Shown here: positions 1-64,000 of the stretch, in pieces
Numbering within the stretch: position 1 is the first letter of the stretch
Layout of the letters: each line of letters begins with the position of its first letter
DNA from: Acidobacteriota bacterium
Lineage (GTDB): Bacteria > Actinomycetota > AC-67
Assembly (NCBI GenBank): GCA_016208485.1
Contig: JACQXY010000008.1
Span: forward strand, 568 to 64,567
Direction of reading: 5' to 3'
Length of the DNA stretch: 64,000 nt
The notes under the pieces: model-generated
Database searches by the model: none
What the model was told of the DNA's origin: nothing
What the model saw: only the letters and a program-made list of their open reading frames with translations
Made by a program: the position numbers and the translations under genes

Positions 1-460
1 AGCCGTCGAGCGTCCAGCCTCCCGCCTCGCGCCTGGCCCGCGTCGCCACGCTCGCGGCGTCCGATCCTGCTCCGGCCTCCGCGTAGGCCCAGCACCCGAT
101 CCGCTCCCCGCGCAGCGCCCCCGGCAGGATCGCCGCTCGCTGCTCCGCCCTACCGAGCAAGAGCACCGCGGAGCACGCGAGCGCGGTGTGCACGTAGATG
201 CCGAGCGCCACGCCGGCCGAGCCGCGCGAGAGTTCCGCGCAGAGGATCGCGTACTCGACCGGCCCCCCGCCCGCTCCACCCTCGGCCTCCGGGAACCCGG
301 TGCCGAGCCATCCCATCGCCCCGAGTCGCGCAAGCAGCTCGCGCGGGTAGCGGCCCTCGCGGTCCCATCGCGCGGCGCTCGGAGCGATCTCGCGCGCGGC
401 GAACGCGCGCACCGCCTCCTGCCAGCGCGCCTCCTCCGGAGAGTGGAGTCCCGCCTCCAT
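1..460 (-). CDS. acyl-CoA dehydrogenase (3' end outside window)
   Basis: Not in the ORF track. Manual translation from ATG at 460: MEAGLHSPEEARWQEAVRAFAAREIAPSAARWDREGRYPRELL...GGAGGGPVEYAIL...GERIGCWAYAEAGAGSDAA, a typical ACAD N-terminus. TGATG overlap with the upstream hydratase stop. Confidence 0.88.
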   Translation of the reverse strand, partial: MEAGLHSPEEARWQEAVRAFAAREIAPSAARWDREGRYPRELLARLGAMGWLGTGFPEAEGGAGGGPVEYAILCAELSRGSAGVALGIYVHTALACSAVLLLGRAEQRAAILPGALRGERIGCWAYAEAGAGSDAASVATRARREAGGWTLDG

Positions 461-1263
461 CACGCCCCCCGGTAGCGCGGCGCGCGCTTCTCGCGAAACG
501 CCGAGAGCCCCTCGCGATGATCCTCGCTCTGCAGGCACTGAACCTGCGCGAACACCTCGTAGTCGAACTCCTCCTCCATCGCCCGGTCGATCGAGCGCCG
601 GATCGCGCGCTTGGTGAAGGCGAGGGCGCGCGGCGGTCCCGCCGCGAAGGCGGTGGCGCGCGCCGCGACCGCTGAGTCCAGCTCCGCCGCGGGGACCACG
701 TGGGTGACGAGGCCGACCCGCTCGGCCTCCTCCGCCCCCACGAACCGCCCCGACATCATCATCTCGGTCGCCCGCCCGAGCCCGACGAGGCGCGGCAGGA
801 AGTAGCCCGCCGACATGTCGCAGCCGGCGAGCCCGATCCGAACGAACGGCGCGCAGAAGCGCGCGCCCTCCTCGGCGACCCGCACGTCACAGGCCATCGC
901 CAGCCCGAGCCCGCCCCCGACCACGTCGCCGTTCAGCCGGGCGATCACCGGCTTGCCCATGCCGGAGATCCGGCGGATGGGGTCGAGGTACCGGTCGACG
1001 ATCCTCTCCCATTCTCCCGGGTCGCGCGGCACCATCTCGGCTTGATCGGCGCCCGCGCAGAACGAGCGCCCCGCCCCGGCGAGGATGACCGCGCGCGCCT
1101 CCGGCTCCGACGCGACCCGGTCGAGCGCGCCGATCAGGGCCTCCAGCGTCGAAAGGGCGATCGCGTTCAGACGCTCCGGCCGGTTGAGGGTAACCGTGGC
1201 GACCCCGCCTTCGGTTTCAACGAGCACCTCCTCGGCCGGCCCGCGCCCTCCAGTGCCGTTCAT
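460..1263 (-). CDS. enoyl-CoA hydratase/isomerase
   Basis: TLNRPERLNA, FCAGAD, GKPVIARLNGDVVGGG crotonase motifs. Start MNGTGG at 1263. Confidence 0.9.
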   Translation of the reverse strand: MNGTGGRGPAEEVLVETEGGVATVTLNRPERLNAIALSTLEALIGALDRVASEPEARAVILAGAGRSFCAGADQAEMVPRDPGEWERIVDRYLDPIRRISGMGKPVIARLNGDVVGGGLGLAMACDVRVAEEGARFCAPFVRIGLAGCDMSAGYFLPRLVGLGRATEMMMSGRFVGAEEAERVGLVTHVVPAAELDSAVAARATAFAAGPPRALAFTKRAIRRSIDRAMEEEFDYEVFAQVQCLQSEDHREGLSAFREKRAPRYRGA

Positions 1264-1265
1264 CG

Positions 1266-2126
1266 TCACCCCTCCAGGCGGAGCGCTCGAAGCGCGTTCT
1301 CGCGCACGATCTTGCGGAACACCTCGTCGGAGAAGTGCAGCCCTTCCAGCTCGGCGAGGGTGCGTTCGAAGGAGAGCAGCGGGTAGTCGGTCGCCCAGAT
1401 CACCTTGTCCTGCCCCCAGCCCCGCGCGAAATCGACGAACGGCGCCGGCCAGTGCTTCGGCGCCCGAGCCGAGGTCTCGACGTAGACGTTCGGGTGCTTC
1501 CAGGCAAGCGTCATCATCTCCTCGTGCCACGGCTGCCCGAGGTGGCACCCGAGGATGACGAGGTCCGGGAAGGCGAGCGCGACCTCGTCGAGGTAGATCG
1601 GACGCCCGCACTCGGAGGGAAGCAGAGGCCCGGTGTGGCCGACCTGGATCGCGACCGCCGCACCGAGTTCGGCGCACTTCACGTAGACGGGCCAGTAGTG
1701 CTTGTCGGTCGGCGGGAGGCCGGTGGTGCCGTCACCGTACATGTACGGTTCCAGCCGGATCACCTTCATCCCGAGGTCGCGCACGAGCCGCTCGACCTCG
1801 CGCGCCACCTCCATCGGCTTGCGCAAGGGGTTCACCGTCCCCGAGCCGACGAAGCGGTCGGGGCGCCGCGCCACCGCCTCAGCGACCTCCTCGTTCGTCA
1901 CGACCGGCAGGTCCTTGTGGTAGAAGGCCGAGAGCACGCAGCGGTCCACGCCGGCCCCGTCCATCTCCTCGATCATCCGCTCGATCGGCATGCCTTCGAA
2001 GATCGCGCGCGGGGACCGGTACTTCCGGAAGATGTGCAGGTACTCCTGCGGCCACCGCTTCGCTCCCTCCGGGCCGATCCAGCTTCCCCAGGCGTCGATC
2101 GCGATCCGTTCCCGTCCCATCCTCAT
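1266..2126 (-). CDS. amidohydrolase family 2 protein
   Basis: IDAW, QVGHTGP, GCHLGQPW, KHPNVYVETSA, WATDYP motifs. Confidence 0.88.
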   Translation of the reverse strand: MRMGRERIAIDAWGSWIGPEGAKRWPQEYLHIFRKYRSPRAIFEGMPIERMIEEMDGAGVDRCVLSAFYHKDLPVVTNEEVAEAVARRPDRFVGSGTVNPLRKPMEVAREVERLVRDLGMKVIRLEPYMYGDGTTGLPPTDKHYWPVYVKCAELGAAVAIQVGHTGPLLPSECGRPIYLDEVALAFPDLVILGCHLGQPWHEEMMTLAWKHPNVYVETSARAPKHWPAPFVDFARGWGQDKVIWATDYPLLSFERTLAELEGLHFSDEVFRKIVRENALRALRLEG

Positions 2127-2138
2127 CCTCCTTCGGAC

Positions 2139-3014
2139 TCAGGCGCCGCGCGTCCCGAACCGCGCGCGCGCCTCCGCCGGGCTCGCCGGCTCGGCGCCCA
2201 TCTCCCGCAGGATCCGCACCGCCTTCTCCACCATCTGCCCGTTCGAGCGCGCCGGCTCGCCCGGGGCGATGTGGATGCTGTCCTCGAGCCCCACGCGCAC
2301 CTGGCCGCCCATGGCCACCGCCGCACCGAGCATCCGGAAGTGGTTCCGCGCGCCGATTGCCGACACGAGCCAGACCGCGCGCGGCGGCAGGCTCTCGACC
2401 AGAAACACCAGGTTCCGCACGGAAGCCTCGGTGCACTCGCCGGGAATCCCCATCACGAGGTTCACGAGCGGCGGCTCGGCGAGGGCGCCGCGCTCGAGGA
2501 GCGCGCGGACGTTGTTGAGCATCCCGGCGTGGTAGATCTCCAGCTCGGGCTTCACGCCGTTGTCCAGGAAGAGGCGGGCGGCTCGCTCGAGTTCCTCGTG
2601 CGAGGAGAACAGCGGGACGAAGCGGTCCCGGACCCAGCGCCCAGCGCGCTCGTCCCACCGGCCGAGCAGGCTGCCACCCCCGGCGCTCAGCGAGGCGATC
2701 TCGGGGCGCAGCTCCGGCACGACCCGCAGACGCTCCTCCAGCGCGATCCCGGCGACGGCCCCGCCGGTCGTGAGGTTCAGCACCGCGTCGCAGCCGGCGG
2801 CGCGCAGCCCCTCGACGATCCGCCGGAACACCGCCACATCGGAGGTCGCGCGGCCGGCGGCATCGCGCGCGTGGATGTGCAGGATCGCCGCGCCGGCGCG
2901 CCATGCCACGAGACCCTGCGCCACAACGTCCTCCGGGCTCTCCGGCAGGTTCGGGTTCGCCTCTTTGCCCTGCTGCGCGCCGGTGAGGGCGCACGTGACC
3001 ACGACGCGGTCCAT
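2139..3014 (-). CDS. beta-keto acid cleavage enzyme (BKACE/DUF849, Kce-like)
   Basis: VTCALTG, NPNLPESPE, ILHIHARD, TTGG, KPELEIY, VRVGLED motifs. Start MDRVVVT. Confidence 0.9.
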   Translation of the reverse strand: MDRVVVTCALTGAQQGKEANPNLPESPEDVVAQGLVAWRAGAAILHIHARDAAGRATSDVAVFRRIVEGLRAAGCDAVLNLTTGGAVAGIALEERLRVVPELRPEIASLSAGGGSLLGRWDERAGRWVRDRFVPLFSSHEELERAARLFLDNGVKPELEIYHAGMLNNVRALLERGALAEPPLVNLVMGIPGECTEASVRNLVFLVESLPPRAVWLVSAIGARNHFRMLGAAVAMGGQVRVGLEDSIHIAPGEPARSNGQMVEKAVRILREMGAEPASPAEARARFGTRGA

Positions 3015-3016
3015 GC

Positions 3017-3832
3017 TCACTCCCTCCCGGGCTCCGGCGGAGGCCCGGCGCGGCCGCCGCTCCCCTCGCGCGCGGTGGGGCGCTTCTCGAGAAACGACGC
3101 CATCCCCTCCCGCTGGTCGCGCGTGGCGAAGTTCAGCACCACCGTGTTGATCGAGAAGTCGATCGCCGCCTCGAGGTCGGTGGTCATCCACTTGTGGATG
3201 ATCTCCTTCTGGGTCGCCAGCGCCTGCGGGCTCTTCGCGGCGAGGCGCGCGCGCCAGAGGTCCACCTCCGCCGCGAGGGCCTCGGCCGGCACAACCGCGT
3301 GAAGCAGGCCGCGCCGCTCGGCCTTCGCCGCGTCCCAGAACTCCCCCGTGAGGGCCATCTCGCGCGCGCCCTGGATGCCGATCGCCGCCGGCAGGATCGC
3401 CGCCTCGACGATCGCCGGGATCCCCCGGTTGATGTTCGGCAGCCCGAAGCGCGACCGGTCGGTCGCGATGCAGACGTCACACGACACCGCCAGCTCGAGT
3501 CCCGCTCCGAGGCAGAGGCCGTCTATCGCCGCGATCACCGGCTTCTCCGAGGTGCGGAGGGCGAGGAACGTGCGGTGCAGCTCGCGCCCCACCTCCCGGG
3601 CCTCGAAACCGGTCAGGTCCTTCACGTACGCGATGTCGATCCCCGCCGAGAAGGCCCGGTCCGACGCCGAGCCGACGACGATCACCCGCGCGCGCGGATC
3701 CCGCTCCGCCTCCGCGACGGCCGCGCGGATCTCGGTGAGCATCCGTGCGTCGATTGCGTTCAGCACCTCCGGACGCGCGAGCGTGATCCGAAACGCTCCG
3801 TCCTCGATCCCGCACCTTGTGGTCACGCCCAT
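3017..3832 (-). CDS. enoyl-CoA hydratase/isomerase
   Basis: RPEVLNAI, AFSAGID, KPVIAAIDGLCLGAGLELA. Confidence 0.88.
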   Translation of the reverse strand: MGVTTRCGIEDGAFRITLARPEVLNAIDARMLTEIRAAVAEAERDPRARVIVVGSASDRAFSAGIDIAYVKDLTGFEAREVGRELHRTFLALRTSEKPVIAAIDGLCLGAGLELAVSCDVCIATDRSRFGLPNINRGIPAIVEAAILPAAIGIQGAREMALTGEFWDAAKAERRGLLHAVVPAEALAAEVDLWRARLAAKSPQALATQKEIIHKWMTTDLEAAIDFSINTVVLNFATRDQREGMASFLEKRPTAREGSGGRAGPPPEPGRE

Positions 3833-3837
3833 TTCGC

Positions 3838-4629
3838 TCACCGCCCCCGGAACTCGGGCGGCCGCTTCTCGGCGAACGCCCTGAACCCCTCCGCCGCGTC
3901 CTCGGTCTGCCGCAGCGGCTCCGCGTGCCGCTGCTCCAAGCGCAGGGCCTCCTCCAGAGGCAGGTCCGCCCCGCGACGAGCGGCCGCGCGCGCCGCCCGG
4001 ACCGCGAGCGGAGCGTTTCGCGCGATCCGTTCGGCGAGCGCGAGCGCCTCGTCCATCGACCGTCCGGCGGGCACGATCCGGCTCACCAAACCGATCCGGA
4101 GCGCGGTCGCCGCGTCCACGGGATCGCCGGTCAAGAGGATCTCCATGGCGGCGCTCGCCGGGATCGCGCGCGGGAGGCGCTGGGTGCCCCCGGCCCCCGG
4201 GATGATCCCCCACCGCACCTCCGGGAGCCCGAAGGTCGCGTGCGGCTCGCAGATGCGCACATCGCACGCGAGCGCCAGCTCGAGGCCTCCGGCCAGGCAG
4301 GCCCCGTTCACCGCCGCGATCACCGGCTTGCCGGGGTCGAGGTTCCGGGTGAGGCCGCCGAGCCCCGGCTCCTGTTCGCCTCGCTCGAGCCGCTCAACCG
4401 GCGTCATGGAGCGGTAATGCTCGCCGATCCGCTTCAGGTCGGCCCCCGCGCAGAAGGCCTTGTCCCCCGCCCCTGTGAGTACCGCGGCTCGAAGCTCGCC
4501 GTCATCGCGAAAGGAGGCCCAGGCCTCGGCGAGCGCGCGGCTCATCTCCGGGCTGAGCGCGTTGCGCGCCTCCGGCCGGTCGATCGTGACGGCGAGGACG
4601 TGCCCTATGCGCTCGGTGCGAACGGTCAT
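3838..4629 (-). CDS. enoyl-CoA hydratase/isomerase
   Basis: DRPEARNAL, FCAGADL, GGGLE-like AGGLELA and FGLPEV catalytic Glu pair. Confidence 0.92.
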   Translation of the reverse strand: MTVRTERIGHVLAVTIDRPEARNALSPEMSRALAEAWASFRDDGELRAAVLTGAGDKAFCAGADLKRIGEHYRSMTPVERLERGEQEPGLGGLTRNLDPGKPVIAAVNGACLAGGLELALACDVRICEPHATFGLPEVRWGIIPGAGGTQRLPRAIPASAAMEILLTGDPVDAATALRIGLVSRIVPAGRSMDEALALAERIARNAPLAVRAARAAARRGADLPLEEALRLEQRHAEPLRQTEDAAEGFRAFAEKRPPEFRGR

Positions 4630-6035
4630 GAGTCCCCTTCCGGCTCGAATCCCGCGATGTCCAGGATGGTGCCGGCGCGCTCGGCGGCGAAGCGCGCGCG
4701 AACCCGCGCACCCGGGCGGACTTCCTCGACGCTCCCCAGGAGGTGGTGCATCATCGAGGTGCCGGCGCCGTCGAGCCGCACGAGCGCGAAGGTCTCTCTT
4801 CCGGGGACCTCGGTCGCGCACAGCAGGGTCCCCCCCGGCCCCACCCCGACCAACCCCGCGGTCGCCCCGCCGCAGCGCGGGCAGAGCGAGCGCGCAGGAC
4901 ACACGACGCAACCACAGCCCGGGCACCGCGCGCCGAGGATCCGCCCCTCGTCGCGCAGAGCGGCGAGGAACCGGCTCGAGACGCCTCCGGCCGCGTAGCG
5001 GAACGGGACCCTGATCGCGCCCTCCAAGGCCTCCCCCGCCGGTCCCGCCGTTCCCGGCGGCGCCGGAGCGCCCGCCGGTCCTGTGCGCCCCGGCGCGCCC
5101 GTCTGCCTCGCCGGGGCGCGCAGCGCGCGCGAGAGCACGATCTCGTCCCGGATCGGCCGGCCCCCAACGCCGGTCTCAGGGATTTCGGGCTTCTGGGACC
5201 GGTACCCGGCGATCGCGCCCGCGCGCCTCTCCACGACCTCGAATCCGTGACGCGCGTAGAAGGCGAGCGCGGGCTCGTTGTCATCGGTGGTCGTCGCGAC
5301 GAGCCGCTCCGCCCCCGCCGATATCGCGCGGTGCACGACCGCGTCCAGAAGCGCCGCGCCGAGGCACTCCGCCGGCCGCTCGCGCGCCACGGCGAGCAGC
5401 TCCCACTCCTGCCCGCCGTCCACGTAGATCGCGAGGCCGAAGGGCGCGCCGCCCTCCTCCGCGACGAAACCGGGAGCCTGAACCCCGTCGCGCAGCGCCC
5501 CGCGCGACACGATCCGCGGCGAGCCGAAGTGGCGGGTGAGGATCGCCGCGACCGCATCCCGGTCGCGCGGCTCGAAGGGGCGCAGGCGCACCGACATCGC
5601 GCGGAAGCCCTCGATGTCGTCCACGGCGCCGCGAAGAGTCTCCCCCCAGACAGCGTGAACCCGCTGTCCGATCGCGGGTCTCACCGGGCCGGGTTCCACA
5701 AGGAGGTGGTTGATCGTGGTGTCGGCGCCGTCGGGGCGCACGAGCATCCCGTACGGCGACGGGCGCGCCTTGCCGGTCCGCCCGTCGAGCATCGGCTGGT
5801 GCACGACCGTCCAGGCCTCCAGGGTTCCCTCGTGCGCGACCGGCACCCATCCCGACGGCCGGCGCCGGCACTCCCCGCAGAACGGCCGCGGCGGGAGGTA
5901 GCGGCGCCCGCAGCCTTCGCAGCGCAGCGCGAGGATCCGCCGCTTGCGCAGCCCGGCAAGGAACTCCCCCATCGCCGCGCCGGGGGCGTAGCGCCAGGAG
6001 AGGTCCATCCCGAGCGACACCGCGAGCGGGCTCAC
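4626..6035 (-). CDS. fusion: Zn-ribbon/OB-fold (DUF35) - GNAT - Zn-ribbon/OB-fold (DUF35)
   Basis: Two CxxC...CxxC + OB-fold units (RCEGCG..FCGEC; RCPGCG..LCPRC) flank a GNAT domain (TTDDNEPALAFYARHGF...KPEIPETG..PIRDEI). GTGA overlap with the upstream thiolase stop. Confidence 0.8.
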   Translation of the reverse strand: MSPLAVSLGMDLSWRYAPGAAMGEFLAGLRKRRILALRCEGCGRRYLPPRPFCGECRRRPSGWVPVAHEGTLEAWTVVHQPMLDGRTGKARPSPYGMLVRPDGADTTINHLLVEPGPVRPAIGQRVHAVWGETLRGAVDDIEGFRAMSVRLRPFEPRDRDAVAAILTRHFGSPRIVSRGALRDGVQAPGFVAEEGGAPFGLAIYVDGGQEWELLAVARERPAECLGAALLDAVVHRAISAGAERLVATTTDDNEPALAFYARHGFEVVERRAGAIAGYRSQKPEIPETGVGGRPIRDEIVLSRALRAPARQTGAPGRTGPAGAPAPPGTAGPAGEALEGAIRVPFRYAAGGVSSRFLAALRDEGRILGARCPGCGCVVCPARSLCPRCGGATAGLVGVGPGGTLLCATEVPGRETFALVRLDGAGTSMMHHLLGSVEEVRPGARVRARFAAERAGTILDIAGFEPEGDS

Positions 6036-7189
6036 GGCGCCTCCGATGACAGCACGATCACGTCCGACCACGCGTACACGCCGTACCCGGTGGCGAGGGT
6101 CGTGCGCGCCCCAGGGACCTGCCGCGCGCCTCCCCGCCCGTGGATCTGGAGCGCCGCCTCGGCGACCCGGATCACCCCGGAGGCGCCGACCGGATTGGAG
6201 GAGAGCACACCCCCCGAGGGGTTTACCGGCAGCTCCCCTCCGAGCGACGTCGTGCCCTCCTCAATCAGCCGCCCCGCCTCGCCGGCGCGGCAGAACCCGA
6301 GCGCCTCGTACCACGCCAGCTCCGCGTAGGTCACCGGCTCGTAGATCTCAGCGACGTCGAGGTCCCGGAGCGGCTCATCGATCCCCGCCTGGGCGTAGGC
6401 GGCGCGCGCGGCGTCCCGAAGGGCGCGCATCGTCACCAGGCGCCGCTCGATATCACCGATGTAGGGCTGCTCGTGCCGGGTGACGGCCGCGCGCACCCAC
6501 GCCGGCGCCGGGCAGAACTCGCGGGCGCGCTCCTCGCCGGCGACCACGATCGCCGCGGCGCCGTCGGACTGCGGACACATGTCGAGGAGGTGCACCGGGT
6601 GAGCGAGCATCCGCGAGGAGAGCACCTCCTCGACCGTGAGGCCGGGCATCTTCAGGTGGGCGAAGGGGTTGCGCGCCGCGTTCCGGCGGGCCTTCACGGC
6701 GACGAGCGCCGCCTGCCGTTCCGTCACCCCGCGCTCCGCCACGTACTGCGAGATCGACAGAGCGAAGTTGCCGATCGCTCCCGAGGCGACGGCGCGATCC
6801 CAGAACGGGTCCGTGAGAGCCATGCCGGTTTGCGTGTGACCCTCGGAGTGCTTCTCGAACCCGACGACAAGAACGAGGTCGAAGGCGCCGGAGGCGACGA
6901 GGTGGAACGCAGCGATGCAGGCGCTCGTGCCCGACGTGCCGCCGGTCGCGACCTTCAGGCACGTGCGCCCGAGCGCGAACGCGCCCTCGCCGACCCACAT
7001 CTCCGGGAAGGCACGCCCCTCGAACAACTCCATGTTGGAGAGCACGACGGCGTCGAGGTCGCGCGGACGCGCGCCGGCGTCCTCCAGCGCGCGGGAGGCG
7101 GCCTCGCGCACGATCTCGGGCTGAGAGACGTCCGGGCGCCGGCTGGCGTGAATCGTCTGGCCGGTGCCGATCACCGCGACCCGCCTCAC
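6032..7189 (-). CDS. thiolase-fold protein, Ltp3-like (SCP-x type)
   Basis: VAVIGTGQT, CPQSDGAAA, EIYEP, VNPSGGVLSSNPVGASG, RQVPGAR. Lacks the canonical catalytic Cys/His. Confidence 0.85.
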   Translation of the reverse strand: MRRVAVIGTGQTIHASRRPDVSQPEIVREAASRALEDAGARPRDLDAVVLSNMELFEGRAFPEMWVGEGAFALGRTCLKVATGGTSGTSACIAAFHLVASGAFDLVLVVGFEKHSEGHTQTGMALTDPFWDRAVASGAIGNFALSISQYVAERGVTERQAALVAVKARRNAARNPFAHLKMPGLTVEEVLSSRMLAHPVHLLDMCPQSDGAAAIVVAGEERAREFCPAPAWVRAAVTRHEQPYIGDIERRLVTMRALRDAARAAYAQAGIDEPLRDLDVAEIYEPVTYAELAWYEALGFCRAGEAGRLIEEGTTSLGGELPVNPSGGVLSSNPVGASGVIRVAEAALQIHGRGGARQVPGARTTLATGYGVYAWSDVIVLSSEAP

Positions 7190-8271
7190 GCCGCCGCCCC
7201 CCCGGCGCCGGCCCGGAGCACGGCCACCGCCTGCCCCTGACCGGCGGGCCCCCAGGTCCCGTGCGCGATCCCCCATCGCGAGTTCCCCGGCTCCCGCAGC
7301 GCGCGCGCCGCGGCCGCGAGCCGAGAGAGCCCCGCCGCGACCGGCACGGCCCCGCCGAAAAGCCCCCCGCCCGTCGACATCGCCGTCCGGGGTCCGATCC
7401 CCGCGGCGCGCGCGAACAGCTCCTCCTCGTGCGGAAACACGCAAGACGGCTCGGCGAGATCGAGCGCTCCCGCGTCGATGCCGGCGAGCGCGTAGGCGCG
7501 CGCACAAGCCCCTGCGAGCCCGCCCCAGATCGCGAGATCGCGATCCCCCGGTGAGTGCGCGTCCAGGTCGAGCCCGAAGCCGGCGACCTGGACCGGCCGC
7601 CGAGGCCCCTGCGCGCCGGTCCCGGCTCCGGGCTCGACGGCGCGCAGCACCACCGCGCAGGCGCCGTCGGCGAGCGGGGCGCACATCCCCTCGCGAAGCG
7701 GGGAGGCGAGGGGCGGAGAGCCGAGGATCTCCCCGGGCGTGCGCGCCTCGCCGCCCCCCGGCTCCGCCGCCGCGCGCCGTTCCGACGCCGCCGCCGCCCA
7801 GCGACCCTCCGCTCGGGAGTCCCGCGCCGCGAGCGCGGCCGCCTGCAGGCCCGCGCACACCAGGAAGTCCGCGCCGAGCGGCTGCAGGTGCACCGGATCC
7901 ATCGCCCACGCGGAGAGATCCCAGAACCGCGCCATCGAGGCCTTCCCGTGCGCTGCGACGAGCACCGTCCGGTAGGCCCCCGCCCGGATCTGGCAGGCGG
8001 CGTGGATCGCGGCGCACAACCCATCGCCGGCGATCCTGGTCTCGGGCTTCATCACCGCCCCGACGACCTCCGTCACGGCGACGTTCGACGCGGTGAGGCC
8101 GTCGAGCAGGTCCGCCGAGGCCGTCACAACGGCGTCGATTCCTCCGAATCCGATCCCGGCGTCCTCGATCGCGCGCTCGACGGCGTCGAGCACCATCTCG
8201 GGGATCGAGCGCGGATCGGCGCGCGCCGGGCCCGTCTCGCCGACCCCGGCGACGAGCGCGCTCGGGCTCAA
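7186..8271 (-). CDS. thiolase-fold protein, Ltp4-like partner subunit
   Basis: VAGVGET, SIPEMVLDAVERA, PLADGACAVVL. Degenerate C-terminal half. TTGA/GTGA coupling on both sides. Confidence 0.75.
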   Translation of the reverse strand: MSPSALVAGVGETGPARADPRSIPEMVLDAVERAIEDAGIGFGGIDAVVTASADLLDGLTASNVAVTEVVGAVMKPETRIAGDGLCAAIHAACQIRAGAYRTVLVAAHGKASMARFWDLSAWAMDPVHLQPLGADFLVCAGLQAAALAARDSRAEGRWAAAASERRAAAEPGGGEARTPGEILGSPPLASPLREGMCAPLADGACAVVLRAVEPGAGTGAQGPRRPVQVAGFGLDLDAHSPGDRDLAIWGGLAGACARAYALAGIDAGALDLAEPSCVFPHEEELFARAAGIGPRTAMSTGGGLFGGAVPVAAGLSRLAAAARALREPGNSRWGIAHGTWGPAGQGQAVAVLRAGAGGAAA

Positions 8272-9428
8272 CGCCCCTCCGTCCTGGGCAGCAAACCCGC
8301 CTCGCGCGCGATGATCTCCCGCATGATCTCGCTCGTGCCGGCGCCGATGCTGAACGCGAGCGAGTCCCGGTAGAGCCGCGTGATCGGAACCTCCTCCATG
8401 TAGCCGTACCCGCCGAAGATCTGCGCGCAGTCGTGGGCGATCCCGACCATCGCCTCGGCGGCGAAGAGCTTCGCCATCGAGATCTCCTTCTCGCACCGCT
8501 CACCGCGCACCGACAGATCGAGCGCGCGCTCGGTCAGCGCCTCCGCCGCCTCGATGGTCGCCAGCGCGTCGGCCAGCCGGTGGCGCCATGCCTGGAACCC
8601 GAGGATCGGCCGCCCGAACGCCTGCCGCTCGAGCCCGTAGCCGCGCGCCTTCTCCCACATCTCCCTCATCTGCGCGCCGCACATCACGGCGAGCACCAGG
8701 CGCTCTCCGGCGAACCCCTCCATGATCAGGCGGAACCCGCCGCCCTCCGGGCCGAGGAGGTTCCGCGCCGGCACCCGGCACTCCTCGAAGGAAAGCTCCC
8801 CGGTGTCCGAGGCATGCGTGCCGAGCTTCTCCAGCCTCCGCCCGCGCACGAACCCGGGGGCGTCGGCCGGAATCAGCAGAATGGAGATCCCCCCGTGCCC
8901 CGGCTCTCCGGTCCGCACGGCGGTCGTCACCCAGTCGCAGGTCGTGGCGTTCGTGATGAACGTCTTCGACCCGCTCACGACGTAGTCGCCGCCGTCGCGC
9001 GCCGCGCGCGTCGCGATCGCCGCCACGTCGCTGCCGGCGCCCGGCTCGGTCACCCCGAGAGCGCCGACCCGCTCGCCCGTGATCGCCGGGCCGAGGAACT
9101 CGCGCTTCTGCTCGGGCGTCCCGGAGCGGTCGATCACCTTGGTGGCGAACTCGGCGTGGGCGAGGATCGAGACCGGCACCCCGATCGAGCCGCATCGCAC
9201 GAGCTCGCGCACCATGGTCGCGGTGTACCGGAAGTCCCGCCCCGCCCCGCCGTACTCGGGGGAGAGGCGGACGCCCAGGAACCCAAGCTCTCCCAGCCGG
9301 CTGAAGAGGTCTCGGGGGATTCGCCCGGCACGCTCCCACTCCAGAACGTTCGGCGTGATCTCCCGATCCACGAGACGCCGCAGCGTCTGCCGAAACATCT
9401 CGCGCTCCTGGTCCTCCGGCTCCCCCAT
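8268..9428 (-). CDS. acyl-CoA dehydrogenase
   Basis: GVTEPGAGSDVA, GSKTFITN, RQAFGRPI, QIFGGYGYMEE, GAGTSEIM. Confidence 0.95.
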   Translation of the reverse strand: MGEPEDQEREMFRQTLRRLVDREITPNVLEWERAGRIPRDLFSRLGELGFLGVRLSPEYGGAGRDFRYTATMVRELVRCGSIGVPVSILAHAEFATKVIDRSGTPEQKREFLGPAITGERVGALGVTEPGAGSDVAAIATRAARDGGDYVVSGSKTFITNATTCDWVTTAVRTGEPGHGGISILLIPADAPGFVRGRRLEKLGTHASDTGELSFEECRVPARNLLGPEGGGFRLIMEGFAGERLVLAVMCGAQMREMWEKARGYGLERQAFGRPILGFQAWRHRLADALATIEAAEALTERALDLSVRGERCEKEISMAKLFAAEAMVGIAHDCAQIFGGYGYMEEVPITRLYRDSLAFSIGAGTSEIMREIIAREAGLLPRTEGR

Positions 9429-9465
9429 CCCGCCCCTCCCGGGCCAGGCGACATCGGTCCGTTCG

Positions 9466-9505
9466 ACGCTAGACCGAGCGCTGCTCAGTTGTCAAGCGCT
9501 GCTCA
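9466..9505 (-). promoter_or_regulatory. sigma70-type promoter of the CoA operon with putative repressor operators
   Basis: Minus-strand TTGACA (9495-9490), 18 nt spacer, TAGCGT (9471-9466). Near-palindrome ACCGAGC-GCT-GCTCAGT (9473-9489) and direct repeat AGCGCTGCTCA at 9477-9487 and 9495-9505. Confidence 0.6.
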
Positions 9506-9724
9506 CCCTTGACCCGGCGGCGAACGTATCTTCTACTCAGCGCCTCCCTCCCCATTGCCCAAGGAGGCGTCCGTCGAGGCCTTGCGTGGCCGGAGGCCGG
9601 CGCGATCGCGACCGGGGTGATCGAAGCGCGAAGGCTTGCGGCCCACCCCTTCCGCGGGCCTCGGTGTCCCACACGCCGGTTCGTTACCGCCATGCCGGAG
9701 CCTCTGCTGTCCGCTGGCACCCTC

Positions 9725-10480
9725 CTATGGAGCTTTGGAAGGGTCCTGCGCGATCCCCCTGACGACCCACGCCGGGGGCGAAAAGCCGAGGATCAGCAGC
9801 GGTGCCGAACCGACCGCTACGAGTTGAAGCACGAGGTTGGCGGCCCGAACCATGCCCGCGCTGGATCCACCTGCCGAGATTCGCGTCGCGACCAGCGGGA
9901 CGATGATCACGCCGACAAACAGCAGGAGCGATCCGAAGCCGATGGACAACATGCGGAACCGAGCGCGCCCCCGCATCCGCCGCCCGTACACAAGGAACAG
10001 GACGCACAGGCTTCCGAATGCAACCGACAGCCAAGCGAATCCCTCAACCAGGGCCACCGTGTACGGGATCAGATTCCGGACTCCCTTGAACCTGACCAAC
10101 TCCGTGCTCACGAACGCATACTCGGGTTTCTCGACGGCAGCCAGCGCCAGGTTCAAGGCTGTTATCGCGGCCACCGAGGCCCGAACCCATCGCGGAAACG
10201 GGACGAAGTCGCCGAGGAACTGGAGGAAGTAATAGACGGAGAGAAGAAGCAGGATGCCCACGGCGGCGGACAGGCCTCTCGGCGGGATCAGCGCGCGTTG
10301 GCTGTAGACGGTCCCCGAAACGGCGTTGCCGACCTGCGCCAGTCCAAGCAGCCCGGTCGCGAGGGCAAGGTGCGCTCGAGGTCGTGCGCGATCTGCGATC
10401 CACGCTCTGACGCTGAGCGCTCCGACCAGGACGAACAAAGCAGACGCCAGGTGGTGCAGAACTTCGGTGGTCGCCCTCAA
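9725..10480 (-). CDS. hypothetical multi-pass membrane protein (about 7 TM)
   Basis: Alternating hydrophobic segments throughout the 251 aa ORF. Start uncertain. Confidence 0.65.
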   Translation of the reverse strand: MRATTEVLHHLASALFVLVGALSVRAWIADRARPRAHLALATGLLGLAQVGNAVSGTVYSQRALIPPRGLSAAVGILLLLSVYYFLQFLGDFVPFPRWVRASVAAITALNLALAAVEKPEYAFVSTELVRFKGVRNLIPYTVALVEGFAWLSVAFGSLCVLFLVYGRRMRGRARFRMLSIGFGSLLLFVGVIIVPLVATRISAGGSSAGMVRAANLVLQLVAVGSAPLLILGFSPPAWVVRGIAQDPSKAP

Positions 10481-10517
10481 TACGGCGCCCCCTGGTCGCC
10501 CCGGTGCACACCCCCTG

Positions 10518-10591
<74 letters not shown>

Positions 10592-10667
10592 GCGGATCTT
10601 GAGGCTACCAGACGCCCGCGCGCGCGCGCCTCCGACATCGCCGGCGGCCGGCCGGAACCCGGCCGGG

Positions 10668-11120
10668 CTACTCCGGCTCGGACAGCGAGACCTCGATGCC
10701 GCCGACGACGTCGGCGATCAGGTTGTAGAGGAACGCCGCGAACACCGTGACGGCGCTCCACACGACCGTGCCGAGCATGCCGACGAGGAAGAACCACTTG
10801 AACAACGCGCCGCCCGAGATCGTGACGTCCAGCTCCAGCGAGCGGAGCAGCTCCTCCAAGCCCTGGACCACCCTGAAGGCCTTCAGTATCGCGAAGATAA
10901 CCGCGAGCGCGAAGAGCACGATGAGCAGGAGGCAGAAGTAGAACACCAGAGAGAACTTGAGCACCGACCACGGGTCGATCTTGCGCACGACGACCCGCGC
11001 GCGGCGTGATCGGCGCGACGGCGCGCGGGTGCCCGCGGCGGCGACGTCCTGCCCTCCCGCGACCGGGCGGGGGCCGACCCTCGCCGAATCTCCCCCGGGC
11101 GGCTGCGCTCCGATGCTCAC
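10668..11120 (-). CDS. DUF3566 membrane protein
   Basis: RKIDPWSVLKFSL...AFLYNLIADVVGGIEVSL. Conserved actinobacterial gyrA neighbour. GGAGG before GTG. Confidence 0.9.
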   Translation of the reverse strand: MSIGAQPPGGDSARVGPRPVAGGQDVAAAGTRAPSRRSRRARVVVRKIDPWSVLKFSLVFYFCLLLIVLFALAVIFAILKAFRVVQGLEELLRSLELDVTISGGALFKWFFLVGMLGTVVWSAVTVFAAFLYNLIADVVGGIEVSLSEPE

Positions 11121-11199
11121 GTCCCCTCCGCGTCGTTCGGACATGTCCTTATATGCGGAGCGGGGGGGCGCTGACAACAACGCGGGGTTTTCCGGCTCC

Positions 11200-11631
11200 T
11201 CAGACGTCGAGGTACACCTCCGCGCGCCAGCCTTCTCCGGTGGGCTCCAGCCGCAGCCGGTGGTACGTCACGGCCTTCACGTACGGCCCGGCAGGCGCGA
11301 ACCCCGCGACGGTCAGCGCCTCGCCGGCGGCGCGCGCCGCGTGCGCGAGAGCCCCGGACTCCTCGCCGAGGTCGACGTCTACTCGGGCCCCGACAACGAA
11401 TGCCCCCGAGGTCTCGTTCAACCAGAGGCACTCCTCGAGGAACGCGACCAGCAGGGCCGGTCCATCCTGGGCTTCGACCGAGATCGTCCGCCCTCCGTCG
11501 GGCGGGGGCGGCGGGCCGCCGAACACGATCGCCGCGAGGCCGCGCGCCGCCTCGCTGAAGACCTCCGCGAGGTCGCGCCCACGGGCGGCCAGGCCGGCGT
11601 CGGCCGTGTGCGGCAGGATCTCGTAGGACAT
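11200..11631 (-). CDS. archease
   Basis: YEILPHTADAG N-terminus, VKAVTYH, C-terminal YLDV. Confidence 0.9.
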   Translation of the reverse strand: MSYEILPHTADAGLAARGRDLAEVFSEAARGLAAIVFGGPPPPPDGGRTISVEAQDGPALLVAFLEECLWLNETSGAFVVGARVDVDLGEESGALAHAARAAGEALTVAGFAPAGPYVKAVTYHRLRLEPTGEGWRAEVYLDV

Positions 11632-11654
11632 GCGCCCGCCGTGCCGGTGCGGCG

Positions 11655-14111
11655 TCAGCCCCCGTTCTCCTCCTCGCCGACGACGCGCGCGATGGCGGCC
11701 ACGGCGCTGTCCTCGGCGAGGCGCATGACCCGGACTCCGGAGGCGGCCCTGCCCTGGCGCGAGATGTCCTTGCAGGCCATCCGGATGACCACCCCGTCGG
11801 AGGAGATGAGGAAGACCTCGTGGCCCGGCCGGACGACCTCCGCCCCGGCGACGAAGCCGCGCCTCCCGGTGAGCCGGACGGCGCGTACCCCCAGTCCGCC
11901 GCGGTGCTTGATCTCGAAGCGATCCACCGGGGTCCGCTTTCCGAATCCCGCGTCGGTTACGGCGAGCAGCTCGCCGTTCGGGTCGGCGACGTCGAATGAC
12001 ACGACCGCGTCCTCGGCTCGGAGCTTCATGCCGATGACTCCCGAGGAGTCCCGGCCCATCGGGCGAACCTCGGACTCCTTGAAGTGGATCCCCTGCCCCT
12101 TGCGCGAGACCAGGATCAGCCGGTCGTCTCCCGAGGTCGCACGCACCCGGACCACCTCGTCGTCGGGGCGGAGCTTCACCGCGATGATCCCGTCGCGTCG
12201 CGAGGAGTCGTAGGCCTGGAACTCCGTCTTCTTCACGATCCCGCGCCGGGTCGCGATCACGAGGTAGCGGTGGATGTCGTAGCCGCGGGTGTCGATGACC
12301 GCCGCGATCGTCTCGTCGGCCGCGAGCGGGAGCAGGTTGCGGATCGAGATCCCGCGCGCCGTGCGGTCCTTCTCGGGGATCTCGTGAGCCTTGATCCGGT
12401 AGACCTTCCCTCGGTTGGAGAAGAACAGCACGAACGCATGGTTCGTCGTTGTGAGAAGGTGCTCCAGGATGTCGCCTTGCTTCGGCGCCGCGCCGCGCAC
12501 GCCGCGCCCGCCGCGCCCCTGCGTCCGGTAGACCGAGAGCGGCACTCGCTTCACGTAGCCCGAGAGCGAGATCGTGACGGCGACCTCGTCGTCGGGGACG
12601 AGGTCCTCGACGTCGATCTCGCCCTCGTCGGAGCGGATCTCGGTGCGCCGCGGCGTGCCGTACTTCTGCTTGACCTCGGCCAGCTCCTCCTTGACGATCG
12701 CGCGCACCTTGCCGGGATCGGCGAGGATCGCCCGGTACTCCTTGATCTTCTTCACCAGCTCACGGTGCTCGTCCTCGATCTTCTTGCGCTCGAGGGCCGC
12801 CAGGCGGCGGAGCTGCATGTCGAGGATCGCGTTCGCCTGGATCTCGCTCAGCTTGAACGTGGTCATGAGGCCGGCTCGCGCGGCGTCCACGTCGCGGGAG
12901 CCGCGGATGAGCTTGATCACCGCGTCGAGGTTCTCGAGCGCGATCAGCAGGCCCTGCAGGACGTGGTCCCGCTCCTCCGCCTTGCGCAGGCGGTAGCGCG
13001 TCCGCCGGTTGACGACCTCGATCTGGTGGGCGATGTAGACCTTGATCGCCTCGGTGAGCGGCAGCACGCGCGGGATCCCGTCGACGAGGGCCAGCGTGTT
13101 CACCCCGAAGCTGTCCTGGAGCTGGGTATGCTTGTAGATGTTGTTCAGTACCACCTGGGGAATGGCGTCGCGCTTTAGCTCGATCACCAGCCGCAGGCCG
13201 CGCCGGTTCGACTCGTTCCGGACGGCCTTCGCGCTCGGGGTGATCCCCGTGATCACCTTGCGGTCCACGAGGTCGGCGATCTTTGCGAGCACGCGGTCGC
13301 CGGAGACCATGTACGGCAGCTCGGTGACGACGATCTGGCTCTTGCCCGACCTCATCTCCTCGATCGTCGCGAGCCCACGCACCTTGATCGAGCCGCGCCC
13401 GGTGGTGAAGGCGTCGCGGATCCCGTCGCGCCCCATGATCATCCCGCCGCCGGGGAAGTCCGGTCCTTTCATGTGCTTCATCAGCCCCGCGACCGTGATG
13501 TCGGGATCGTCGATCGCCGCGATCACCGCGTCCACCGTCTCGCGCAGATTGTGCGGCGGGATGTTCGTCGCCATCCCGACCGCGATCCCGGAGGAGCCGT
13601 TCACCAGCAAGTTCGGGAAGCGCCCCGGGAGCACGAGCGGCTCGGTCTCCTCGCCGTCGTAGTTCGGGACGAAGTCCACGGTCTCCTCGTCGATGTCGCG
13701 GAGCAGCTCCATCGCGAGCGGCGAGAGCCGGCATTCGGTATAGCGCGCGGCCGCCGGCGGGTCCCCGTCGACCGAGCCGAAGTTCCCGTGCCCCTGCACG
13801 AGAGGCGCGCGCATCGCGAAGTCCTGGGCCATGCGCGCGAGCGCGTCGTAGATCGCCTGATCGCCGTGCGGGTGGTACTTGCCCATCACGTCGCCGACGA
13901 CGCGCGCGCTCTTCTTGAAGGGCGTCCCCGGCCGCACGCCCTGCATGTTCATGCCGTGCATGATCCGCCGGTGCACGGGCTTCAGGCCGTCGCGCGCGTC
14001 GGGCAACGCTCGCCCGACGATCACCGACATCGCGTAGTCGAGGTAGGAGCGCTTGACCTCGACCTCGATGTCGACGGCCTCGATGTGAGGCTCGAGCGGG
14101 ACCTGACTCAC
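11655..14111 (-). CDS. gyrA: DNA gyrase subunit A
   Basis: [28 protein letters not shown], GyrA-box QGRGGRG, C-terminal pinwheel repeats. Confidence 0.97.
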
Positions 14112-14121
14112 CCCGGACCCC

Positions 14122-16167
<2,046 letters not shown>

Positions 16168-16230
16168 TCAAGCGCGCCGTTTGTCGCTCTCGGAGCGAGC
16201 GCGCCGGCCGGCGGACGCGGCAGCGGTTGC

Positions 16231-16548
16231 TCAGGGTCTCCCGCGCGCCTCGCCGGCCACGATCTTCACCTCTCGCACGACCCCGCCCCCGAGGTGCGCG
16301 TCGATCCGGCCGGCGAGCGACCGCGCAAGGAGCGACAGCTCGGTCGCCCAGGCCCCGCTCTCCGCGCGCAACGTGAGGACGCCGCGCACGAGCTTGAGCG
16401 GCTCGCTGTGCGCCGCGACCTGCTCGCCCACCACGGCCGCCCACTCGTCGCGCAGGCGTCCCGCCGCAAGCCGCTCTCCCCACCCTCGCCCTGCCACGAG
16501 CGTCTCGAGCAGCTCGCGGAGCGCCTTCGGCTCTCCTTCACGCGCCAA
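16231..16548 (-). CDS. dciA: DciA / DUF721 protein
   Basis: WAAVVGEQVAAHSEP...GVLTLRAESGAWATEL. Located between recF and gyrB. Confidence 0.85.
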   Translation of the reverse strand: MAREGEPKALRELLETLVAGRGWGERLAAGRLRDEWAAVVGEQVAAHSEPLKLVRGVLTLRAESGAWATELSLLARSLAGRIDAHLGGGVVREVKIVAGEARGRP

Positions 16549-17647
16549 GGACCTCGCCCTCCCGCACGAGCAGCGTGCCCCCCCCGAAGGTCTCGGGGAT
16601 CTCGCCGGGGTCGGCCGCCGTCACGATCGCCTGGGCGCCCGCCGGCAGCGCCCCGGCGAGTCGCTCTCTCCGCGCCGGGTCGAGCGGGGTGAACGGGTCG
16701 TCGAGGAGAAGCACCGGCTCGTCGGCGAAGGCCTCCGCGATCGCGGCGGCCGCGCCGAGCACCAGCGCCACCGCGATCAACCATCCCTCGCCGAAGGAGG
16801 AGTGCGTGCGCGCCACCATCCCGTCCATCGTGATCGCCACCTCGTCGCGGTGAGGACCGACGAGCGAGGCCCCGCGCGCAAGCTCGTCGCCGCGCCGCTC
16901 CCCGAGGCGACGGCGCATCGCCTCCGCCCACTCGGCGGCTCCCGCGCGGCCGGCCGGCACCGGCACGTTCGGTTCGTAGGCCACCGCCAGCTCCCCTTGC
17001 CCGCCCGCCGCCGCCCACGCCTCCGCGGCGCGCGGTGCAAGCCGGCGCGCGACGTCTGCGCGCCCGGCGAGCAGCTCCGAGCCAGCGGAGACGAGCGCTT
17101 CGTCCCAAGCCTCCAATCCGGCCGGGGGCCGGCTCGCGCCGGCGGCGTCCCTGAGCAGCGCGGTGCGCTGGCGCAGCGCCCGCTCGTAGTCGCGCGAGAC
17201 CGCGTGATACCGAGGATGAAGCTGCACGAGCAGCTCGTCGGCGAACCTCCGGCGAGCCGCCGGATCGCCCCTCACGATCTCCACTCTCTCCGGGGAGAAC
17301 ACCTGCGCGCGGAGAGCCCCGAGCACGTCGCGCCGGCGCGGCACCGAGGCCCCGCCCCGGCGAGCCCGGGCGCGTCCCCGCGCGACGATCTCGACCTCCA
17401 CGCGCTCGCGGCGCCCCGCCTGCGAGATGTCCGCGCGCACGACGGCGCTCGCGGCGCCCCGGCGCAGGAGGGCCGAGTCGCTGGAGGACCGGTGGGACGA
17501 GAGCGACGCCACGTACCAGGCCGCCTCCAGGATCGAAGTCTTCCCGCACCCGTTCGGGCCGACCAGCGCGGTGCGCTCGCGGGGAAACGCCACGCGGAGC
17601 GACTCCCAGAAGCGGAACGAGACCAGCTCGAGGGCTTCCAGACGCAC
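16538..17647 (-). CDS. recF: DNA replication/repair protein RecF
   Basis: GPNGCGKTS Walker A, VGPHRDE, LLLDD Walker B. Confidence 0.95.
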   Translation of the reverse strand: MRLEALELVSFRFWESLRVAFPRERTALVGPNGCGKTSILEAAWYVASLSSHRSSSDSALLRRGAASAVVRADISQAGRRERVEVEIVARGRARARRGGASVPRRRDVLGALRAQVFSPERVEIVRGDPAARRRFADELLVQLHPRYHAVSRDYERALRQRTALLRDAAGASRPPAGLEAWDEALVSAGSELLAGRADVARRLAPRAAEAWAAAGGQGELAVAYEPNVPVPAGRAGAAEWAEAMRRRLGERRGDELARGASLVGPHRDEVAITMDGMVARTHSSFGEGWLIAVALVLGAAAAIAEAFADEPVLLLDDPFTPLDPARRERLAGALPAGAQAIVTAADPGEIPETFGGGTLLVREGEVLGA

Positions 17648-17656
17648 CGGGTGCGG

Positions 17657-18754
17657 CTACCCTCCCACGCGAATCGGCATCGCGAGGTACGTGAACCCCC
17701 CGGCGTCATCGGCGCCGCGGATGAGCACCGGTTTCTGGCCGTCCCGCACGGAGAGCACCACGTCGTTGCCCTCGACCGCCTGCACGCCGTCGAGCAGGTA
17801 CTGGGGGTTGAAGGAGACCGTCACCGGCTCACCTTCGTAGGTTCCCTCGACCCGCTCGGAGGCCTGTCCGATGTCTTGGGTGCCGGCCGCGAGCTGTACC
17901 CCTTCGGCGCTCAGCTCGACTCTCACCGGAGACCCGGACTGTGCGAGAATGCCGACACGCCGCACGGCCTCGATGAAATCGTCGCGCTTGACGCGGAGCC
18001 GGTTCGGGAGCTCGCCGGGCACGAGCTGACGCCAGTTCGGGAACTCCCCCTCGATGAGGCGGGTTCCCAGCCGTCTCCCGGACCCGGCGAACACCGCCTG
18101 CGACTCCCCGAGAAGGACCTGAAGCTCTCCCTCACCCTCCGCTCCGCGGGCCGCTTCCTGTAGGGCGCGCGCCGGAATTACGCGCCGGACCGGCTCACTC
18201 GGTCCCTTCCACGCGATCTCTCGAACCGCAAGCCGGTACGAGTCGGTCGCCACCAGCATGAGCTTGCCCGCATCCGCCTCTACCAGCGTCCCCGTGAGCA
18301 CGGGCCGCGCTTCGTCGCGCGAGGCCGCTCGCGTCACTTGCCCGACGGCCGTCTGGAACAGCGCGCGCTCGAGAGTCCCGCCGGGCGCTTGCGAGACGAA
18401 CTGCAGGGCCGGGATGTCCTCCACCGGAAGCAGCCGCAGCGCGAACTCCGCGGAACCGCAGGAGATCTTTGTCTCACTCGCTCCGGCCTCGATCCTCACC
18501 ACGCCCTGCGGCAACGAGCGCGCGATCTCGCCGAGCACTCTTCCCGGCACGACGGCGCGGCCGGGTTCCTCCACTCTTGCGCCCGCCGATGTCTCCCCCG
18601 AAAGCTCAAGGTCCGTCCCGGCCATCCGGAGGCCTTCCCCGCGTGCCTCGAGCAACAGCCCTCCGAGCGCGGGGAGCGTCGCGCGCGCGCTCACGCAGCG
18701 GAGAACCCAAGCGACCTGCTCGGCGAAAACGTCCTTCTCGATCGTGATCTTCAT
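17657..18754 (-). CDS. dnaN: DNA polymerase III beta clamp
   Basis: GTDLELS, VATDSYRL, FNPQYLLD, AMPIR. Confidence 0.96.
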   Translation of the reverse strand: MKITIEKDVFAEQVAWVLRCVSARATLPALGGLLLEARGEGLRMAGTDLELSGETSAGARVEEPGRAVVPGRVLGEIARSLPQGVVRIEAGASETKISCGSAEFALRLLPVEDIPALQFVSQAPGGTLERALFQTAVGQVTRAASRDEARPVLTGTLVEADAGKLMLVATDSYRLAVREIAWKGPSEPVRRVIPARALQEAARGAEGEGELQVLLGESQAVFAGSGRRLGTRLIEGEFPNWRQLVPGELPNRLRVKRDDFIEAVRRVGILAQSGSPVRVELSAEGVQLAAGTQDIGQASERVEGTYEGEPVTVSFNPQYLLDGVQAVEGNDVVLSVRDGQKPVLIRGADDAGGFTYLAMPIRVGG

Positions 18755-18891
18755 GCCTTCACCCCCAAGGACCGATCCTTCATCTAGAAGAAGTATTCAT
18801 GTGGGAATCGTAGTAGGTGGTGGGGACGCTGTGGAAAGGCCCTCCTCGCGCAGGCGGGAGGTGGTGGGGCGCTGGGGAAAGCATGTGGACC
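18755..18891. other. oriC (dnaA-dnaN intergenic part)
   Basis: DnaA-box-like TGTGGAAAG (18830-18838), TGGGGAAAG (18873-18881) and TGTGGACCT (18884-18892). TAGTAG DnaA-trio-like element (18811-18816). Locally AT-richer 18780-18810. Confidence 0.7.
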
Positions 18892-20268
18892 TCATCGGGA
18901 CGGCACCAGCTCCCCCGCCGCGCGACCCCGAATCCGCGCAGTCAGCTCCTGCACCTGTGAGTAAACGACGCGGCGTTCGCCCATCAGTCTCTTGATCTTT
19001 CCCTCCGCGTGCATGACCGTCGTGTGGTCCCTCCCGCCGAACACCTCACCGACCTTTGGGAGGGACAACGGGGTGAGCTCCCGGCACAAGTACATGGCAA
19101 CCTGGCGGGCGTGGACCAACTGGCGAACGCGGGACGGGCCACCGAGATCGTCGCGAGAGATCCCGAAGTAACCGGCGCACTCGGCGATGATCAGATCGGC
19201 CGGGATCTCGTCGGGCCCGTCGGGCGGGAGCAGCGGGCGGAGAACCTCCTGCGCCAGCTCCATCGTGAGCGGGAGCCTTGAGAGGGACGCGTAGGACACG
19301 ACCCGGATCAGCCGGCCCTCCAGCTCGCGGATGTTGTTCTGCACGCGCTCGGCGATGTAGGCGAGGACCTCGTCGGGGACCTGGAACCCCTCGGCCGCCG
19401 CCTTCTTTTGCAGGATCGCCACGCGCGTCTCCAGGTCGGGAGGCTGGACGTCGGTGATCAGGCCCCACTCAAAGCGGGTACGGAGCCGGTCCTCGAGGGG
19501 TGCGATCTCCTTTGGGGCCCTGTCCGAGGAGATCACGATCTGACGGCCATCGTTGTGGAGGGCGTTGAACGTGTGAAAGAACTCCTCCTGGGTCTGCTCG
19601 CCTCGGGCGAGGAACTGGATGTCGTCGACGAGCAGGAGATCGGCCTCTCGGTAGCGACGGCGAAAGGCTGGCATCCGCTCCTCGCGGACCCCCTGGATGA
19701 ACTCGTTCATGAACTGCTCGCTCGACACATATCGCACGACGGCGGTGGGGAACAGGAGGCGGACCTGGTGGCCGATCGCGTGCAACATGTGCGTCTTGCC
19801 GAGGCCGGCGCCGCCGTAGATGAACAGCGGGTTGTAGCTCCGGGCCGGTTGCTCGGCGACGGCGAGAGAGGCGGCGTGGGCGAACCGGTTGGACGGGCCG
19901 GTGACGAATGACTCAAACGTGTACTTAGGGTTGAGTGCGGGCGCCTCAGGGGATCGCGGAGGCGCCGGAGCAGGGCCGGGAGCGGGGGATTGCGGCTCCA
20001 ATGCCGTCTCTGAATCACCCGGCTCGAGGGCTGTGAACTCGAGTGACAAGGAGCGTCCCGCTGCGGCGCTGAGCGCTGCTGTCAGAAGCTCCCCATAGTG
20101 GGACTGCAGCCATTCCCTCGCAAAGGGCGACGGTGCCGCAAGGACGATGGAGTCGACCGACATACGTACCGGGCGTGTCCCCTCGATCCAGGCCCGAGCG
20201 CCGGGGGACGGCATCCGTCCCCGGACTTCCACGAGCGCCCTGGCCCAGAGATTCTCGGCCTCCTCCAT
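18892..20268 (-). CDS. dnaA: chromosomal replication initiator DnaA
   Basis: LNPKYTFESFVTG, YNPLFIYGGAGLGKTH, LLVDDIQF, GGRDHTTV. Confidence 0.98.
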   Translation of the reverse strand: MEEAENLWARALVEVRGRMPSPGARAWIEGTRPVRMSVDSIVLAAPSPFAREWLQSHYGELLTAALSAAAGRSLSLEFTALEPGDSETALEPQSPAPGPAPAPPRSPEAPALNPKYTFESFVTGPSNRFAHAASLAVAEQPARSYNPLFIYGGAGLGKTHMLHAIGHQVRLLFPTAVVRYVSSEQFMNEFIQGVREERMPAFRRRYREADLLLVDDIQFLARGEQTQEEFFHTFNALHNDGRQIVISSDRAPKEIAPLEDRLRTRFEWGLITDVQPPDLETRVAILQKKAAAEGFQVPDEVLAYIAERVQNNIRELEGRLIRVVSYASLSRLPLTMELAQEVLRPLLPPDGPDEIPADLIIAECAGYFGISRDDLGGPSRVRQLVHARQVAMYLCRELTPLSLPKVGEVFGGRDHTTVMHAEGKIKRLMGERRVVYSQVQELTARIRGRAAGELVPSR

Positions 20269-20280
20269 GGATCGGGCCTC

Positions 20281-20445
20281 CTGTCCACAGTTAGCGTCCA
20301 CAGGATGTGGAAAACATTCAACAAGCCTCCGGGGCTGCGCGTGGCACCGAGCAGAGGGAAGGCGAAAAGCTTCCAAAGCCCTCCGTTTCGGTGAAGCCCG
20401 GAGCGGCGAGCGGGCGGGAGTATAGCCACCGACCCCTGTGGATAC
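20281..20445. promoter_or_regulatory. DnaA boxes upstream of dnaA
   Basis: CTGTCCACA 20281-20289, GCGTCCACA 20294-20302, TGTGGAAAA 20306-20314, TGTGGATAC 20437-20445. Confidence 0.7.
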
Positions 20446-20510
20446 AAGAACGGGAACTTACTGGATCGGCGGGGTCCCGGAGGACGAAAGTCCAGCGTGC
20501 TGGCCCTTTC

Positions 20511-20540
20511 TTGACCTCGCTCTCCGCGGGCGCGTACACT
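20511..20540 (+). promoter_or_regulatory. rpmH promoter
   Basis: TTGACC, 18 nt spacer, TACACT. Confidence 0.65.
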
Positions 20541-20574
20541 GCGTCGGCCCAGGAAATGAGACGGAAGCCCTACT

Positions 20575-20709
20575 GTGAAGCGCACTTTCCAGCCCCATAC
20601 CCGTCGACGCAAGCGGACGCACGGCTTCCGCGCGCGCATGCGGACGCGCGCGGGCCGGCTCGTCCTGGCGCGCAGGCGGCGCAAGGGCCGCGCGCGTCTG
20701 ACGGTCTAG
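20575..20709 (+). CDS. rpmH: 50S ribosomal protein L34
   Basis: Not in the ORF track. [44 protein letters not shown]. Confidence 0.97.
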
Positions 20710-20771
20710 CCGGAGCGGAAGCGGCGCGAGCGCAAGTGCGCTCCCTGCCCGCGGGACGACGGGGACCTGCC

Positions 20772-21149
20772 GTGCGACGGGAGAACCGCATCACGTCGGG
20801 GCGCGAGTTCTCGGCCGTGATGGCGGGGGGCGTCCGCATCGCGGGGGAGTCGGTCGTCTGTTTCCTGAAGGCCGCAAGGGCTGGAGGAGAGGCACGCGTC
20901 GGGATAACCGCCAGCCGTAAGGTGGGGGGCGCGGTCGCCAGGAATCGTGCGAAACGCCTCCTGCGGGAGGCAGCGAGGCGGGCGCTGGTCCGGATGCCGG
21001 CTGGAAGCGAGGCCGTGTTGGTGGCAACGCAGGCTATCAATGGTAGGGCTTGCCAGTTCGTCTGTCGAGACGTTGAGACTACAGTGCAGAAGGCAGTCGA
21101 ACGCGCCGCGGCGCGCTCAGACGGCTCGGGGGTCATAGGATCATCATGA
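20772..21149 (+). CDS. rnpA: RNase P protein component
   Basis: RVGITASRKVGGAVARNRAKRLLRE. Confidence 0.93.
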   Translation: MRRENRITSGREFSAVMAGGVRIAGESVVCFLKAARAGGEARVGITASRKVGGAVARNRAKRLLREAARRALVRMPAGSEAVLVATQAINGRACQFVCRDVETTVQKAVERAAARSDGSGVIGSS

Positions 21150-21400
21150 GTGGACTACTTATCGCCATACTGCGCCTCTACCAGCTGTCGATCGGCAGAA
21201 CCCTCGGACAGCGGTGCCGCTTCTACCCGAGTTGCTCAAGCTACGCGATCGGCGCGATCCGGCTGAACGGCCCTCTTCTGGGGTCGGGGCAGGCCATGTG
21301 GCGGTTGGTTCGATGCGGACCATGGACGGCTGGTGGGGTGGACGACCCCTTGCAGGCGACGCGGCGGCGCCGTCTGCGACGTTTCGGGATGGGATCCTAG
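21146..21400 (+). CDS. yidD: membrane protein insertion efficiency factor
   Basis: CRFYPSCSSYA, RLVRCGPWTAGGVD. Confidence 0.93.
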   Translation: MSGLLIAILRLYQLSIGRTLGQRCRFYPSCSSYAIGAIRLNGPLLGSGQAMWRLVRCGPWTAGGVDDPLQATRRRRLRRFGMGS

Positions 21401-22555
21401 ATGGCCGAGGCCTGGGGCGGGATACTCCAAGGGCTCGGTGGAGCTCTCGCGGGCATCTATACGGCTATTCCGTCCTATGCCGTGGCGATCATCGTGCTCA
21501 CGGTGGGAGTGCGACTGCTGCTGATCCCTCTCACGGTGAAGCAGATCCGCTCCATGAACGCGATGCAGAAGATCCAACCGCACCTGAAGCAGCTCCAGCA
21601 GAAGCATAAGGGCGACCGCCAGAAGCTCAACGAAGAGATGATGACCCTGTACCGGGAGCACGGGGTGAACCCGCTCGGCGGTTGCTTCCCGATCATCATG
21701 CAGGCCCCTGTCTTCATCGCACTCTTCTCCGTGCTGAGGGCCGCGACCCCGGCGATCGCGCTGCCCGCCCCCGGGGCGAGCATCCCTGCGGAGGTTGCAG
21801 CCAAGAACACGGTCTGCCGGCCCGGCGGTGACCCGTCGGTGACCGGGCAGGGGTCCATGCAGATCGTTTGCACTCCTGAGGGCGGGCAGGCTCTCACCAT
21901 CCAGATCAAGGAATGGCAGGACCGAAAGGCACGCTCGATCGGCTCCCTTCCCTACCTAACTCGGTGCCAGGCCCGGAAGGAGTCCGCCGACTCGACCACG
22001 GTCAGGGACTTCGTGTGTCAGTCTCCGGTGGGCACCGGCCACCTCCCGAGAGACAGCAGGCTGTTCGGCGAGATCATCGCGGATCACACGCGCTTCGCCG
22101 GCATGGAGATGGCCTGTTCTCCGACGGACGCGGCCTCCAAAGTGAAGATCCAGCAGTGCGCGCCCCCGGGAACCAAGGCGGGTGGCACCGCTCTCGCCGG
22201 CTACTACACGCTCGTGCTGTTGATGGTAGGGACCACCTACTACCAGCAGAAACAGATGTCGGCGCGAGCCCAGGGACCACAGGCGGCCCAGATGCAGATG
22301 ATGACCAGGATCATGCCGGTCTTCCTGGGATTCATCTCTCTGAACATCCCGGCAGGGGTGCTCATCTACTGGGCCGTCTCGAACGTATGGACCATCGGCC
22401 AGCAAACCGTGTTCCTGAGGAAGCAGGGTCCCGTCCCCGCCATTTCCGGCGGAGACGGCAAGGGGCCGAAGCAGGCTCCCGCTCTGGGTCGTCCCGCCAA
22501 GCGGCAGCGTCCGGGCGGTGATGGGAAGCGGAACAAAGGCAAGCGCCAGCGATGA
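21401..22555 (+). CDS. yidC: YidC/Oxa1 insertase with large Cys-rich loop
   Basis: VRLLLIPLTVKQ, YREHGVNPLGGCFP, PAGVLIYWAVSN. Confidence 0.93.
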   Translation: MAEAWGGILQGLGGALAGIYTAIPSYAVAIIVLTVGVRLLLIPLTVKQIRSMNAMQKIQPHLKQLQQKHKGDRQKLNEEMMTLYREHGVNPLGGCFPIIMQAPVFIALFSVLRAATPAIALPAPGASIPAEVAAKNTVCRPGGDPSVTGQGSMQIVCTPEGGQALTIQIKEWQDRKARSIGSLPYLTRCQARKESADSTTVRDFVCQSPVGTGHLPRDSRLFGEIIADHTRFAGMEMACSPTDAASKVKIQQCAPPGTKAGGTALAGYYTLVLLMVGTTYYQQKQMSARAQGPQAAQMQMMTRIMPVFLGFISLNIPAGVLIYWAVSNVWTIGQQTVFLRKQGPVPAISGGDGKGPKQAPALGRPAKRQRPGGDGKRNKGKRQR

Positions 22556-23355
22556 ACGACGCCGTCGAGACCACAGGAAAAACCGTCGAGGATGCGATCG
22601 ACGCAGCCCTCGAGCAGCTTGGGGCTACTGAGGACGAGGTCGAGATCCAGATCCTCGCCGAGGGGGGCCCCCGCGGGATCTTTGGCCGGCGCGTGGAAGC
22701 TGCCCGCGTGCGGGTCAAGCGCCGCGACGAGCGGACCCCTGAGGACCTCGCCCTGCTCGAGGAGGAGGGACCCGAGCTGCTGGAAGGGCCGACGCCTCCG
22801 GAGTTCACGGAGCAAGCGGAGGCCGCCAAGGAATTCCTGGCGGGGCTACTGGGAGCCATCGGGTTGGAGGGCGAGGTCACCGTGGCCACCGGCCCCCTGG
22901 CCGTCACCGCCGATGTGGCCGGGCCCGAGATGGGACTCCTGATCGGCCGCCGAGGAGCGACTCTCGAGGCGGTGCAGGAGCTGGTTCGCGCCGCGGTGCA
23001 GCGCAAGACGGCCACGCGGCCGCGGGTCAACCTGGATATCGAGGGATACCGCTCGCGGCTGCGCTCTGGTCTGGAGCGGAGAGCCCGCGATGCGGCCGCG
23101 CGAGCGCGCCGGTCGCAGCGACCCGTCACCTTGGAGCCCATGAGCGCCTTCCAACGCAAGGTCGTCCACGACGCGCTGGCGGGGTTCGACGGAGTCGCGA
23201 CCTCGAGCGAGGGGGAAGATCCTAGTCGGCGCGTGGTGATCCGGCCGAAGGGGGAACCCAGACGAGGTTCGGCGCCGCGCGGAGGCGGTTCTCGCGGCTC
23301 CGGCGCGCGCGGACAGCGGGGTGCCGGCTCACGGCAGCCCCCGGACTACCGGTAG
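22552..23355 (+). CDS. jag: Jag/KhpB RNA-binding protein
   Basis: GKTVEDAI Jag_N, LIGRRGATL KH, RKVVHD R3H. Confidence 0.93.
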   Translation: MNDAVETTGKTVEDAIDAALEQLGATEDEVEIQILAEGGPRGIFGRRVEAARVRVKRRDERTPEDLALLEEEGPELLEGPTPPEFTEQAEAAKEFLAGLLGAIGLEGEVTVATGPLAVTADVAGPEMGLLIGRRGATLEAVQELVRAAVQRKTATRPRVNLDIEGYRSRLRSGLERRARDAAARARRSQRPVTLEPMSAFQRKVVHDALAGFDGVATSSEGEDPSRRVVIRPKGEPRRGSAPRGGGSRGSGARGQRGAGSRQPPDYR

Positions 23356-23445
23356 CTCCAGTCTCGCTTCAACGCTAGATCAGCCGGATCCCCCGCGTCC
23401 CGCCCTCGGCGACCACGGCGCTCAAGTCGTACCGGAACGTTCTCG

Positions 23446-23516
23446 CGTTCCCCTCGAAACGGACACCCCTCGGGACGCCGACCTGGCCGGCGACGTAGGA
23501 TGTTTCGCGAGAAACC
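23446..23516. promoter_or_regulatory. two putative variant parS sites
   Basis: CGTTCCCCTCGAAACG (23446-23461) and TGTTTCGCGAGAAACC (23501-23516), compared with consensus TGTTTCACGTGAAACA, just upstream of rsmG-parAB. Confidence 0.55.
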
Positions 23517-23546
23517 ATGAAGCCGCCGACTCTGCGACTGAAGAAC

Positions 23547-24254
23547 ATGGAGAACGAGGTGACCCCTTCCGCGCGCGCGCTCGACTCGATAGCTGACTCG
23601 GCCGGAGCCGAGCATACTGACCGCGACCTGGCACTCCTGTGTTTGATGCTCCGTCGCATGTGGATCCCGGAGAGCACGGCCTCTCTCCTGCTCGCTCACG
23701 CAGCCGCGGTAGCTCGAGGCGCGATGCGCCTCGGATTGATCTCGCCGCGAGACGAAGGCGCGGTGGTGTCACGCCACACGGCGGACTCGCTCTTGTTTGC
23801 GCTGGCCAGACCGCCTGTTCCTCGTGAGAGGTGGGTTGACGTCGGCAGCGGTGCGGGCTTTCCCGGTCTGGCCCTTGCCTGCTGCTACCCTGAGACGGAG
23901 TTCGTGCTCGCCGAACCGCTTCGCAGGCGGGCCGGATTCCTCGAGCTGACCGTGGCCTCGCTCGGCTTGGAGAATGCGGAGGTGCGTTCTGTGCGGCTGC
24001 CGGATGCGAATCCAGACCCAGCCCTTGGCGGGGAGTTCGATGTGGCAGTGGCTCGCGCGCTCGCGGACCCTTCGGAGAGCCTGAAACGCCTTCTCGATGT
24101 AGTTCGACAAGACGGGGAGGCAATCGTCGCCGCCGGGAGGTCGGCGCAGATTCCAAGCGGAGCCCGGGAAGTGGAGGTAAAGATTGAGGGCGTCGACTCT
24201 CCAGGTCGACTATTCATTGCACGGCGAGCTGTCTCGTCCTCGGGGGTACCTTGA
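23547..24254 (+). CDS. rsmG: 16S rRNA m7G527 methyltransferase
   Basis: RHTADSL, DVGSGAGFPG, VARAL. Start uncertain (23517/23547). Confidence 0.9.
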   Translation: MENEVTPSARALDSIADSAGAEHTDRDLALLCLMLRRMWIPESTASLLLAHAAAVARGAMRLGLISPRDEGAVVSRHTADSLLFALARPPVPRERWVDVGSGAGFPGLALACCYPETEFVLAEPLRRRAGFLELTVASLGLENAEVRSVRLPDANPDPALGGEFDVAVARALADPSESLKRLLDVVRQDGEAIVAAGRSAQIPSGAREVEVKIEGVDSPGRLFIARRAVSSSGVP

Positions 24255-24307
24255 GGATTGCCTGGTACTATCTGCCTATATCAGGCCTGGCACGATCTAG
24301 GAGTATC

Positions 24308-25279
24308 ATGGATGCTGAGGGGTTGACGGAAATCCGCGCCGGGCACGTGGTTGCTTTCGCGAATCAGAAGGGCGGAGTGGGCAAGACCACGACGGCCGTG
24401 AACCTGGGCGCCTGCCTTGCGGAGCTAGGGCGGCGGGTGCTGCTCGTGGACCTGGATCCCCAAGGAAACGCGAGCACCGGAGTCGGCGTGGACCGCGCGA
24501 CCGTCAAGATCGGCACCTACGAGGTCCTCGCCGGCTCGAACACCGGCGACGCGATCGTCGGGACTCCGGCGGCGGGGCTCGACGTGCTCCCCTCGACTCT
24601 GGACCTCGCCGGCGCCGAGATCGAGCTGACGAGCGCGTTCGCCCGCGAGGGGAAGCTGCGCGCGGCCCTTGCCGCGGTCCGAGGACGTTACGACTTCGTT
24701 CTGGTGGACTCGCCGCCGTCGCTCGGGCTGCTCACCGTGAATGCCCTCACCGCCGCCGACGCCGTCTGCGTGCCGATCCAGTGCGAGTACTACGCGCTCG
24801 AGGGGCTCGGCCAGCTCCTGCGGACCATCGAGCTTGTGCGCGAGAGCCTGAATCCGCAGCTTGCGCTCGGCGGCGTCGCGCTCACGATGTTCGACGCCAG
24901 GACCAAGCTCGCCGAGCAGGTCGCCGCCGAGGTGCGGCTGCACTTCGGCGGTGCGGTGTTTGAGTCGGTGATTCCTCGCAGCGTGCGGCTCTCGGAGGCG
25001 CCGGGCTTCGGCAAGCCGGTCATCCTGTACGACGGCGCCTCCCGGGGGGCGCAGGCCTACCGGGCGCTCGCGCGCGAGGCGCTCGGGCGCTGGGAACCCC
25101 GGCCCGCGGAGCCCCGGCCCGCCGAGCCCCAGCCCGCCGAGCCCCAGCCGGCGGCCGAGCCGCCGGAGAACGCGGTGGCGTCGGTCGCCTGCGGCGCCGC
25201 GCCCGGCACTAGGGAGAGCCCCGCTCCGGGGGAAGGCTCGGTTCCGGACACGGAAGGAGAACAGGAATGGGCCAAGTGA
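24308..25279 (+). CDS. parA: ParA/Soj ATPase
   Basis: NQKGGVGKTT, DLDPQGNAS, QCEYYALEG, RLSEAP. Confidence 0.95.
   Translation: MDAEGLTEIRAGHVVAFANQKGGVGKTTTAVNLGACLAELGRRVLLVDLDPQGNASTGVGVDRATVKIGTYEVLAGSNTGDAIVGTPAAGLDVLPSTLDLAGAEIELTSAFAREGKLRAALAAVRGRYDFVLVDSPPSLGLLTVNALTAADAVCVPIQCEYYALEGLGQLLRTIELVRESLNPQLALGGVALTMFDARTKLAEQVAAEVRLHFGGAVFESVIPRSVRLSEAPGFGKPVILYDGASRGAQAYRALAREALGRWEPRPAEPRPAEPQPAEPQPAAEPPENAVASVACGAAPGTRESPAPGEGSVPDTEGEQEWAK
25094..25160 (+). repeat. 15-bp in-frame tandem repeat (EP[R/Q]PA)x4 in ParA tail
   Basis: gaaccccggcccgcg gagccccggcccgcc gagccccagcccgcc gagccccagccggcg. Confidence 0.8.
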
Positions 25280-26160
25280 AGGGAGGGCTCGGACGCGGGC
25301 TCGCGGCGTTGCTGCCGACCGGCGCCGGCACGCTTCGGGAGATCCCGCTCGACGAGATCGGCCCGAACCCCCGGCAGCCCCGGCGGGAGATCGACCCGCT
25401 CAGCCTTGAGGAGCTCGCCGGCTCGATCCGCGCGGTGGGGCTGCTCCAGCCGGTCATCGTGCGACGGCGCGCGGAGGGCGACGGCACGGCCGGGCCCGCT
25501 TACGAGCTGGTCGTGGGCGAGCGACGCTGGCGCGCGTCCCGCCGCGCCGGGCTCGAGCGCATCCCGGCCATCGTCCGCGAGGCCGACGACCACGCCCTGC
25601 TTCGCGACGCCCTCATCGAGAATCTCCAGCGCGTGGACCTGAACGCGCTGGAGGAGGCCGCGGCCTACCGGCAGCTCGTGGACGACCTCGGCGTGACCCA
25701 CGAAGAGGTGGCCGCGCGCGTCGGCAAGAGCCGCGCCGCGATCACCAACGCGCTCCGTCTGCTCGCGCTCGCGCCGGGCGTGCAGATGCGGATCGCCTCC
25801 GGCGCGCTGACGGCGGCGCACGGACGGGCGATCGCCGCCCTCGCCGACCCGGAGGCCCAGGCGCGCGCGGCCGGGCGCGCGGTGGCCGAGGGGCTGAGCG
25901 TGAAGGGGACCGAGGAGCTGGTGCGCACTCTTGCCGCGGCCGGAACGCCTCTGTCGGTGCGGGGAGCGGCGAGCCGGCCGCCACGCGCGGCGGGAATCCT
26001 GGAGGCGGAGGCCGCTCTCTCCGATATGCTTGACACCACGGTGAGGATCGAGGCGGGGCGGCGCCGGGGGAGGCTCATCATCGAGTTTGCCGGCCCAGGC
26101 GACCTGAACCGGATCGTGCGCAAGATCACCGGGGAGCCTGCCGCGCCCGGGTCCGGCTGA
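25267..26160 (+). CDS. parB: ParB/Spo0J partition protein
   Basis: [45 protein letters not shown]. Confidence 0.95.
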
Positions 26161-26180
26161 CCGCCGCCGAGGGGGATCCG

Positions 26181-27347
26181 ATGGAGTTCCGCAGGATCGA
26201 CCGCCTCCCTCCATACGTGTTCAACGTCGTGAACGAGCTGAAGCTCGCCGCTCGCCGCGCCGGAGAGGACATCGTCGACCTCGGCATGGGAAACCCCGAT
26301 CTCGCGTCGCCGGCTCGGGTGGTGGACAAGCTCGTCGAGGCGGCCCAGAACCCTCGGAACCATCGGTACTCGGCCTCGCGCGGCATTCCGAAGCTCCGCA
26401 AGGCCATCGCGGACTGGTACGGGCGGCGCTACGGCGTTCCGCTCGACCCGGAGACCGAGGTCGTCGCTGCGATCGGGGCGAAGGAGGCGATGAGCCACCT
26501 CGCGTGGGCGCTCGTCGCGCCGGGAGATACTTGCCTCGTGCCCGAGCCCACGTACCCGATCCACACCTTCTCGATGGCGCTCGCCGGCGCCGACGTCCAG
26601 GCCGTGCCGCTCGCCGCGGAGGCGGACTTCTTCGCGAGCCTGCTCGACGCCTACGAGCGCTCGTGGCCGCGCCCGCGCGCGGTCGTCACGAGCTTCCCGC
26701 ACAACCCGACTACCGCGATCGTGGACCGGTCGTTCTTCGAGCGGCTGGTCGAGTTCGCGCGGGAGCGCGACCTCATGGTCGTGCACGATTTCGCCTACGC
26801 CGACCTCGGGTTCGACTTCGACCCGCCGAGCTTCCTGCAGGTGCCCGGCGCCAAGGAGGTCGGCGTGGAGCTGTTCTCGCTCTCGAAGTCCTTCTCGATG
26901 CCCGGCTGGCGGATCGCCTTCGTCGTCGGCAATCCCCAGATCGTCGCGGCGCTCGCGCGCCTGAAGAGCTACCTCGACTACGGCGTGTTCCAGCCGGTGC
27001 AGATCGCCGCGATCATCGCGCTCAACGAGTGCGAGGGGGAGACGAAGATTTACCGGGACATCTACCGCGCGAGGCGAGACACTCTCATCGACGGGCTCGC
27101 CCGGGCCGGCTGGACGGTGCCGTCCCCGCGCGCCACGATGTTCGTCTGGGCGGAGATCCCCGAGGAGCACGCCGCCGCAGGCTCCCTCGAGTTCGCGAAG
27201 AAGATGCTCGCCGAAGGCGGGGTCGCCGTTTCCCCCGGCATCGGATTCGGACGCGCCGGCGATCGTTTCGTTCGGTTCGCGCTCGTCGAGAACGAGCACC
27301 GCATCCGGCAGGCGACGCGGGGGATCAAGAAGGCGCTCGGCGGATGA
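26181..27347 (+). CDS. class I/II PLP aminotransferase (AlaC-like)
   Basis: [33 protein letters not shown]. Confidence 0.92.
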
Positions 27348-27466
27348 GCAGGGCGGCGGCCGAGGCCCGGCGGGGGCTAATCGGCTTCCTGCTCGGAGTC
27401 GCGCTCGGCATGATCGTGCGGCTGTTCGTCCGGCCGGAGGACCGGGCCGCGCGCCCGGAGGCCTGA
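27344..27466 (+). CDS. small single-TM protein (40 aa)
   Basis: [44 protein letters not shown] overlap upstream and TGATG overlap downstream. Confidence 0.7.
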
Positions 27467-28086
27467 TGGCCCGCCAGTTCATCCGCGACCTCACCGTCGG
27501 GGACCTGAGCGCGCTCCCAACGCGCTGCCGAGGCTGCCTCTTCTGGGAGCTTGCCCCGATCGAGCGGGCATTCGCCTCCGAGCACGACCCGGAGTTCGAG
27601 AAGGAGGCGTGGTTCTCCGAGGTGAGCCTGGTCGTCGGGGCCTGCGGGAAGGTCGCCTACTCCGACAACGACCCCGTCGGCTACGCGCTCTTCGGGCCCC
27701 CGGAGATCTTCCCGGGCGCCCTGTCGTTCCCCGCGCGCGTGTCCAAGGACGCGCTGCTCCTCGCGACGCTGCACGTGCTCCCCGTCGCCGAGCGCGAGGG
27801 CATCGGACGGGCGCTCGTGCACGCGGCGCTCCGGGAGGCGAAGGGGCGCGGCAAGCGCGCGGTGGAGGCGTTCGGCGACCGCCAGTGGCGCCACCCCGAT
27901 TGCGTCATCCCGGCGGAGTTCCTCGAGAAGGTCGGCTTCCGCGTGCGCCGCGAGCACGTGCGCTTCCCGCTCCTGCGGATCGACGTGCGCTCGCTCGGGC
28001 GGATCGCCGAGGACGCGGCGGCCGCGGTGGAGAAGCTGCTCGAGTCGGTGTTCCGGCCCGAGCCGGCCGCCAAGGCCGCGCCGTAG
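27466..28086 (+). CDS. GNAT acetyltransferase (Rv3916c-like)
   Basis: CRGCLFWEL, FEKEAW, CGKVAY, REGIGRALV. Conserved position near cwlM. Confidence 0.85.
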   Translation: MARQFIRDLTVGDLSALPTRCRGCLFWELAPIERAFASEHDPEFEKEAWFSEVSLVVGACGKVAYSDNDPVGYALFGPPEIFPGALSFPARVSKDALLLATLHVLPVAEREGIGRALVHAALREAKGRGKRAVEAFGDRQWRHPDCVIPAEFLEKVGFRVRREHVRFPLLRIDVRSLGRIAEDAAAAVEKLLESVFRPEPAAKAAP

Positions 28087-28133
28087 CCCTTCGAGGGCCG
28101 GCCGGGAGGTTTCCCGCCCGTATACTGCGACCG

Positions 28134-28448
28134 ATGGAGAGGGAACCGAGCCTGGACGAGCTCCGCGCGCTGGCCGCGCGTCTCGCCCGGGCGGTGGGGG
28201 CCAATCTGGTCGTGCTCTTCGGCTCCCGCGCCCGGGGAGAGGGGCGCGTGGGGAGCGACGTGGACCTGCTCTACATCGTGCCAGATGGAGCCGACCTTCT
28301 CGCCCTCGGGCCCGTGGCGGAGATGGCCCTCCGACCGCGACCCTGGCCCGTGGACCTCGTTCCGATGCGGGAGAGCCACTGGAAGGCGCGGGCCTCGGTC
28401 CTTGCCAGGCAGGTGGCGGCGGAAGGGATCGTTCTGTATGCCGCCTGA
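28134..28448 (+). CDS. minimal nucleotidyltransferase (MNT antitoxin)
   Basis: LFGSRARGEGRVGSDVDLL. TATACT 7 nt upstream (leaderless). Confidence 0.88.
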   Translation: MEREPSLDELRALAARLARAVGANLVVLFGSRARGEGRVGSDVDLLYIVPDGADLLALGPVAEMALRPRPWPVDLVPMRESHWKARASVLARQVAAEGIVLYAA

Positions 28449-28983
28449 CCGTGACGAGGCGCTGCGGTGGGCCGCATATGCGGAGGAGGATTGGGAGTAC
28501 GGTGTCGCGGGCATCGAGCGCTTCCCTCGCGGAGCGGGTTGGAACCTCCACCAGGCCGCGGAGAAGTACCTCAAGGCCGTGCTGCTGGGCGAGGGGTGGG
28601 ACCCGCCACGCACGCACGATCTCCTGCACCTGCTCGACGCGATCCACCCGGACCGTGGCGACGAGCTGGAGAGAGCGCTCAGCGCTCTGGCCCCGTTCGG
28701 TGTCGCCAGCCGCTATCCGGGCGACCTCCCCCGAGTCACTCCCGATGAGGCTGCGCGAGCGCGCGATGCCGCAGCGGTCGTGCGGCGCTTCGCCGGCGCG
28801 CGCCCTGGTGCGGCCGGTGTCTGGCGAGACCGGAGGAAGTCGCCGCAGCACTCATCAAGGAGGCCGACCTCGCGGAGGAGGGACGGCGACAGCGCGCCGA
28901 CATCCCTCGCCCGGAGGCGCCGACGCCGGCGAAGGTCTACACACGGTGGGACGCGACCTTCGGAACCCACGGGCCGCGCGTGA
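28438..28983 (+). CDS. HEPN domain protein with read-through tail
   Basis: HQAAEKYLKAVL, PRTHDLLHL, RYPG. The last ~60 aa look like off-frame read-through. Confidence 0.82.
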   Translation: MPPDRDEALRWAAYAEEDWEYGVAGIERFPRGAGWNLHQAAEKYLKAVLLGEGWDPPRTHDLLHLLDAIHPDRGDELERALSALAPFGVASRYPGDLPRVTPDEAARARDAAAVVRRFAGARPGAAGVWRDRRKSPQHSSRRPTSRRRDGDSAPTSLARRRRRRRRSTHGGTRPSEPTGRA

Positions 28984-29162
28984 AGCTCATCGTCACCGCC
29001 GCGCTCGGGCTCGGTGCGCTCCTCGGCGCGCTATTCCTGATCGGCGTGCTGCGGAGCGGTCTGACGCAGGTCGGGCCGTTCGCGCTCACCTACTTCGTGC
29101 TCTACGTGGTCGGAGCGGGGTACCTCCTCTCGCAGATCTGGCGCCGCGAGCGGAGGCGCTGA
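28980..29162 (+). CDS. small 2-TM membrane protein (possibly the 3' part of a longer eroded gene)
   Basis: Two hydrophobic segments. The frame is open back to 28749. Confidence 0.55.
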   Translation: MKLIVTAALGLGALLGALFLIGVLRSGLTQVGPFALTYFVLYVVGAGYLLSQIWRRERRR

Positions 29163-29199
29163 TGGCCCGCCTCTGCCCCCGCAAGCTCCGGCGGGGCGC

Positions 29200-29643
29200 T
29201 CAACTCCGCCGCGCGCGCGGTGCGAGCGGGTTCACCCACCGGACCTCGTCGAACCGGGCGAAGTCGCTGTCGGCCGACGCCACCGCCAGGCCGTGCTCCA
29301 GCGCGAGCGCGGCGAGCGCCGCGTCCGGGATGGCATTCCCGCGCAGCCGGTAGGTGCGGATCAACCGGCCGAGTATCTCGGCGTGGCGGTCGGTCGGCTG
29401 CGGGATCCAAGCGGACCCGGCTGCCAGCCAGTCCTCGACGTGCTGCCACGCCGCCTCAGGGTCGAGCGGCCGCTTGGATGCGCGCGGGTGCGTGCTGATC
29501 CGGACGAAAGCGATCAGCGATGGCCACGGGAGGCCGGTGCGCGCGGGCCCGTTGAGCCGAGCCGTGAGCCAGGCGCGGGCGGCGGCGTGGAAGGGGCTCT
29601 CCTCGTCGACGGCGAAGAGCAGCAGGTTGGCGTCGACGATCAT
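29200..29643 (-). CDS. VapC PIN toxin
   Basis: MIVDANLLL, GNAIPDAALAALA, SADSDF. Confidence 0.92.
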   Translation of the reverse strand: MIVDANLLLFAVDEESPFHAAARAWLTARLNGPARTGLPWPSLIAFVRISTHPRASKRPLDPEAAWQHVEDWLAAGSAWIPQPTDRHAEILGRLIRTYRLRGNAIPDAALAALALEHGLAVASADSDFARFDEVRWVNPLAPRARRS

Positions 29644-29874
29644 CTATGGGGCGCCGGGACCGTCGAGCAGCTCAAGGGCCTCGGCCACGTTCGTGACATC
29701 GATCTTGAGACCGAGTCGTTGCGTGCGCTGCTTGAACGACCGCCTGCGGGTTCGAGCGCTCAGGCCCGCGCGGACGAGGTCGTTGATCACCTCGCGAAGC
29801 CCGAGGCCGCGCTCACGCCGCAGCCGCTGGACTGCGGCCGCGACGTCGTCGTCCAGGATGATCGTCGTCCTCAT
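29644..29874 (-). CDS. VapB RHH antitoxin
   Basis: MRTTIILDDDV, VINDLVRAGL. Directly upstream of vapC. Confidence 0.88.
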   Translation of the reverse strand: MRTTIILDDDVAAAVQRLRRERGLGLREVINDLVRAGLSARTRRRSFKQRTQRLGLKIDVTNVAEALELLDGPGAP

Positions 29875-30013
29875 GGACCGAGCGTAGCACAGCGATGCAA
29901 GAGGGGCAGCATCACGATGCCTGGGCTGCGCCGCCGGGGGGCGTTGAGCAGCGGGACCATAGCTGGCTGCCTGTAGCGGTATCCTGTTCGCGCTCGAACC
30001 GGGTTGCCGAGCA

Positions 30014-32488
30014 ATGAGGGGAACTATGTGGTCTGGAGGAACCGCTCAGGGTTGGCACGTTCTCCGGGGCGACGCAGCAACGGGGCCCTTCATGTGGGAG
30101 GAGATGTGTGACTCGGCGCGCGCTGGGAGTATCTCCCCGGACGACCTGGTGTGGCACGAGACGCTGCCCGACTGGGTGCCGGCCTCGACGATCCCCGGGT
30201 TGATCCCAGATGCGGTGCCGACCACCGCCCCCGATCTGCAAGCAACTCCCGCGGCGACAGGTCAGGCGGCCGTCCCCCATGTCCCAAAGGTGAAGGGGCC
30301 CAAGCGCCGGAAGCTCGGACGCAGAGCAGTTGCGGCGCTGGTGGCCCTCCTCCTGATCGGAGGAGGGATCGTGTACCTGCGCTCGGGCGGCGACTCCGGG
30401 TCGGGGCTCGGCCGCGTTTCCTACACGGCGCCCCGGCCGGGCGACGTGATGGCGACCAGGGCGTGGGGCCGGGTCCCGATCAACCAGCTCGCCGTCGTGC
30501 TCGAGGACGGCCGCGGACGCGGGGACGCGGAGCGGGTCGCAAAGGCGCTCGGCGGCGCGGTCATCGGCGAGATGGAGTACGTCAACCTCTACCAACTGCG
30601 GGTCGCCGCCGCGAACGAGGCGGAGCTTGCCGGACGGCTCGAGCAGGCCCGGGCCGCGCGGGGCGTCGCGCTCGCGTTCCCCAACCAGGAGACCCGTCCC
30701 GACGAGGAGATCGGGGGAGAGCGGCAGAGCGCGCTCAACGAGCCGGTCTATCAGGGAGAGAACGGGAAGCCGTACGCCATGATCGGCGTGGAGCGGGCCT
30801 GGAACTACCTGCGCGGGGCCGGCATGACCATGAACGACGTGCAGGTCGGGGTCGTCGACAACGGGCTCTACCGCGGCCAGGACGAGTTCGGCGGGGACAC
30901 CCAGGTCGAGACCGCCGACGCCGGCGACGAGCTTGCCCAGGCCGATCAGAAGAAGGACGGGAAGCCGAAGCCGTACGGGAGCCACGGCACAGCCGTGACC
31001 GGGATCATCGCCGCCGACCCGGGCAACGGTGGACAGACCGGCGTGGCTTCGGTGCTGGGCAAGAAGCTCAAGGTGAGGATGACCAACATCTGGGGTCCGA
31101 AGTACGGTTCGAACACGCCCGCCGCCGCCGACCCCAACGATCCGACCAAGGTGACCTACGCGAGGGGCGGAGGGACCTTCGCGCTCGGGGATCTCCAAGC
31201 CCTGCAGGCGCAGGTCGAGGCCGGCTCGACGATCATCAACTGCTCCTGGGGCAACTCGGAGGCGAACCCCGAGACGGCGGCCGCATACCGGAAGTTCTTC
31301 CAGAAGATGGCCAAGGACCGGCCCGACGTCCTGTTCGTCGCCTCCGCGGGCAACGACGGCAAGGCGCTGGACGGAACGAAGCGGTACCCGAGCGGCCTCG
31401 CGCTGCCGAACATGATCACCGTCGGCGCCCTCGACAACGACGGTTCGCGCGTGGACTACAGCAACATGAAGAGCGACAATTTCGAGGTCACGCTCGCGGC
31501 CCCCGGCCACCGGGTCGTCTCGGGTGTGTCGGCCTCGGGCGAGGTCTCGAACTTCAACGGCGGGACGAGCTTCTCGACTCCCCAAGTCACGGCGGCCGCC
31601 TCGATGATGCGCTCGCTCAACCCGAAGCTCACCGCCGGCCAGATCAAGGCCATCCTGGTGGAGACGGCGGCTCCGGGGGTGACCGACGACGAGAAGCGGA
31701 TGAGCGTGCCGGTTCCCAAGTCCGTCGGCGCCGGGGTGCTGCGAGTGGACAAGGCGGTGCTCAGGGTGATCAACGATCTGCGGGCCGAGCGGAAGGAACC
31801 CCCGCTGGCCGAGGACTTCCTCGAGAACCTCGGCGTGATCGATGCGGTCGCCATCACCGGGGAGCCCGGCGAGTACGCGGTGAAGGGAATCGTCAAGGCC
31901 GTCGGTGAGGGCGGAACCGACGTCACGATCTCGCTCGCCGGCGAAGGCGCCATCGGAGGGACCACGACCCAGCACCTCGATGCCGCCGGCGAGACGCGCT
32001 GGAGCGTCACCTTGACGAAGGACACCGCCACCATCAGCGTGCGCCGCCTGGACAACGGCGCGGCGAGCGTGATCACCATCGAGGTCATCGACCTGAACGG
32101 GCACTGGGCCGGGACGTTCACGATCACGAAGATCGAGTTCGCCGCCGGCACCGCGGGGAAGGGCGGGGTCCCCGGGTTGCTCAGGGCGTTGATAGGGAAG
32201 GCCGTCCCCATGACGCTCGACGTCACGGCGGATGTGGGAGGGGGCGGCTCGGTCACCCTGGCCGTCTCAGGGTTCGGGGGCGTCAAGGGCTCGCTGGAGA
32301 CGGGTCCCCTCCAGTGGAGCGGGAACAGCCTGAGCTTCTCTACGCAGGGCGTTACCACCTGGAAGGGGCGCGCCAGCCGAGAAGGTGACGCCGAGGTGAT
32401 CACTGGAACCACCGAGGGTCCCGCAGCCTTCGTGGGCGGCCGCACGATCGGCATGGCGCGCGCGATCTGGAAGGCCGCAAGGTCGTAG
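30014..32488 (+). CDS. GYF_2 domain - TM - S8 subtilisin-like serine protease
   Basis: GYF_2 (WHV..GPF..DDLVWHETLPDW), one TM, catalytic VVDNG / SHGTAV / SAGND / GTSFS. Confidence 0.85.
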   Translation: MRGTMWSGGTAQGWHVLRGDAATGPFMWEEMCDSARAGSISPDDLVWHETLPDWVPASTIPGLIPDAVPTTAPDLQATPAATGQAAVPHVPKVKGPKRRKLGRRAVAALVALLLIGGGIVYLRSGGDSGSGLGRVSYTAPRPGDVMATRAWGRVPINQLAVVLEDGRGRGDAERVAKALGGAVIGEMEYVNLYQLRVAAANEAELAGRLEQARAARGVALAFPNQETRPDEEIGGERQSALNEPVYQGENGKPYAMIGVERAWNYLRGAGMTMNDVQVGVVDNGLYRGQDEFGGDTQVETADAGDELAQADQKKDGKPKPYGSHGTAVTGIIAADPGNGGQTGVASVLGKKLKVRMTNIWGPKYGSNTPAAADPNDPTKVTYARGGGTFALGDLQALQAQVEAGSTIINCSWGNSEANPETAAAYRKFFQKMAKDRPDVLFVASAGNDGKALDGTKRYPSGLALPNMITVGALDNDGSRVDYSNMKSDNFEVTLAAPGHRVVSGVSASGEVSNFNGGTSFSTPQVTAAASMMRSLNPKLTAGQIKAILVETAAPGVTDDEKRMSVPVPKSVGAGVLRVDKAVLRVINDLRAERKEPPLAEDFLENLGVIDAVAITGEPGEYAVKGIVKAVGEGGTDVTISLAGEGAIGGTTTQHLDAAGETRWSVTLTKDTATISVRRLDNGAASVITIEVIDLNGHWAGTFTITKIEFAAGTAGKGGVPGLLRALIGKAVPMTLDVTADVGGGGSVTLAVSGFGGVKGSLETGPLQWSGNSLSFSTQGVTTWKGRASREGDAEVITGTTEGPAAFVGGRTIGMARAIWKAARS

Positions 32489-32588
32489 CCAGCACTCGAT
32501 CGGCAGGCGGCCTCGCCGTCGCTCGGGCACCGGGCCCCAGACCCTGGACGGACGCCACGGCTGTGGTGACCGGCGTGGAACCGGCGCG

Positions 32589-33677
32589 TCAGGCGCGCGC
32601 CGGCTCGGCCGGGAAGCGCCGGAGCGCCCCGGCGATCGCCCCGGCGAGGCGCGCGACGAAGGCGGGATCGGAGAGCAGACTCTCCTCCTCGGGGTTCGTG
32701 AGGAATCCGGGCTCGACCTGCACGGCAGGCATTCGCGTTTCCCGGAGCACCGCGAAGGTCTTCGGGTGCGCGCCGGCGTGGGTCAGGCCGAGCGCGGCGG
32801 CTTCGTCGAGGATGGTCTCGGCGAGCCGGCGGCCGGCCGCGGACTCCCAGCGCTCGTTGCCGTAGAAATAGACGGCGGCTCCGCCGGCGCGCGGATCCTC
32901 CGCCCCGCCGGCGTGCAGCGCGATGTACAGGTCGGCGCCGACCCGCTGCGCGAGGGCCGCGCGCTCGTGCTCCGACGGGCCCGCGTGCTCATCGCGGGTG
33001 AAGAAGACCGCGGCGCCGGAGGCCGCCAGCTCCGCCTCCAGCGCGAGCGCGAGGTCGAAGGCGAACCGGTCCTCGCGCAGCCCGCTCGGGCCCGACCGGC
33101 CGTGGTCGGCGCCTCCGTGGCCTGGATCGAGGACGAGCCGCATGCCGGCGAGGGTCTGTGGGAGCCGGCGGAGCGCCTCGCGCTCGCGGATGTGGGCGAC
33201 CGGCGTCTCGCCGGCACGGGCGGGGAGGCCCTTCAGCGCGCGGACGGTGAAGTCGCCGAGGATGCCGTCGGCCGGCAGGCCGTAGTTCGCCTGGAACTCC
33301 CTCAGCGCGCGGGTCGCCTGCGGGCCGAAGATCCCGTCCACGCGCCCGGCGTCGAAGCCGAGCGCGGAGAGACGCGCCTGGAGGTCGCGCACGTCGTCGC
33401 CGCGGAGCTGGGGCGAGCGAAGGTACAAGGTGCGGTCGCCGAGCTTCCAGGATGCCTCGACCAGCTCGCGCCAGGTATCCCGTCCGACGATCCCGTCCAC
33501 GACGAGCCCGCGGCGTTGCTGGAACTCCCGCACCGCTCGCTCGGTCGAGGGGCCGAACGCGCCGCGCTCGTCGGCGTCGATCGCCGAGCCGAGCGCGAGG
33601 AGCCGCGCCTGGAGGTCGCGGACCGCGTCGCCGCGATGTCCGCCGCGCAGGAGGAGGGGTGGGGGGCGCTCGGCCAC
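32589..33677 (-). CDS. cwlM: CwlM-like PG-binding + N-acetylmuramoyl-L-alanine amidase
   Basis: Two PG_binding_1 repeats (DGIVGRDT, DGIFGPQT), DPGHGG, ALHA, VEPGFLTN. Downstream of trxA. Confidence 0.88.
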   Translation of the reverse strand: MAERPPPLLLRGGHRGDAVRDLQARLLALGSAIDADERGAFGPSTERAVREFQQRRGLVVDGIVGRDTWRELVEASWKLGDRTLYLRSPQLRGDDVRDLQARLSALGFDAGRVDGIFGPQATRALREFQANYGLPADGILGDFTVRALKGLPARAGETPVAHIREREALRRLPQTLAGMRLVLDPGHGGADHGRSGPSGLREDRFAFDLALALEAELAASGAAVFFTRDEHAGPSEHERAALAQRVGADLYIALHAGGAEDPRAGGAAVYFYGNERWESAAGRRLAETILDEAAALGLTHAGAHPKTFAVLRETRMPAVQVEPGFLTNPEEESLLSDPAFVARLAGAIAGALRRFPAEPARA

Positions 33678-33691
33678 GCGCCCATTGTGCC

Positions 33692-34048
33692 TTACCCGGC
33701 GGCCGTAGACGACCCGGGGGTTGCCAGGAACTCCTCGATCTCGCCCAGGATCTTGGCCTTGCCGCGCGCGCCGACGATCCGGCGCTTCTCGGCGCCGTTC
33801 ACGAACAGCAGCATCGAGGGGATGGACATGATCCCGTACTGGCGCGCGGTCTCGGGGCTCGAGTCGACGTCGAGCTTCGCCACGACGAGCGAGCCCTTCT
33901 TCTCTGCCGCGATCTCCTCGAGGGTGGGAGCCACCATGTGGCAGGGTCCGCACCAATCCGCCCAGAAGTCGACCAGGACCGGCCCCTCGCTCTTCAGGAC
34001 CTTGGCCTCGAAATCGTCGTCGCTCACCTGGATCGTCGCGCCTGCCAA
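33692..34048 (-). CDS. trxA: thioredoxin
   Basis: VDFWADWCGPC. GGAGG before TTG. Confidence 0.95.
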   Translation of the reverse strand: MAGATIQVSDDDFEAKVLKSEGPVLVDFWADWCGPCHMVAPTLEEIAAEKKGSLVVAKLDVDSSPETARQYGIMSIPSMLLFVNGAEKRRIVGARGKAKILGEIEEFLATPGSSTAAG

Positions 34049-34344
34049 CGTTCGCACCTCCATGTTGATCGGGGACCACACCTTCGCCTCTGGCGCGATG
34101 AGACTACCGCATCGCCGCCAGTCATAAACGCCCAGGTCGCTCGGGGTATTCCGCGCCCGAAGAAGGATTCCGCGCGGGAGAAAGGGCGAGCATGGGGGCT
34201 GGAAGCTGTTGTTCGGCGAGTGGGCCGAGTTCGTCGAGGCGAAGGTCGGGCTCGAGGTCTTGGCCCGCCCCGCGCCGGCCGGGGAGGATTCCGACCCTCC
34301 GGTAGCGAATACCCCTCCAACCGCTCGCACCCAGGGAGGAACTC

Positions 34345-36168
34345 ATGAGAAGGATCCTGCTTATCGCGCTTCTGGTGGCCATGGTGCCCGTGACCGGCGG
34401 GTTGGGACGGGCCGCACCGCCACCGGCCGGCCCCATGCAGTACGTGGCTGTGGACGACGGGACGGAGATCGCGGTCCGGCTCTGCTACCCGGACGGCTAC
34501 GTCGAAGGCACCAAGTACCCAGCGCTCGTCCAGATCGATGGATACGGCGGGGCAGCGTCCCTGAACAGTAACTGCTACGCCGGGATGCATGACTACGTGT
34601 CGGTGGCGATATCGCTCCGGGGCACCGGCTGCTCGGGTGGTCAGCTGTCGCTGTTCGGCGACCGGTCCTCCCAGGACGGCGCGTGGATCATCGACAACTG
34701 GATCCCGAGCCAGGGATGGTCGAACGGCAAGGTCGGCATCATCGGCCACTCCTACGGCGGCCTCACCGGCTTCCTCGTCGCGTCGTTCGCGACGACCGAA
34801 CACCTTAAGGCCGTGGCGGTCTCGGGCCTCATCGATGACTTCTACCGCGGCATCGTCTATCCGGGTGGGGTGCTGAACTACGGTTTTCCGCTCCTTTGGG
34901 GGGCGGGGCTCCGGCCCTTCGCCGAGCACATGGCCAACGCGTCATTCATCGCGAGCGATTCGCACTGCGCCGCCAACTACGCCCAGCACCAAGGCTCGGA
35001 CGCGGCGCCGACGCCGGACCTCCTGCTAGGGACGTACGGCTCACCGTTCACGAGGGATCCGGTGACCGGCGCCGACGCGTGGGGGATCACCCACAGCCTC
35101 CTTGCGCATGAGAAGAACATCAAGGCGCCGATGGAGCTTGGCCAGCAGTACCAGGACGAGCAGACCGGTCCGCGTGGCGGCCATGTCCTGTGGGAGAACA
35201 TCCCGGCCGGAGTGCCGAAGCGCATCGTGATCTCGACGGGACGCCACAACCCGAGCGCTTCGGTGGGCACCAAGATGGACTGGCTCGACTGCTGGATCCT
35301 CAAGGATGGCCAGGACTGCGGCGATGCGACTGACCCTGCAAAGCGAGTGATGCTGTACTTCGAGTCGGAGGGCAACGACCGGCTGGCGCCGTACTTCGCG
35401 AGCGACTGGCCCCTCCCCGGAACCGACTGGGAGCGCTACAAGCTCTGCGCCGGCGGCACCCTCGTGGAGAGGAGCGCGGCGACCACGGCCTGTGACGGCG
35501 AGGTCTCGTATGCATCCACCGGCGCCGGTCGGCACATGACGGGCGACCTCGGGCAGGCGGTGTCGAACCCTGCCCCGCTCGCGCCCTACGGCTTCACAAC
35601 CGGGTTGCCGGACACCGCGCGGTACACGCTCGATTTCAGCCAGGACACCGCGCTCGCGGGCCCGCTCGAGCTTTCGCTCTGGGCGAAGCTGTCGTCGCCG
35701 GACGGCAACTTCTGGGCGGAGGTCCTGGACCTGGACACTTCGACGGGTGCGACGACCTTCGTGCAGCGAGGCCTGCTCCGTGGGGCGGCTAACGGCGGTT
35801 TCGACGAGTCGAGGTCGCAGAAGACGCCGGGCGGAGAGATCTACCGGCCGTACTACTCCTACGCCGGCCTGACTCCGATCGTGCCGGAGTCGCCGACCAA
35901 GTTCGAGATCGAGATCTTCCCGCTCGGCCACGTGTGGCGAGCCGGGCACCAGTTGGTGCTGCAGCTCCACGCTCCGCCGGCGAACGACCCGATCTCCACC
36001 TACGCCTACGAGCCGACGACGCCGGGCGTGGTCACGATCCTCCAGGACGCCGACCACCCGACGACTCTGCTGCTGCCGTTCATGCCGACGCTCCCCCCGC
36101 ACCGGGCCACCGCGCCCGCGTGTGGTGCGGTCAACGGCGAGGTGTGTGTGACGCCGGCGCTCGGCTGA
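34345..36168 (+). CDS. secreted CocE/NonD (S15) alpha/beta hydrolase
   Basis: Signal peptide, DGTEIAV, RGTGCSGG, WSNGKVGIIGHSYGG, PepX_C-like C-terminus. Confidence 0.88.
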   Translation: MRRILLIALLVAMVPVTGGLGRAAPPPAGPMQYVAVDDGTEIAVRLCYPDGYVEGTKYPALVQIDGYGGAASLNSNCYAGMHDYVSVAISLRGTGCSGGQLSLFGDRSSQDGAWIIDNWIPSQGWSNGKVGIIGHSYGGLTGFLVASFATTEHLKAVAVSGLIDDFYRGIVYPGGVLNYGFPLLWGAGLRPFAEHMANASFIASDSHCAANYAQHQGSDAAPTPDLLLGTYGSPFTRDPVTGADAWGITHSLLAHEKNIKAPMELGQQYQDEQTGPRGGHVLWENIPAGVPKRIVISTGRHNPSASVGTKMDWLDCWILKDGQDCGDATDPAKRVMLYFESEGNDRLAPYFASDWPLPGTDWERYKLCAGGTLVERSAATTACDGEVSYASTGAGRHMTGDLGQAVSNPAPLAPYGFTTGLPDTARYTLDFSQDTALAGPLELSLWAKLSSPDGNFWAEVLDLDTSTGATTFVQRGLLRGAANGGFDESRSQKTPGGEIYRPYYSYAGLTPIVPESPTKFEIEIFPLGHVWRAGHQLVLQLHAPPANDPISTYAYEPTTPGVVTILQDADHPTTLLLPFMPTLPPHRATAPACGAVNGEVCVTPALG

Positions 36169-36345
36169 GCTTCGGGGTGCCGGCGGCCCGGCCCTATGGG
36201 TGAGGCGCGGCCGGACTCGCGCGCCGGTTGTCCGCTCTGCCCTCGCCCGGCGAGCATCCCTGGACTTGTTGCATCCCCTGGAGTAGTTGCGCAAGAGACT
36301 GTCAGGTATCCTTGCGAAACAGGTGGGGATTGGAAAGGAAGACCG

Positions 36346-37464
36346 GTGCGGGGGCGAACGGTCAAGGTGCCGTGGCAGGGACGGAACGTCGAAGCGTACG
36401 TTCCTCCGCTCGTCTCACGCCTCGCGCCGGCACTCACACCACGCACGATCCGCCAAACGGAGCGAGCCGCGGCGGCCGTCGTCCGTCTGGGCGACAGGGA
36501 GGCCGCCGGGCTGGGGCCGGCCGCGCGTCTTCTCTTGCGGTCCGAAGGTCTCGCGTCCAGCTTCATCGAGGGTGTGCGAGCGAGCGTCGCCGACGTCGCC
36601 GTCGCCGAGGCGGACGAGGCGATCGGTGGCGCGCCCGGCTGGGTCGCGGACAATCTCGCCGCGGTCGGTGAGGCGCTCGGAGACCGGGGGCCGCTGACGG
36701 CCGGCGCCCTCAAGAGATGGCACAGGCGCCTGATGCGCAACAGCGGCTTGGAACCCAACCTCATCGGGCGGTGGCGCGACCGTCAGGGCTGGATCGGCGG
36801 CGCGAGCCCGCTCGTGGCCGCCTACGTTCCGCCGCCCGCCGAGAGAATCGACCGCCTGATGTCGGATCTCATCGCCTTCGCCGGACGCGAAGACCTGGAC
36901 CCGATCACGCTCGCGGCGGTCCTGCACGCTCAGTTCGAGACCATCCATCCTTTCGCGGACGGCAACGGACGCGTCGGCCGGATCCTCATCGCATGGACGC
37001 TCAAGCGACGGATGCGCGTGCCGGTTCCTCCCCCCGTGTCGGTGCAGTTCGCGCGAGACATCGGCGGCTATCTCTCGGGCCTGACGATGTACCGGCGAGG
37101 GGCGATCGACCGGTGGGTCGGCTGGTTTGCCGGAGAGGTGGAGCGCGCGGCGGCGGTGAGCGGAGGGACCCTGGAGTCGGTTGAGGAGCTCCGCGCGGAT
37201 TGGCGCCGCCGGCTGGCCGACGTCCGGCGCGACGCGGCCGCGGTGAGGATCGTGGATCACTTGATCGAGCATCCCGTGATGAATGCCGGAGTCGTCGCAG
37301 GCCTGCTCCACGTCAGCGAGCAAGCGGGCCGAGCGGCCCTGAACCTGCTCGGCGCCAGGGGCATCGTCTCGGAGGTCCGGATCCAGCCCGCCGAGCGGGT
37401 TCGCCCGGGACGGCCGCACCGTTGGTGGGTCGCCGGGGAGCTGCTCGGCCTTCTCGGACGGTGA
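36346..37464 (+). CDS. Fic family protein (class II, internal inhibitory helix)
   Basis: HPFADGNGRVGR and SSFIEG inhibitory motif. Confidence 0.92.
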   Translation: MRGRTVKVPWQGRNVEAYVPPLVSRLAPALTPRTIRQTERAAAAVVRLGDREAAGLGPAARLLLRSEGLASSFIEGVRASVADVAVAEADEAIGGAPGWVADNLAAVGEALGDRGPLTAGALKRWHRRLMRNSGLEPNLIGRWRDRQGWIGGASPLVAAYVPPPAERIDRLMSDLIAFAGREDLDPITLAAVLHAQFETIHPFADGNGRVGRILIAWTLKRRMRVPVPPPVSVQFARDIGGYLSGLTMYRRGAIDRWVGWFAGEVERAAAVSGGTLESVEELRADWRRRLADVRRDAAAVRIVDHLIEHPVMNAGVVAGLLHVSEQAGRAALNLLGARGIVSEVRIQPAERVRPGRPHRWWVAGELLGLLGR

Positions 37465-37521
37465 GGCGGGAGGTGCCTGCGGAGCGACCCCGCACCGGCC
37501 GCCGCCCCGCGCGCGGCGCGC

Positions 37522-38655
37522 TCAGATCGGCGTGCCGTGCGCCGCGATGCGCTCGAGGTCCAGCTCGACTCCGAGCCCGGGCGCTTGGGGAAGCGCGACG
37601 CAACCGTCGGGGTCGAGGCCGATCGGGCTCGCGAGCATCGCGTCGCGCGCCTCGGGGACCCAGCCGGGCGGGTCGTAGGGGTACTCGAGCAGCCCGCCCG
37701 GCGCGGCCGCGAGCACGTGGAGGTTCGCCGCCAGCCCGAGCCCGTTCGACCAGGTGTGCGGCGCGAAGCCGATCCGGGCCGCGCGCGCGAGCGTCGCGAT
37801 CTCGAGCGCCCCGGAGATGCCGCCGGTGAACGTCGCGTCGGGCTGGATGATGTCCACCGCCCCCCGCTCGATCATCTCGCGGCAGGGCCAGACGTCGCCG
37901 GCAAGCTCGCCGCCGGCGATCGGGGTGGTCGTGGCCGCGCGCAGCGCCTGGTAGCCGTCGAAGTCGAACTGGTCGAGCGGCTCCTCCAGCCAGGCGACTC
38001 CGAGCTCGACGTAGGCGCGCGCCGTGGCGAGCGCGCGCTCGAAGTCCCAGCGCGGGCCGTCGCCGAAGACGTCCACCCGCCAGCCCTGGTTGGCGTCGGC
38101 CGCGATACCGATCCCGCCGCCGACCGCGTCGCGCACGGCGCGAACCTCCGCGACGTCCTCGGCAACGGTCGCATGGCGCGGGCGGAGCTTGACCGCCTTG
38201 AAGCCGCGCTCGACCGCGGCGAGCGCGTCCTCGGCCCGCCGGCCCGGGTCGCGCAGCTCGCCGAACGAGGCATAGGCGGGGACGCGGTCGCAGGATCCTC
38301 CGAGGTACCGGTAGAGCGGCAGCCCGGCCGCCTTCGCCGCAAGATCGTAGATCGCGGTCTCGACGAACCAGACCCGCAGCCCGAGCACGCGCACCGCGCT
38401 CTCGAGGAGCGGCCGGATCTCGGCCGGCCGGGTGGGGTCGCGCCCGGTGAGGAAGGCGCGCATCAGGTTCACCGGTCCGCGCGCCTCGTCGGCGAAGGCG
38501 ATCCAGCCCGCGTACCCTTCGAGTCCCTCGTCGGTTGCCAGGCGGTAGATCACGCAGGAGTTGGCCCGGCTCGCGAGCCCCGGCACCCAAGACGGCGAGA
38601 ACGGCGCCGGCAGCGGGAAGTGACAGATCCAGGCGTCGATGCGCTCGATCTTCAT
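37522..38655 (-). CDS. mandelate racemase/muconate lactonizing enzyme family
   Basis: KAVKLR, ADANQG, WLEEP, AGGE, QPD, APH. Confidence 0.9.
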   Translation of the reverse strand: MKIERIDAWICHFPLPAPFSPSWVPGLASRANSCVIYRLATDEGLEGYAGWIAFADEARGPVNLMRAFLTGRDPTRPAEIRPLLESAVRVLGLRVWFVETAIYDLAAKAAGLPLYRYLGGSCDRVPAYASFGELRDPGRRAEDALAAVERGFKAVKLRPRHATVAEDVAEVRAVRDAVGGGIGIAADANQGWRVDVFGDGPRWDFERALATARAYVELGVAWLEEPLDQFDFDGYQALRAATTTPIAGGELAGDVWPCREMIERGAVDIIQPDATFTGGISGALEIATLARAARIGFAPHTWSNGLGLAANLHVLAAAPGGLLEYPYDPPGWVPEARDAMLASPIGLDPDGCVALPQAPGLGVELDLERIAAHGTPI

Positions 38656-38665
38656 GGCTGCCGGC

Positions 38666-39385
38666 TCAGACGCCGGCTGGTCGCGGCGGCTGCGGGGGAG
38701 GCGGGGTGAGGCCAAAGGCCGAAGGCAGCGGGACGCCGAGCCCCCGCAGGATCGCGTCCTCCATCGCGAGGTCATCCTCGAAGTGGCCGTTGCCGTCCAT
38801 CATCATGGCGTAGCGCCACCAGATCGTGAACAGCCCGAAGGTTATCACCGACAGGACGCAGTAGGCCGCGGTGCTCCGGTCGGGCACCGGGCTTCGGCGC
38901 TGCGGCACCGAGACCGGGTAGCCGAGCCGGGTCATGACCCACTCGGCGTTGGCGAAGTACGCCGACTCCCACTGGTCGTAGAAGCGGAGATCCTTGTTGA
39001 GGAAGTGGTTGATGTAGCCACCGACGATGCCGAAGACCAGGCGGAGGATCGTCCATAGGATCGGCTCGCGCATGTTCCTGCGTTCGAAGGCCTCCATCTC
39101 CGCGTGGACGCGCGAGAGGTTGTCGAGGCCGCCTGCGACCTCCGCCCTGCGCCCGAGCGACTCCGCACGCTGGTTGAGGGTGTGCCAAAGGTAGGACTGG
39201 ACGGCGAGGCGGCGCCGGATGTGCTCCTGGCGCCGCTGCACCAGGCGGTACGTTGCGTAGTGGGCGTAGATGCCGAAGGTGAGGATCGTCCAGCCGATGT
39301 AGGTCCCCCAGTCGAAGCGGTAGTCGGTGGTCTCCCGCCGGGCGGCCTCGGCCGCGAGGAGCTGGTCGTAGCTGAGCTGGCTCAT
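38666..39385 (-). CDS. DUF4234-like membrane protein
   Basis: Repeated ILTFGIY / VITFGLF...WW TM motifs. Confidence 0.65.
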   Translation of the reverse strand: MSQLSYDQLLAAEAARRETTDYRFDWGTYIGWTILTFGIYAHYATYRLVQRRQEHIRRRLAVQSYLWHTLNQRAESLGRRAEVAGGLDNLSRVHAEMEAFERRNMREPILWTILRLVFGIVGGYINHFLNKDLRFYDQWESAYFANAEWVMTRLGYPVSVPQRRSPVPDRSTAAYCVLSVITFGLFTIWWRYAMMMDGNGHFEDDLAMEDAILRGLGVPLPSAFGLTPPPPQPPRPAGV

Positions 39386-39477
39386 CCCGTCCGGTAGCCT
39401 CGGCCCTAGGGGCGCGCGTGTCAAGCAACAGGGCAGGCGCGCCGGCAGTGAAGGGCGCCGGCGAGTCGCGCCGGGGA

Positions 39478-39897
39478 TCAGGCGTCGGCCGGCAGGATCG
39501 TGAAGGCTCGGCCGCGGATGGGCCGGACGGCGCGGAAGTGGCGCTCGTCCAAGGTGAGGAGCCGCGTCGTGTGGTGGCGGGCGGCGAGCACGACGAGCGA
39601 CGCGTCGGCGAGCCCCAGCCCGAGGTCGCGGTACCTGCCGACGATCCGCGCAGCCGCTTCCACGTCGTCGGGTCCGAAGGGATCGAGTTGGTAGGCGCCC
39701 TCGACCACCTCGGCGAGCAGCGCCGACTCCGCGTCGGCCCCGACTCGCGTCGCCAGCAGGAAGTCCATCTCGGCGAGAACGAAGGGGGAGAGGATGAAGG
39801 GGCCCGGGTCTGCCTCGAGAGCTTCTCTCGCGGCCGAGTGCATGCGCTGCCCGGCGTCGATTGCGGCGAGGAGGCCGCTCGTGTCGAGGACGATCAC
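39478..39897 (-). CDS. VapC PIN toxin
   Basis: IVLDTSGLLA, LGLADASLV, LTLDERHF. Confidence 0.92.
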   Translation of the reverse strand: MIVLDTSGLLAAIDAGQRMHSAAREALEADPGPFILSPFVLAEMDFLLATRVGADAESALLAEVVEGAYQLDPFGPDDVEAAARIVGRYRDLGLGLADASLVVLAARHHTTRLLTLDERHFRAVRPIRGRAFTILPADA

Positions 39898-40115
39898 TCG
39901 CCGAAGCCCACCAGCGCCTCGTCCACCCTCTCGGCGAGGGTCGCCTCCCCGCTCGACGAGAACAGGGGCAGGCGCGGGCGGTTCGGTCGCTGGTTCTCGA
40001 CGAGACGGGCGACGGCCTCTCGGATCAGGTCCGCCTCGGTCCGTCCCCGGCGCCGCGCGAGCCGTGACAGTCCGCGCTTCAGCTCCTCCTGCAGGTACAC
40101 GGTGGTCTTGACCAT
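39894..40115 (-). CDS. CopG/RHH VapB antitoxin
   Basis: MVKTTVYL...EADLIREAV. GTGA overlap with vapC. Confidence 0.9.
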   Translation of the reverse strand: MVKTTVYLQEELKRGLSRLARRRGRTEADLIREAVARLVENQRPNRPRLPLFSSSGEATLAERVDEALVGFGE

Positions 40116-40160
40116 GGACGTATGGTACCACCTATAGTGCCATACGCGCGGGGAGTCTTC

Positions 40161-41084
40161 TCAGCGGCCCTGGGTCTCGAGCCAGCGCTCGGCGTCGATC
40201 GCCGCGGCGCAGCCGCTGCCGGCGGCGGTGATGGCCTGCCGGTAGATCCGGTCCACGGCGTCGCCGCAGGCGAAGACTCCCTCGACCGAGGTCGCGGTCG
40301 TCGGGTGGCGGACCTCGATGTAGCCGCCTGAGTCGAGGTCGAGCTGCCCGCGGAACAGGCCGGTCGTCGGCTGGTGGCCGATCGCGACGAAGAGGCCACC
40401 GGTCGCAAGCTCGGTCGTCTCCTCGGTCCGGACGTTGCGCAGGAGCAGCCGGTCGACGGCGCCTTCGCCCCGGACCTCCTCGATGACCGAGTCCCAGATG
40501 ACATCGATCTTCGGGTTCGCAAGCGCGCGCGCGGCCATTATCTTGGAGGCGCGCAGGCGGTCCCGCCGGTGCACGATCGAGACGTGGGTCGCGAAGCGCG
40601 TGAGGAAGATCGCCTCCTCGACCGCGGAGTCGCCCCCGCCGGCCACCACGAGCGGGACGCCCCGGAAGAAGAAGCCGTCGCAGGTCGCGCAGGTCGAGAC
40701 ACCGCGGCCGAGATGTTCGCGCTCCCCGGGAGCCCCGAGCATGCGTGCGGTCGCCCCGGTCGCGACGATGAGCACGGAGGCCTCGTGGGTCGCCTCGCCG
40801 ACCTCGACGACGAACGGCCGGCGGGAGAGGTCGACGCGGGTGGCGTCGGCGGTGACGAACTTCGCTCCGAAACGCGCGGCCTGCGCGCGGATCTTCTCCA
40901 TCAGCTCCGGACCGTGGATCCCGTCGGGGAAACCGGGGAAGTTCTCGATCTCGGTCGTGAGCATGAGCTGGCCCATCGGGGCGGCGCCCTCGACGACGAG
41001 CGGGTCGAGGGTCGCGCGCGCGGCGTAGAGCGCCGCGGTGAGCCCCGCGGGCCCCGAGCCGACGATCACGATCTTCTCCGCCAC
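40161..41084 (-). CDS. trxB: thioredoxin reductase
   Basis: GSGPAG, CATCDG, GGGDSA, YRQAITAAG. Confidence 0.96.
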   Translation of the reverse strand: MAEKIVIVGSGPAGLTAALYAARATLDPLVVEGAAPMGQLMLTTEIENFPGFPDGIHGPELMEKIRAQAARFGAKFVTADATRVDLSRRPFVVEVGEATHEASVLIVATGATARMLGAPGEREHLGRGVSTCATCDGFFFRGVPLVVAGGGDSAVEEAIFLTRFATHVSIVHRRDRLRASKIMAARALANPKIDVIWDSVIEEVRGEGAVDRLLLRNVRTEETTELATGGLFVAIGHQPTTGLFRGQLDLDSGGYIEVRHPTTATSVEGVFACGDAVDRIYRQAITAAGSGCAAAIDAERWLETQGR

Positions 41085-41214
41085 GAGATCCCTTCCGCGA
41101 GAGGCGCGAGCCGGCGAGAAACGGCAGGGATTCTAACGCAGGGGAGCCGCCGGACCTTCCCGAGCTCGGTCGATCGGGGGTTCCCCGTGGACGTGCGGCT
41201 CCCGCGGGCCTCGT

Positions 41215-41350
41215 GAATGGTCGGGTAGTCGAGGCAGCCCCGCTTGGCGAGCATGTAATCCGCGCAGCGATCGGCGTTCACCCGGCGCGGGGATCGAGGC
41301 TGAGACAGGTGGCCGTGCGCCGAATCGAGGCGCCGACCGGCGATGCCTCC
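41215..41350 (-). mobile_element. degraded transposase fragment (ISKra4-like)
   Basis: Minus-strand peptide NADRCADYMLAKRGCLDYPT resembles the ISKra4-family segment ADxCADYLxxKxxYLDYP. Recalled from memory, not searched. Confidence 0.5.
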
Positions 41351-41835
41351 CCCTTCAGCACCGCGAGCGCCCCCTGGGCGCCCCACGCCTCCGCCGCTCG
41401 ATTTCCTGCTCAGCGCTGGCACACTCGCCCGTCGTGAGTGGCCGCTGTGTAACGGACCCCCGGGATCTCACGATGTGGCCGCGTTCGGGCTGAATGCAGA
41501 CCCAACTGCGGACCGCGGGTGGCGCGCGACTAGCGTGCCGGAAGCCGCCCTGCCCGACGGGTTCTAGCCGCGCGCCTCGCGGGTTCGTGACACTGTCACA
41601 CCCGGGGGGTAGACTTCCAGGTGCACTTCGGACCAGGGAGGCGAAGGTGTCGGGAAGGTCGTCGGGCCGCAAGCAGGATACGCGGGAGCCTACTGCAGCC
41701 GTCCGCCCAACCGTTGATTCGATCGTTGCTCAACTGGCCGCGCTCACCCGCGAGCCCCAGCGAACGCCAGTCCCCAAGAGCGACACGAGTCCGGCGCCAG
41801 AGCCGCAGCGAACCTCGCCACGTCCGTAACAGCCC

Positions 41836-42580
41836 ATGGCCGGCGATCCAGCTATCGCTCTCATCTTCGATTTCGACGACACCCTAGTCCCCGACACAAC
41901 AACTCTACTGCTCAAGCATTTCGGTGTGGACGCTGATCACTTCTGGGGCAGTCAGGTCAAGCCGCTTGTGGAGAGCGGCTATGATGCGACGCTGGGTTGG
42001 CTCAAGTGTTTTCTCGCTTTGGTGGGCGAAGGAAGACCCCTGGGTCGCCTTAGCAACGCCGACCTCGAGCGATTTGGCGAAGAGTTGGGTGACCGCACGT
42101 ACCCAGGCCTTCCGGCCTTCTTTGGAGAGATTCGCACGACAGCCGAGGCTATCCTCCCGAACGTTCGCGTTGAGTTCTACATCATCTCTGGCGGCCTCCG
42201 CCCAGTAGTCACGGGCGTTCCCTTCGTTCGAGAACACTTCCGCCACGTGTACGCGTGCGAGTTGGGTGAAGACGATGGTGGTGTGGTTCGGCACATCAAG
42301 CGCGCCGTCACCTTTACCGAGAAGACTCGCTATGTCTTTGAGATCAACAAAGGGATCCCACCAGGCGAATCGGCGAAGAATCCCTATCTCGTAAACAAGG
42401 ACGTGAAGCAGGAGCAGCGGCGGGTCCCCCTTGAGAACATGATCTACGTCGGCGACGGCCTCACGGATGTTCCTTGTATGTCTCTACTTCCCCGAGTACA
42501 ACAAGGACAAGAACCTGGGAAGAGTCCTCCATCTCGCAGTCGCCGCGCGCTGTACTGCTATTGCCTCGCGCAGTCAGTAG
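41836..42580 (+). pseudogene. HAD-family hydrolase with internal deletion/frameshift
   Basis: FDFDDTL, IISGG, EKTRY, YVGDGLTDVPC. At about 42490 the frame runs on into nonsense, while a shifted frame gives PEYNKDKNLGRVLHLAVAARCTAIASRSQ-stop. Lower GC than flanks. Confidence 0.7.
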
Positions 42581-42684
42581 CGGCTCGCTCACCCAAGGCA
42601 CACTCAAGCGGTTCATGCCTGTCGACGACAGGCTGGTCGCGCTCCCGCCACGCCGTGCCGGCAGGGCGCCTGCCTCCGGGTGGA

Positions 42685-43440
42685 TCAGGAGAGCTTGCGC
42701 TGCGCGAAGTAGAGGACCCCGCAGTCGGAGGGCCGGAGCACCCACAGCTCGACGCGCTCGCTCGAGCCGAAGCCCACGAGATAGGCGGGCTCTCCGTTGA
42801 ACGAGGCGATCTCATACAGCACGGGGGTGAGGCCGGAGCCGGCGCCCAGCACGTTCGCAGCGCAGGCCTCGATGCCGGTGCCGGCGGGAGATCCCCCGCG
42901 GGCGGCGGAGTGGGGCCCGGTCGCTCCGCCTCCGGCGGTGTCCTCCGCGGGCGCCCCCGAGAAGACCGGGGCCGCGAGGCCGGGCGGGGCCGCGAGCGCG
43001 TCCAGCCGCGCGCCGATCGTGGTTTCGTCGTAGCTCGCCCCCGAGTCGACGACCGAGAGCATCGCGGATTCCGCCGTGAGCGCCTGCTCGCGCAGCGCCT
43101 GCTCGCCGGTCCCCGTCGGGCTCCGCTGCGTGATCGCGACCACGGCGACCAGCGCGGCGGCCGCCGCGGCGATCGCCGGGGAGAAGCGCGCGATTCCGCG
43201 CGCGGCCGCTCCGCCACGTCGCGCCCGGAAGACGGCATCGCGCAGCGCGCGCGAGTCCAGGTCGGACGGCTGGGGCCGCTCGAGCAGGGCGAGATCGGCC
43301 GCGGTCGCGCGCAGCGCGTCCAGGACGAGCCGGCACGACCGGCAGGTCGCGAGGTGCGCCTCCAGGGTCGCGCGCGCGGCCGCCTCCAGCTCTCCGTCGA
43401 TGTAGAGGGAGAGCTGCTCGAGCTGCTCGTGGGCGTTCAT
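42685..43440 (-). CDS. zinc-finger anti-sigma factor
   Basis: LSLYIDGEL...HLATCRSC ZAS motif, single TM. Confidence 0.88.
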   Translation of the reverse strand: MNAHEQLEQLSLYIDGELEAAARATLEAHLATCRSCRLVLDALRATAADLALLERPQPSDLDSRALRDAVFRARRGGAAARGIARFSPAIAAAAAALVAVVAITQRSPTGTGEQALREQALTAESAMLSVVDSGASYDETTIGARLDALAAPPGLAAPVFSGAPAEDTAGGGATGPHSAARGGSPAGTGIEACAANVLGAGSGLTPVLYEIASFNGEPAYLVGFGSSERVELWVLRPSDCGVLYFAQRKLS

Positions 43441-43449
43441 GTCGTCTCC

Positions 43450-44070
43450 CTACGTTAGAGGGCTCCCCTCCTCTCCTGGTTCCGATCTGTCGAGGTACCC
43501 GAGCATTCCGGCAAGCTCCAGGCGCGCCCGATGGATCCGGCTCTTCACCGTTCCGAGAGGGATGCCCAGGACGCCGGCGATCTCGGAGTAGCCGAGCTGC
43601 TCGAGATCGTGCAGGACGATGGTGGCCCGGTGGTCGGGGGAGAGGCGAGCCAGGGCCGCGCGCACGGCCCCGGCGCGCTCGGCGCGCTCGGCGCTCTCCT
43701 CCGGGCCGGGGCCGGGATCGGGCCGGTCGCAGACGTCATCGAGCGCGCGGGTCTCGCGCCGGCCGCGCCGCCGCAGCAGGTCGAGCGACGCGTTCACCGC
43801 GATCCGGTGCAGCCACGTCGAGAGCCTCGCGTCGGCGCGGAACGCGCGCAGGCCTCGCATCGCCGACACGAACGTCTCCTGCGCCACGTCCCGCGCGTCC
43901 TCGGGCTCGCCGCACATCCGGAGCGCCACCGCCCACACCTGGCGTTCGTAGCGGGCCACGATCTCGCCGAACGCGTGCGGATCGCCGGCGAGGTGGCGCG
44001 CGACTAGAGCGGCGTCTTCCGGAGCAGCCCGCGGAGCCGTCTCCCCGCGCGCCTCCGATACCCCGGTCAC
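43450..44070 (-). CDS. sigM: ECF sigma factor (SigM-like)
   Basis: DARDVAQETF, LSTWLHRIAVN, GTVKSRIHRAR. Conserved murJ-sigM-trxB context. Confidence 0.85.
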   Translation of the reverse strand: MTGVSEARGETAPRAAPEDAALVARHLAGDPHAFGEIVARYERQVWAVALRMCGEPEDARDVAQETFVSAMRGLRAFRADARLSTWLHRIAVNASLDLLRRRGRRETRALDDVCDRPDPGPGPEESAERAERAGAVRAALARLSPDHRATIVLHDLEQLGYSEIAGVLGIPLGTVKSRIHRARLELAGMLGYLDRSEPGEEGSPLT

Positions 44071-45134
44071 GAGTACACCCGCTCGATCGAGGCACTCACG
44101 AGGAGCCGGCGCGCGGGGATGCGCGCGACCGCTCCCACCGCGACCTCATCGAGGCCCTCCAGGGAGACCGTCACGGCCTGCATGGCGATCCGGCCGACGA
44201 CCGGCGCGCGGCGGGACCCGAAGAAGACGGCGCGCCCCGACTCCCTGCGCCCGAGCGCCACCGCCGCGGCCCGTCCTCCGAGCCGCAGGGCGCCGCGGAG
44301 CGTCTCCGTACGGGCGAGCGGCTCGACCCCGAACCCGTCGGCGTAGCCGACGGGGAGCGTGGCGACCCGGGTCGGCCGGGGCGCCCGCCACTCCCCTCCG
44401 TACCCGACCGCCGCGCCGGCCGGCAGGCGACGAACCGAGACCGCGCGCGCTAGCCACCCGAACGTGTCCCTCAGCGGGAACGGCACATGCGCGCCGGGCG
44501 GGTTCTGCCCGTAGAGGAGCGTGCCGATCCGGACGAGATCGAGGCGCGCGCCGGGCAGCGCGAGCATCGCGGCGGAGTTGGCGGCGTGGAAGAGGCACTT
44601 GATGCTGGCGTCGCGTACCGCCTCGCGCACGGCGACGAAGCGCGCGAGCTGCCGGGGGCCGTCCGGCCCCGCGGCTCCGGCGAAGTGGGTCCAGACCGCT
44701 TCCAGGGTGGCGTGCTCGGCGATGCGGCGCGCGGCCTCGACCGCCTCCTCCGGGCGCACGCCGAACCTGCCCATGCCGGTGTCGACCTTGAGGTGTGCGC
44801 GCGCGTTCCGCGGGAGCCGCTCGATCTCCTCGACCGCGCAGACCGCGAAGGCGCAACCGAGCTTGACCGCCGCGGCCGGGTCCGGGGGCGGGGTGAGGAG
44901 GAGGAGCGGCGCGTCCACTCCCGAGTCCCGCAGCGTGCGCGCCTCCTCGATCCGCGTGACGGCGAGCATCGCGGCGCCGGCCCGGGCGAACGTCTCGGCG
45001 ACCGGGACGAGGCCGTGGCCGTATGCGTTCGCCTTGACGACGGCGCAGACCGGGACCCCGGCGTGCTCCCTCGCCGCGCGCAGGTTCCCCTCCAGCGCGC
45101 CGAGCGATACCTCGACCCAGGTGGTCGGATCCAT
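44067..45134 (-). CDS. alr: alanine racemase family protein
   Basis: AVVKANAYGHG, HLKVDTGMGRFG, HAANS, VGYGG, PVGYADG. Confidence 0.88.
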   Translation of the reverse strand: MDPTTWVEVSLGALEGNLRAAREHAGVPVCAVVKANAYGHGLVPVAETFARAGAAMLAVTRIEEARTLRDSGVDAPLLLLTPPPDPAAAVKLGCAFAVCAVEEIERLPRNARAHLKVDTGMGRFGVRPEEAVEAARRIAEHATLEAVWTHFAGAAGPDGPRQLARFVAVREAVRDASIKCLFHAANSAAMLALPGARLDLVRIGTLLYGQNPPGAHVPFPLRDTFGWLARAVSVRRLPAGAAVGYGGEWRAPRPTRVATLPVGYADGFGVEPLARTETLRGALRLGGRAAAVALGRRESGRAVFFGSRRAPVVGRIAMQAVTVSLEGLDEVAVGAVARIPARRLLVSASIERVYS

Positions 45135-46204
45135 CAGTCCCCCGCGCCGGCGGCGCCTCGCCGGAGGCGCTTGGCGAGCGCGATCGCGCGCGGCGCCGCG
45201 ACCCGCCACAGAGCGTACCAGCCGGGCCGCAAGGGAAGGTCGAGCTGGCCGGCGTACTGGACGGTGCGCGCGCCGAAGCCCTCCTTGAAGCGACCCAGGC
45301 CGGCGAGGCGCTCGTCCGCCGGTTTGCCGTCGCGCACGGGGGAGACGCCGCGGAAGTCGTAGAGGGCGAGGCCGCGCTCCTTCGCCCATCGGATGGCGTG
45401 CCATTGCAGGAGGTGGTTCGGCATCGAGTTGCGCTCCTCGTTCGAGGAGGCGCCGTAGACGTAGATCGCCCTGTCCCCCATGACGAAGAGCATGACGCCG
45501 GCGATCGGGCGCCCGCCGCGCTCGGCGAGGAACGTGCGGAGGATCCCAGCCGGCTCCAGGTTGTCCCAGATCGCCTGGTAGTAGGAGCGGTCGCGGATGA
45601 GGAAGCCGTCGCGGCGCGCGGTCTCGCGGAGCAGGTCGCAGAAGACGCCGAGGTCGCCCCGGGCCGCCTCGCGAACCTCGACGCCGCGGCGCTCGGCGAG
45701 GCGGACGTTGTAGCGCCACTTCGACTTGAAGCCGCCGAAGATCTCCTCGAGCGGCGGGGAGAGGTCGAGCACCATCACCGTGCTCGGCTGGACGCCGCCG
45801 AACCCGCCGGCGTCCACGCGCCGCAGCCCGGCGGCGGCGAGCGCGCGGGCGCCCTCCGAGCCGGCCTCGACCGGAGGGTCGCAGGTGAAGGCGAATGCTG
45901 GACGGGCGTGCTCCCGCACGCCCCGCAACAGCGCCGCGAGCACGTCCGGGCGCGCGAGGTCGAGGACCGGGCCGCGCGGCGCGTAGGCGATCGGCGGGAA
46001 GCCGCGCGCCGGGCGCGCCGTCAAGACCGAGCAGGTCCCGGCGACCTCGCCGGCCTCGAGCGCCATGAGGCGGAGCGGCCGCCAGCCGCTCGCGCGCTTG
46101 ACCTCTCCCCACTCCCAGGACTGAAGCGCGTCGGCGAGCGGGGAGGAGGAGACGAACGCGTCGAAGCGCGCGCGGTCGTCGGCGATCTCGACTCGAATGG
46201 GCAC
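45134..46204 (-). CDS. FemAB/FemX/MurM lipid II aminoacyl transferase
   Basis: LQSWEWGEVK, YAPRGPV, KWRYNVRLAERRGV, YVYGAS, YDFRG, FKEGFG. Confidence 0.9.
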   Translation of the reverse strand: MPIRVEIADDRARFDAFVSSSPLADALQSWEWGEVKRASGWRPLRLMALEAGEVAGTCSVLTARPARGFPPIAYAPRGPVLDLARPDVLAALLRGVREHARPAFAFTCDPPVEAGSEGARALAAAGLRRVDAGGFGGVQPSTVMVLDLSPPLEEIFGGFKSKWRYNVRLAERRGVEVREAARGDLGVFCDLLRETARRDGFLIRDRSYYQAIWDNLEPAGILRTFLAERGGRPIAGVMLFVMGDRAIYVYGASSNEERNSMPNHLLQWHAIRWAKERGLALYDFRGVSPVRDGKPADERLAGLGRFKEGFGARTVQYAGQLDLPLRPGWYALWRVAAPRAIALAKRLRRGAAGAGD

Positions 46205-46401
46205 CGGCGCGATACTAGCGGCAGGAGCGAGAAGGCCGCCGGGGCCCCTCAGGGGAGCATCCACCGGGCGCGCGGCGGCGGTTCCTCGTAGGGCATGCGC
46301 TGCAGACATAGCGGACATGCAACTACTCTAAGAAGTTTAGAGTGCGGGCCGAAAGAGCCGCCGGAAAGGGGCTTCAGGCGGATACTCTCCGGGAACGCGC
46401 G

Positions 46402-47268
46402 CTACCCGGAGAAGAGGGTCCAGTCGTCGCCGATCGGCGCCCACGCCCCGATGATGGGAGACCCGTTTGCGAGCGCGTTTTGGAGGGCCGCCCCGGTGAA
46501 CCCCCAGGACCACTGCCCCGCGGGACCGGCGAACTGGGCATCCCCGTAGCCGAACGCCGCTCCGTACACCAGGGCGTCCGCCGCGGCTCCGAGCGCGGTC
46601 CCCGACCTCCCGTCGGGCGAGTTCCAGGTCCACGCGCAGGCGCGGCACGACCAGAGATCGACGGCGCCGACGAGCCCTTGGCCGGTCGTATGGGATACCG
46701 CGACCGTCCCGGCCGCGGCCGTCCCGGCCCCGACCCCCACGCCCCCGTTGGCGGGATCGGCGATCTTCATCACCGTCGTCCCCTGCCCCGAGGACGTGAC
46801 CACCTCGATGGAGCCTCCGGAAGCCGCATAGTCGACGGAGAAGTCGAGGGTCGCGTTCCCCAGGAAGTTGAGCAGTGAGTAGGACTCGCCCGGGGCGAGG
46901 TCTTGACCAATGAGGATCCATCTGAAGCGGATGGAACCCCCGTCCGGGGGCGTCACTCGGATGCTCTGGCTGCCGGCTCCCTGGGTCGTTGTGAGCGACA
47001 AGCCGTCGCCGCCGACGTTCCCCACGTCGACGAAGCTGAAACCCGCCCCGGCGAATCCGTTGCCGAAGGCCACGGGGCCTGCCGCTCCCGAGCCGGTGCC
47101 GGTTCCACTCAGCGCGACGACGGCGAGCTTCGCTCCCTGGGGGCCCGCCGTGATCTTCACGAGCACCCAGTCGGTGGACGCCGCCCGCGCGGGCGAGGCG
47201 AGCGCCGCCAGCGCGGTGGCGAGCAGCGCGATGAGCGAGAACCTGAACCTGCCGGGCCTCGGAGCCAT
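46402..47268 (-). CDS. secreted hypothetical protein
   Basis: Signal peptide ...ASPARA, Gly/Ala-rich beta-like body. GAGAGGAGG RBS. Confidence 0.7.
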   Translation of the reverse strand: MAPRPGRFRFSLIALLATALAALASPARAASTDWVLVKITAGPQGAKLAVVALSGTGTGSGAAGPVAFGNGFAGAGFSFVDVGNVGGDGLSLTTTQGAGSQSIRVTPPDGGSIRFRWILIGQDLAPGESYSLLNFLGNATLDFSVDYAASGGSIEVVTSSGQGTTVMKIADPANGGVGVGAGTAAAGTVAVSHTTGQGLVGAVDLWSCRACAWTWNSPDGRSGTALGAAADALVYGAAFGYGDAQFAGPAGQWSWGFTGAALQNALANGSPIIGAWAPIGDDWTLFSG

Positions 47269-47365
47269 GTCTGCCCCCTCCTCTCAGGTCCCGATGGACG
47301 GATGCCAACGGCCCCAAGGGGGGAGTTCGACGCGGAAATCCTCCTGCCGCTGGGCCCGGCGCGCC

Positions 47366-48748
47366 CTACCCGCCGGCGCCGAAGAATTCGACCTCGGACA
47401 CGAACGCGCGCCAGGGGAACTCGCTCTGGCTGTCGTCTTGGGCGAGCCGGGTGATCCAGAGCAGGAAGTAGCGTCCGCGCGGCGCGCGGGGCAGGGGGAC
47501 GATCGTGTCCTCGCTCGCGGTGAAGCTCCCGATGAGCCGGTAGTCGGCGACGCGCGTGCCGTCGGAGTCGGCCGCGCGCCACTCCGCGGCCCAGCCGGGA
47601 AGCGTCGAGCGCACGCGAATCCGCGCGAGCGCGCGGGGTGCGCCGAGGTCGAAGACGAGGCCGACCCCGTGCTTGCCTCCGCCGAGGTCGGCGCTACGGT
47701 ATCCGACGGTCTTCCAGGAGGTGAGCGGGTTGCCGTCGGCGGCGTCGGCCGCGATTCGCGGGTTCTCCTCGCCGTTGCCCGGTGGGGGGTCGAAGTCGGC
47801 CACCGACGCGACCGCGAGCGGCGCCGCCGATGGGGCGTGCGAGCGCGGGGGTCGCGAGCGGCCGAGGTCGGCCGGGATCTTCGTGCCGAGCACGATCGCG
47901 ACCGCGGCGAGCGCGAGGATGAAGGCGACCGGCGCGAGCCAGCGAAACTCGGAGGTGCGCGCGAGCAGCGGTTCGCGAGCCCGCGGCGCCTCCGCGCGCG
48001 CGAAGGGCGCGAGCGAGGCCATGAACGAATCGAGACGCGGCCTCTCCGCGGGATCCGCGGAGAGGGACCGCGTGAGGAGCGCGTCGAGAGCCGCGGGGAG
48101 GCGGCGGCGCAGAGAGCGCGCGGGGGCCGTCATCCGGTCGGGCGCGCGGCCGGTCACCATCTGGTACGTGAGCGCGGCCAGGGCGAAGCGGTCGGCAACG
48201 TCCGGGGAGGGTTCCCGCTCGCGCGGAAGGTACCCGGGCGGACGGGCGTGCCCGACCGGCGCGGGGACCTCGGCGAGGCCGGCGCCGAGCACTTTCGGCC
48301 GCCCCTCCACGTCGAGGGCGACCGTGGCCGGGGAGAGCGCGCCGTGCCAGCCGCCGTCCTCGTGCAGGGCCTCGAGGGCGCGCGCCACGGCGAGCGCGAT
48401 CCGGGCGGCCTCGGAGACATCGAGGGGGCCGGCGTCCATGCGGTCGGCGAGCCGCCCGCCGGGGGCGGCCTCGAGCACGACGAACTCGGGGTCGGTCCCG
48501 ATGTCGTAGATCTGCAGCAGGCCGGGGTGCGAGAGCTGCGCGGCGCGCGCCGCGGCGCGCCGGAAGGCGTGGCGGGCCTCCTGCGCCCTTGCGATCAGCG
48601 GCGCGAGAGTCTGCACGGCGACCGGGCGGTCGAGCACCCGGTCGCGCGCGCTCCAGACGTCGCCGAGCGGGCTGGTCCAAGCGACGCGCTGAAGGAGGTA
48701 CCGCCCGGCGACGAGTCTGCCGGGCTCGGGGGATGCCGAAGTCGCCAT
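47366..48748 (-). CDS. Ser/Thr pseudokinase - TM - extracellular beta-sandwich (MviN-KHD-like)
   Basis: ARDRVLDRPVAVQ (no Lys), WHGAL (no HRD), VLGAG (no DFG), then DFDPPPGNGEE..DGNPLTSW..YFLLWIT. Confidence 0.82.
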   Translation of the reverse strand: MATSASPEPGRLVAGRYLLQRVAWTSPLGDVWSARDRVLDRPVAVQTLAPLIARAQEARHAFRRAAARAAQLSHPGLLQIYDIGTDPEFVVLEAAPGGRLADRMDAGPLDVSEAARIALAVARALEALHEDGGWHGALSPATVALDVEGRPKVLGAGLAEVPAPVGHARPPGYLPREREPSPDVADRFALAALTYQMVTGRAPDRMTAPARSLRRRLPAALDALLTRSLSADPAERPRLDSFMASLAPFARAEAPRAREPLLARTSEFRWLAPVAFILALAAVAIVLGTKIPADLGRSRPPRSHAPSAAPLAVASVADFDPPPGNGEENPRIAADAADGNPLTSWKTVGYRSADLGGGKHGVGLVFDLGAPRALARIRVRSTLPGWAAEWRAADSDGTRVADYRLIGSFTASEDTIVPLPRAPRGRYFLLWITRLAQDDSQSEFPWRAFVSEVEFFGAGG

Positions 48749-48753
48749 CGGCG

Positions 48754-49155
48754 CTACTGGACGGGCGCCGAGTGCGTGCTCCGGGCCAAGGTCCAGCGCC
48801 TGAGCGCCTCGATCTTGTGGATGAAGATGGTCTTCGCGCGCTTCTCGACCGTGACGATCACTTCGCGCCCGTCGGCCGACACGCGGAAGTCCACGACGCG
48901 CGCCTCGCTCCGCCGGGCGACATCTTCGGCGGCCCGCTCGGCCGCAGCCTCCGAGTGGAATCGCGCGTATTCCGATCCCGCCTCGGTCGCGGCGTCGATC
49001 GCGATCCCGTCGACCTGGACTCTCGCGATCAGGACCGAGCCGGCCTCGAAAACGGCGACGCCGAAGAGCGCGAGGATGATCAGCAGCCGCAGGAGCCAGC
49101 TCGTCACGATGCCGCCGCTCTCGGGGCGCGCGAGGGAGAAGGAACGGGCGGCCAT
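48754..49155 (-). CDS. pilin/TadE-like small protein
   Basis: MAARSFSLARPESG|GIVTSWLLRLLIILALFGVAVFEAG resembles a class III signal peptide. TGATG-coupled to murJ. Confidence 0.6.
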   Translation of the reverse strand: MAARSFSLARPESGGIVTSWLLRLLIILALFGVAVFEAGSVLIARVQVDGIAIDAATEAGSEYARFHSEAAAERAAEDVARRSEARVVDFRVSADGREVIVTVEKRAKTIFIHKIEALRRWTLARSTHSAPVQ

Positions 49156-50864
49156 CACCGGAGGGCGCGATCCTGACGGCCGCGACGGAGCAGCGACCGA
49201 AGCTCCTCGGAACGGAGCGCGGAGACCACGACTCCGTAGAGTACTAAACCCACTCCGACCCCGGCGCCGACCTCCGCCAGCCGCGTGGCGAGCGAGGCCG
49301 TCCCGATCCGGTCGGAAACGATGCGCGCGGCTACCCATGCCCCTCCTCCGGTAACGGCAGAGGCGAGCGCGATCTTTAGGTGGGAGGCGGCGAGACGCCG
49401 TCCGTCCAGGCCCCCGAGCCGGCGGCGAAGGATCGCGCCCCCCATCGCCGCCGCGAGGACGTAGGAGATCGCGTGGGCGAGGCCGAGTCCGGGAACTCCG
49501 AGCGGGGGGTAGAGAGCCAACGCCGCGGCGATGTTCACCGAGTTCGCCGCGATGATCACGATCCAGGGGGTGCGCGTGTCCTGCATCGCGTAGAACGCGC
49601 GCATCACCTGCTGGAAGGCGGCGTAGGCCGCGAGGCCCAGGGCCATGTACGCGAAGGTGTCGGCGAATAGCCGCGTCGAGCGGCCGGAGAACACCCCGTG
49701 CTCGAGGAGCAGGCGCACGATGGGGAAGGAGAGCGCGACGAAGCCGGCCGCGGCCGGCATGACCACGAACGCGGTCGTGCGCAGTCCGAGCGACAGATCT
49801 CGCCGGAACGCTTCTCGGTCGCCTCGCACGTGGTGCTCGGCGAGCGAGGGGACGAGCGCGGTCATCACGCTCACCGCGAAGATCCCGTAGGGGAGCTGGT
49901 AGAGGATGAACGAGGTGTCGTACGCGGCGACGCCCCCCTGGCGCCCGTTCGCGAGCATCTTCACGACCCACAGGCCGACCTGGTTCACGATCACGTAGCC
50001 GAGGGAGTATTTCGCCAGGCGGGCGACCCGGCGGAGGGCGGGGTGGTGCCAGTCGGTTTCCCGCAGCCGGAGGCGACCGGGCAGCGCGCGCACGCCCGGC
50101 GCGAGCGCGAGAGTCATCGCGGCGACGCCGGCCGTCGTGCCGAGGCCGAGCAGGAGCTTGTCCGAGACGGCGAGCCCGGCGAGCGTCGGGGTCCGCGCCC
50201 CGTGCATCGCGCGGAAGGCGATGAAGGTCGCGGTCGCGATCAGGTTGTTGAGGACGGGGGCGAACATCGGGAGCGCGAAGCGGCGGTGGGCGTTCAGGAG
50301 GCCGGTGAGCACGGCTCCGAGCGCGTAGAAGATCATCTGGGGCATGAACAGCCGGAGGAGGAACGCCCCGACCGCCTCCTGCTGGGCCCGGACCACGGGG
50401 TCGGCGATGCGGAACGTGTAGATCTTGATCAGCCAAGGGGCCAGCACCACGCTGACCGCGCTGAAGGCGGCCGCGACGACCGCGGAAACCGTGACCATGG
50501 TCGAGGCGAGAGCCCAGGATTCCTCGCGCGCTCGGGTCGTGATGTACTCGACGAATACGGGCACGAACAGGGTCGCGAGGACTTCCCCGAGCACCAGTTG
50601 GTAGACGATGTTCGGGAGGGTGTTCGCGAGCTGGTAGGTGTCGGGGAGCTTCGACTCGGCTCCCCCGATCGCCCACGCCATCACACCGAGGCGGACGAAC
50701 CCGGTGAGGCGGCTGAGCGTCGTGCCGGCGGTCATCACCGCGGTCGCCCGGGAGAGCGACGCGGTGGGGCCCTTCCCGCCGGGCGCGCCGGCCGCGATGC
50801 TCGCGGCGGTGAGGTCCTCGGTCGGGATCGGGTCGTCGCCGGGCGGGCCGGTTGGATCGGCCAT
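49155..50864 (-). CDS. murJ: lipid II flippase MurJ (MviN)
   Basis: LSRLTGFVR, ANTLPN, LYQLPYGIFAVS, RAFYAMQDTRTP. Confidence 0.95.
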   Translation of the reverse strand: MADPTGPPGDDPIPTEDLTAASIAAGAPGGKGPTASLSRATAVMTAGTTLSRLTGFVRLGVMAWAIGGAESKLPDTYQLANTLPNIVYQLVLGEVLATLFVPVFVEYITTRAREESWALASTMVTVSAVVAAAFSAVSVVLAPWLIKIYTFRIADPVVRAQQEAVGAFLLRLFMPQMIFYALGAVLTGLLNAHRRFALPMFAPVLNNLIATATFIAFRAMHGARTPTLAGLAVSDKLLLGLGTTAGVAAMTLALAPGVRALPGRLRLRETDWHHPALRRVARLAKYSLGYVIVNQVGLWVVKMLANGRQGGVAAYDTSFILYQLPYGIFAVSVMTALVPSLAEHHVRGDREAFRRDLSLGLRTTAFVVMPAAAGFVALSFPIVRLLLEHGVFSGRSTRLFADTFAYMALGLAAYAAFQQVMRAFYAMQDTRTPWIVIIAANSVNIAAALALYPPLGVPGLGLAHAISYVLAAAMGGAILRRRLGGLDGRRLAASHLKIALASAVTGGGAWVAARIVSDRIGTASLATRLAEVGAGVGVGLVLYGVVVSALRSEELRSLLRRGRQDRALR

Positions 50865-50877
50865 CGGCGCGAGGATA

Positions 50878-52875
50878 TCAGCCGGGGGTCCGGGGGCCGG
50901 GGAGGGGGTTGGTCGTCGCGGGGCGGGCGCGCCGCCGACGGAGGACTCGCCGCACCCAGGCGCCGAGAAGGAAGAGCGCTCCTCCTCCCGTCGCGGCGAG
51001 CGCGACGGCCCCCACCGCCGTCGAGCGCACCACGACGCGCCCGGTGGCGATGGTTTCCCCCCCCACGGTCTGCAGCAGGACGGTGACCGGGAAGGAGCCG
51101 GTCGCGCGCGCCACGGCCGGGAACTCGAGGGTCGCGATCCGCGCGCCGGTCTCGAGGAGGCGGCTCTCCCCGGCGGGGAACGTGGCCTTCACCGAGCTGA
51201 GACGAACCCTGAGCCGGATCTCGAGCCCCGTGCCGTTCACCACCGTGACCGGCAGGGCGCCCCGGCGGGAGGTGAGCGTCACCTGCCGGTCTGGCGCGCG
51301 GATCGTTCCGAGGAAATCCCGGGCCTTCCGGCGCGCGGTCTCGGCGATGGCGACCCCGCCGGCCGGAGCGATGGACCAATCGGCCGACTCCGAGTCGAGG
51401 ATCAGCCGGTCGAGAGCGTCGATGCCGGCTGCGGGGCCGACCACGACCGCGCGCGCCACGTCGACCGCCCGCCGCGCCGCCCGGGCGGCCGCGAGGTAGG
51501 GCAGCTCCGGGAGCGCTCCCGCAGGCGCGAGCGGGAGCGGGGCCTCCTCGGACTGGAGCGACGAGAAGGCCTCCCCTACAGTTCGCATTCGGATCCAGGG
51601 CGCGGCGGTGAGCGAGCGGAGGAGGGCGATCGCCGTCCTCGACCCCGGAAGGACGTCGCTCGCGACCACAATCACTCGCGCCGAGGCGAGCAAGGGCAGC
51701 TCGAAGAAGGAGCTGGCGGTCTCGGCCAGCACTCCCTGGGCGACGAGCACGGGATCTCCCGGCCCGCGGAGGCGCTCGCGGATCTCAGGGTCGACGAGGA
51801 GCGCATCGAAGGCGACTCCGGGGGCGGCGCTCACGCGCACCGGACGCGAGGGGCCGAACAAGGCTCCCTCGAGCGCCTGGTCCTCGATCGGCGGGAGCAG
51901 CGCGGGGTCGAGGATGACCCGGCGCACGCCGAGAGGGGCCGCGAGGGTCGCCGCGCGCGGGTCGAGCCGGAATCCGGGTGGCGCGAGCAGCGAGAGGTCG
52001 GGCCGGCGGCCGAGCACGCGGGCAGCGGTGTCGGCGCTCTCGGACATCTGGCGGGCGACGTCGCCGTCCAGGCCCGCACCGGCGAGCGCCGTGAGATCCG
52101 CGCGCCCGTAGGGGAGCGCGGCCAGTTCCACCGACGGCGATTCGGCGAGGGCCCGCAGGCCGGCGAGCAGGTCCGAGGCGAGCGGGGAGCCCGCCGCCCC
52201 CGCGGAGGCGGAGTCGAGGAGCGATCCGGTGACGGCGACGGTCGCGCGCACCGACGTCCGGGCGAGCGCCGCCGCGGCGCGCGCGAGGCCGCTGCGGCGA
52301 AGGCTCGCCTCCAGGGCGGCGGGATCGGGTTTCCCATCCGCGTCGAAAGCCGGCGGGCGGTGCACCGACCAGATCCAGGCGACGTTGAGCTGCTGCGGCG
52401 GCGGCCTGGAGAAGAACGGCACCGCGGTGAACCAGCGGCTCAGGATGCGGCGGTCGTCCTGCAGGCGGATCTCGATCGGATAGACGCCCCCGCGCGCCCG
52501 CGGGGGGCGGAACGACGTCGCGAGCTGGCCGAGGTCGCGCGTGACGGCGACCCGCTGCGTGGCGCCCGCTTGCAACGGCGCGGCCAGGTCCTCGGTCACG
52601 GTGGCGATGAGGGAACTCCGGGGCCGGCCGTCGAGGGCGGCGCGCAGCTCGCTGCGGGACAGGACCCGCCCGTAGACCGACACCCCGATCGAGGGGTTCT
52701 CGAGCGGGAGCGCGGAGCGGTTCGAGAGCGTGACCGCAATCTCGAGCGGCCGGTCGGGCGCCGTCCAGGGGGACACCCGTTCGAACCGGAGGTCGATCTC
52801 GGCCGGCGGTTGAGCGGTTGCCGGGAGCGCCGCGACCACGAGGGCCGCGGCCGTCGCGGCGAGGGCCGTGCGCAT
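50878..52875 (-). CDS. DUF6049 secreted/anchored protein (Rv3909-like)
   Basis: Signal peptide, GVYPIEI, LPYGRADL, VTLTSRRGALPVTVVN, C-terminal TM. Located between NUDIX and murJ. Confidence 0.8.
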   Translation of the reverse strand: MRTALAATAAALVVAALPATAQPPAEIDLRFERVSPWTAPDRPLEIAVTLSNRSALPLENPSIGVSVYGRVLSRSELRAALDGRPRSSLIATVTEDLAAPLQAGATQRVAVTRDLGQLATSFRPPRARGGVYPIEIRLQDDRRILSRWFTAVPFFSRPPPQQLNVAWIWSVHRPPAFDADGKPDPAALEASLRRSGLARAAAALARTSVRATVAVTGSLLDSASAGAAGSPLASDLLAGLRALAESPSVELAALPYGRADLTALAGAGLDGDVARQMSESADTAARVLGRRPDLSLLAPPGFRLDPRAATLAAPLGVRRVILDPALLPPIEDQALEGALFGPSRPVRVSAAPGVAFDALLVDPEIRERLRGPGDPVLVAQGVLAETASSFFELPLLASARVIVVASDVLPGSRTAIALLRSLTAAPWIRMRTVGEAFSSLQSEEAPLPLAPAGALPELPYLAAARAARRAVDVARAVVVGPAAGIDALDRLILDSESADWSIAPAGGVAIAETARRKARDFLGTIRAPDRQVTLTSRRGALPVTVVNGTGLEIRLRVRLSSVKATFPAGESRLLETGARIATLEFPAVARATGSFPVTVLLQTVGGETIATGRVVVRSTAVGAVALAATGGGALFLLGAWVRRVLRRRRARPATTNPLPGPRTPG

Positions 52876-52885
52876 CGGGCCGATG

Positions 52886-53320
52886 CTACTCCAATCGCCC
52901 CGGGTCCTCGCGGCCTCGGGCCAGAGCGTCGCGCACGACCGCGCGCTCGCTCGGGAAGGCGCAAGCGCCCGCGGCCTCGCGTCCGGGGAACCACCGCGCC
53001 TCCTCGACCTCCCTGTCGTGCGCCGCGGTATCCCCTCCGGTCGGGCGCATCAGGAAGAAGGTAACGAACTTGTGGTAGCGCGTGTCCTTGACGGAGAACC
53101 AGTAGTCGATGGTGCGGAGGGGTTCCACCATCGCGACTTCGAGGCCGGTCTCCTCCCGCACCTCGCGGAGCGCGGCGTCCTCGGGCCGCTCACCCGGCTC
53201 GAGGACTCCCTTGGGGAGCACCCACCGGTCATCGCCGCGCGCGCGCACCCGGACGAGGACCACCCATCCGCGCGCGTCGACCACGACGCCCCCGGCGCTG
53301 CGCGCGATCTCGGTGCGCAC
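52886..53320 (-). CDS. NUDIX hydrolase
   Basis: LPKGVLEPGERPEDAALREVREETGL Nudix box. Confidence 0.93.
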   Translation of the reverse strand: MRTEIARSAGGVVVDARGWVVLVRVRARGDDRWVLPKGVLEPGERPEDAALREVREETGLEVAMVEPLRTIDYWFSVKDTRYHKFVTFFLMRPTGGDTAAHDREVEEARWFPGREAAGACAFPSERAVVRDALARGREDPGRLE

Positions 53321-53532
53321 AGACCCTCCCTCGGCATTGGAGCGCCCCGTCGCACGGTGACGGGGTTCACCTGAAGTGGCTCCGGCCGAAGAGCAATCCT
53401 ATTGCGTGCGAGAGGGCGGGCGCCCCCTCGCCCGGAGGACCCACGCAACCTCAGCAGGTTGGGAGCGCGATTGCCGGGTTCTCAATCGGTGGGTACCTGA
53501 GTGGTGCCCGGTGTCGGCGGCCGGCGCCCCTC

Positions 53533-53562
53533 TTGACCGCTCGGTATTTACCGTATTACCAT
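53533..53562 (+). promoter_or_regulatory. promoter with operator palindrome
   Basis: TTGACC (53533-53538), 18 nt spacer, TACCAT (53557-53562). Palindrome CGGTA-TT-TACCG at 53542-53553 in the spacer. Confidence 0.65.
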
Positions 53563-53569
53563 TAAGGCG

Positions 53570-54109
53570 GTGAGTGAGCATGAGTTTCATGGGATCGCTT
53601 TGGAGGATCTCCCCGTGGTCGATGTCGATTGGGCTCACACTGCCCGGAAGATTCGGACTCGGTCGCAGCGTGATCCGGGCGACATCGACATCGAGTCCGA
53701 ATGGGCAACGGAGGCCGCCAAGGATCCCCGTGCGCTCGTGGGACTGGGCAGTAGCCGCTCTGGCTGGTCGGTGGAGGTGATCGGGTGGTCGGAGAATGCG
53801 GGTCGGCATCTCTGCGTCTGGATCACGCCGAAGGCCCGCCGGAGCATTCGGTCCGGTCTGTGGTGGGGGGCCTCGGCTGTCTCGGCTACTGGCTCAGAGG
53901 TCAAGATGTACGAAGCGGACGAGGCGGTTCCGCGCCGTGCAAGAGGAGGAAGTCATGAAACAGCGCGAGATCGAGGAGTTTCTTGCCGGCGAAGCGGAGG
54001 AGCTCGAGCGCCGGAGGGAGGAGCCCAAGCGTTATGTGCGCCGGCGTGGTCGGCCTCCCCTGCCCGCGGAGCTTCGGGCCGGGCAGGTCTACTCGATCCG
54101 CATCCCTAG
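53570..54109 (+). CDS. putative BrnT-like toxin
   Basis: VDWAHTARKIRTRS..IESEWATEAAKDP..SRSGWSVEVIGWS..WWGASA. Precedes an RHH protein and overlaps it by 155 nt. Confidence 0.55.
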   Translation: MSEHEFHGIALEDLPVVDVDWAHTARKIRTRSQRDPGDIDIESEWATEAAKDPRALVGLGSSRSGWSVEVIGWSENAGRHLCVWITPKARRSIRSGLWWGASAVSATGSEVKMYEADEAVPRRARGGSHETARDRGVSCRRSGGARAPEGGAQALCAPAWSASPARGASGRAGLLDPHP

Positions 54110-54386
54110 CCCGGAGATCGAGCGGATTCGCGCGCTGGCGAGGCGACTCGAGTGCCCACCGGCAGTGATGATGCGCGAATGGGTGTTGGAGCGCCTCGCC
54201 AAGGAATCGAGGCTTGGGTCCGGGGCGACCGTTGCTCTGGTCGAACCATGTCGGCAGGTCAGACGGGCAGAACGTCTTGCCGCATCTCGACGTCCCGTCG
54301 CGGCGGCGTACGAGAGAGCGGCTGGAGCTGCGGGGAAGAGGGCTGCGAAGAACACCAGGGCGAAGGGTCGCCGTTCGAGGGCGTGA
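53955..54386 (+). CDS. putative CopG/RHH (BrnA-like) antitoxin
   Basis: GAGGAGG RBS. RGRPPL..QVYSIRIP..IRALARR..VMMREWVLERL. Confidence 0.7.
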   Translation: MKQREIEEFLAGEAEELERRREEPKRYVRRRGRPPLPAELRAGQVYSIRIPSPEIERIRALARRLECPPAVMMREWVLERLAKESRLGSGATVALVEPCRQVRRAERLAASRRPVAAAYERAAGAAGKRAAKNTRAKGRRSRA

Positions 54387-54488
54387 ACCTCGTCCGCGCG
54401 CGCAGGCCCCGGTCCGAGTTCCCCGGCGCCGGCCCCACCCGCGTAAAGCCCTCCGGTCCGGCGGCCGAGACAACTGGGGGAAAACGCC

Positions 54489-55562
54489 ATGGAGATCGAT
54501 GAGCTGCTCGACGCCGCCGCGGCGGCGAAGGCCTCCGACGTCCACCTCCGGGCCGGCGCGCCGCCCTACCTCCGCGTGGACGGCGAGCTCGAGGCGATCG
54601 AGGCCCCGGCGCTCGGGCCCCAGGAGGTCGAGACCCTCGCCCACTCCCTCATGACGGCGGGCCAGGTGCGCCGCTTCGACGAGACGAGCGAGGCCGACTT
54701 CGCCTACACCACGCCGGCCGGGGTTCGCTACCGGGTCAACGTCTTTCGCCAGCGAGGGGTGGTCGGCGCGGCGCTGCGGCGCGTCCAGCCGGGCGGGGCG
54801 ACCTTCGAGGATCTCGGACTGCCGCCGGCGGCGCGCTCGCTCGCCGAGGAGCGGCGCGGGCTCGTCCTGGTCACCGGGATGACCGGCTCGGGCAAGACGA
54901 CGACGACCGCGGCGATGGTCCAGCACATCAACGCCACGCGCGCCTGCCACGTGGTGACGATCGAGGACCCGATCGAGGTGCTCCACGCCGACGATCGCGC
55001 GATCATCGATCAGCGCGAGATCGGCATCGACACCGCCGACTTCCACGTGGCGCTCAAGCACGTGATGCGTCAGGACCCCGACGTGATCTTCATTGGGGAG
55101 ATGCGAGACGTGGAGACCGTGGAGGCCGCCCTGCGCGCCGCCGAGACCGGCCACCTCGTGATCTCGACCCTCCACACGATCGACGCGACCGAGACCGTCA
55201 ACCGGATCATCGACTTCTTCCCTCCGCACCAGCAGCTCCAGGCGCGCCTCACGCTCGCCGGGTCGCTGAAGGGGATCGTCTCGCAGCGCCTGCTCAAGCG
55301 CGCCGACGGGCGCGGGCGGGTCCCGGCGGTCGAGATCATGGTCATGAACGGCCGGATCTTCGACATGATCGTGAACCCGGATCAGACCAACCTGATCGAG
55401 TCGGTGATCCAGGAAGGCGAGTACTACGGGATGCAGACGTTCGACCAGCACCTCATGCAGCTCATCAAGGACGGCACGGTCACGATCGAGGAAGCGATCT
55501 CGGCGGCCACGAGCCCGCACGACATGGCCGTGTCGCTGCGGCGGATGGGCTTGACCGAATAG
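54489..55562 (+). CDS. pilT: type IV pilus retraction ATPase PilT/PilU
   Basis: ASDVHL, VTGMTGSGKTTT, TIEDPIE, RQDPDVIFIGEMRD, AETGHLVISTLH, GMQTFDQ. Confidence 0.92.
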   Translation: MEIDELLDAAAAAKASDVHLRAGAPPYLRVDGELEAIEAPALGPQEVETLAHSLMTAGQVRRFDETSEADFAYTTPAGVRYRVNVFRQRGVVGAALRRVQPGGATFEDLGLPPAARSLAEERRGLVLVTGMTGSGKTTTTAAMVQHINATRACHVVTIEDPIEVLHADDRAIIDQREIGIDTADFHVALKHVMRQDPDVIFIGEMRDVETVEAALRAAETGHLVISTLHTIDATETVNRIIDFFPPHQQLQARLTLAGSLKGIVSQRLLKRADGRGRVPAVEIMVMNGRIFDMIVNPDQTNLIESVIQEGEYYGMQTFDQHLMQLIKDGTVTIEEAISAATSPHDMAVSLRRMGLTE

Positions 55563-55603
55563 GCGCTCGGGGCGCGCGGGCCGGACGAGGGACCCTCGAA
55601 GGC

Positions 55604-55645
55604 CTTAGTCAACTGATTGACTAAGCACCCGGAGAGCGGTACTCT
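55604..55645 (+). promoter_or_regulatory. TA promoter with autoregulatory inverted repeat
   Basis: CTTAGTCAA-ctga-TTGACTAAG (55604-55625) overlaps TTGACT -35. 17 nt spacer, then TACTCT -10. Confidence 0.75.
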
Positions 55646-55651
55646 GACCGC

Positions 55652-55879
55652 GTGGACACCGTCAGCGTGCATGAAGCGAAGACTCACCTCTCGCGGCTGC
55701 TCCAGCAAGTGGAGGCCGGCGAGGAGGTCCTCATCGCCCGCGCCGGGCAACCGGTCGCCCGGCTCGTTTCCACCCGCCCGAAACTGCCGCGCGCGCCGGG
55801 ACGCCTCAAGGGTGAGGTGCGGATCGCGGCCGACTTCGACGCGCCGCTGCCCGAGGGGCTGTGGACGTCCGGGCTGTGA
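55652..55879 (+). CDS. Phd/YefM antitoxin
   Basis: VSVHEAKTHLSRLL..GEEVLIARAGQPVARL. Confidence 0.92.
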   Translation: MDTVSVHEAKTHLSRLLQQVEAGEEVLIARAGQPVARLVSTRPKLPRAPGRLKGEVRIAADFDAPLPEGLWTSGL

Positions 55880-56250
55880 ACGGCCTCCTCGACACGCACG
55901 CGCTCCTGTGGTGGATCACCGATGACCGGCGCCTCACCCGGCGCGCGCGCGGGGTCATCGCCGCCGGCGGGATCCTGGTGAGCGTCGTCTCGCTCTGGGA
56001 GATCGAGATCAAGCGCGGGCTCGGCCGGATCGAGGCCGACACGCGGGCGATTCTCGACGAGGTGTCGCGCACGGATGGATTCCACTGGCTGGACGTGAGG
56101 CCCTCCCACGTGGCCGGCCTGGCGGATCTGCCCCCGGGGCACGGGGATCCCTTCGATCGCATGCTGGTGGCGCAAGCGCGGCAGGCCCACGTGCCCCTGG
56201 TCACGCGCGACAAGGCGCTCCGGGGGTATGCGATCGAACTCGTCTGGTAG
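55876..56250 (+). CDS. VapC PIN toxin
   Basis: LLDTHALLWW, SLWEIEIK, HGDPFDRMLVAQA. Confidence 0.92.
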   Translation: MNGLLDTHALLWWITDDRRLTRRARGVIAAGGILVSVVSLWEIEIKRGLGRIEADTRAILDEVSRTDGFHWLDVRPSHVAGLADLPPGHGDPFDRMLVAQARQAHVPLVTRDKALRGYAIELVW

Positions 56251-56369
56251 CAACCGTCCGCTACCGACATCGCGACCATCCTCGAGTACCCCCCCCGAAC
56301 GCTCGTCCCGCGCGCCGCGCGCGGCGCGCGCTCGCCCCCTGCGCCGCGCGCGGGGGCTATCCTGGGCGG

Positions 56370-57800
56370 ATGCGGAAGCTTCCCACCGACCTCGCCGCGC
56401 GCCTTCGCGACCTCGTGCGGCTCTCACCGGTCGTCACCGACCTCGCGAACCGGTTCGAGGCGGCAGGACACCAGATCTACCTCGTCGGGGGGAGCGTGCG
56501 CGACGCCCTGCTCGGGCGGCTCGGGGCCGACCTCGACCTTGCGACCGACGCGCGCCCGGAGGAGGTCCTCGAGATCGTGCGTCCCTGGAGCGACGCGCAC
56601 TGGATCGTCGGGATCGCGTTCGGCACGGTCGGCGCGCAGAAGCGGAAGGTGCGCCTGGAGATTACCACGTTCCGCGGCGAGCGCTACCGCGAGGACTCCC
56701 GCAATCCCGAGGTCCACCACGTCCCGACCATCGAGGCCGACCTCGCGCGGCGCGATTTCACGATCAACGCCATGGCGCTGCGCCTGCCCGACCGGACGTT
56801 CGTGGACCCCCACGGCGGGCTCGCCGACCTGGCGGCGAAGCGACTGCGGACCCCGCTCACGCCGGCCGAGTCTTTCTCCGACGACCCGCTGCGGATGTTG
56901 CGCGCGGCCCGCTTCGTGGCCGCGCTCGGCGTTTCACCCGACGCGGGTGTCGTCGACGCGATGCGCGCGCAGCGGAGCCGCCTCGGGATTGTGTCGGCCG
57001 AGCGCATCCGCGACGAGCTGACGAAGATCCTCGAGTCCCCGGCCCCTTCGAAGGGGCTCGACCTCGCGACGCAGACCGGGCTCTCGGAGCAGTTCCTTCC
57101 CGAGCTGCCGGCGCTTCGCCTGGAGCAGGATCCGGTCCACCGGCACAAGGACGTCTACCGCCACACCCTGGCCGTCGTGGACAAGATTGCGGCCTCCGAC
57201 CCCGAGTCCGAGCCGGACACCGTGCTGCGCATGGCCGCGCTGCTGCACGACGTCGGGAAGCCCGCCACCCGCCGCTTCGAGGGCGAGGGGGGCGTGTCGT
57301 TCCACCACCATGAGGTCGTCGGCGCGCAGATCGCCGAGCGCCGCCTGCGCGAACTGCGCTTCCCGAAGGACTTCGCCGACCCGGTGGTCGCCCTCATCGA
57401 GATGCACCTGCGGTTCCACACCTTCCGGCTCGGCTGGACCGACTCCGCCGTGCGGCGCTACGTGCGCGACGCCGGCGGTCTGCTCGACCGGCTGAACCGG
57501 CTCGTGCGCGCCGACTGCACCACGCGCAACCCGTTCCGCGCGCGCCAGCTCTCCTCGGCCATGGACGAGCTGGAGGCGCGGATCGCCCACCTCGCCGCGG
57601 AGGAGGACTTGAAGAGGATCCGCCCGCCGCTCGACGGCCACGAGGTGATGAGCCGCCTCGGCGTGCCGCCGGGTCCGGTGATCGGGGAGGCCCTTCACCA
57701 CCTCCTCGATCTGCGCCTCGAGCGCGGCGAGATCCCGCGCGAGGAGGCGCTCCGCCTCCTCGACGAGTGGGCCGCCGAGCGCGGGCTCGGCGCGCGGTAG
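56370..57800 (+). CDS. CCA tRNA nucleotidyltransferase with HD domain
   Basis: LVGGSVRD, DLDLAT, RRDFTINAMA, DDPLRMLRA, LLHDVGKP. Confidence 0.94.
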   Translation: MRKLPTDLAARLRDLVRLSPVVTDLANRFEAAGHQIYLVGGSVRDALLGRLGADLDLATDARPEEVLEIVRPWSDAHWIVGIAFGTVGAQKRKVRLEITTFRGERYREDSRNPEVHHVPTIEADLARRDFTINAMALRLPDRTFVDPHGGLADLAAKRLRTPLTPAESFSDDPLRMLRAARFVAALGVSPDAGVVDAMRAQRSRLGIVSAERIRDELTKILESPAPSKGLDLATQTGLSEQFLPELPALRLEQDPVHRHKDVYRHTLAVVDKIAASDPESEPDTVLRMAALLHDVGKPATRRFEGEGGVSFHHHEVVGAQIAERRLRELRFPKDFADPVVALIEMHLRFHTFRLGWTDSAVRRYVRDAGGLLDRLNRLVRADCTTRNPFRARQLSSAMDELEARIAHLAAEEDLKRIRPPLDGHEVMSRLGVPPGPVIGEALHHLLDLRLERGEIPREEALRLLDEWAAERGLGAR

Positions 57801-58040
57801 CGGCGCGCGGGGCCTCGCCCAAACGCCGCACTTTGCCGGTCCTCTCTTCTTGTCCCGAGGGTCCGCTTCAGGGGCCTCCGAGTGGGCTTGACATGTTCTT
57901 TTTTCGTGGTATGCATGCTCCGTAGCGTTTTGAGGGTGGCTCGGAAGTAAGGCGGGAAGGGGGTGGGGTACCAGGGGAGGATCCGTCATCGCGGCCTTGC
58001 ATCGTGAGGGGGCTTGATTCCTTCCCAAGAGGAGGCAAGC

Positions 58041-58467
58041 ATGGTGGGTGGGAAGGCAGGAGTCCAACCCTCAACGAGTTCCCGCATCGCGACCGTCCTC
58101 GGCACAGCAAGGAGGTGGCTCGTCGTGGCGGCGGTGCTGGGTGCCGCCCTCGGGTCCGGTCTGCAACCGATGGAGGCGCAGGCCACCAGCCGGTGCTTCA
58201 ACGAGACCCCGCCAGGCGACGTCGGCGCGGGGTTGTATGGACCCGGCGGTTGGTACTACGTCGGAGTTGACACCGGGATCTACGGGGACGGCCCCGGGGC
58301 GTGCATTATTACTCCCAACGATCCTAACCCTGGGACCGTTGTCATGGCCCGGCATTCCCGCTCCACGGGCTACACCTACGGGAAGATCCCCGTGTGCGTC
58401 GGCACCATCTGCAAAGACGCTCCCGGTATCCCGGTGATGGTGGATACCGGGTACGACATCTATACGG
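58041..58467 (+). pseudogene. 5' part of a small secreted Cys/Gly/Tyr-rich protein interrupted by the LSR element
   Basis: GGAGG RBS, signal-like RRWLVVAAVLGAALG..MEAQA. Joins in frame with 61117-61166 (..GYDIYT|VTIYGAGWNALYIKVG-stop). Confidence 0.7.
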
Positions 58468-58773
58468 ACGGAACGCAAAGCTGAGCTTCAGCACGGTGCT
58501 GAAGCGCGATGCTTCCGCCGTGCCTCTCTACCTCCATCCTGACCACCGGCGGCGGCTTCACCGCCCGCCGGTGAAGACCCGGAGAAGTGTCTAGCAATGA
58601 CTACCGCAGCGTCAGGGATAGCAGCCGCAGGCGCCCGCTGGGTTGTCACCGATGATCGCTGCGTAGGCGGTGTAGTCGCATCGCCGCCGCTTGATGCGAC
58701 GCGCCGTGCCGAGCCCATGAGGCCGATAATGCTAGACACAACGGCTCGACTCAGTTATCGTTGTGCGGGAGGA

Positions 58774-59181
58774 GTGCGGACGTTGGGGGCGGCGGGGCTC
58801 CTGCATCCACATCCGGACGAAGTGGCCGCGGTTCTGTTCGCCGGTCCGAACCGGTTCTTCCTAGCGGCCGACAAGGTGCAGGTGAAATACGAGATGCTTC
58901 GGGCGCACGGCGTCGATGGGGTGAGCGTCACCGAAGCCGCCGAGTTCCACGGCTACTCGCGCGCCGCGTTCTATCTGGTGGCGACATCGTTCGAGGAACG
59001 GGGGATGGCGGGCCTGGTGGACGAGCGGCGGGGGCGTCGAGGGCCGGTGAAGCTCACACCGCAGGTCGTGGCCTTCCTGCGCGGGGCCGAGGTCGCGACA
59101 CCCGAGTTGGTCGCCGAGGTCGAGCGCCGCTTCGGGATGCGTCTGCATCGGCGGACCGTCGAGCGGGCGAGGCGCGTATGA
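58774..59181 (+). CDS. HTH protein of LSR element (orfA)
   Basis: FFLAADKVQVKYEMLRAH..VTEAAEFHGYSRAAFY..GLVDERRGRRGPVKL. Start uncertain. Confidence 0.8.
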   Translation: MRTLGAAGLLHPHPDEVAAVLFAGPNRFFLAADKVQVKYEMLRAHGVDGVSVTEAAEFHGYSRAAFYLVATSFEERGMAGLVDERRGRRGPVKLTPQVVAFLRGAEVATPELVAEVERRFGMRLHRRTVERARRV

Positions 59182-59474
59182 GCCGGTTCTGGCCGGCGCG
59201 GGAGACTCCTCAACTCGACTACGAAGCTCTCCGGGAAGCGGCGATCGCCGGGGTGCCGCTTGCTGGCGAGGCGGCGGCGCGGTTCGAGGCGCGCGGGTTG
59301 GCTGGGCTCGTGTGCGCCAGGCCGGGCGAGTTGATCTTCGAAGCGGTGCTGCTCGGCGCACGCCGCCCCGCGTGGACGCCGTATGTCGATCCGCGCCTGG
59401 ATGCGCTGGCGGCTGGCTACGCGCTGCTGCTCGCCCACCCGGACCGCTCGCATCGCGAGGAGGTTCTCGTATGA
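59178..59474 (+). CDS. small protein of LSR element (orfB)
   Basis: MSRFWPARETPQLDYEALRE... ATGA overlaps with both neighbours. Confidence 0.75.
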   Translation: MSRFWPARETPQLDYEALREAAIAGVPLAGEAAARFEARGLAGLVCARPGELIFEAVLLGARRPAWTPYVDPRLDALAAGYALLLAHPDRSHREEVLV

Positions 59475-61666
59475 GAGTGGCGCTCTACGCGCGGGTCTCG
59501 ACCGAAGCGCAGGAGGCACGCGGCACGATAGGCTCGCAACTCGAGGTGCTGCGGACGCGGGTGCGGGCCGAAGGAGACGAGCTGGTGGCCGAGTTCATCG
59601 ACGATGGATACTCGGGAGCACGGCTTGACCGTCCCGGTCTTGACGCGCTGCGGGACGCGGCCGAGGCGCGCCTGATCGATGGGGTCTGGTGCCTCTCACC
59701 CGACCGGCTCGCGCGCGTCTACGCCTATCAGGTCATCGTATGCGACGAGCTGGCGCGACACGGGGTCGCGGTGCTGTTCTCCGACGCACCCCCAATCGGA
59801 GATGATCCGCAAGCGCGGCTGCTCACGCAGGTGCAGGGCGTCATCGCTGAATATGAGCGGGCGAAGATGGCCGAACGCTACCGGCGGGGCAAGCTTTGGC
59901 GGTCCAAAGAGGGTGAGGTCATCTCCTGGAAGGCACCATACGGGTATCGGCGCGTCTTGCGATCGGCCGGCAAACCGGCGCACCTTGACGTCTACGAACC
60001 CGAGGCCGTGGTCGTGCGGGAGATCTTCTCCGACTACGTCACCGGCGGTCATTCGATCCGTGAGATCACGCGACGGCTCAACGCTCGCGAGGTTCCCTCG
60101 CCGACCGGCAACCCGGTGTGGGGCACCTCAACCGTCTCACGGCTGCTGCGCAACGACGCCTACGTCGGATGCGTCTACTACAACCGCACCCAGGTCGCTT
60201 CGCCAACGAGGCCGGCAAAGCATCCGACCACACCACGTCCTCGGTCTCGCGAGGAGTGGATCGCCATCCCCGTGCCGCCCATCGTCGCCAGTGAGGTGTT
60301 CGAGGCGGCGGCTGGCGTGAGCCGTGACAACTCGAAGTGGAGTCCTCGCAATGCTGAGCCGGGCGTCTGGCTGCTCCGCGGGCTCGTCCGCTGCGGTGCG
60401 TGCGGCGTCGGGGTGAACTGCCACAGGATGCGAGGCCGAAACGGTACCACCCACCGCTACTACTACTGCCGCAACCACGATCCACTCCGCGCCGGAGGCG
60501 AGGACCGGCGCTGCCCCGAACGCAACGTTCGCGCCGACGCGCTTGACGCATTCGTCTTCGATCAGGTCCGTGAGGCGCTGCTCCGCCCCGAGACGCTCAT
60601 CGCCGGCGAAGCCGCGATCGGCGCACGTGCGCCTGCCACTGACGACGAGCTCTTGGCCACGCAACTGGAGCGTCTGGACCGCAAGCGCGACGCCACCGAA
60701 GCCGAGCGGCGTCGCCTCACCGACCTCTACCAGTCCGGCCTGGTCGAACTCAGCGAGATCAAACGCCGCGTCCACGAGATCGACGCGCGACGCCGTCAAC
60801 TCGACCAACAGCGATCCGCGCTGGCCGAACGGCACCGGGCCCTCGCACAGCACAACCGGCTGCGCCGACGCGTCGGCGAGTTCGCAACCCGCATTGCCCG
60901 CACCATCGACCGGCTCGATTTCGACGAGCGTCAACAACTCCTTCGACTCCTCGTCGAAGAAGTGCGCGTCGCCGGACATCGGGTTGAGATTCGGCTCCGC
61001 ATCCCCTTCGACGATCCGGAGAATGAACCGCCAACTCCCGATCATTCCCGCCGGCGGCAAGGACCGCGGAAGCCTTCGGACGGAGCGTCAAGGGAAGACC
61101 GTTTGCGTTCCTTCGGTGACCATCTACGGTGCGGGGTGGAACGCGCTGTACATCAAGGTTGGGTGAGCTTGACGCAGGAGGAGAGCCTGGCGGGCCGGGG
61201 GGGATCCAGGAGGATCCCCCCCGGCCCTGGCTCTCCTCCTGCTCCTTGCCGCGGCGCCGCTTCCGGCCCGAAGCGAGGGCCGCCCCGACTGCGAGAGCCC
61301 GAAGACCTGCCCCGTCTACCATCTCTATCAGCCGCCCATCCGCTGGCGCGCCGCGTCGGACGGAGTCGTGCGCATTCCCTACGACATCTTCCCTGTTCAG
61401 CCCAGGATGCCGGAGGATCGCGCGATCGCTGCCATCCGGGCGGCCGTGGCGACTTGGGAGGCCTACAACCCGAAGTTGCGCTTCGTCTATCTTGGGGTGC
61501 GGTCGACGCCCCCGTGGTCCGGCGACGGTCGGAACTCAATCGGTTTCGCGGATCCCATCATGACGGGCCTCCTACTGCCGACGTCGGTGGCCGGGCGCGC
61601 CGGGTGGTGGGTGCAGGAGGAGCCGTACATCAGTTGTCATGGGCGGCTGCGCACCCGGACGAATGA
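59471..61666 (+). CDS. large serine recombinase (reads through the right junction into host DNA)
   Basis: YARVSTEAQ catalytic Ser, DDGYSGARLDRPGL, PDRLAR, APYGY, Zn ribbon CGAC..YYYC, coiled coil. Recognisable homology ends at ..DRLRSFG (about 61117). Confidence 0.92.
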   Translation: MRVALYARVSTEAQEARGTIGSQLEVLRTRVRAEGDELVAEFIDDGYSGARLDRPGLDALRDAAEARLIDGVWCLSPDRLARVYAYQVIVCDELARHGVAVLFSDAPPIGDDPQARLLTQVQGVIAEYERAKMAERYRRGKLWRSKEGEVISWKAPYGYRRVLRSAGKPAHLDVYEPEAVVVREIFSDYVTGGHSIREITRRLNAREVPSPTGNPVWGTSTVSRLLRNDAYVGCVYYNRTQVASPTRPAKHPTTPRPRSREEWIAIPVPPIVASEVFEAAAGVSRDNSKWSPRNAEPGVWLLRGLVRCGACGVGVNCHRMRGRNGTTHRYYYCRNHDPLRAGGEDRRCPERNVRADALDAFVFDQVREALLRPETLIAGEAAIGARAPATDDELLATQLERLDRKRDATEAERRRLTDLYQSGLVELSEIKRRVHEIDARRRQLDQQRSALAERHRALAQHNRLRRRVGEFATRIARTIDRLDFDERQQLLRLLVEEVRVAGHRVEIRLRIPFDDPENEPPTPDHSRRRQGPRKPSDGASREDRLRSFGDHLRCGVERAVHQGWVSLTQEESLAGRGGSRRIPPGPGSPPAPCRGAASGPKRGPPRLREPEDLPRLPSLSAAHPLARRVGRSRAHSLRHLPCSAQDAGGSRDRCHPGGRGDLGGLQPEVALRLSWGAVDAPVVRRRSELNRFRGSHHDGPPTADVGGRARRVVGAGGAVHQLSWAAAHPDE
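61117..61166 (+). pseudogene. 3' part of the interrupted secreted protein
   Basis: (V)TIYGAGWNALYIKVG-stop, in frame with 58041-58467 after element removal (477 nt total). Confidence 0.65.
61163..61633 (+). pseudogene. 5' part of matrixin-like (M10) metalloprotease; frameshift at C7 tract and IS110 insertion
   Basis: Signal-like PALALLLLLAAAPLPARS, then IRW..IPYDI..AIRAAVATWE..LRFVYLG..DGRNSIGF. The start codon is one base out of frame. Confidence 0.7.
61192..61227. repeat. perfect 16-bp hairpin with G7/C7 tracts
   Basis: GGGCCGGGGGGGATCC-AGGA-GGATCCCCCCCGGCCC. Confidence 0.85.
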
Positions 61667-61704
61667 AAATGTGACCGCGGCCGGCTCGTGATCCATACTC
61701 TGCT

Positions 61705-61848
61705 CGTGTCGCCTTGACGACGCCGGTGTTTCCTTGGTGCCGGAAAGACCGAGCATCAGTTTGGCGCGGGAGCCTCGGGGCACCCACTACTGTTGCCGTG
61801 AGCACGGGACTCAGAGTCCTTCACGCAGAGGCTCCTCTTGGCGACACG
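61705..61848 (+). ncRNA. putative IS110 bridge RNA
   Basis: GTGACC-17nt-CATACT promoter (61671-61699). Closing stem CGTGTCGCC/GGCGACACG. Two stem-loops whose internal loops match the target (GTTTCCT, GCATCAG) and donor (ACTACT, GACTCAG) junction sequences. Confidence 0.7.
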
Positions 61849-61883
61849 CGCTGTCGGGTGTCGAGGGAGAGGAGGGGGTGTTC

Positions 61884-63128
61884 ATGCGGCGGCTCATCGA
61901 GCGCGTCTGCGGTCTGGACGTCCACAAGGACTCGGTCACCGCGTGCGTGCGGGTTCCGGGCCCGGGCGGGGAATCGCTGCAGGAGATCCGCACGTTCCAG
62001 GCGACCACCAGAGGCCTGCTTGCCTTGCGGGACTGGCTTGCCGCCCACAAGGTGACGCACGTGGCGATGGAGTCCACGGGGGTGTATTGGAAGAGGCCGT
62101 TCTTCTTGCTGGAGGACGAGTTCACCTGCTGGCTCATCAACGCCCAGCACATCAAGCGGGTCCCCGGCCGCAAGACCGATGTGGCCGATGCCGAGTGGAT
62201 CTGCGACCTCGCCCAGCACGGGCTCGTGCGCCCGAGCTTCGTTCCGCCGCGCGAGATCCGCGACCTGCGCGACCTCACCCGCTACCGCAAGGCCCTGGTG
62301 CAGGAGCGCACCCGGGAGGTGCAGCGCCTGGAGAAGGTTCTCCAGGACGCCGGCATCAAGCTCTCCTCGGTCGCCTCCAAGGTGCTCGGGGTCTCCGGGC
62401 GGGCGATGATCGAGGCGCTGTGTCGGGGTGGCACCGACCCTGAGGCGCTCGCCGAGCTCGCCAAGGGCAGGCTGCGGGCGAAGCTCCCCGCGCTCTGCGA
62501 GGCGCTCGAAGGATCGTTCCGGGCTCATCACGCGCTCATGGCCTCGCGCATCCTCGCCCACATCGACTACCTGGAGGAGAGCATCGAGGACATCTCCGGC
62601 GAGATCGAGCGGGCGATGGACCCTTTCGCTCGCCAGATTGAGCTGCTGGACTCGATCCCGGGCGTGGGCCGCAAAGCCGCCCAGATCATCCTCGCTGAGA
62701 TCGGCGTCGACATGAGCGGCGTCTTCCCCTCCGCCGGCCACCTCGCCTCCTGGGCGGGGATGTGCCCGGGCAACGACGAGTCGGGCGGCAAGCGCCGCTC
62801 GGGTCGCTCCCGCAAAGGCGACCGGCACCTGCGCGACATCCTCACCCAGGTCGCCTGGGCCGCCGTCCGCACCGAGGACAGCTACTACCGGGCCCAGTAC
62901 AACCGTCTCGCGCGCCATCTGGGCAAGAAGAAGGCGATCAAGGCCGTCGGCCACTCGATCCTCGTCGCGATCTATCACATCCTCTCCGAAGGCGTGCCCC
63001 ACCAGGATCTCGGCGCCGACTACTTCACCCGGCGCGACAACCCCGCCGCGCACACTCGACGCCTCGTCCGCCAACTCGAGGGCTTGGGTCACAAGGTCAC
63101 CCTCGAACCCCTCGCCGAGTCCGCCTGA
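61884..63128 (+). CDS. IS110 DEDD recombinase/transposase
   Basis: GLDVHK, AMESTG, RKTDVADA, SIPGVG, CPGNDESGGK catalytic Ser. GAGGAGG RBS. Confidence 0.95.
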   Translation: MRRLIERVCGLDVHKDSVTACVRVPGPGGESLQEIRTFQATTRGLLALRDWLAAHKVTHVAMESTGVYWKRPFFLLEDEFTCWLINAQHIKRVPGRKTDVADAEWICDLAQHGLVRPSFVPPREIRDLRDLTRYRKALVQERTREVQRLEKVLQDAGIKLSSVASKVLGVSGRAMIEALCRGGTDPEALAELAKGRLRAKLPALCEALEGSFRAHHALMASRILAHIDYLEESIEDISGEIERAMDPFARQIELLDSIPGVGRKAAQIILAEIGVDMSGVFPSAGHLASWAGMCPGNDESGGKRRSGRSRKGDRHLRDILTQVAWAAVRTEDSYYRAQYNRLARHLGKKKAIKAVGHSILVAIYHILSEGVPHQDLGADYFTRRDNPAAHTRRLVRQLEGLGHKVTLEPLAESA

Positions 63129-63180
63129 CCGCATCCCGACCCGACCTGGGAGGTGATGTCACCGACTATTTTCGACTCAG

Positions 63181-63634
63181 GGAGTCCGACATCTGGCTGA
63201 ACATATCTACGAACTGGACGTGGGACCCCTGCCCGCCGCGCGACGGCACCTGCGCGGACGTGCCCCAGGAACCCTTCGGGAGTCTCGGTGTGGGAGCCAT
63301 TCTCCACGCCTGGGCCACCCCCGTCGCCCAAATGGATCTTCAGGGGGTGACCGCTCATGAACTGGGGCACATGCTCGGGCTCGACCACACGAACGAGGCG
63401 CCATATTGCGTGCTCACCATGTGGGGTGGACCCACGGAGAACGATTCCCAGCGGCAGTGTCTGTCAGGTGGTTTCCGACACCAGTCTTCCCTCGCCCTCG
63501 GAGACGTCCTCGGCGCGCGCGCTCTCTACCCTTGGCGGTGCCCGACGCTTGCGAAGGGAACCGCCCGACTGCGCTCGAGCTACTTGCCGGCCTGGCGCCG
63601 AGTCTGCCCGACGATCCAGATCTTCGCGCCCTGA
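63181..63634 (+). pseudogene. 3' part of matrixin-like metalloprotease
   Basis: ESDIWLN..DLQGVTAHELGHMLGLDH (HExxHxxGxxH), Met-turn LTMW, LALGDVLGARALYP. Confidence 0.82.
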
Positions 63635-63702
63635 CGGGACCGCCCTCCCCTCGGCGCGCGGTAGCGGCGCGCGGCCCTCCCGCAGGTCCCGCGCTGTCGC
63701 GA

Positions 63703-64000
63703 TCAGTCGAGCGCGAGCGCCGCGCGAAGTCCCTCGTCGACGCGCGCCATCGTCCCCGCCGAGAGGCATCCCGCCGGCGCGCCGAGGCGGTCCTTCGGCA
63801 CGAGCAGGATGTCGTCGCACAACGCCGAGCCGGCAAGCGGCTCGCCGGCGAGGAACGGCACGATGCTCGGGATCTCCGGCTTTGGGGCTGTGGTGATGCG
63901 AATTGTGAGGACCGACGGGAGCGCGCGGTTGCGGATGTTGTTGGAGACGACGAGCAGGGGTTTTCGCCCGGCGCACGGGATCTCGACCCACCAGACCTGA
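63703..64000 (-). CDS. MazF/PemK-family toxin (5' end outside window)
   Basis: Not in the ORF track. QVWWVEIPCAGRKPLLVVSNNIRNRALPSVLTIRITT...ALCDDILLVPKDRL..CLSAGTMARVDEGLRAALALD-stop. Confidence 0.85.
   Translation of the reverse strand, partial: QVWWVEIPCAGRKPLLVVSNNIRNRALPSVLTIRITTAPKPEIPSIVPFLAGEPLAGSALCDDILLVPKDRLGAPAGCLSAGTMARVDEGLRAALALD

Follow-up and report, generated by a model that had tools for sequence, protein, structure and literature searches.

Which DNA strand does each guide of a bridge RNA read? The question is raised by an insertion sequence of the IS110 family whose left end had been described as encoding such an RNA, with target and donor guides legible in the DNA itself. 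We have taken it up in the window (the whole stretch of 64,000 nucleotides analysed) and in loci related to the element. Our findings make it probable that this is an intact IS110 element and that a two-loop bridge RNA with mirrored guides is encoded in its left end, on the same strand as the recombinase. Every string quoted in the preliminary description is indeed present as given, including GTGACC (61671-61676), a 17-nt spacer and CATACT (61694-61699) of a proposed promoter, as well as CGCCGG (61721-61726) with TTGGCG (61761-61766), GTTTCCT, GCATCAG (61753-61759), ACTACT (61786-61791) and GACTCAG (61808-61814). Coordinates of all features are collected in Table 1.

Table 1. Features of the insertion sequence, its predicted bridge RNA and the interrupted gene (positions in the window).
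Feature	Position	Strand	Remarks
Interrupted matrixin-like gene, 5' fragment	61368-61633	+	Paralog alignment
Core AG, left junction	61632-61633	+	CT on opposite strand; second copy 63179-63180
IS110-family insertion sequence	61634-63180	+	1,547 bp, intact; edges from paralog
Subterminal inverted repeat, left copy	61665-61670	+	GAAAAT, within conserved ATGAAAATG box; inverse of RE -13..-8
Predicted bridge RNA, outer stem P1 to partner	61705-61848	+	Covariance model, compensatory changes
P1, perfect 9-bp stem	61705-61713 / 61840-61848	+	CGTGTCGCC with GGCGACACG
Target-binding loop	61721-61766	+	Basal stem 61721-61724/61763-61766; apical stem 61735-61740/61747-61751
5' target guide	61728-61734	+	GUUUC complements sense right target +5..+1; CU pairs with core AG
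3' target guide	61753-61761	+	GCAUC = sense left target -7..-3; AG = core; UU = handshake guide
Donor-binding loop	61769-61835	+	P4 61769-61776/61828-61835; P5 61778-61780/61817-61819; P6 61792-61796/61802-61805
P4 strands	61769-61776 / 61828-61835	+	GGAGCCTC, GAGGCTCC
Donor loop 5' strand	61781-61791	+	CACCCACUACU; ends in CU opposite core; variable part not a reader of the left-end tip
3' donor guide	61808-61816	+	GACUC = right-end tip -7..-3; AG = core; next AG = handshake position
Recombinase gene	61884-63128	+	414 aa, intact; Pfam PF01548 + PF02371
Right-end tip	63168-63180	+	ATTTTC (right subterminal repeat copy), GACTC, AG
Interrupted matrixin-like gene, 3' fragment	63181-63634	+	Peptidase_M10 match 4.6e-06, HELGH present

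An intact IS110 element in a matrixin-like peptidase gene

The family assignment made earlier holds, with the recombinase matching both Pfam domains (DEDD_Tnp_IS110, PF01548, 2.6e-33; Transposase_20, PF02371, 5.7e-24). Its PDB matches are the transposases of IS621 and ISCro4 (E about 3e-17), and the motifs GLDV, MESTG, KTDVADA and DSIPGVG align there to matching segments of IS621; going by residue numbers in passages of Hiraizumi 2024, these four motifs may be read as DEDD and Ser catalytic residues. Judged by its sequence - DEDD transposase domains, no terminal inverted repeats and sharing of the core alone - the element is a member of the IS110 family.

Pfam and paralog alignment identify the host gene as one for a matrixin-like peptidase. 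The same genome has a paralog without interruption (G000 contig 8; 75% amino acid identity across the left fragment), which reads ..GYITESDIV.., and the flanks of the IS110 copy, when joined, read ..PYI(R)ESDIW.. without a gap. The left-flank alignment stops at paralog base 897 and the right-flank alignment begins at 895, the junctions being ...GTACATCAG|TTGTCATGG and ...TTTTCGACTCAG|GGAGTCC. Since TCAG is common to both junctions, the position of the cut is ambiguous over 4 nt. On joining to the paralog, terminal inverted repeats and a long target duplication are absent, and the insertion shares just AG, or at most TCAG. The predicted boundaries of the element are thus confirmed by the uninterrupted paralog.

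Among assembled reads, a contig from one DNA run stops precisely at 63180 and another departs from the left flank of the window at 61628; contigs of four DNA runs gave no read for either a circle junction or an empty site. In one metagenome contig the flank to the left of the element is another one, with a final G ahead of CATCAG, a single case (n=1) that may agree, weakly, with guide base G61753. The source genome carries one copy of the element, with a non-coding left end of 250 nt and a right end of 52 nt. Most relatives end in a TTTC-N5-A[G/A] motif, which is independent of the guide and coincides with the right junction.

A conserved two-loop RNA in the left end

A covariance model (R1), built from 30 relatives, matches 76 of 81 related loci, the RNA lying upstream of the recombinase in the window and in those 76, and scores 112 bits at 61708-61845, its sole match in the window and in the genome. 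Its 33 pairs are 88.6% paired (80.3% in shuffles, 35-53% in slid controls) and 26 of them show changes on both sides, as compared to 14.5 in shuffles, none of 500 shuffles being as high. In the alignment of relatives, pairing reaches 100% and 96% in the helices of the target loop (2 and 3), which show compensatory changes, and P4 has such changes at 8 of 8 pairs. Two G-U pairs are invariant (30/30 each), which indicates the + strand as the RNA strand. Covariance model and compensatory changes therefore bear out the conserved two-loop RNA that had been proposed, and argue that the left end encodes a genuine two-loop bridge RNA with a predicted transcript.

Single-sequence MFE folding (z -2.1 and -1.7) does not yield the structure drawn in the preliminary description, and Rfam gave four chance-level matches (E 2.3-7.4, far under gathering scores), none of them within 61634-61883. 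As for the stem drawn for hairpin 1, its inner 4 bp (61721-61724/61763-61766) are backed by the family, and its two outer G-U pairs are guide and handshake positions. The promoter proposed upstream (GTGACC-17-CATACT) finds no support: it is placed in a spacer whose length and sequence vary among relatives, and a scan of 61500-63300 found no sigma-70-like site.

Target guides and the site of the present insertion

Because the guide matches are short and each arises in about 3% of shuffles (when the left end was dinucleotide-shuffled 2,000 times, 60 of the sequences contained CATCAG and 72 GACTCAG), the window by itself is only suggestive, and it is the relatives that lend weight to the guides. 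There, covariation favours three of the four guide segments proposed and speaks against the fourth, ACTACT (see below).

GCATCAG had been taken for the left-target guide, and in the relatives the 3' target guide has no mismatch to the left target in 39 of 68 loci and one mismatch in 20 of 68, with a non-cognate mean of 3.2 and 0/20,000 permutations as good. Identity per column is 0.91-0.97 over LT-7..-3, 0.92 at LE+1 and 0.90 at LE+2, values that are inflated as the left junctions of relatives were located using the target guide itself, for which the permutation test controls. The handshake guide UU (61760-61761) equals the first two bases of the element. Since the 3' target strand has the sense sequence of the left flank, its pairing partner at the left target would be the antisense strand, its last 2 nt acting as handshake for the incoming donor strand. 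Both this 2-nt guide and a subterminal inverted repeat (see below) had escaped the first reading of the DNA.

GTTTCCT, seen earlier as a right-target guide for the other strand, is likewise upheld. Complementarity of the 5' target guide follows an antiparallel diagonal of five columns (0.44-0.50 per column, 0.23-0.27 expected), and its anchored match run of 2.8 as compared to 1.53 is reached by 0/20,000 permutations (n=64). Natural right targets match the guide partially, with 46.5% Watson-Crick pairs over five positions and 24.2% in non-cognate pairings. The family rule also yields the ideal target suggested before, (G)CATCAG|GAAAC. At the present site, ACATC-AG-GGAGT, the left half has 4/5 matches plus a G-T pair and the right half 2/5 plus three wobble-type oppositions (on the right side in the order Watson-Crick, wobble, Watson-Crick, wobble, wobble), so that the present copy seems to occupy an imperfect site.

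Two explanations of how it came to do so appear equally likely to us. Wobble pairing, as previously claimed, is favoured for this copy in that all three mismatches are of the wobble type, which for random mismatches at the family rate has a chance of about 0.7%, and rG-dT pairs are present in the IS621 structure according to passages of Hiraizumi 2024. It is not a rule of the family: relatives show no enrichment, and wobble makes up 0.19 of the non-Watson-Crick positions in cognate and 0.193 in non-cognate pairings (65 relatives; 2,710 of 5,000 permutations at least as high). Given these figures, there is an even chance that wobble pairing played no part on the right side, in which case left-target guide and core alone would have driven a half-match (off-target) insertion and the three G-T/U-G oppositions would be coincidental. 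Partial right-target matches are typical among the relatives, and parts of 2026 preprints describe the half-match as the boundary configuration most enriched at IS110 loci in nature and state that it drives off-target insertion.

Donor guides and the subterminal repeat

On the donor side, GACTCAG keeps its proposed role as guide for the right-end tip, which agrees with the 3' donor guide at 7-8 of 8 positions in 71 of 77 rows, with identities of 0.92-1.0 for RE-7..-3. The donor handshake is weak at RT+1 and +2 (0.38 vs 0.32 and 0.37 vs 0.25). ACTACT, assigned before to the left-end tip, does not behave accordingly, for this 5' loop strand matches that tip at 1.95 of 7 positions compared to 1.68 in non-cognate pairings (59 relatives), and except for A-C-U adjoining the core the donor loop does not read it. 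What the strand does covary with, in the same sense, is a left-end segment in subterminal position (13.55 vs 8.9; 0/20,000 permutations); in the window the two have only GCACCC (61651-61656) in common. Nearby, an inverted repeat is found at LE +32..+41 and RE -14..-7 in 59 relatives and covaries in variant elements. Its median length is 8, mostly 6-9 bp and 26 bp in L070/L071, and the right-end extension beyond it measures 7 bp, the left-end one about 31 bp.

Recognition of the left-end side of the donor is thus not explained by simple tip pairing. It is conceivable, if rather improbable, that the clade represents a third bridge-RNA architecture between IS110 and IS1111, combining an upstream two-loop RNA and IS1111-like strand order with a donor loop that, on a folded circle junction, reads one DNA strand only. 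On the antisense DNA, the 3' strand would then pair with the tip of the right end and the 5' strand with the subterminal left-end segment beside the inverted repeat, both segments being brought together by the repeat stem and a left-end palindrome. If true, donor recognition would depart from the two-strand rule of IS621.

Core dinucleotide and mirrored polarity

Passages of Hiraizumi 2024 describe the core of IS621 as CT with a near-invariant T, GT, AT and TT being tolerated, and parts of Durrant 2024 and of a Nature 2026 paper give the order LE-gene-RE with CT at each boundary. The rule given in passages of Durrant 2024 and Siddiquee 2024 is that each loop reads the bottom strand (left target/donor) with its 5' strand and the top strand (right target/donor) with its 3' strand, the top strand of IS621 being, as we read these text passages, that of the recombinase. 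In the clade studied here this strand rule is not followed, the order being reversed by the covariation of relatives. The sense core at right junctions is AG in 62, AA in 8 and AC in 2 cases (n=72), so A is invariant, and at the left junctions of relatives it is AG in 55, AA in 5, AC in 2 and AT in one (n=63). The claim that AG lies on the recombinase strand and CT on the opposite one therefore agrees with the 62/72 AG at right junctions; a CT core on the recombinase strand was not found at the boundaries of the clade, where the sense strand reads A[G/A/C]. Because the invariant A of the sense strand matches the near-invariant T of a CT core, the polarity - as far as sequences tell - mirrors that of IS621 across the clade, with the near-invariant T on the strand opposite the recombinase gene.

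For the mechanism we envisage that a recombinase-RNA complex would synapse the circular form (..GACTC-AG-TTGTC..) with a target ..GCATC-AG-GAAAC.., and that strands would be exchanged at the dinucleotide, as in IS621. The chemically 'top' strand, bearing the [C/T/G]T core, would be the one opposite the recombinase gene, and the RNA-plus-recombinase module would be inverted relative to the recombination site when compared to IS621.

A mirrored strand order as such is already known for IS1111-type seekRNAs, since those tested carry the top-strand match on the 5' side of the bottom-strand match, opposite to what is seen in ISEc21, an element of the IS110 type (passages of Siddiquee 2024). Could the clade really be of the IS1111 type, with its non-coding region moved upstream and the mirrored order and subterminal repeats as inherited IS1111 features? 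The strand order here equals that of IS1111, there is a 7-bp extension at the right end of the repeat, and a few IS1111 relatives (ISMtsp17) have an upstream non-coding region in the parts of Siddiquee 2024 that deal with them. However, the recombinase has 414 aa as opposed to about 340 aa for the IS1111 transposases in the same source, which also gives 7-17 bp, usually 11-13 bp, for their subterminal repeats, and extensions of 7 bp left and 3 bp right. The repeat here is shorter than usual, it is followed by 7 bp at the right end and preceded by about 31 bp at the left, and the fold is the simple one with two internal loops known from the IS110 group. We therefore regard IS1111 ancestry as unlikely; if it were true, the mechanism would be the same as in our best explanation, and only filing and novelty would change.

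Far less probable is a canonical IS621 geometry, with another dinucleotide of TCAG on the recombinase strand as core and the loop strands in their usual roles (left target read by the 5' strand, right target by the 3' strand). Within this single element TC, CA or AG are each possible crossovers, but in the relatives the 3' strand carries left-flank sequence, the 5' strand complements the right flank and the conserved junction dinucleotide is A[G/A/C]; moreover, 5' strands ending in CU and 3' strands containing AG, as in IS621, fit only an antisense CT strand. Strand assignment and core counts of the relatives hence contradict this geometry. Least probable of all, a left-end fold that has no guide function and serves only as an mRNA leader or for binding of the recombinase, with flank matches due to chance, draws on matches in the window that are short (each in about 3% of shuffles) but is contradicted by covariation tests, as loop strands follow flanks and ends in relatives 46-64% identical, with 0/20,000 permutations in three separate tests.

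Comparison with known systems

Our preferred reading, a two-loop bridge RNA with mirrored guides, makes this RNA a variant architecture of a known system. With the IS621/ISEc21 type it shares a recombinase of the DEDD RuvC-like plus Tnp kind, a left end that is long and lies upstream of the gene, a short right end, and two internal loops, target first and donor second. Also in common are 5' loop strands that end in CU, 3' strands with AG followed by a 2-nt handshake guide (in IS621 handshake guides sit 3' of RTG, according to passages of Hiraizumi 2024), and a dinucleotide core at both boundaries with one near-invariant base. It differs from that type in that strand roles are swapped relative to the gene, the CT-type core being antisense, and in the 6-9-bp subterminal inverted repeat of this clade; its recombinase is only distantly related to that of IS621 (E about 3e-17) and longer (414 aa vs 328 aa). 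In addition, the 5' donor strand does not read the tip of the element, so that one of the four expected guide interactions is missing. From the other side, the top-strand match 5' of the bottom-strand match, as in the passages on IS1111-type seekRNAs, is found here too, along with subterminal inverted repeats and a 7-bp terminal extension at one end. Unlike in IS1111, however, the RNA lies upstream rather than downstream of the recombinase gene and has a two-loop fold instead of a multi-loop donor site, and the protein is longer, the repeat shorter and the extension at the other end 31 bp.

A conserved RNA in the left end

Sequence comparison indicates that the RNA predicted in the left end of this IS110-family element is real and conserved. 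From a one-genome-per-species scan, which yielded 575 confirmed recombinase relatives, the best 80 (46-64% identity) were kept, and their upstream regions could be aligned over about 140 nt. For the outer stem enclosing two hairpins proposed in the preliminary description, RNAalifold on a MAFFT alignment yielded 21 pairs, the outer stem being lost to gap placement. In its place we used a manual structure of six helices and 33 pairs, in which the outer stem encloses two stem-loops, each with an internal loop and the second also with a bulge. Across 30 sequences this structure is 88.6% paired, as opposed to 80.3% in shuffles and 35-53% when slid, with changes on both sides in 26 of the 33 pairs; none of 500 shuffles reached the observed values. 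Two pairs are invariantly G-U in the 30 sequences, which argues that the plus strand is the RNA strand. R1, the covariance model built on the manual structure, matches 76 of the 81 stored loci (the exceptions are L002, L024, L049, L061 and L064, of which L002 is a 330-nt partial relative only and L024 comes without upstream DNA) and has exactly one match in the window.

The strings and coordinates reported earlier for this RNA were all correct on checking. By themselves, without relatives, they are only suggestive, and dinucleotide shuffling of the left end produces CATCAG, and likewise GACTCAG, in about 3% of cases. Single-sequence minimum free energy folding of 61695-61885 and of 61634-61885 led to different structures, weak in z-score, which were set aside, and an Rfam scan of 61400-63400 (E up to 10) returned four chance-level matches and no bridge-RNA family. 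A scan of 61500-63300 found neither promoter nor terminator. The promoter suggested previously (GTGACC-17-CATACT) scores below the threshold of that scan and sits in the spacer between a conserved box and the outer stem, whose sequence is not conserved among relatives and which contributes to a left-end distance from tip to RNA of anywhere between 44 and 131 nt.

Positions of the element, its RNA and associated features (window coordinates unless stated)
Feature	Position	Strand	Description
Element	61634-63180	+	IS110 family
Recombinase gene	ATG 61884 to stop 63128	+	one long ORF, 414-aa product
R1 match	61708-61845	+	112 bits
Target loop, 5' strand	61728-61734	+	GUUUC-CU
Target loop, 3' strand	61753-61761	+	GCAUC-AG-UU
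Donor loop, 5' strand, variable part	61785-61790	+	
Donor loop, 3' strand	61808-61814	+	GACUC-AG
Subterminal inverted repeat, left	61665-61670		GAAAAT
Subterminal inverted repeat, right	63168-63173		ATTTTC
TCAG at the junctions	61630-61633, 63177-63180		
Upstream ORF	59312-61130		serine-recombinase-like N-terminus
Intact matrixin-like paralog	contig 8 of the window's own genome (G000), bases 630-1325 (locus L090)		75% aa identity over left fragment; open frame 601 aa

What the guide strands match

The four loop strands were taken from the R1 model alignment and read against the DNA of each locus. The 3' strand of the target loop equals the sense left flank plus AG plus the first two bases of the element, with no mismatch in 39 of 68 loci and one in a further 20 (non-cognate mean 3.2). 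Since the left junction is placed by this guide itself, the fair measure is the permutation test rather than raw identities, and 0 of 20,000 permutations reached the observed mean. The 5' strand of the target loop complements AG and the right flank on the sense strand; here the right junction was set by the donor guide, and flank-poor loci were excluded together with five lacking a placeable right end (L012, L022, L038, L047, L063). The anchored run is 2.8 versus 1.53 (n=64; 0/20,000 permutations), with an antiparallel diagonal over five consecutive columns, yet the match is partial in nature, 46.5% of positions being Watson-Crick compared with 24.2% for non-cognate pairs. As for the donor loop, in 71 of 77 rows its 3' strand agrees with the terminal bases of the element at 7 or 8 of 8 positions, and the right junction that it indicates falls on a guide-independent motif, TTTC-N5-A[G/A].

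Covariation supports three of the four guides originally proposed (left target, right target and right-end tip), as well as the core strand and the ideal target. The preliminary description was of a real finding and mostly read it correctly; its fourth guide, its promoter and its wobble claim are not established. The fourth guide, the donor 5' strand read against the left-end tip, scores 1.95 of 7 versus 1.68 (266 of 20,000 permutations at least as high) and tracks the tip only at A-C-U beside the core. Handshake bases of the donor loop relate weakly to right-target positions +1 and +2 (0.38 versus 0.32 and 0.37 versus 0.25).

The earlier inference that the CT core lies opposite the recombinase gene is supported, and clade-wide: at 72 right junctions the sense-strand dinucleotide is AG in 62, AA in 8 and AC in 2, and a constant A on this strand means a constant T on the antisense strand. 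The two bases preceding the core are alike in left target and right-end tip more often than expected (0.52 versus 0.29), TCAG being the case in the window, and in roughly half of the elements the common core effectively amounts to 4 bp. In eight relatives (L014, L025, L029, L032, L034, L057, L059 and L033) the left flank resembles the right-end tip of another member (TTTC-N5-AG), and these elements were seemingly guided into, or lie in tandem behind, the ends of related elements; in the Bacillus loci the target guide ATGGTAG matches a foreign right-end tip of this kind.

The subterminal repeat and the left side of the donor

What the donor 5' strand does resemble lies further inside the element. 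In relatives, its variable part repeats, in the same sense, the left-end segment immediately upstream of the ATGAAAAT box, with a local alignment score of 13.55 versus 8.9 for non-cognate pairs (n=53; 0/20,000 permutations) and a parallel column diagonal, while the reverse-complement control is flat (7.26 versus 7.23). In the window, GCACCC alone is common to the two. A reverse-complement partner of the donor 5' strand, sought within each element, had no consistent site. The box itself, ATGAAAAT(G) at left-end +32..+41, and right-end -14..-7 together form a subterminal inverted repeat, whose pairing covaries in variant elements. The L070/L071 pair of relatives carries a repeat of 26 bp versus the 6-9 bp typical of the clade. 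One may envisage a circle junction whose antisense strand is folded via the inverted repeat and a left-end palindrome, in which case both strands of the donor loop would pair with that single folded strand.

Insertion site and ideal target

Under the family rule, the ideal target is (A)GCATC-AG-GAAAC(AC), in agreement with the one predicted earlier. The occupied site is ACATC-AG-GGAGT, whose left half forms four Watson-Crick pairs and one G-T opposition and whose right half reads Watson-Crick, wobble, Watson-Crick, wobble, wobble. Wobble-type oppositions are thus present, as had been noted in calling the site wobble-paired and non-ideal, but their use in recognition is not established: across relatives the wobble share of mismatches shows no enrichment (0.19 versus 0.193), and according to the available part of a 2026 preprint natural IS110 boundaries are mostly half-matches. 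On these two grounds we consider wobble-assisted recognition and insertion at a half-match about equally likely.

One contig from a groundwater run departs from the window at 61628 into another left flank, 24 nt long, with G before CATCAG, which agrees with guide base G61753, and another contig from the sequencing runs stops exactly at 63180. As single contigs, these lend weak support to a second insertion site and to the right boundary. Contigs of four DNA runs from one study showed neither a joint spanning the element nor a circle junction, although contigs cannot show absence. The same insertion recurs in four groundwater runs, whose contigs differ at up to 13 bases over 1.8 kb; differences fall at 61748, 62094-62096 and 15 other places. 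The one at 61748 (A>G) affects the target loop's apical stem, where the window has a G-A mismatch, and does not restore the pair.

The recombinase and the interrupted gene

The recombinase matches DEDD_Tnp_IS110 (2.6e-33) and Transposase_20 (5.7e-24). The solved IS621 and ISCro4 transposases are distantly similar to it (E about 3e-17), and its motifs GLDV, MESTG, KTDVADA and DSIPGVG line up with their counterparts in IS621. The element splits a matrixin-like gene, the right fragment of which retains HELGH and a Peptidase_M10 match. When joined, the flanks read ..PYI(R)ESDIW.. and align without a gap to ..GYITESDIV.. of the uninterrupted paralog, and the nucleotide alignments of both flanks come together at paralog bases 895-897, giving an element of 1,547 bp with ends of 250 nt (left) and 52 nt (right). 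AG is found at both junctions, inside the TCAG common to the two. The genome (2.66 Mb, 86 contigs) holds a single copy, with one match each for R1 and PF01548; a DNA search added one 330-nt stretch of 73% identity.

One of two paralogous matrixin-like genes has been disrupted by one insertion sequence, probably acquired horizontally, an ordinary event for the host genome, and with the other paralog intact the peptidase function may not be lost. The upstream ORF has a serine-recombinase-like N-terminus (..VALYARVSTEAQ..), as read from the sequence; element and peptidase gene may hence adjoin, or sit within, another mobile region.

Distribution and comparison with known systems

Of 151 genomes sampled from the same phylum, 10 have R1 matches, a tally that counts the window's genome as well as an unpublished one, and a single genome may hold as many as 7 copies. 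A further 10 genomes from the host's family had no match, a pattern that fits horizontal acquisition. The clade is also present in records from Bacillota, Chloroflexota and Acidobacteriota. Bridge recombinases are under development as programmable tools for genome rearrangement, and to our knowledge the rules for programming them derive almost wholly from IS621 and elements close to it. Other rules would be needed for a widespread clade whose bridge RNA lies upstream but whose strand order is reversed. Further marked by a 2-nt handshake guide, the subterminal inverted repeat and a donor arm that goes unread at the tip, the clade may show how IS110 and IS1111 arrangements relate to each other, and for these two reasons, programming rules and the IS110-IS1111 relation, we regard it as of moderate interest.

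In IS621 and ISEc21 of the IS110 group, as described in the available portions of the sources (Durrant 2024; Hiraizumi 2024; a 2026 Nature paper; Siddiquee 2024), each loop pairs with the bottom strand through its 5' side and with the top strand through its 3' side, the layout is left end, gene, right end with CT at each boundary, and the 3' strands carry core-pairing bases followed by two handshake bases. The RNA of our clade is alike in that its 5' strands end in CU and its 3' strands carry AG plus two handshake bases, and its constant antisense T parallels the near-invariant T of the IS621 core; the DNA strands addressed, however, are swapped relative to the gene. Such a strand order is already known elsewhere, since Siddiquee 2024 reports for the tested seekRNAs of IS1111 type that the top-strand match precedes the bottom-strand match in the 5'-to-3' direction, opposite to ISEc21. 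No account of a clade with this architecture came up in the literature consulted on bridge RNA, IS110 and IS900, though figures or supplements of the large surveys may contain one, nor is reversed polarity mentioned in the accessible parts of Vaysset 2024, a 2026 language-model atlas preprint and a 2026 preprint on 'large IS110 elements'. The element is a member of a variant bridge-RNA architecture inside a known system. In its clade, RNA location and fold are those of the IS110 group, strand order and the subterminal inverted repeat resemble those of IS1111, and the protein is longer than in either reference.
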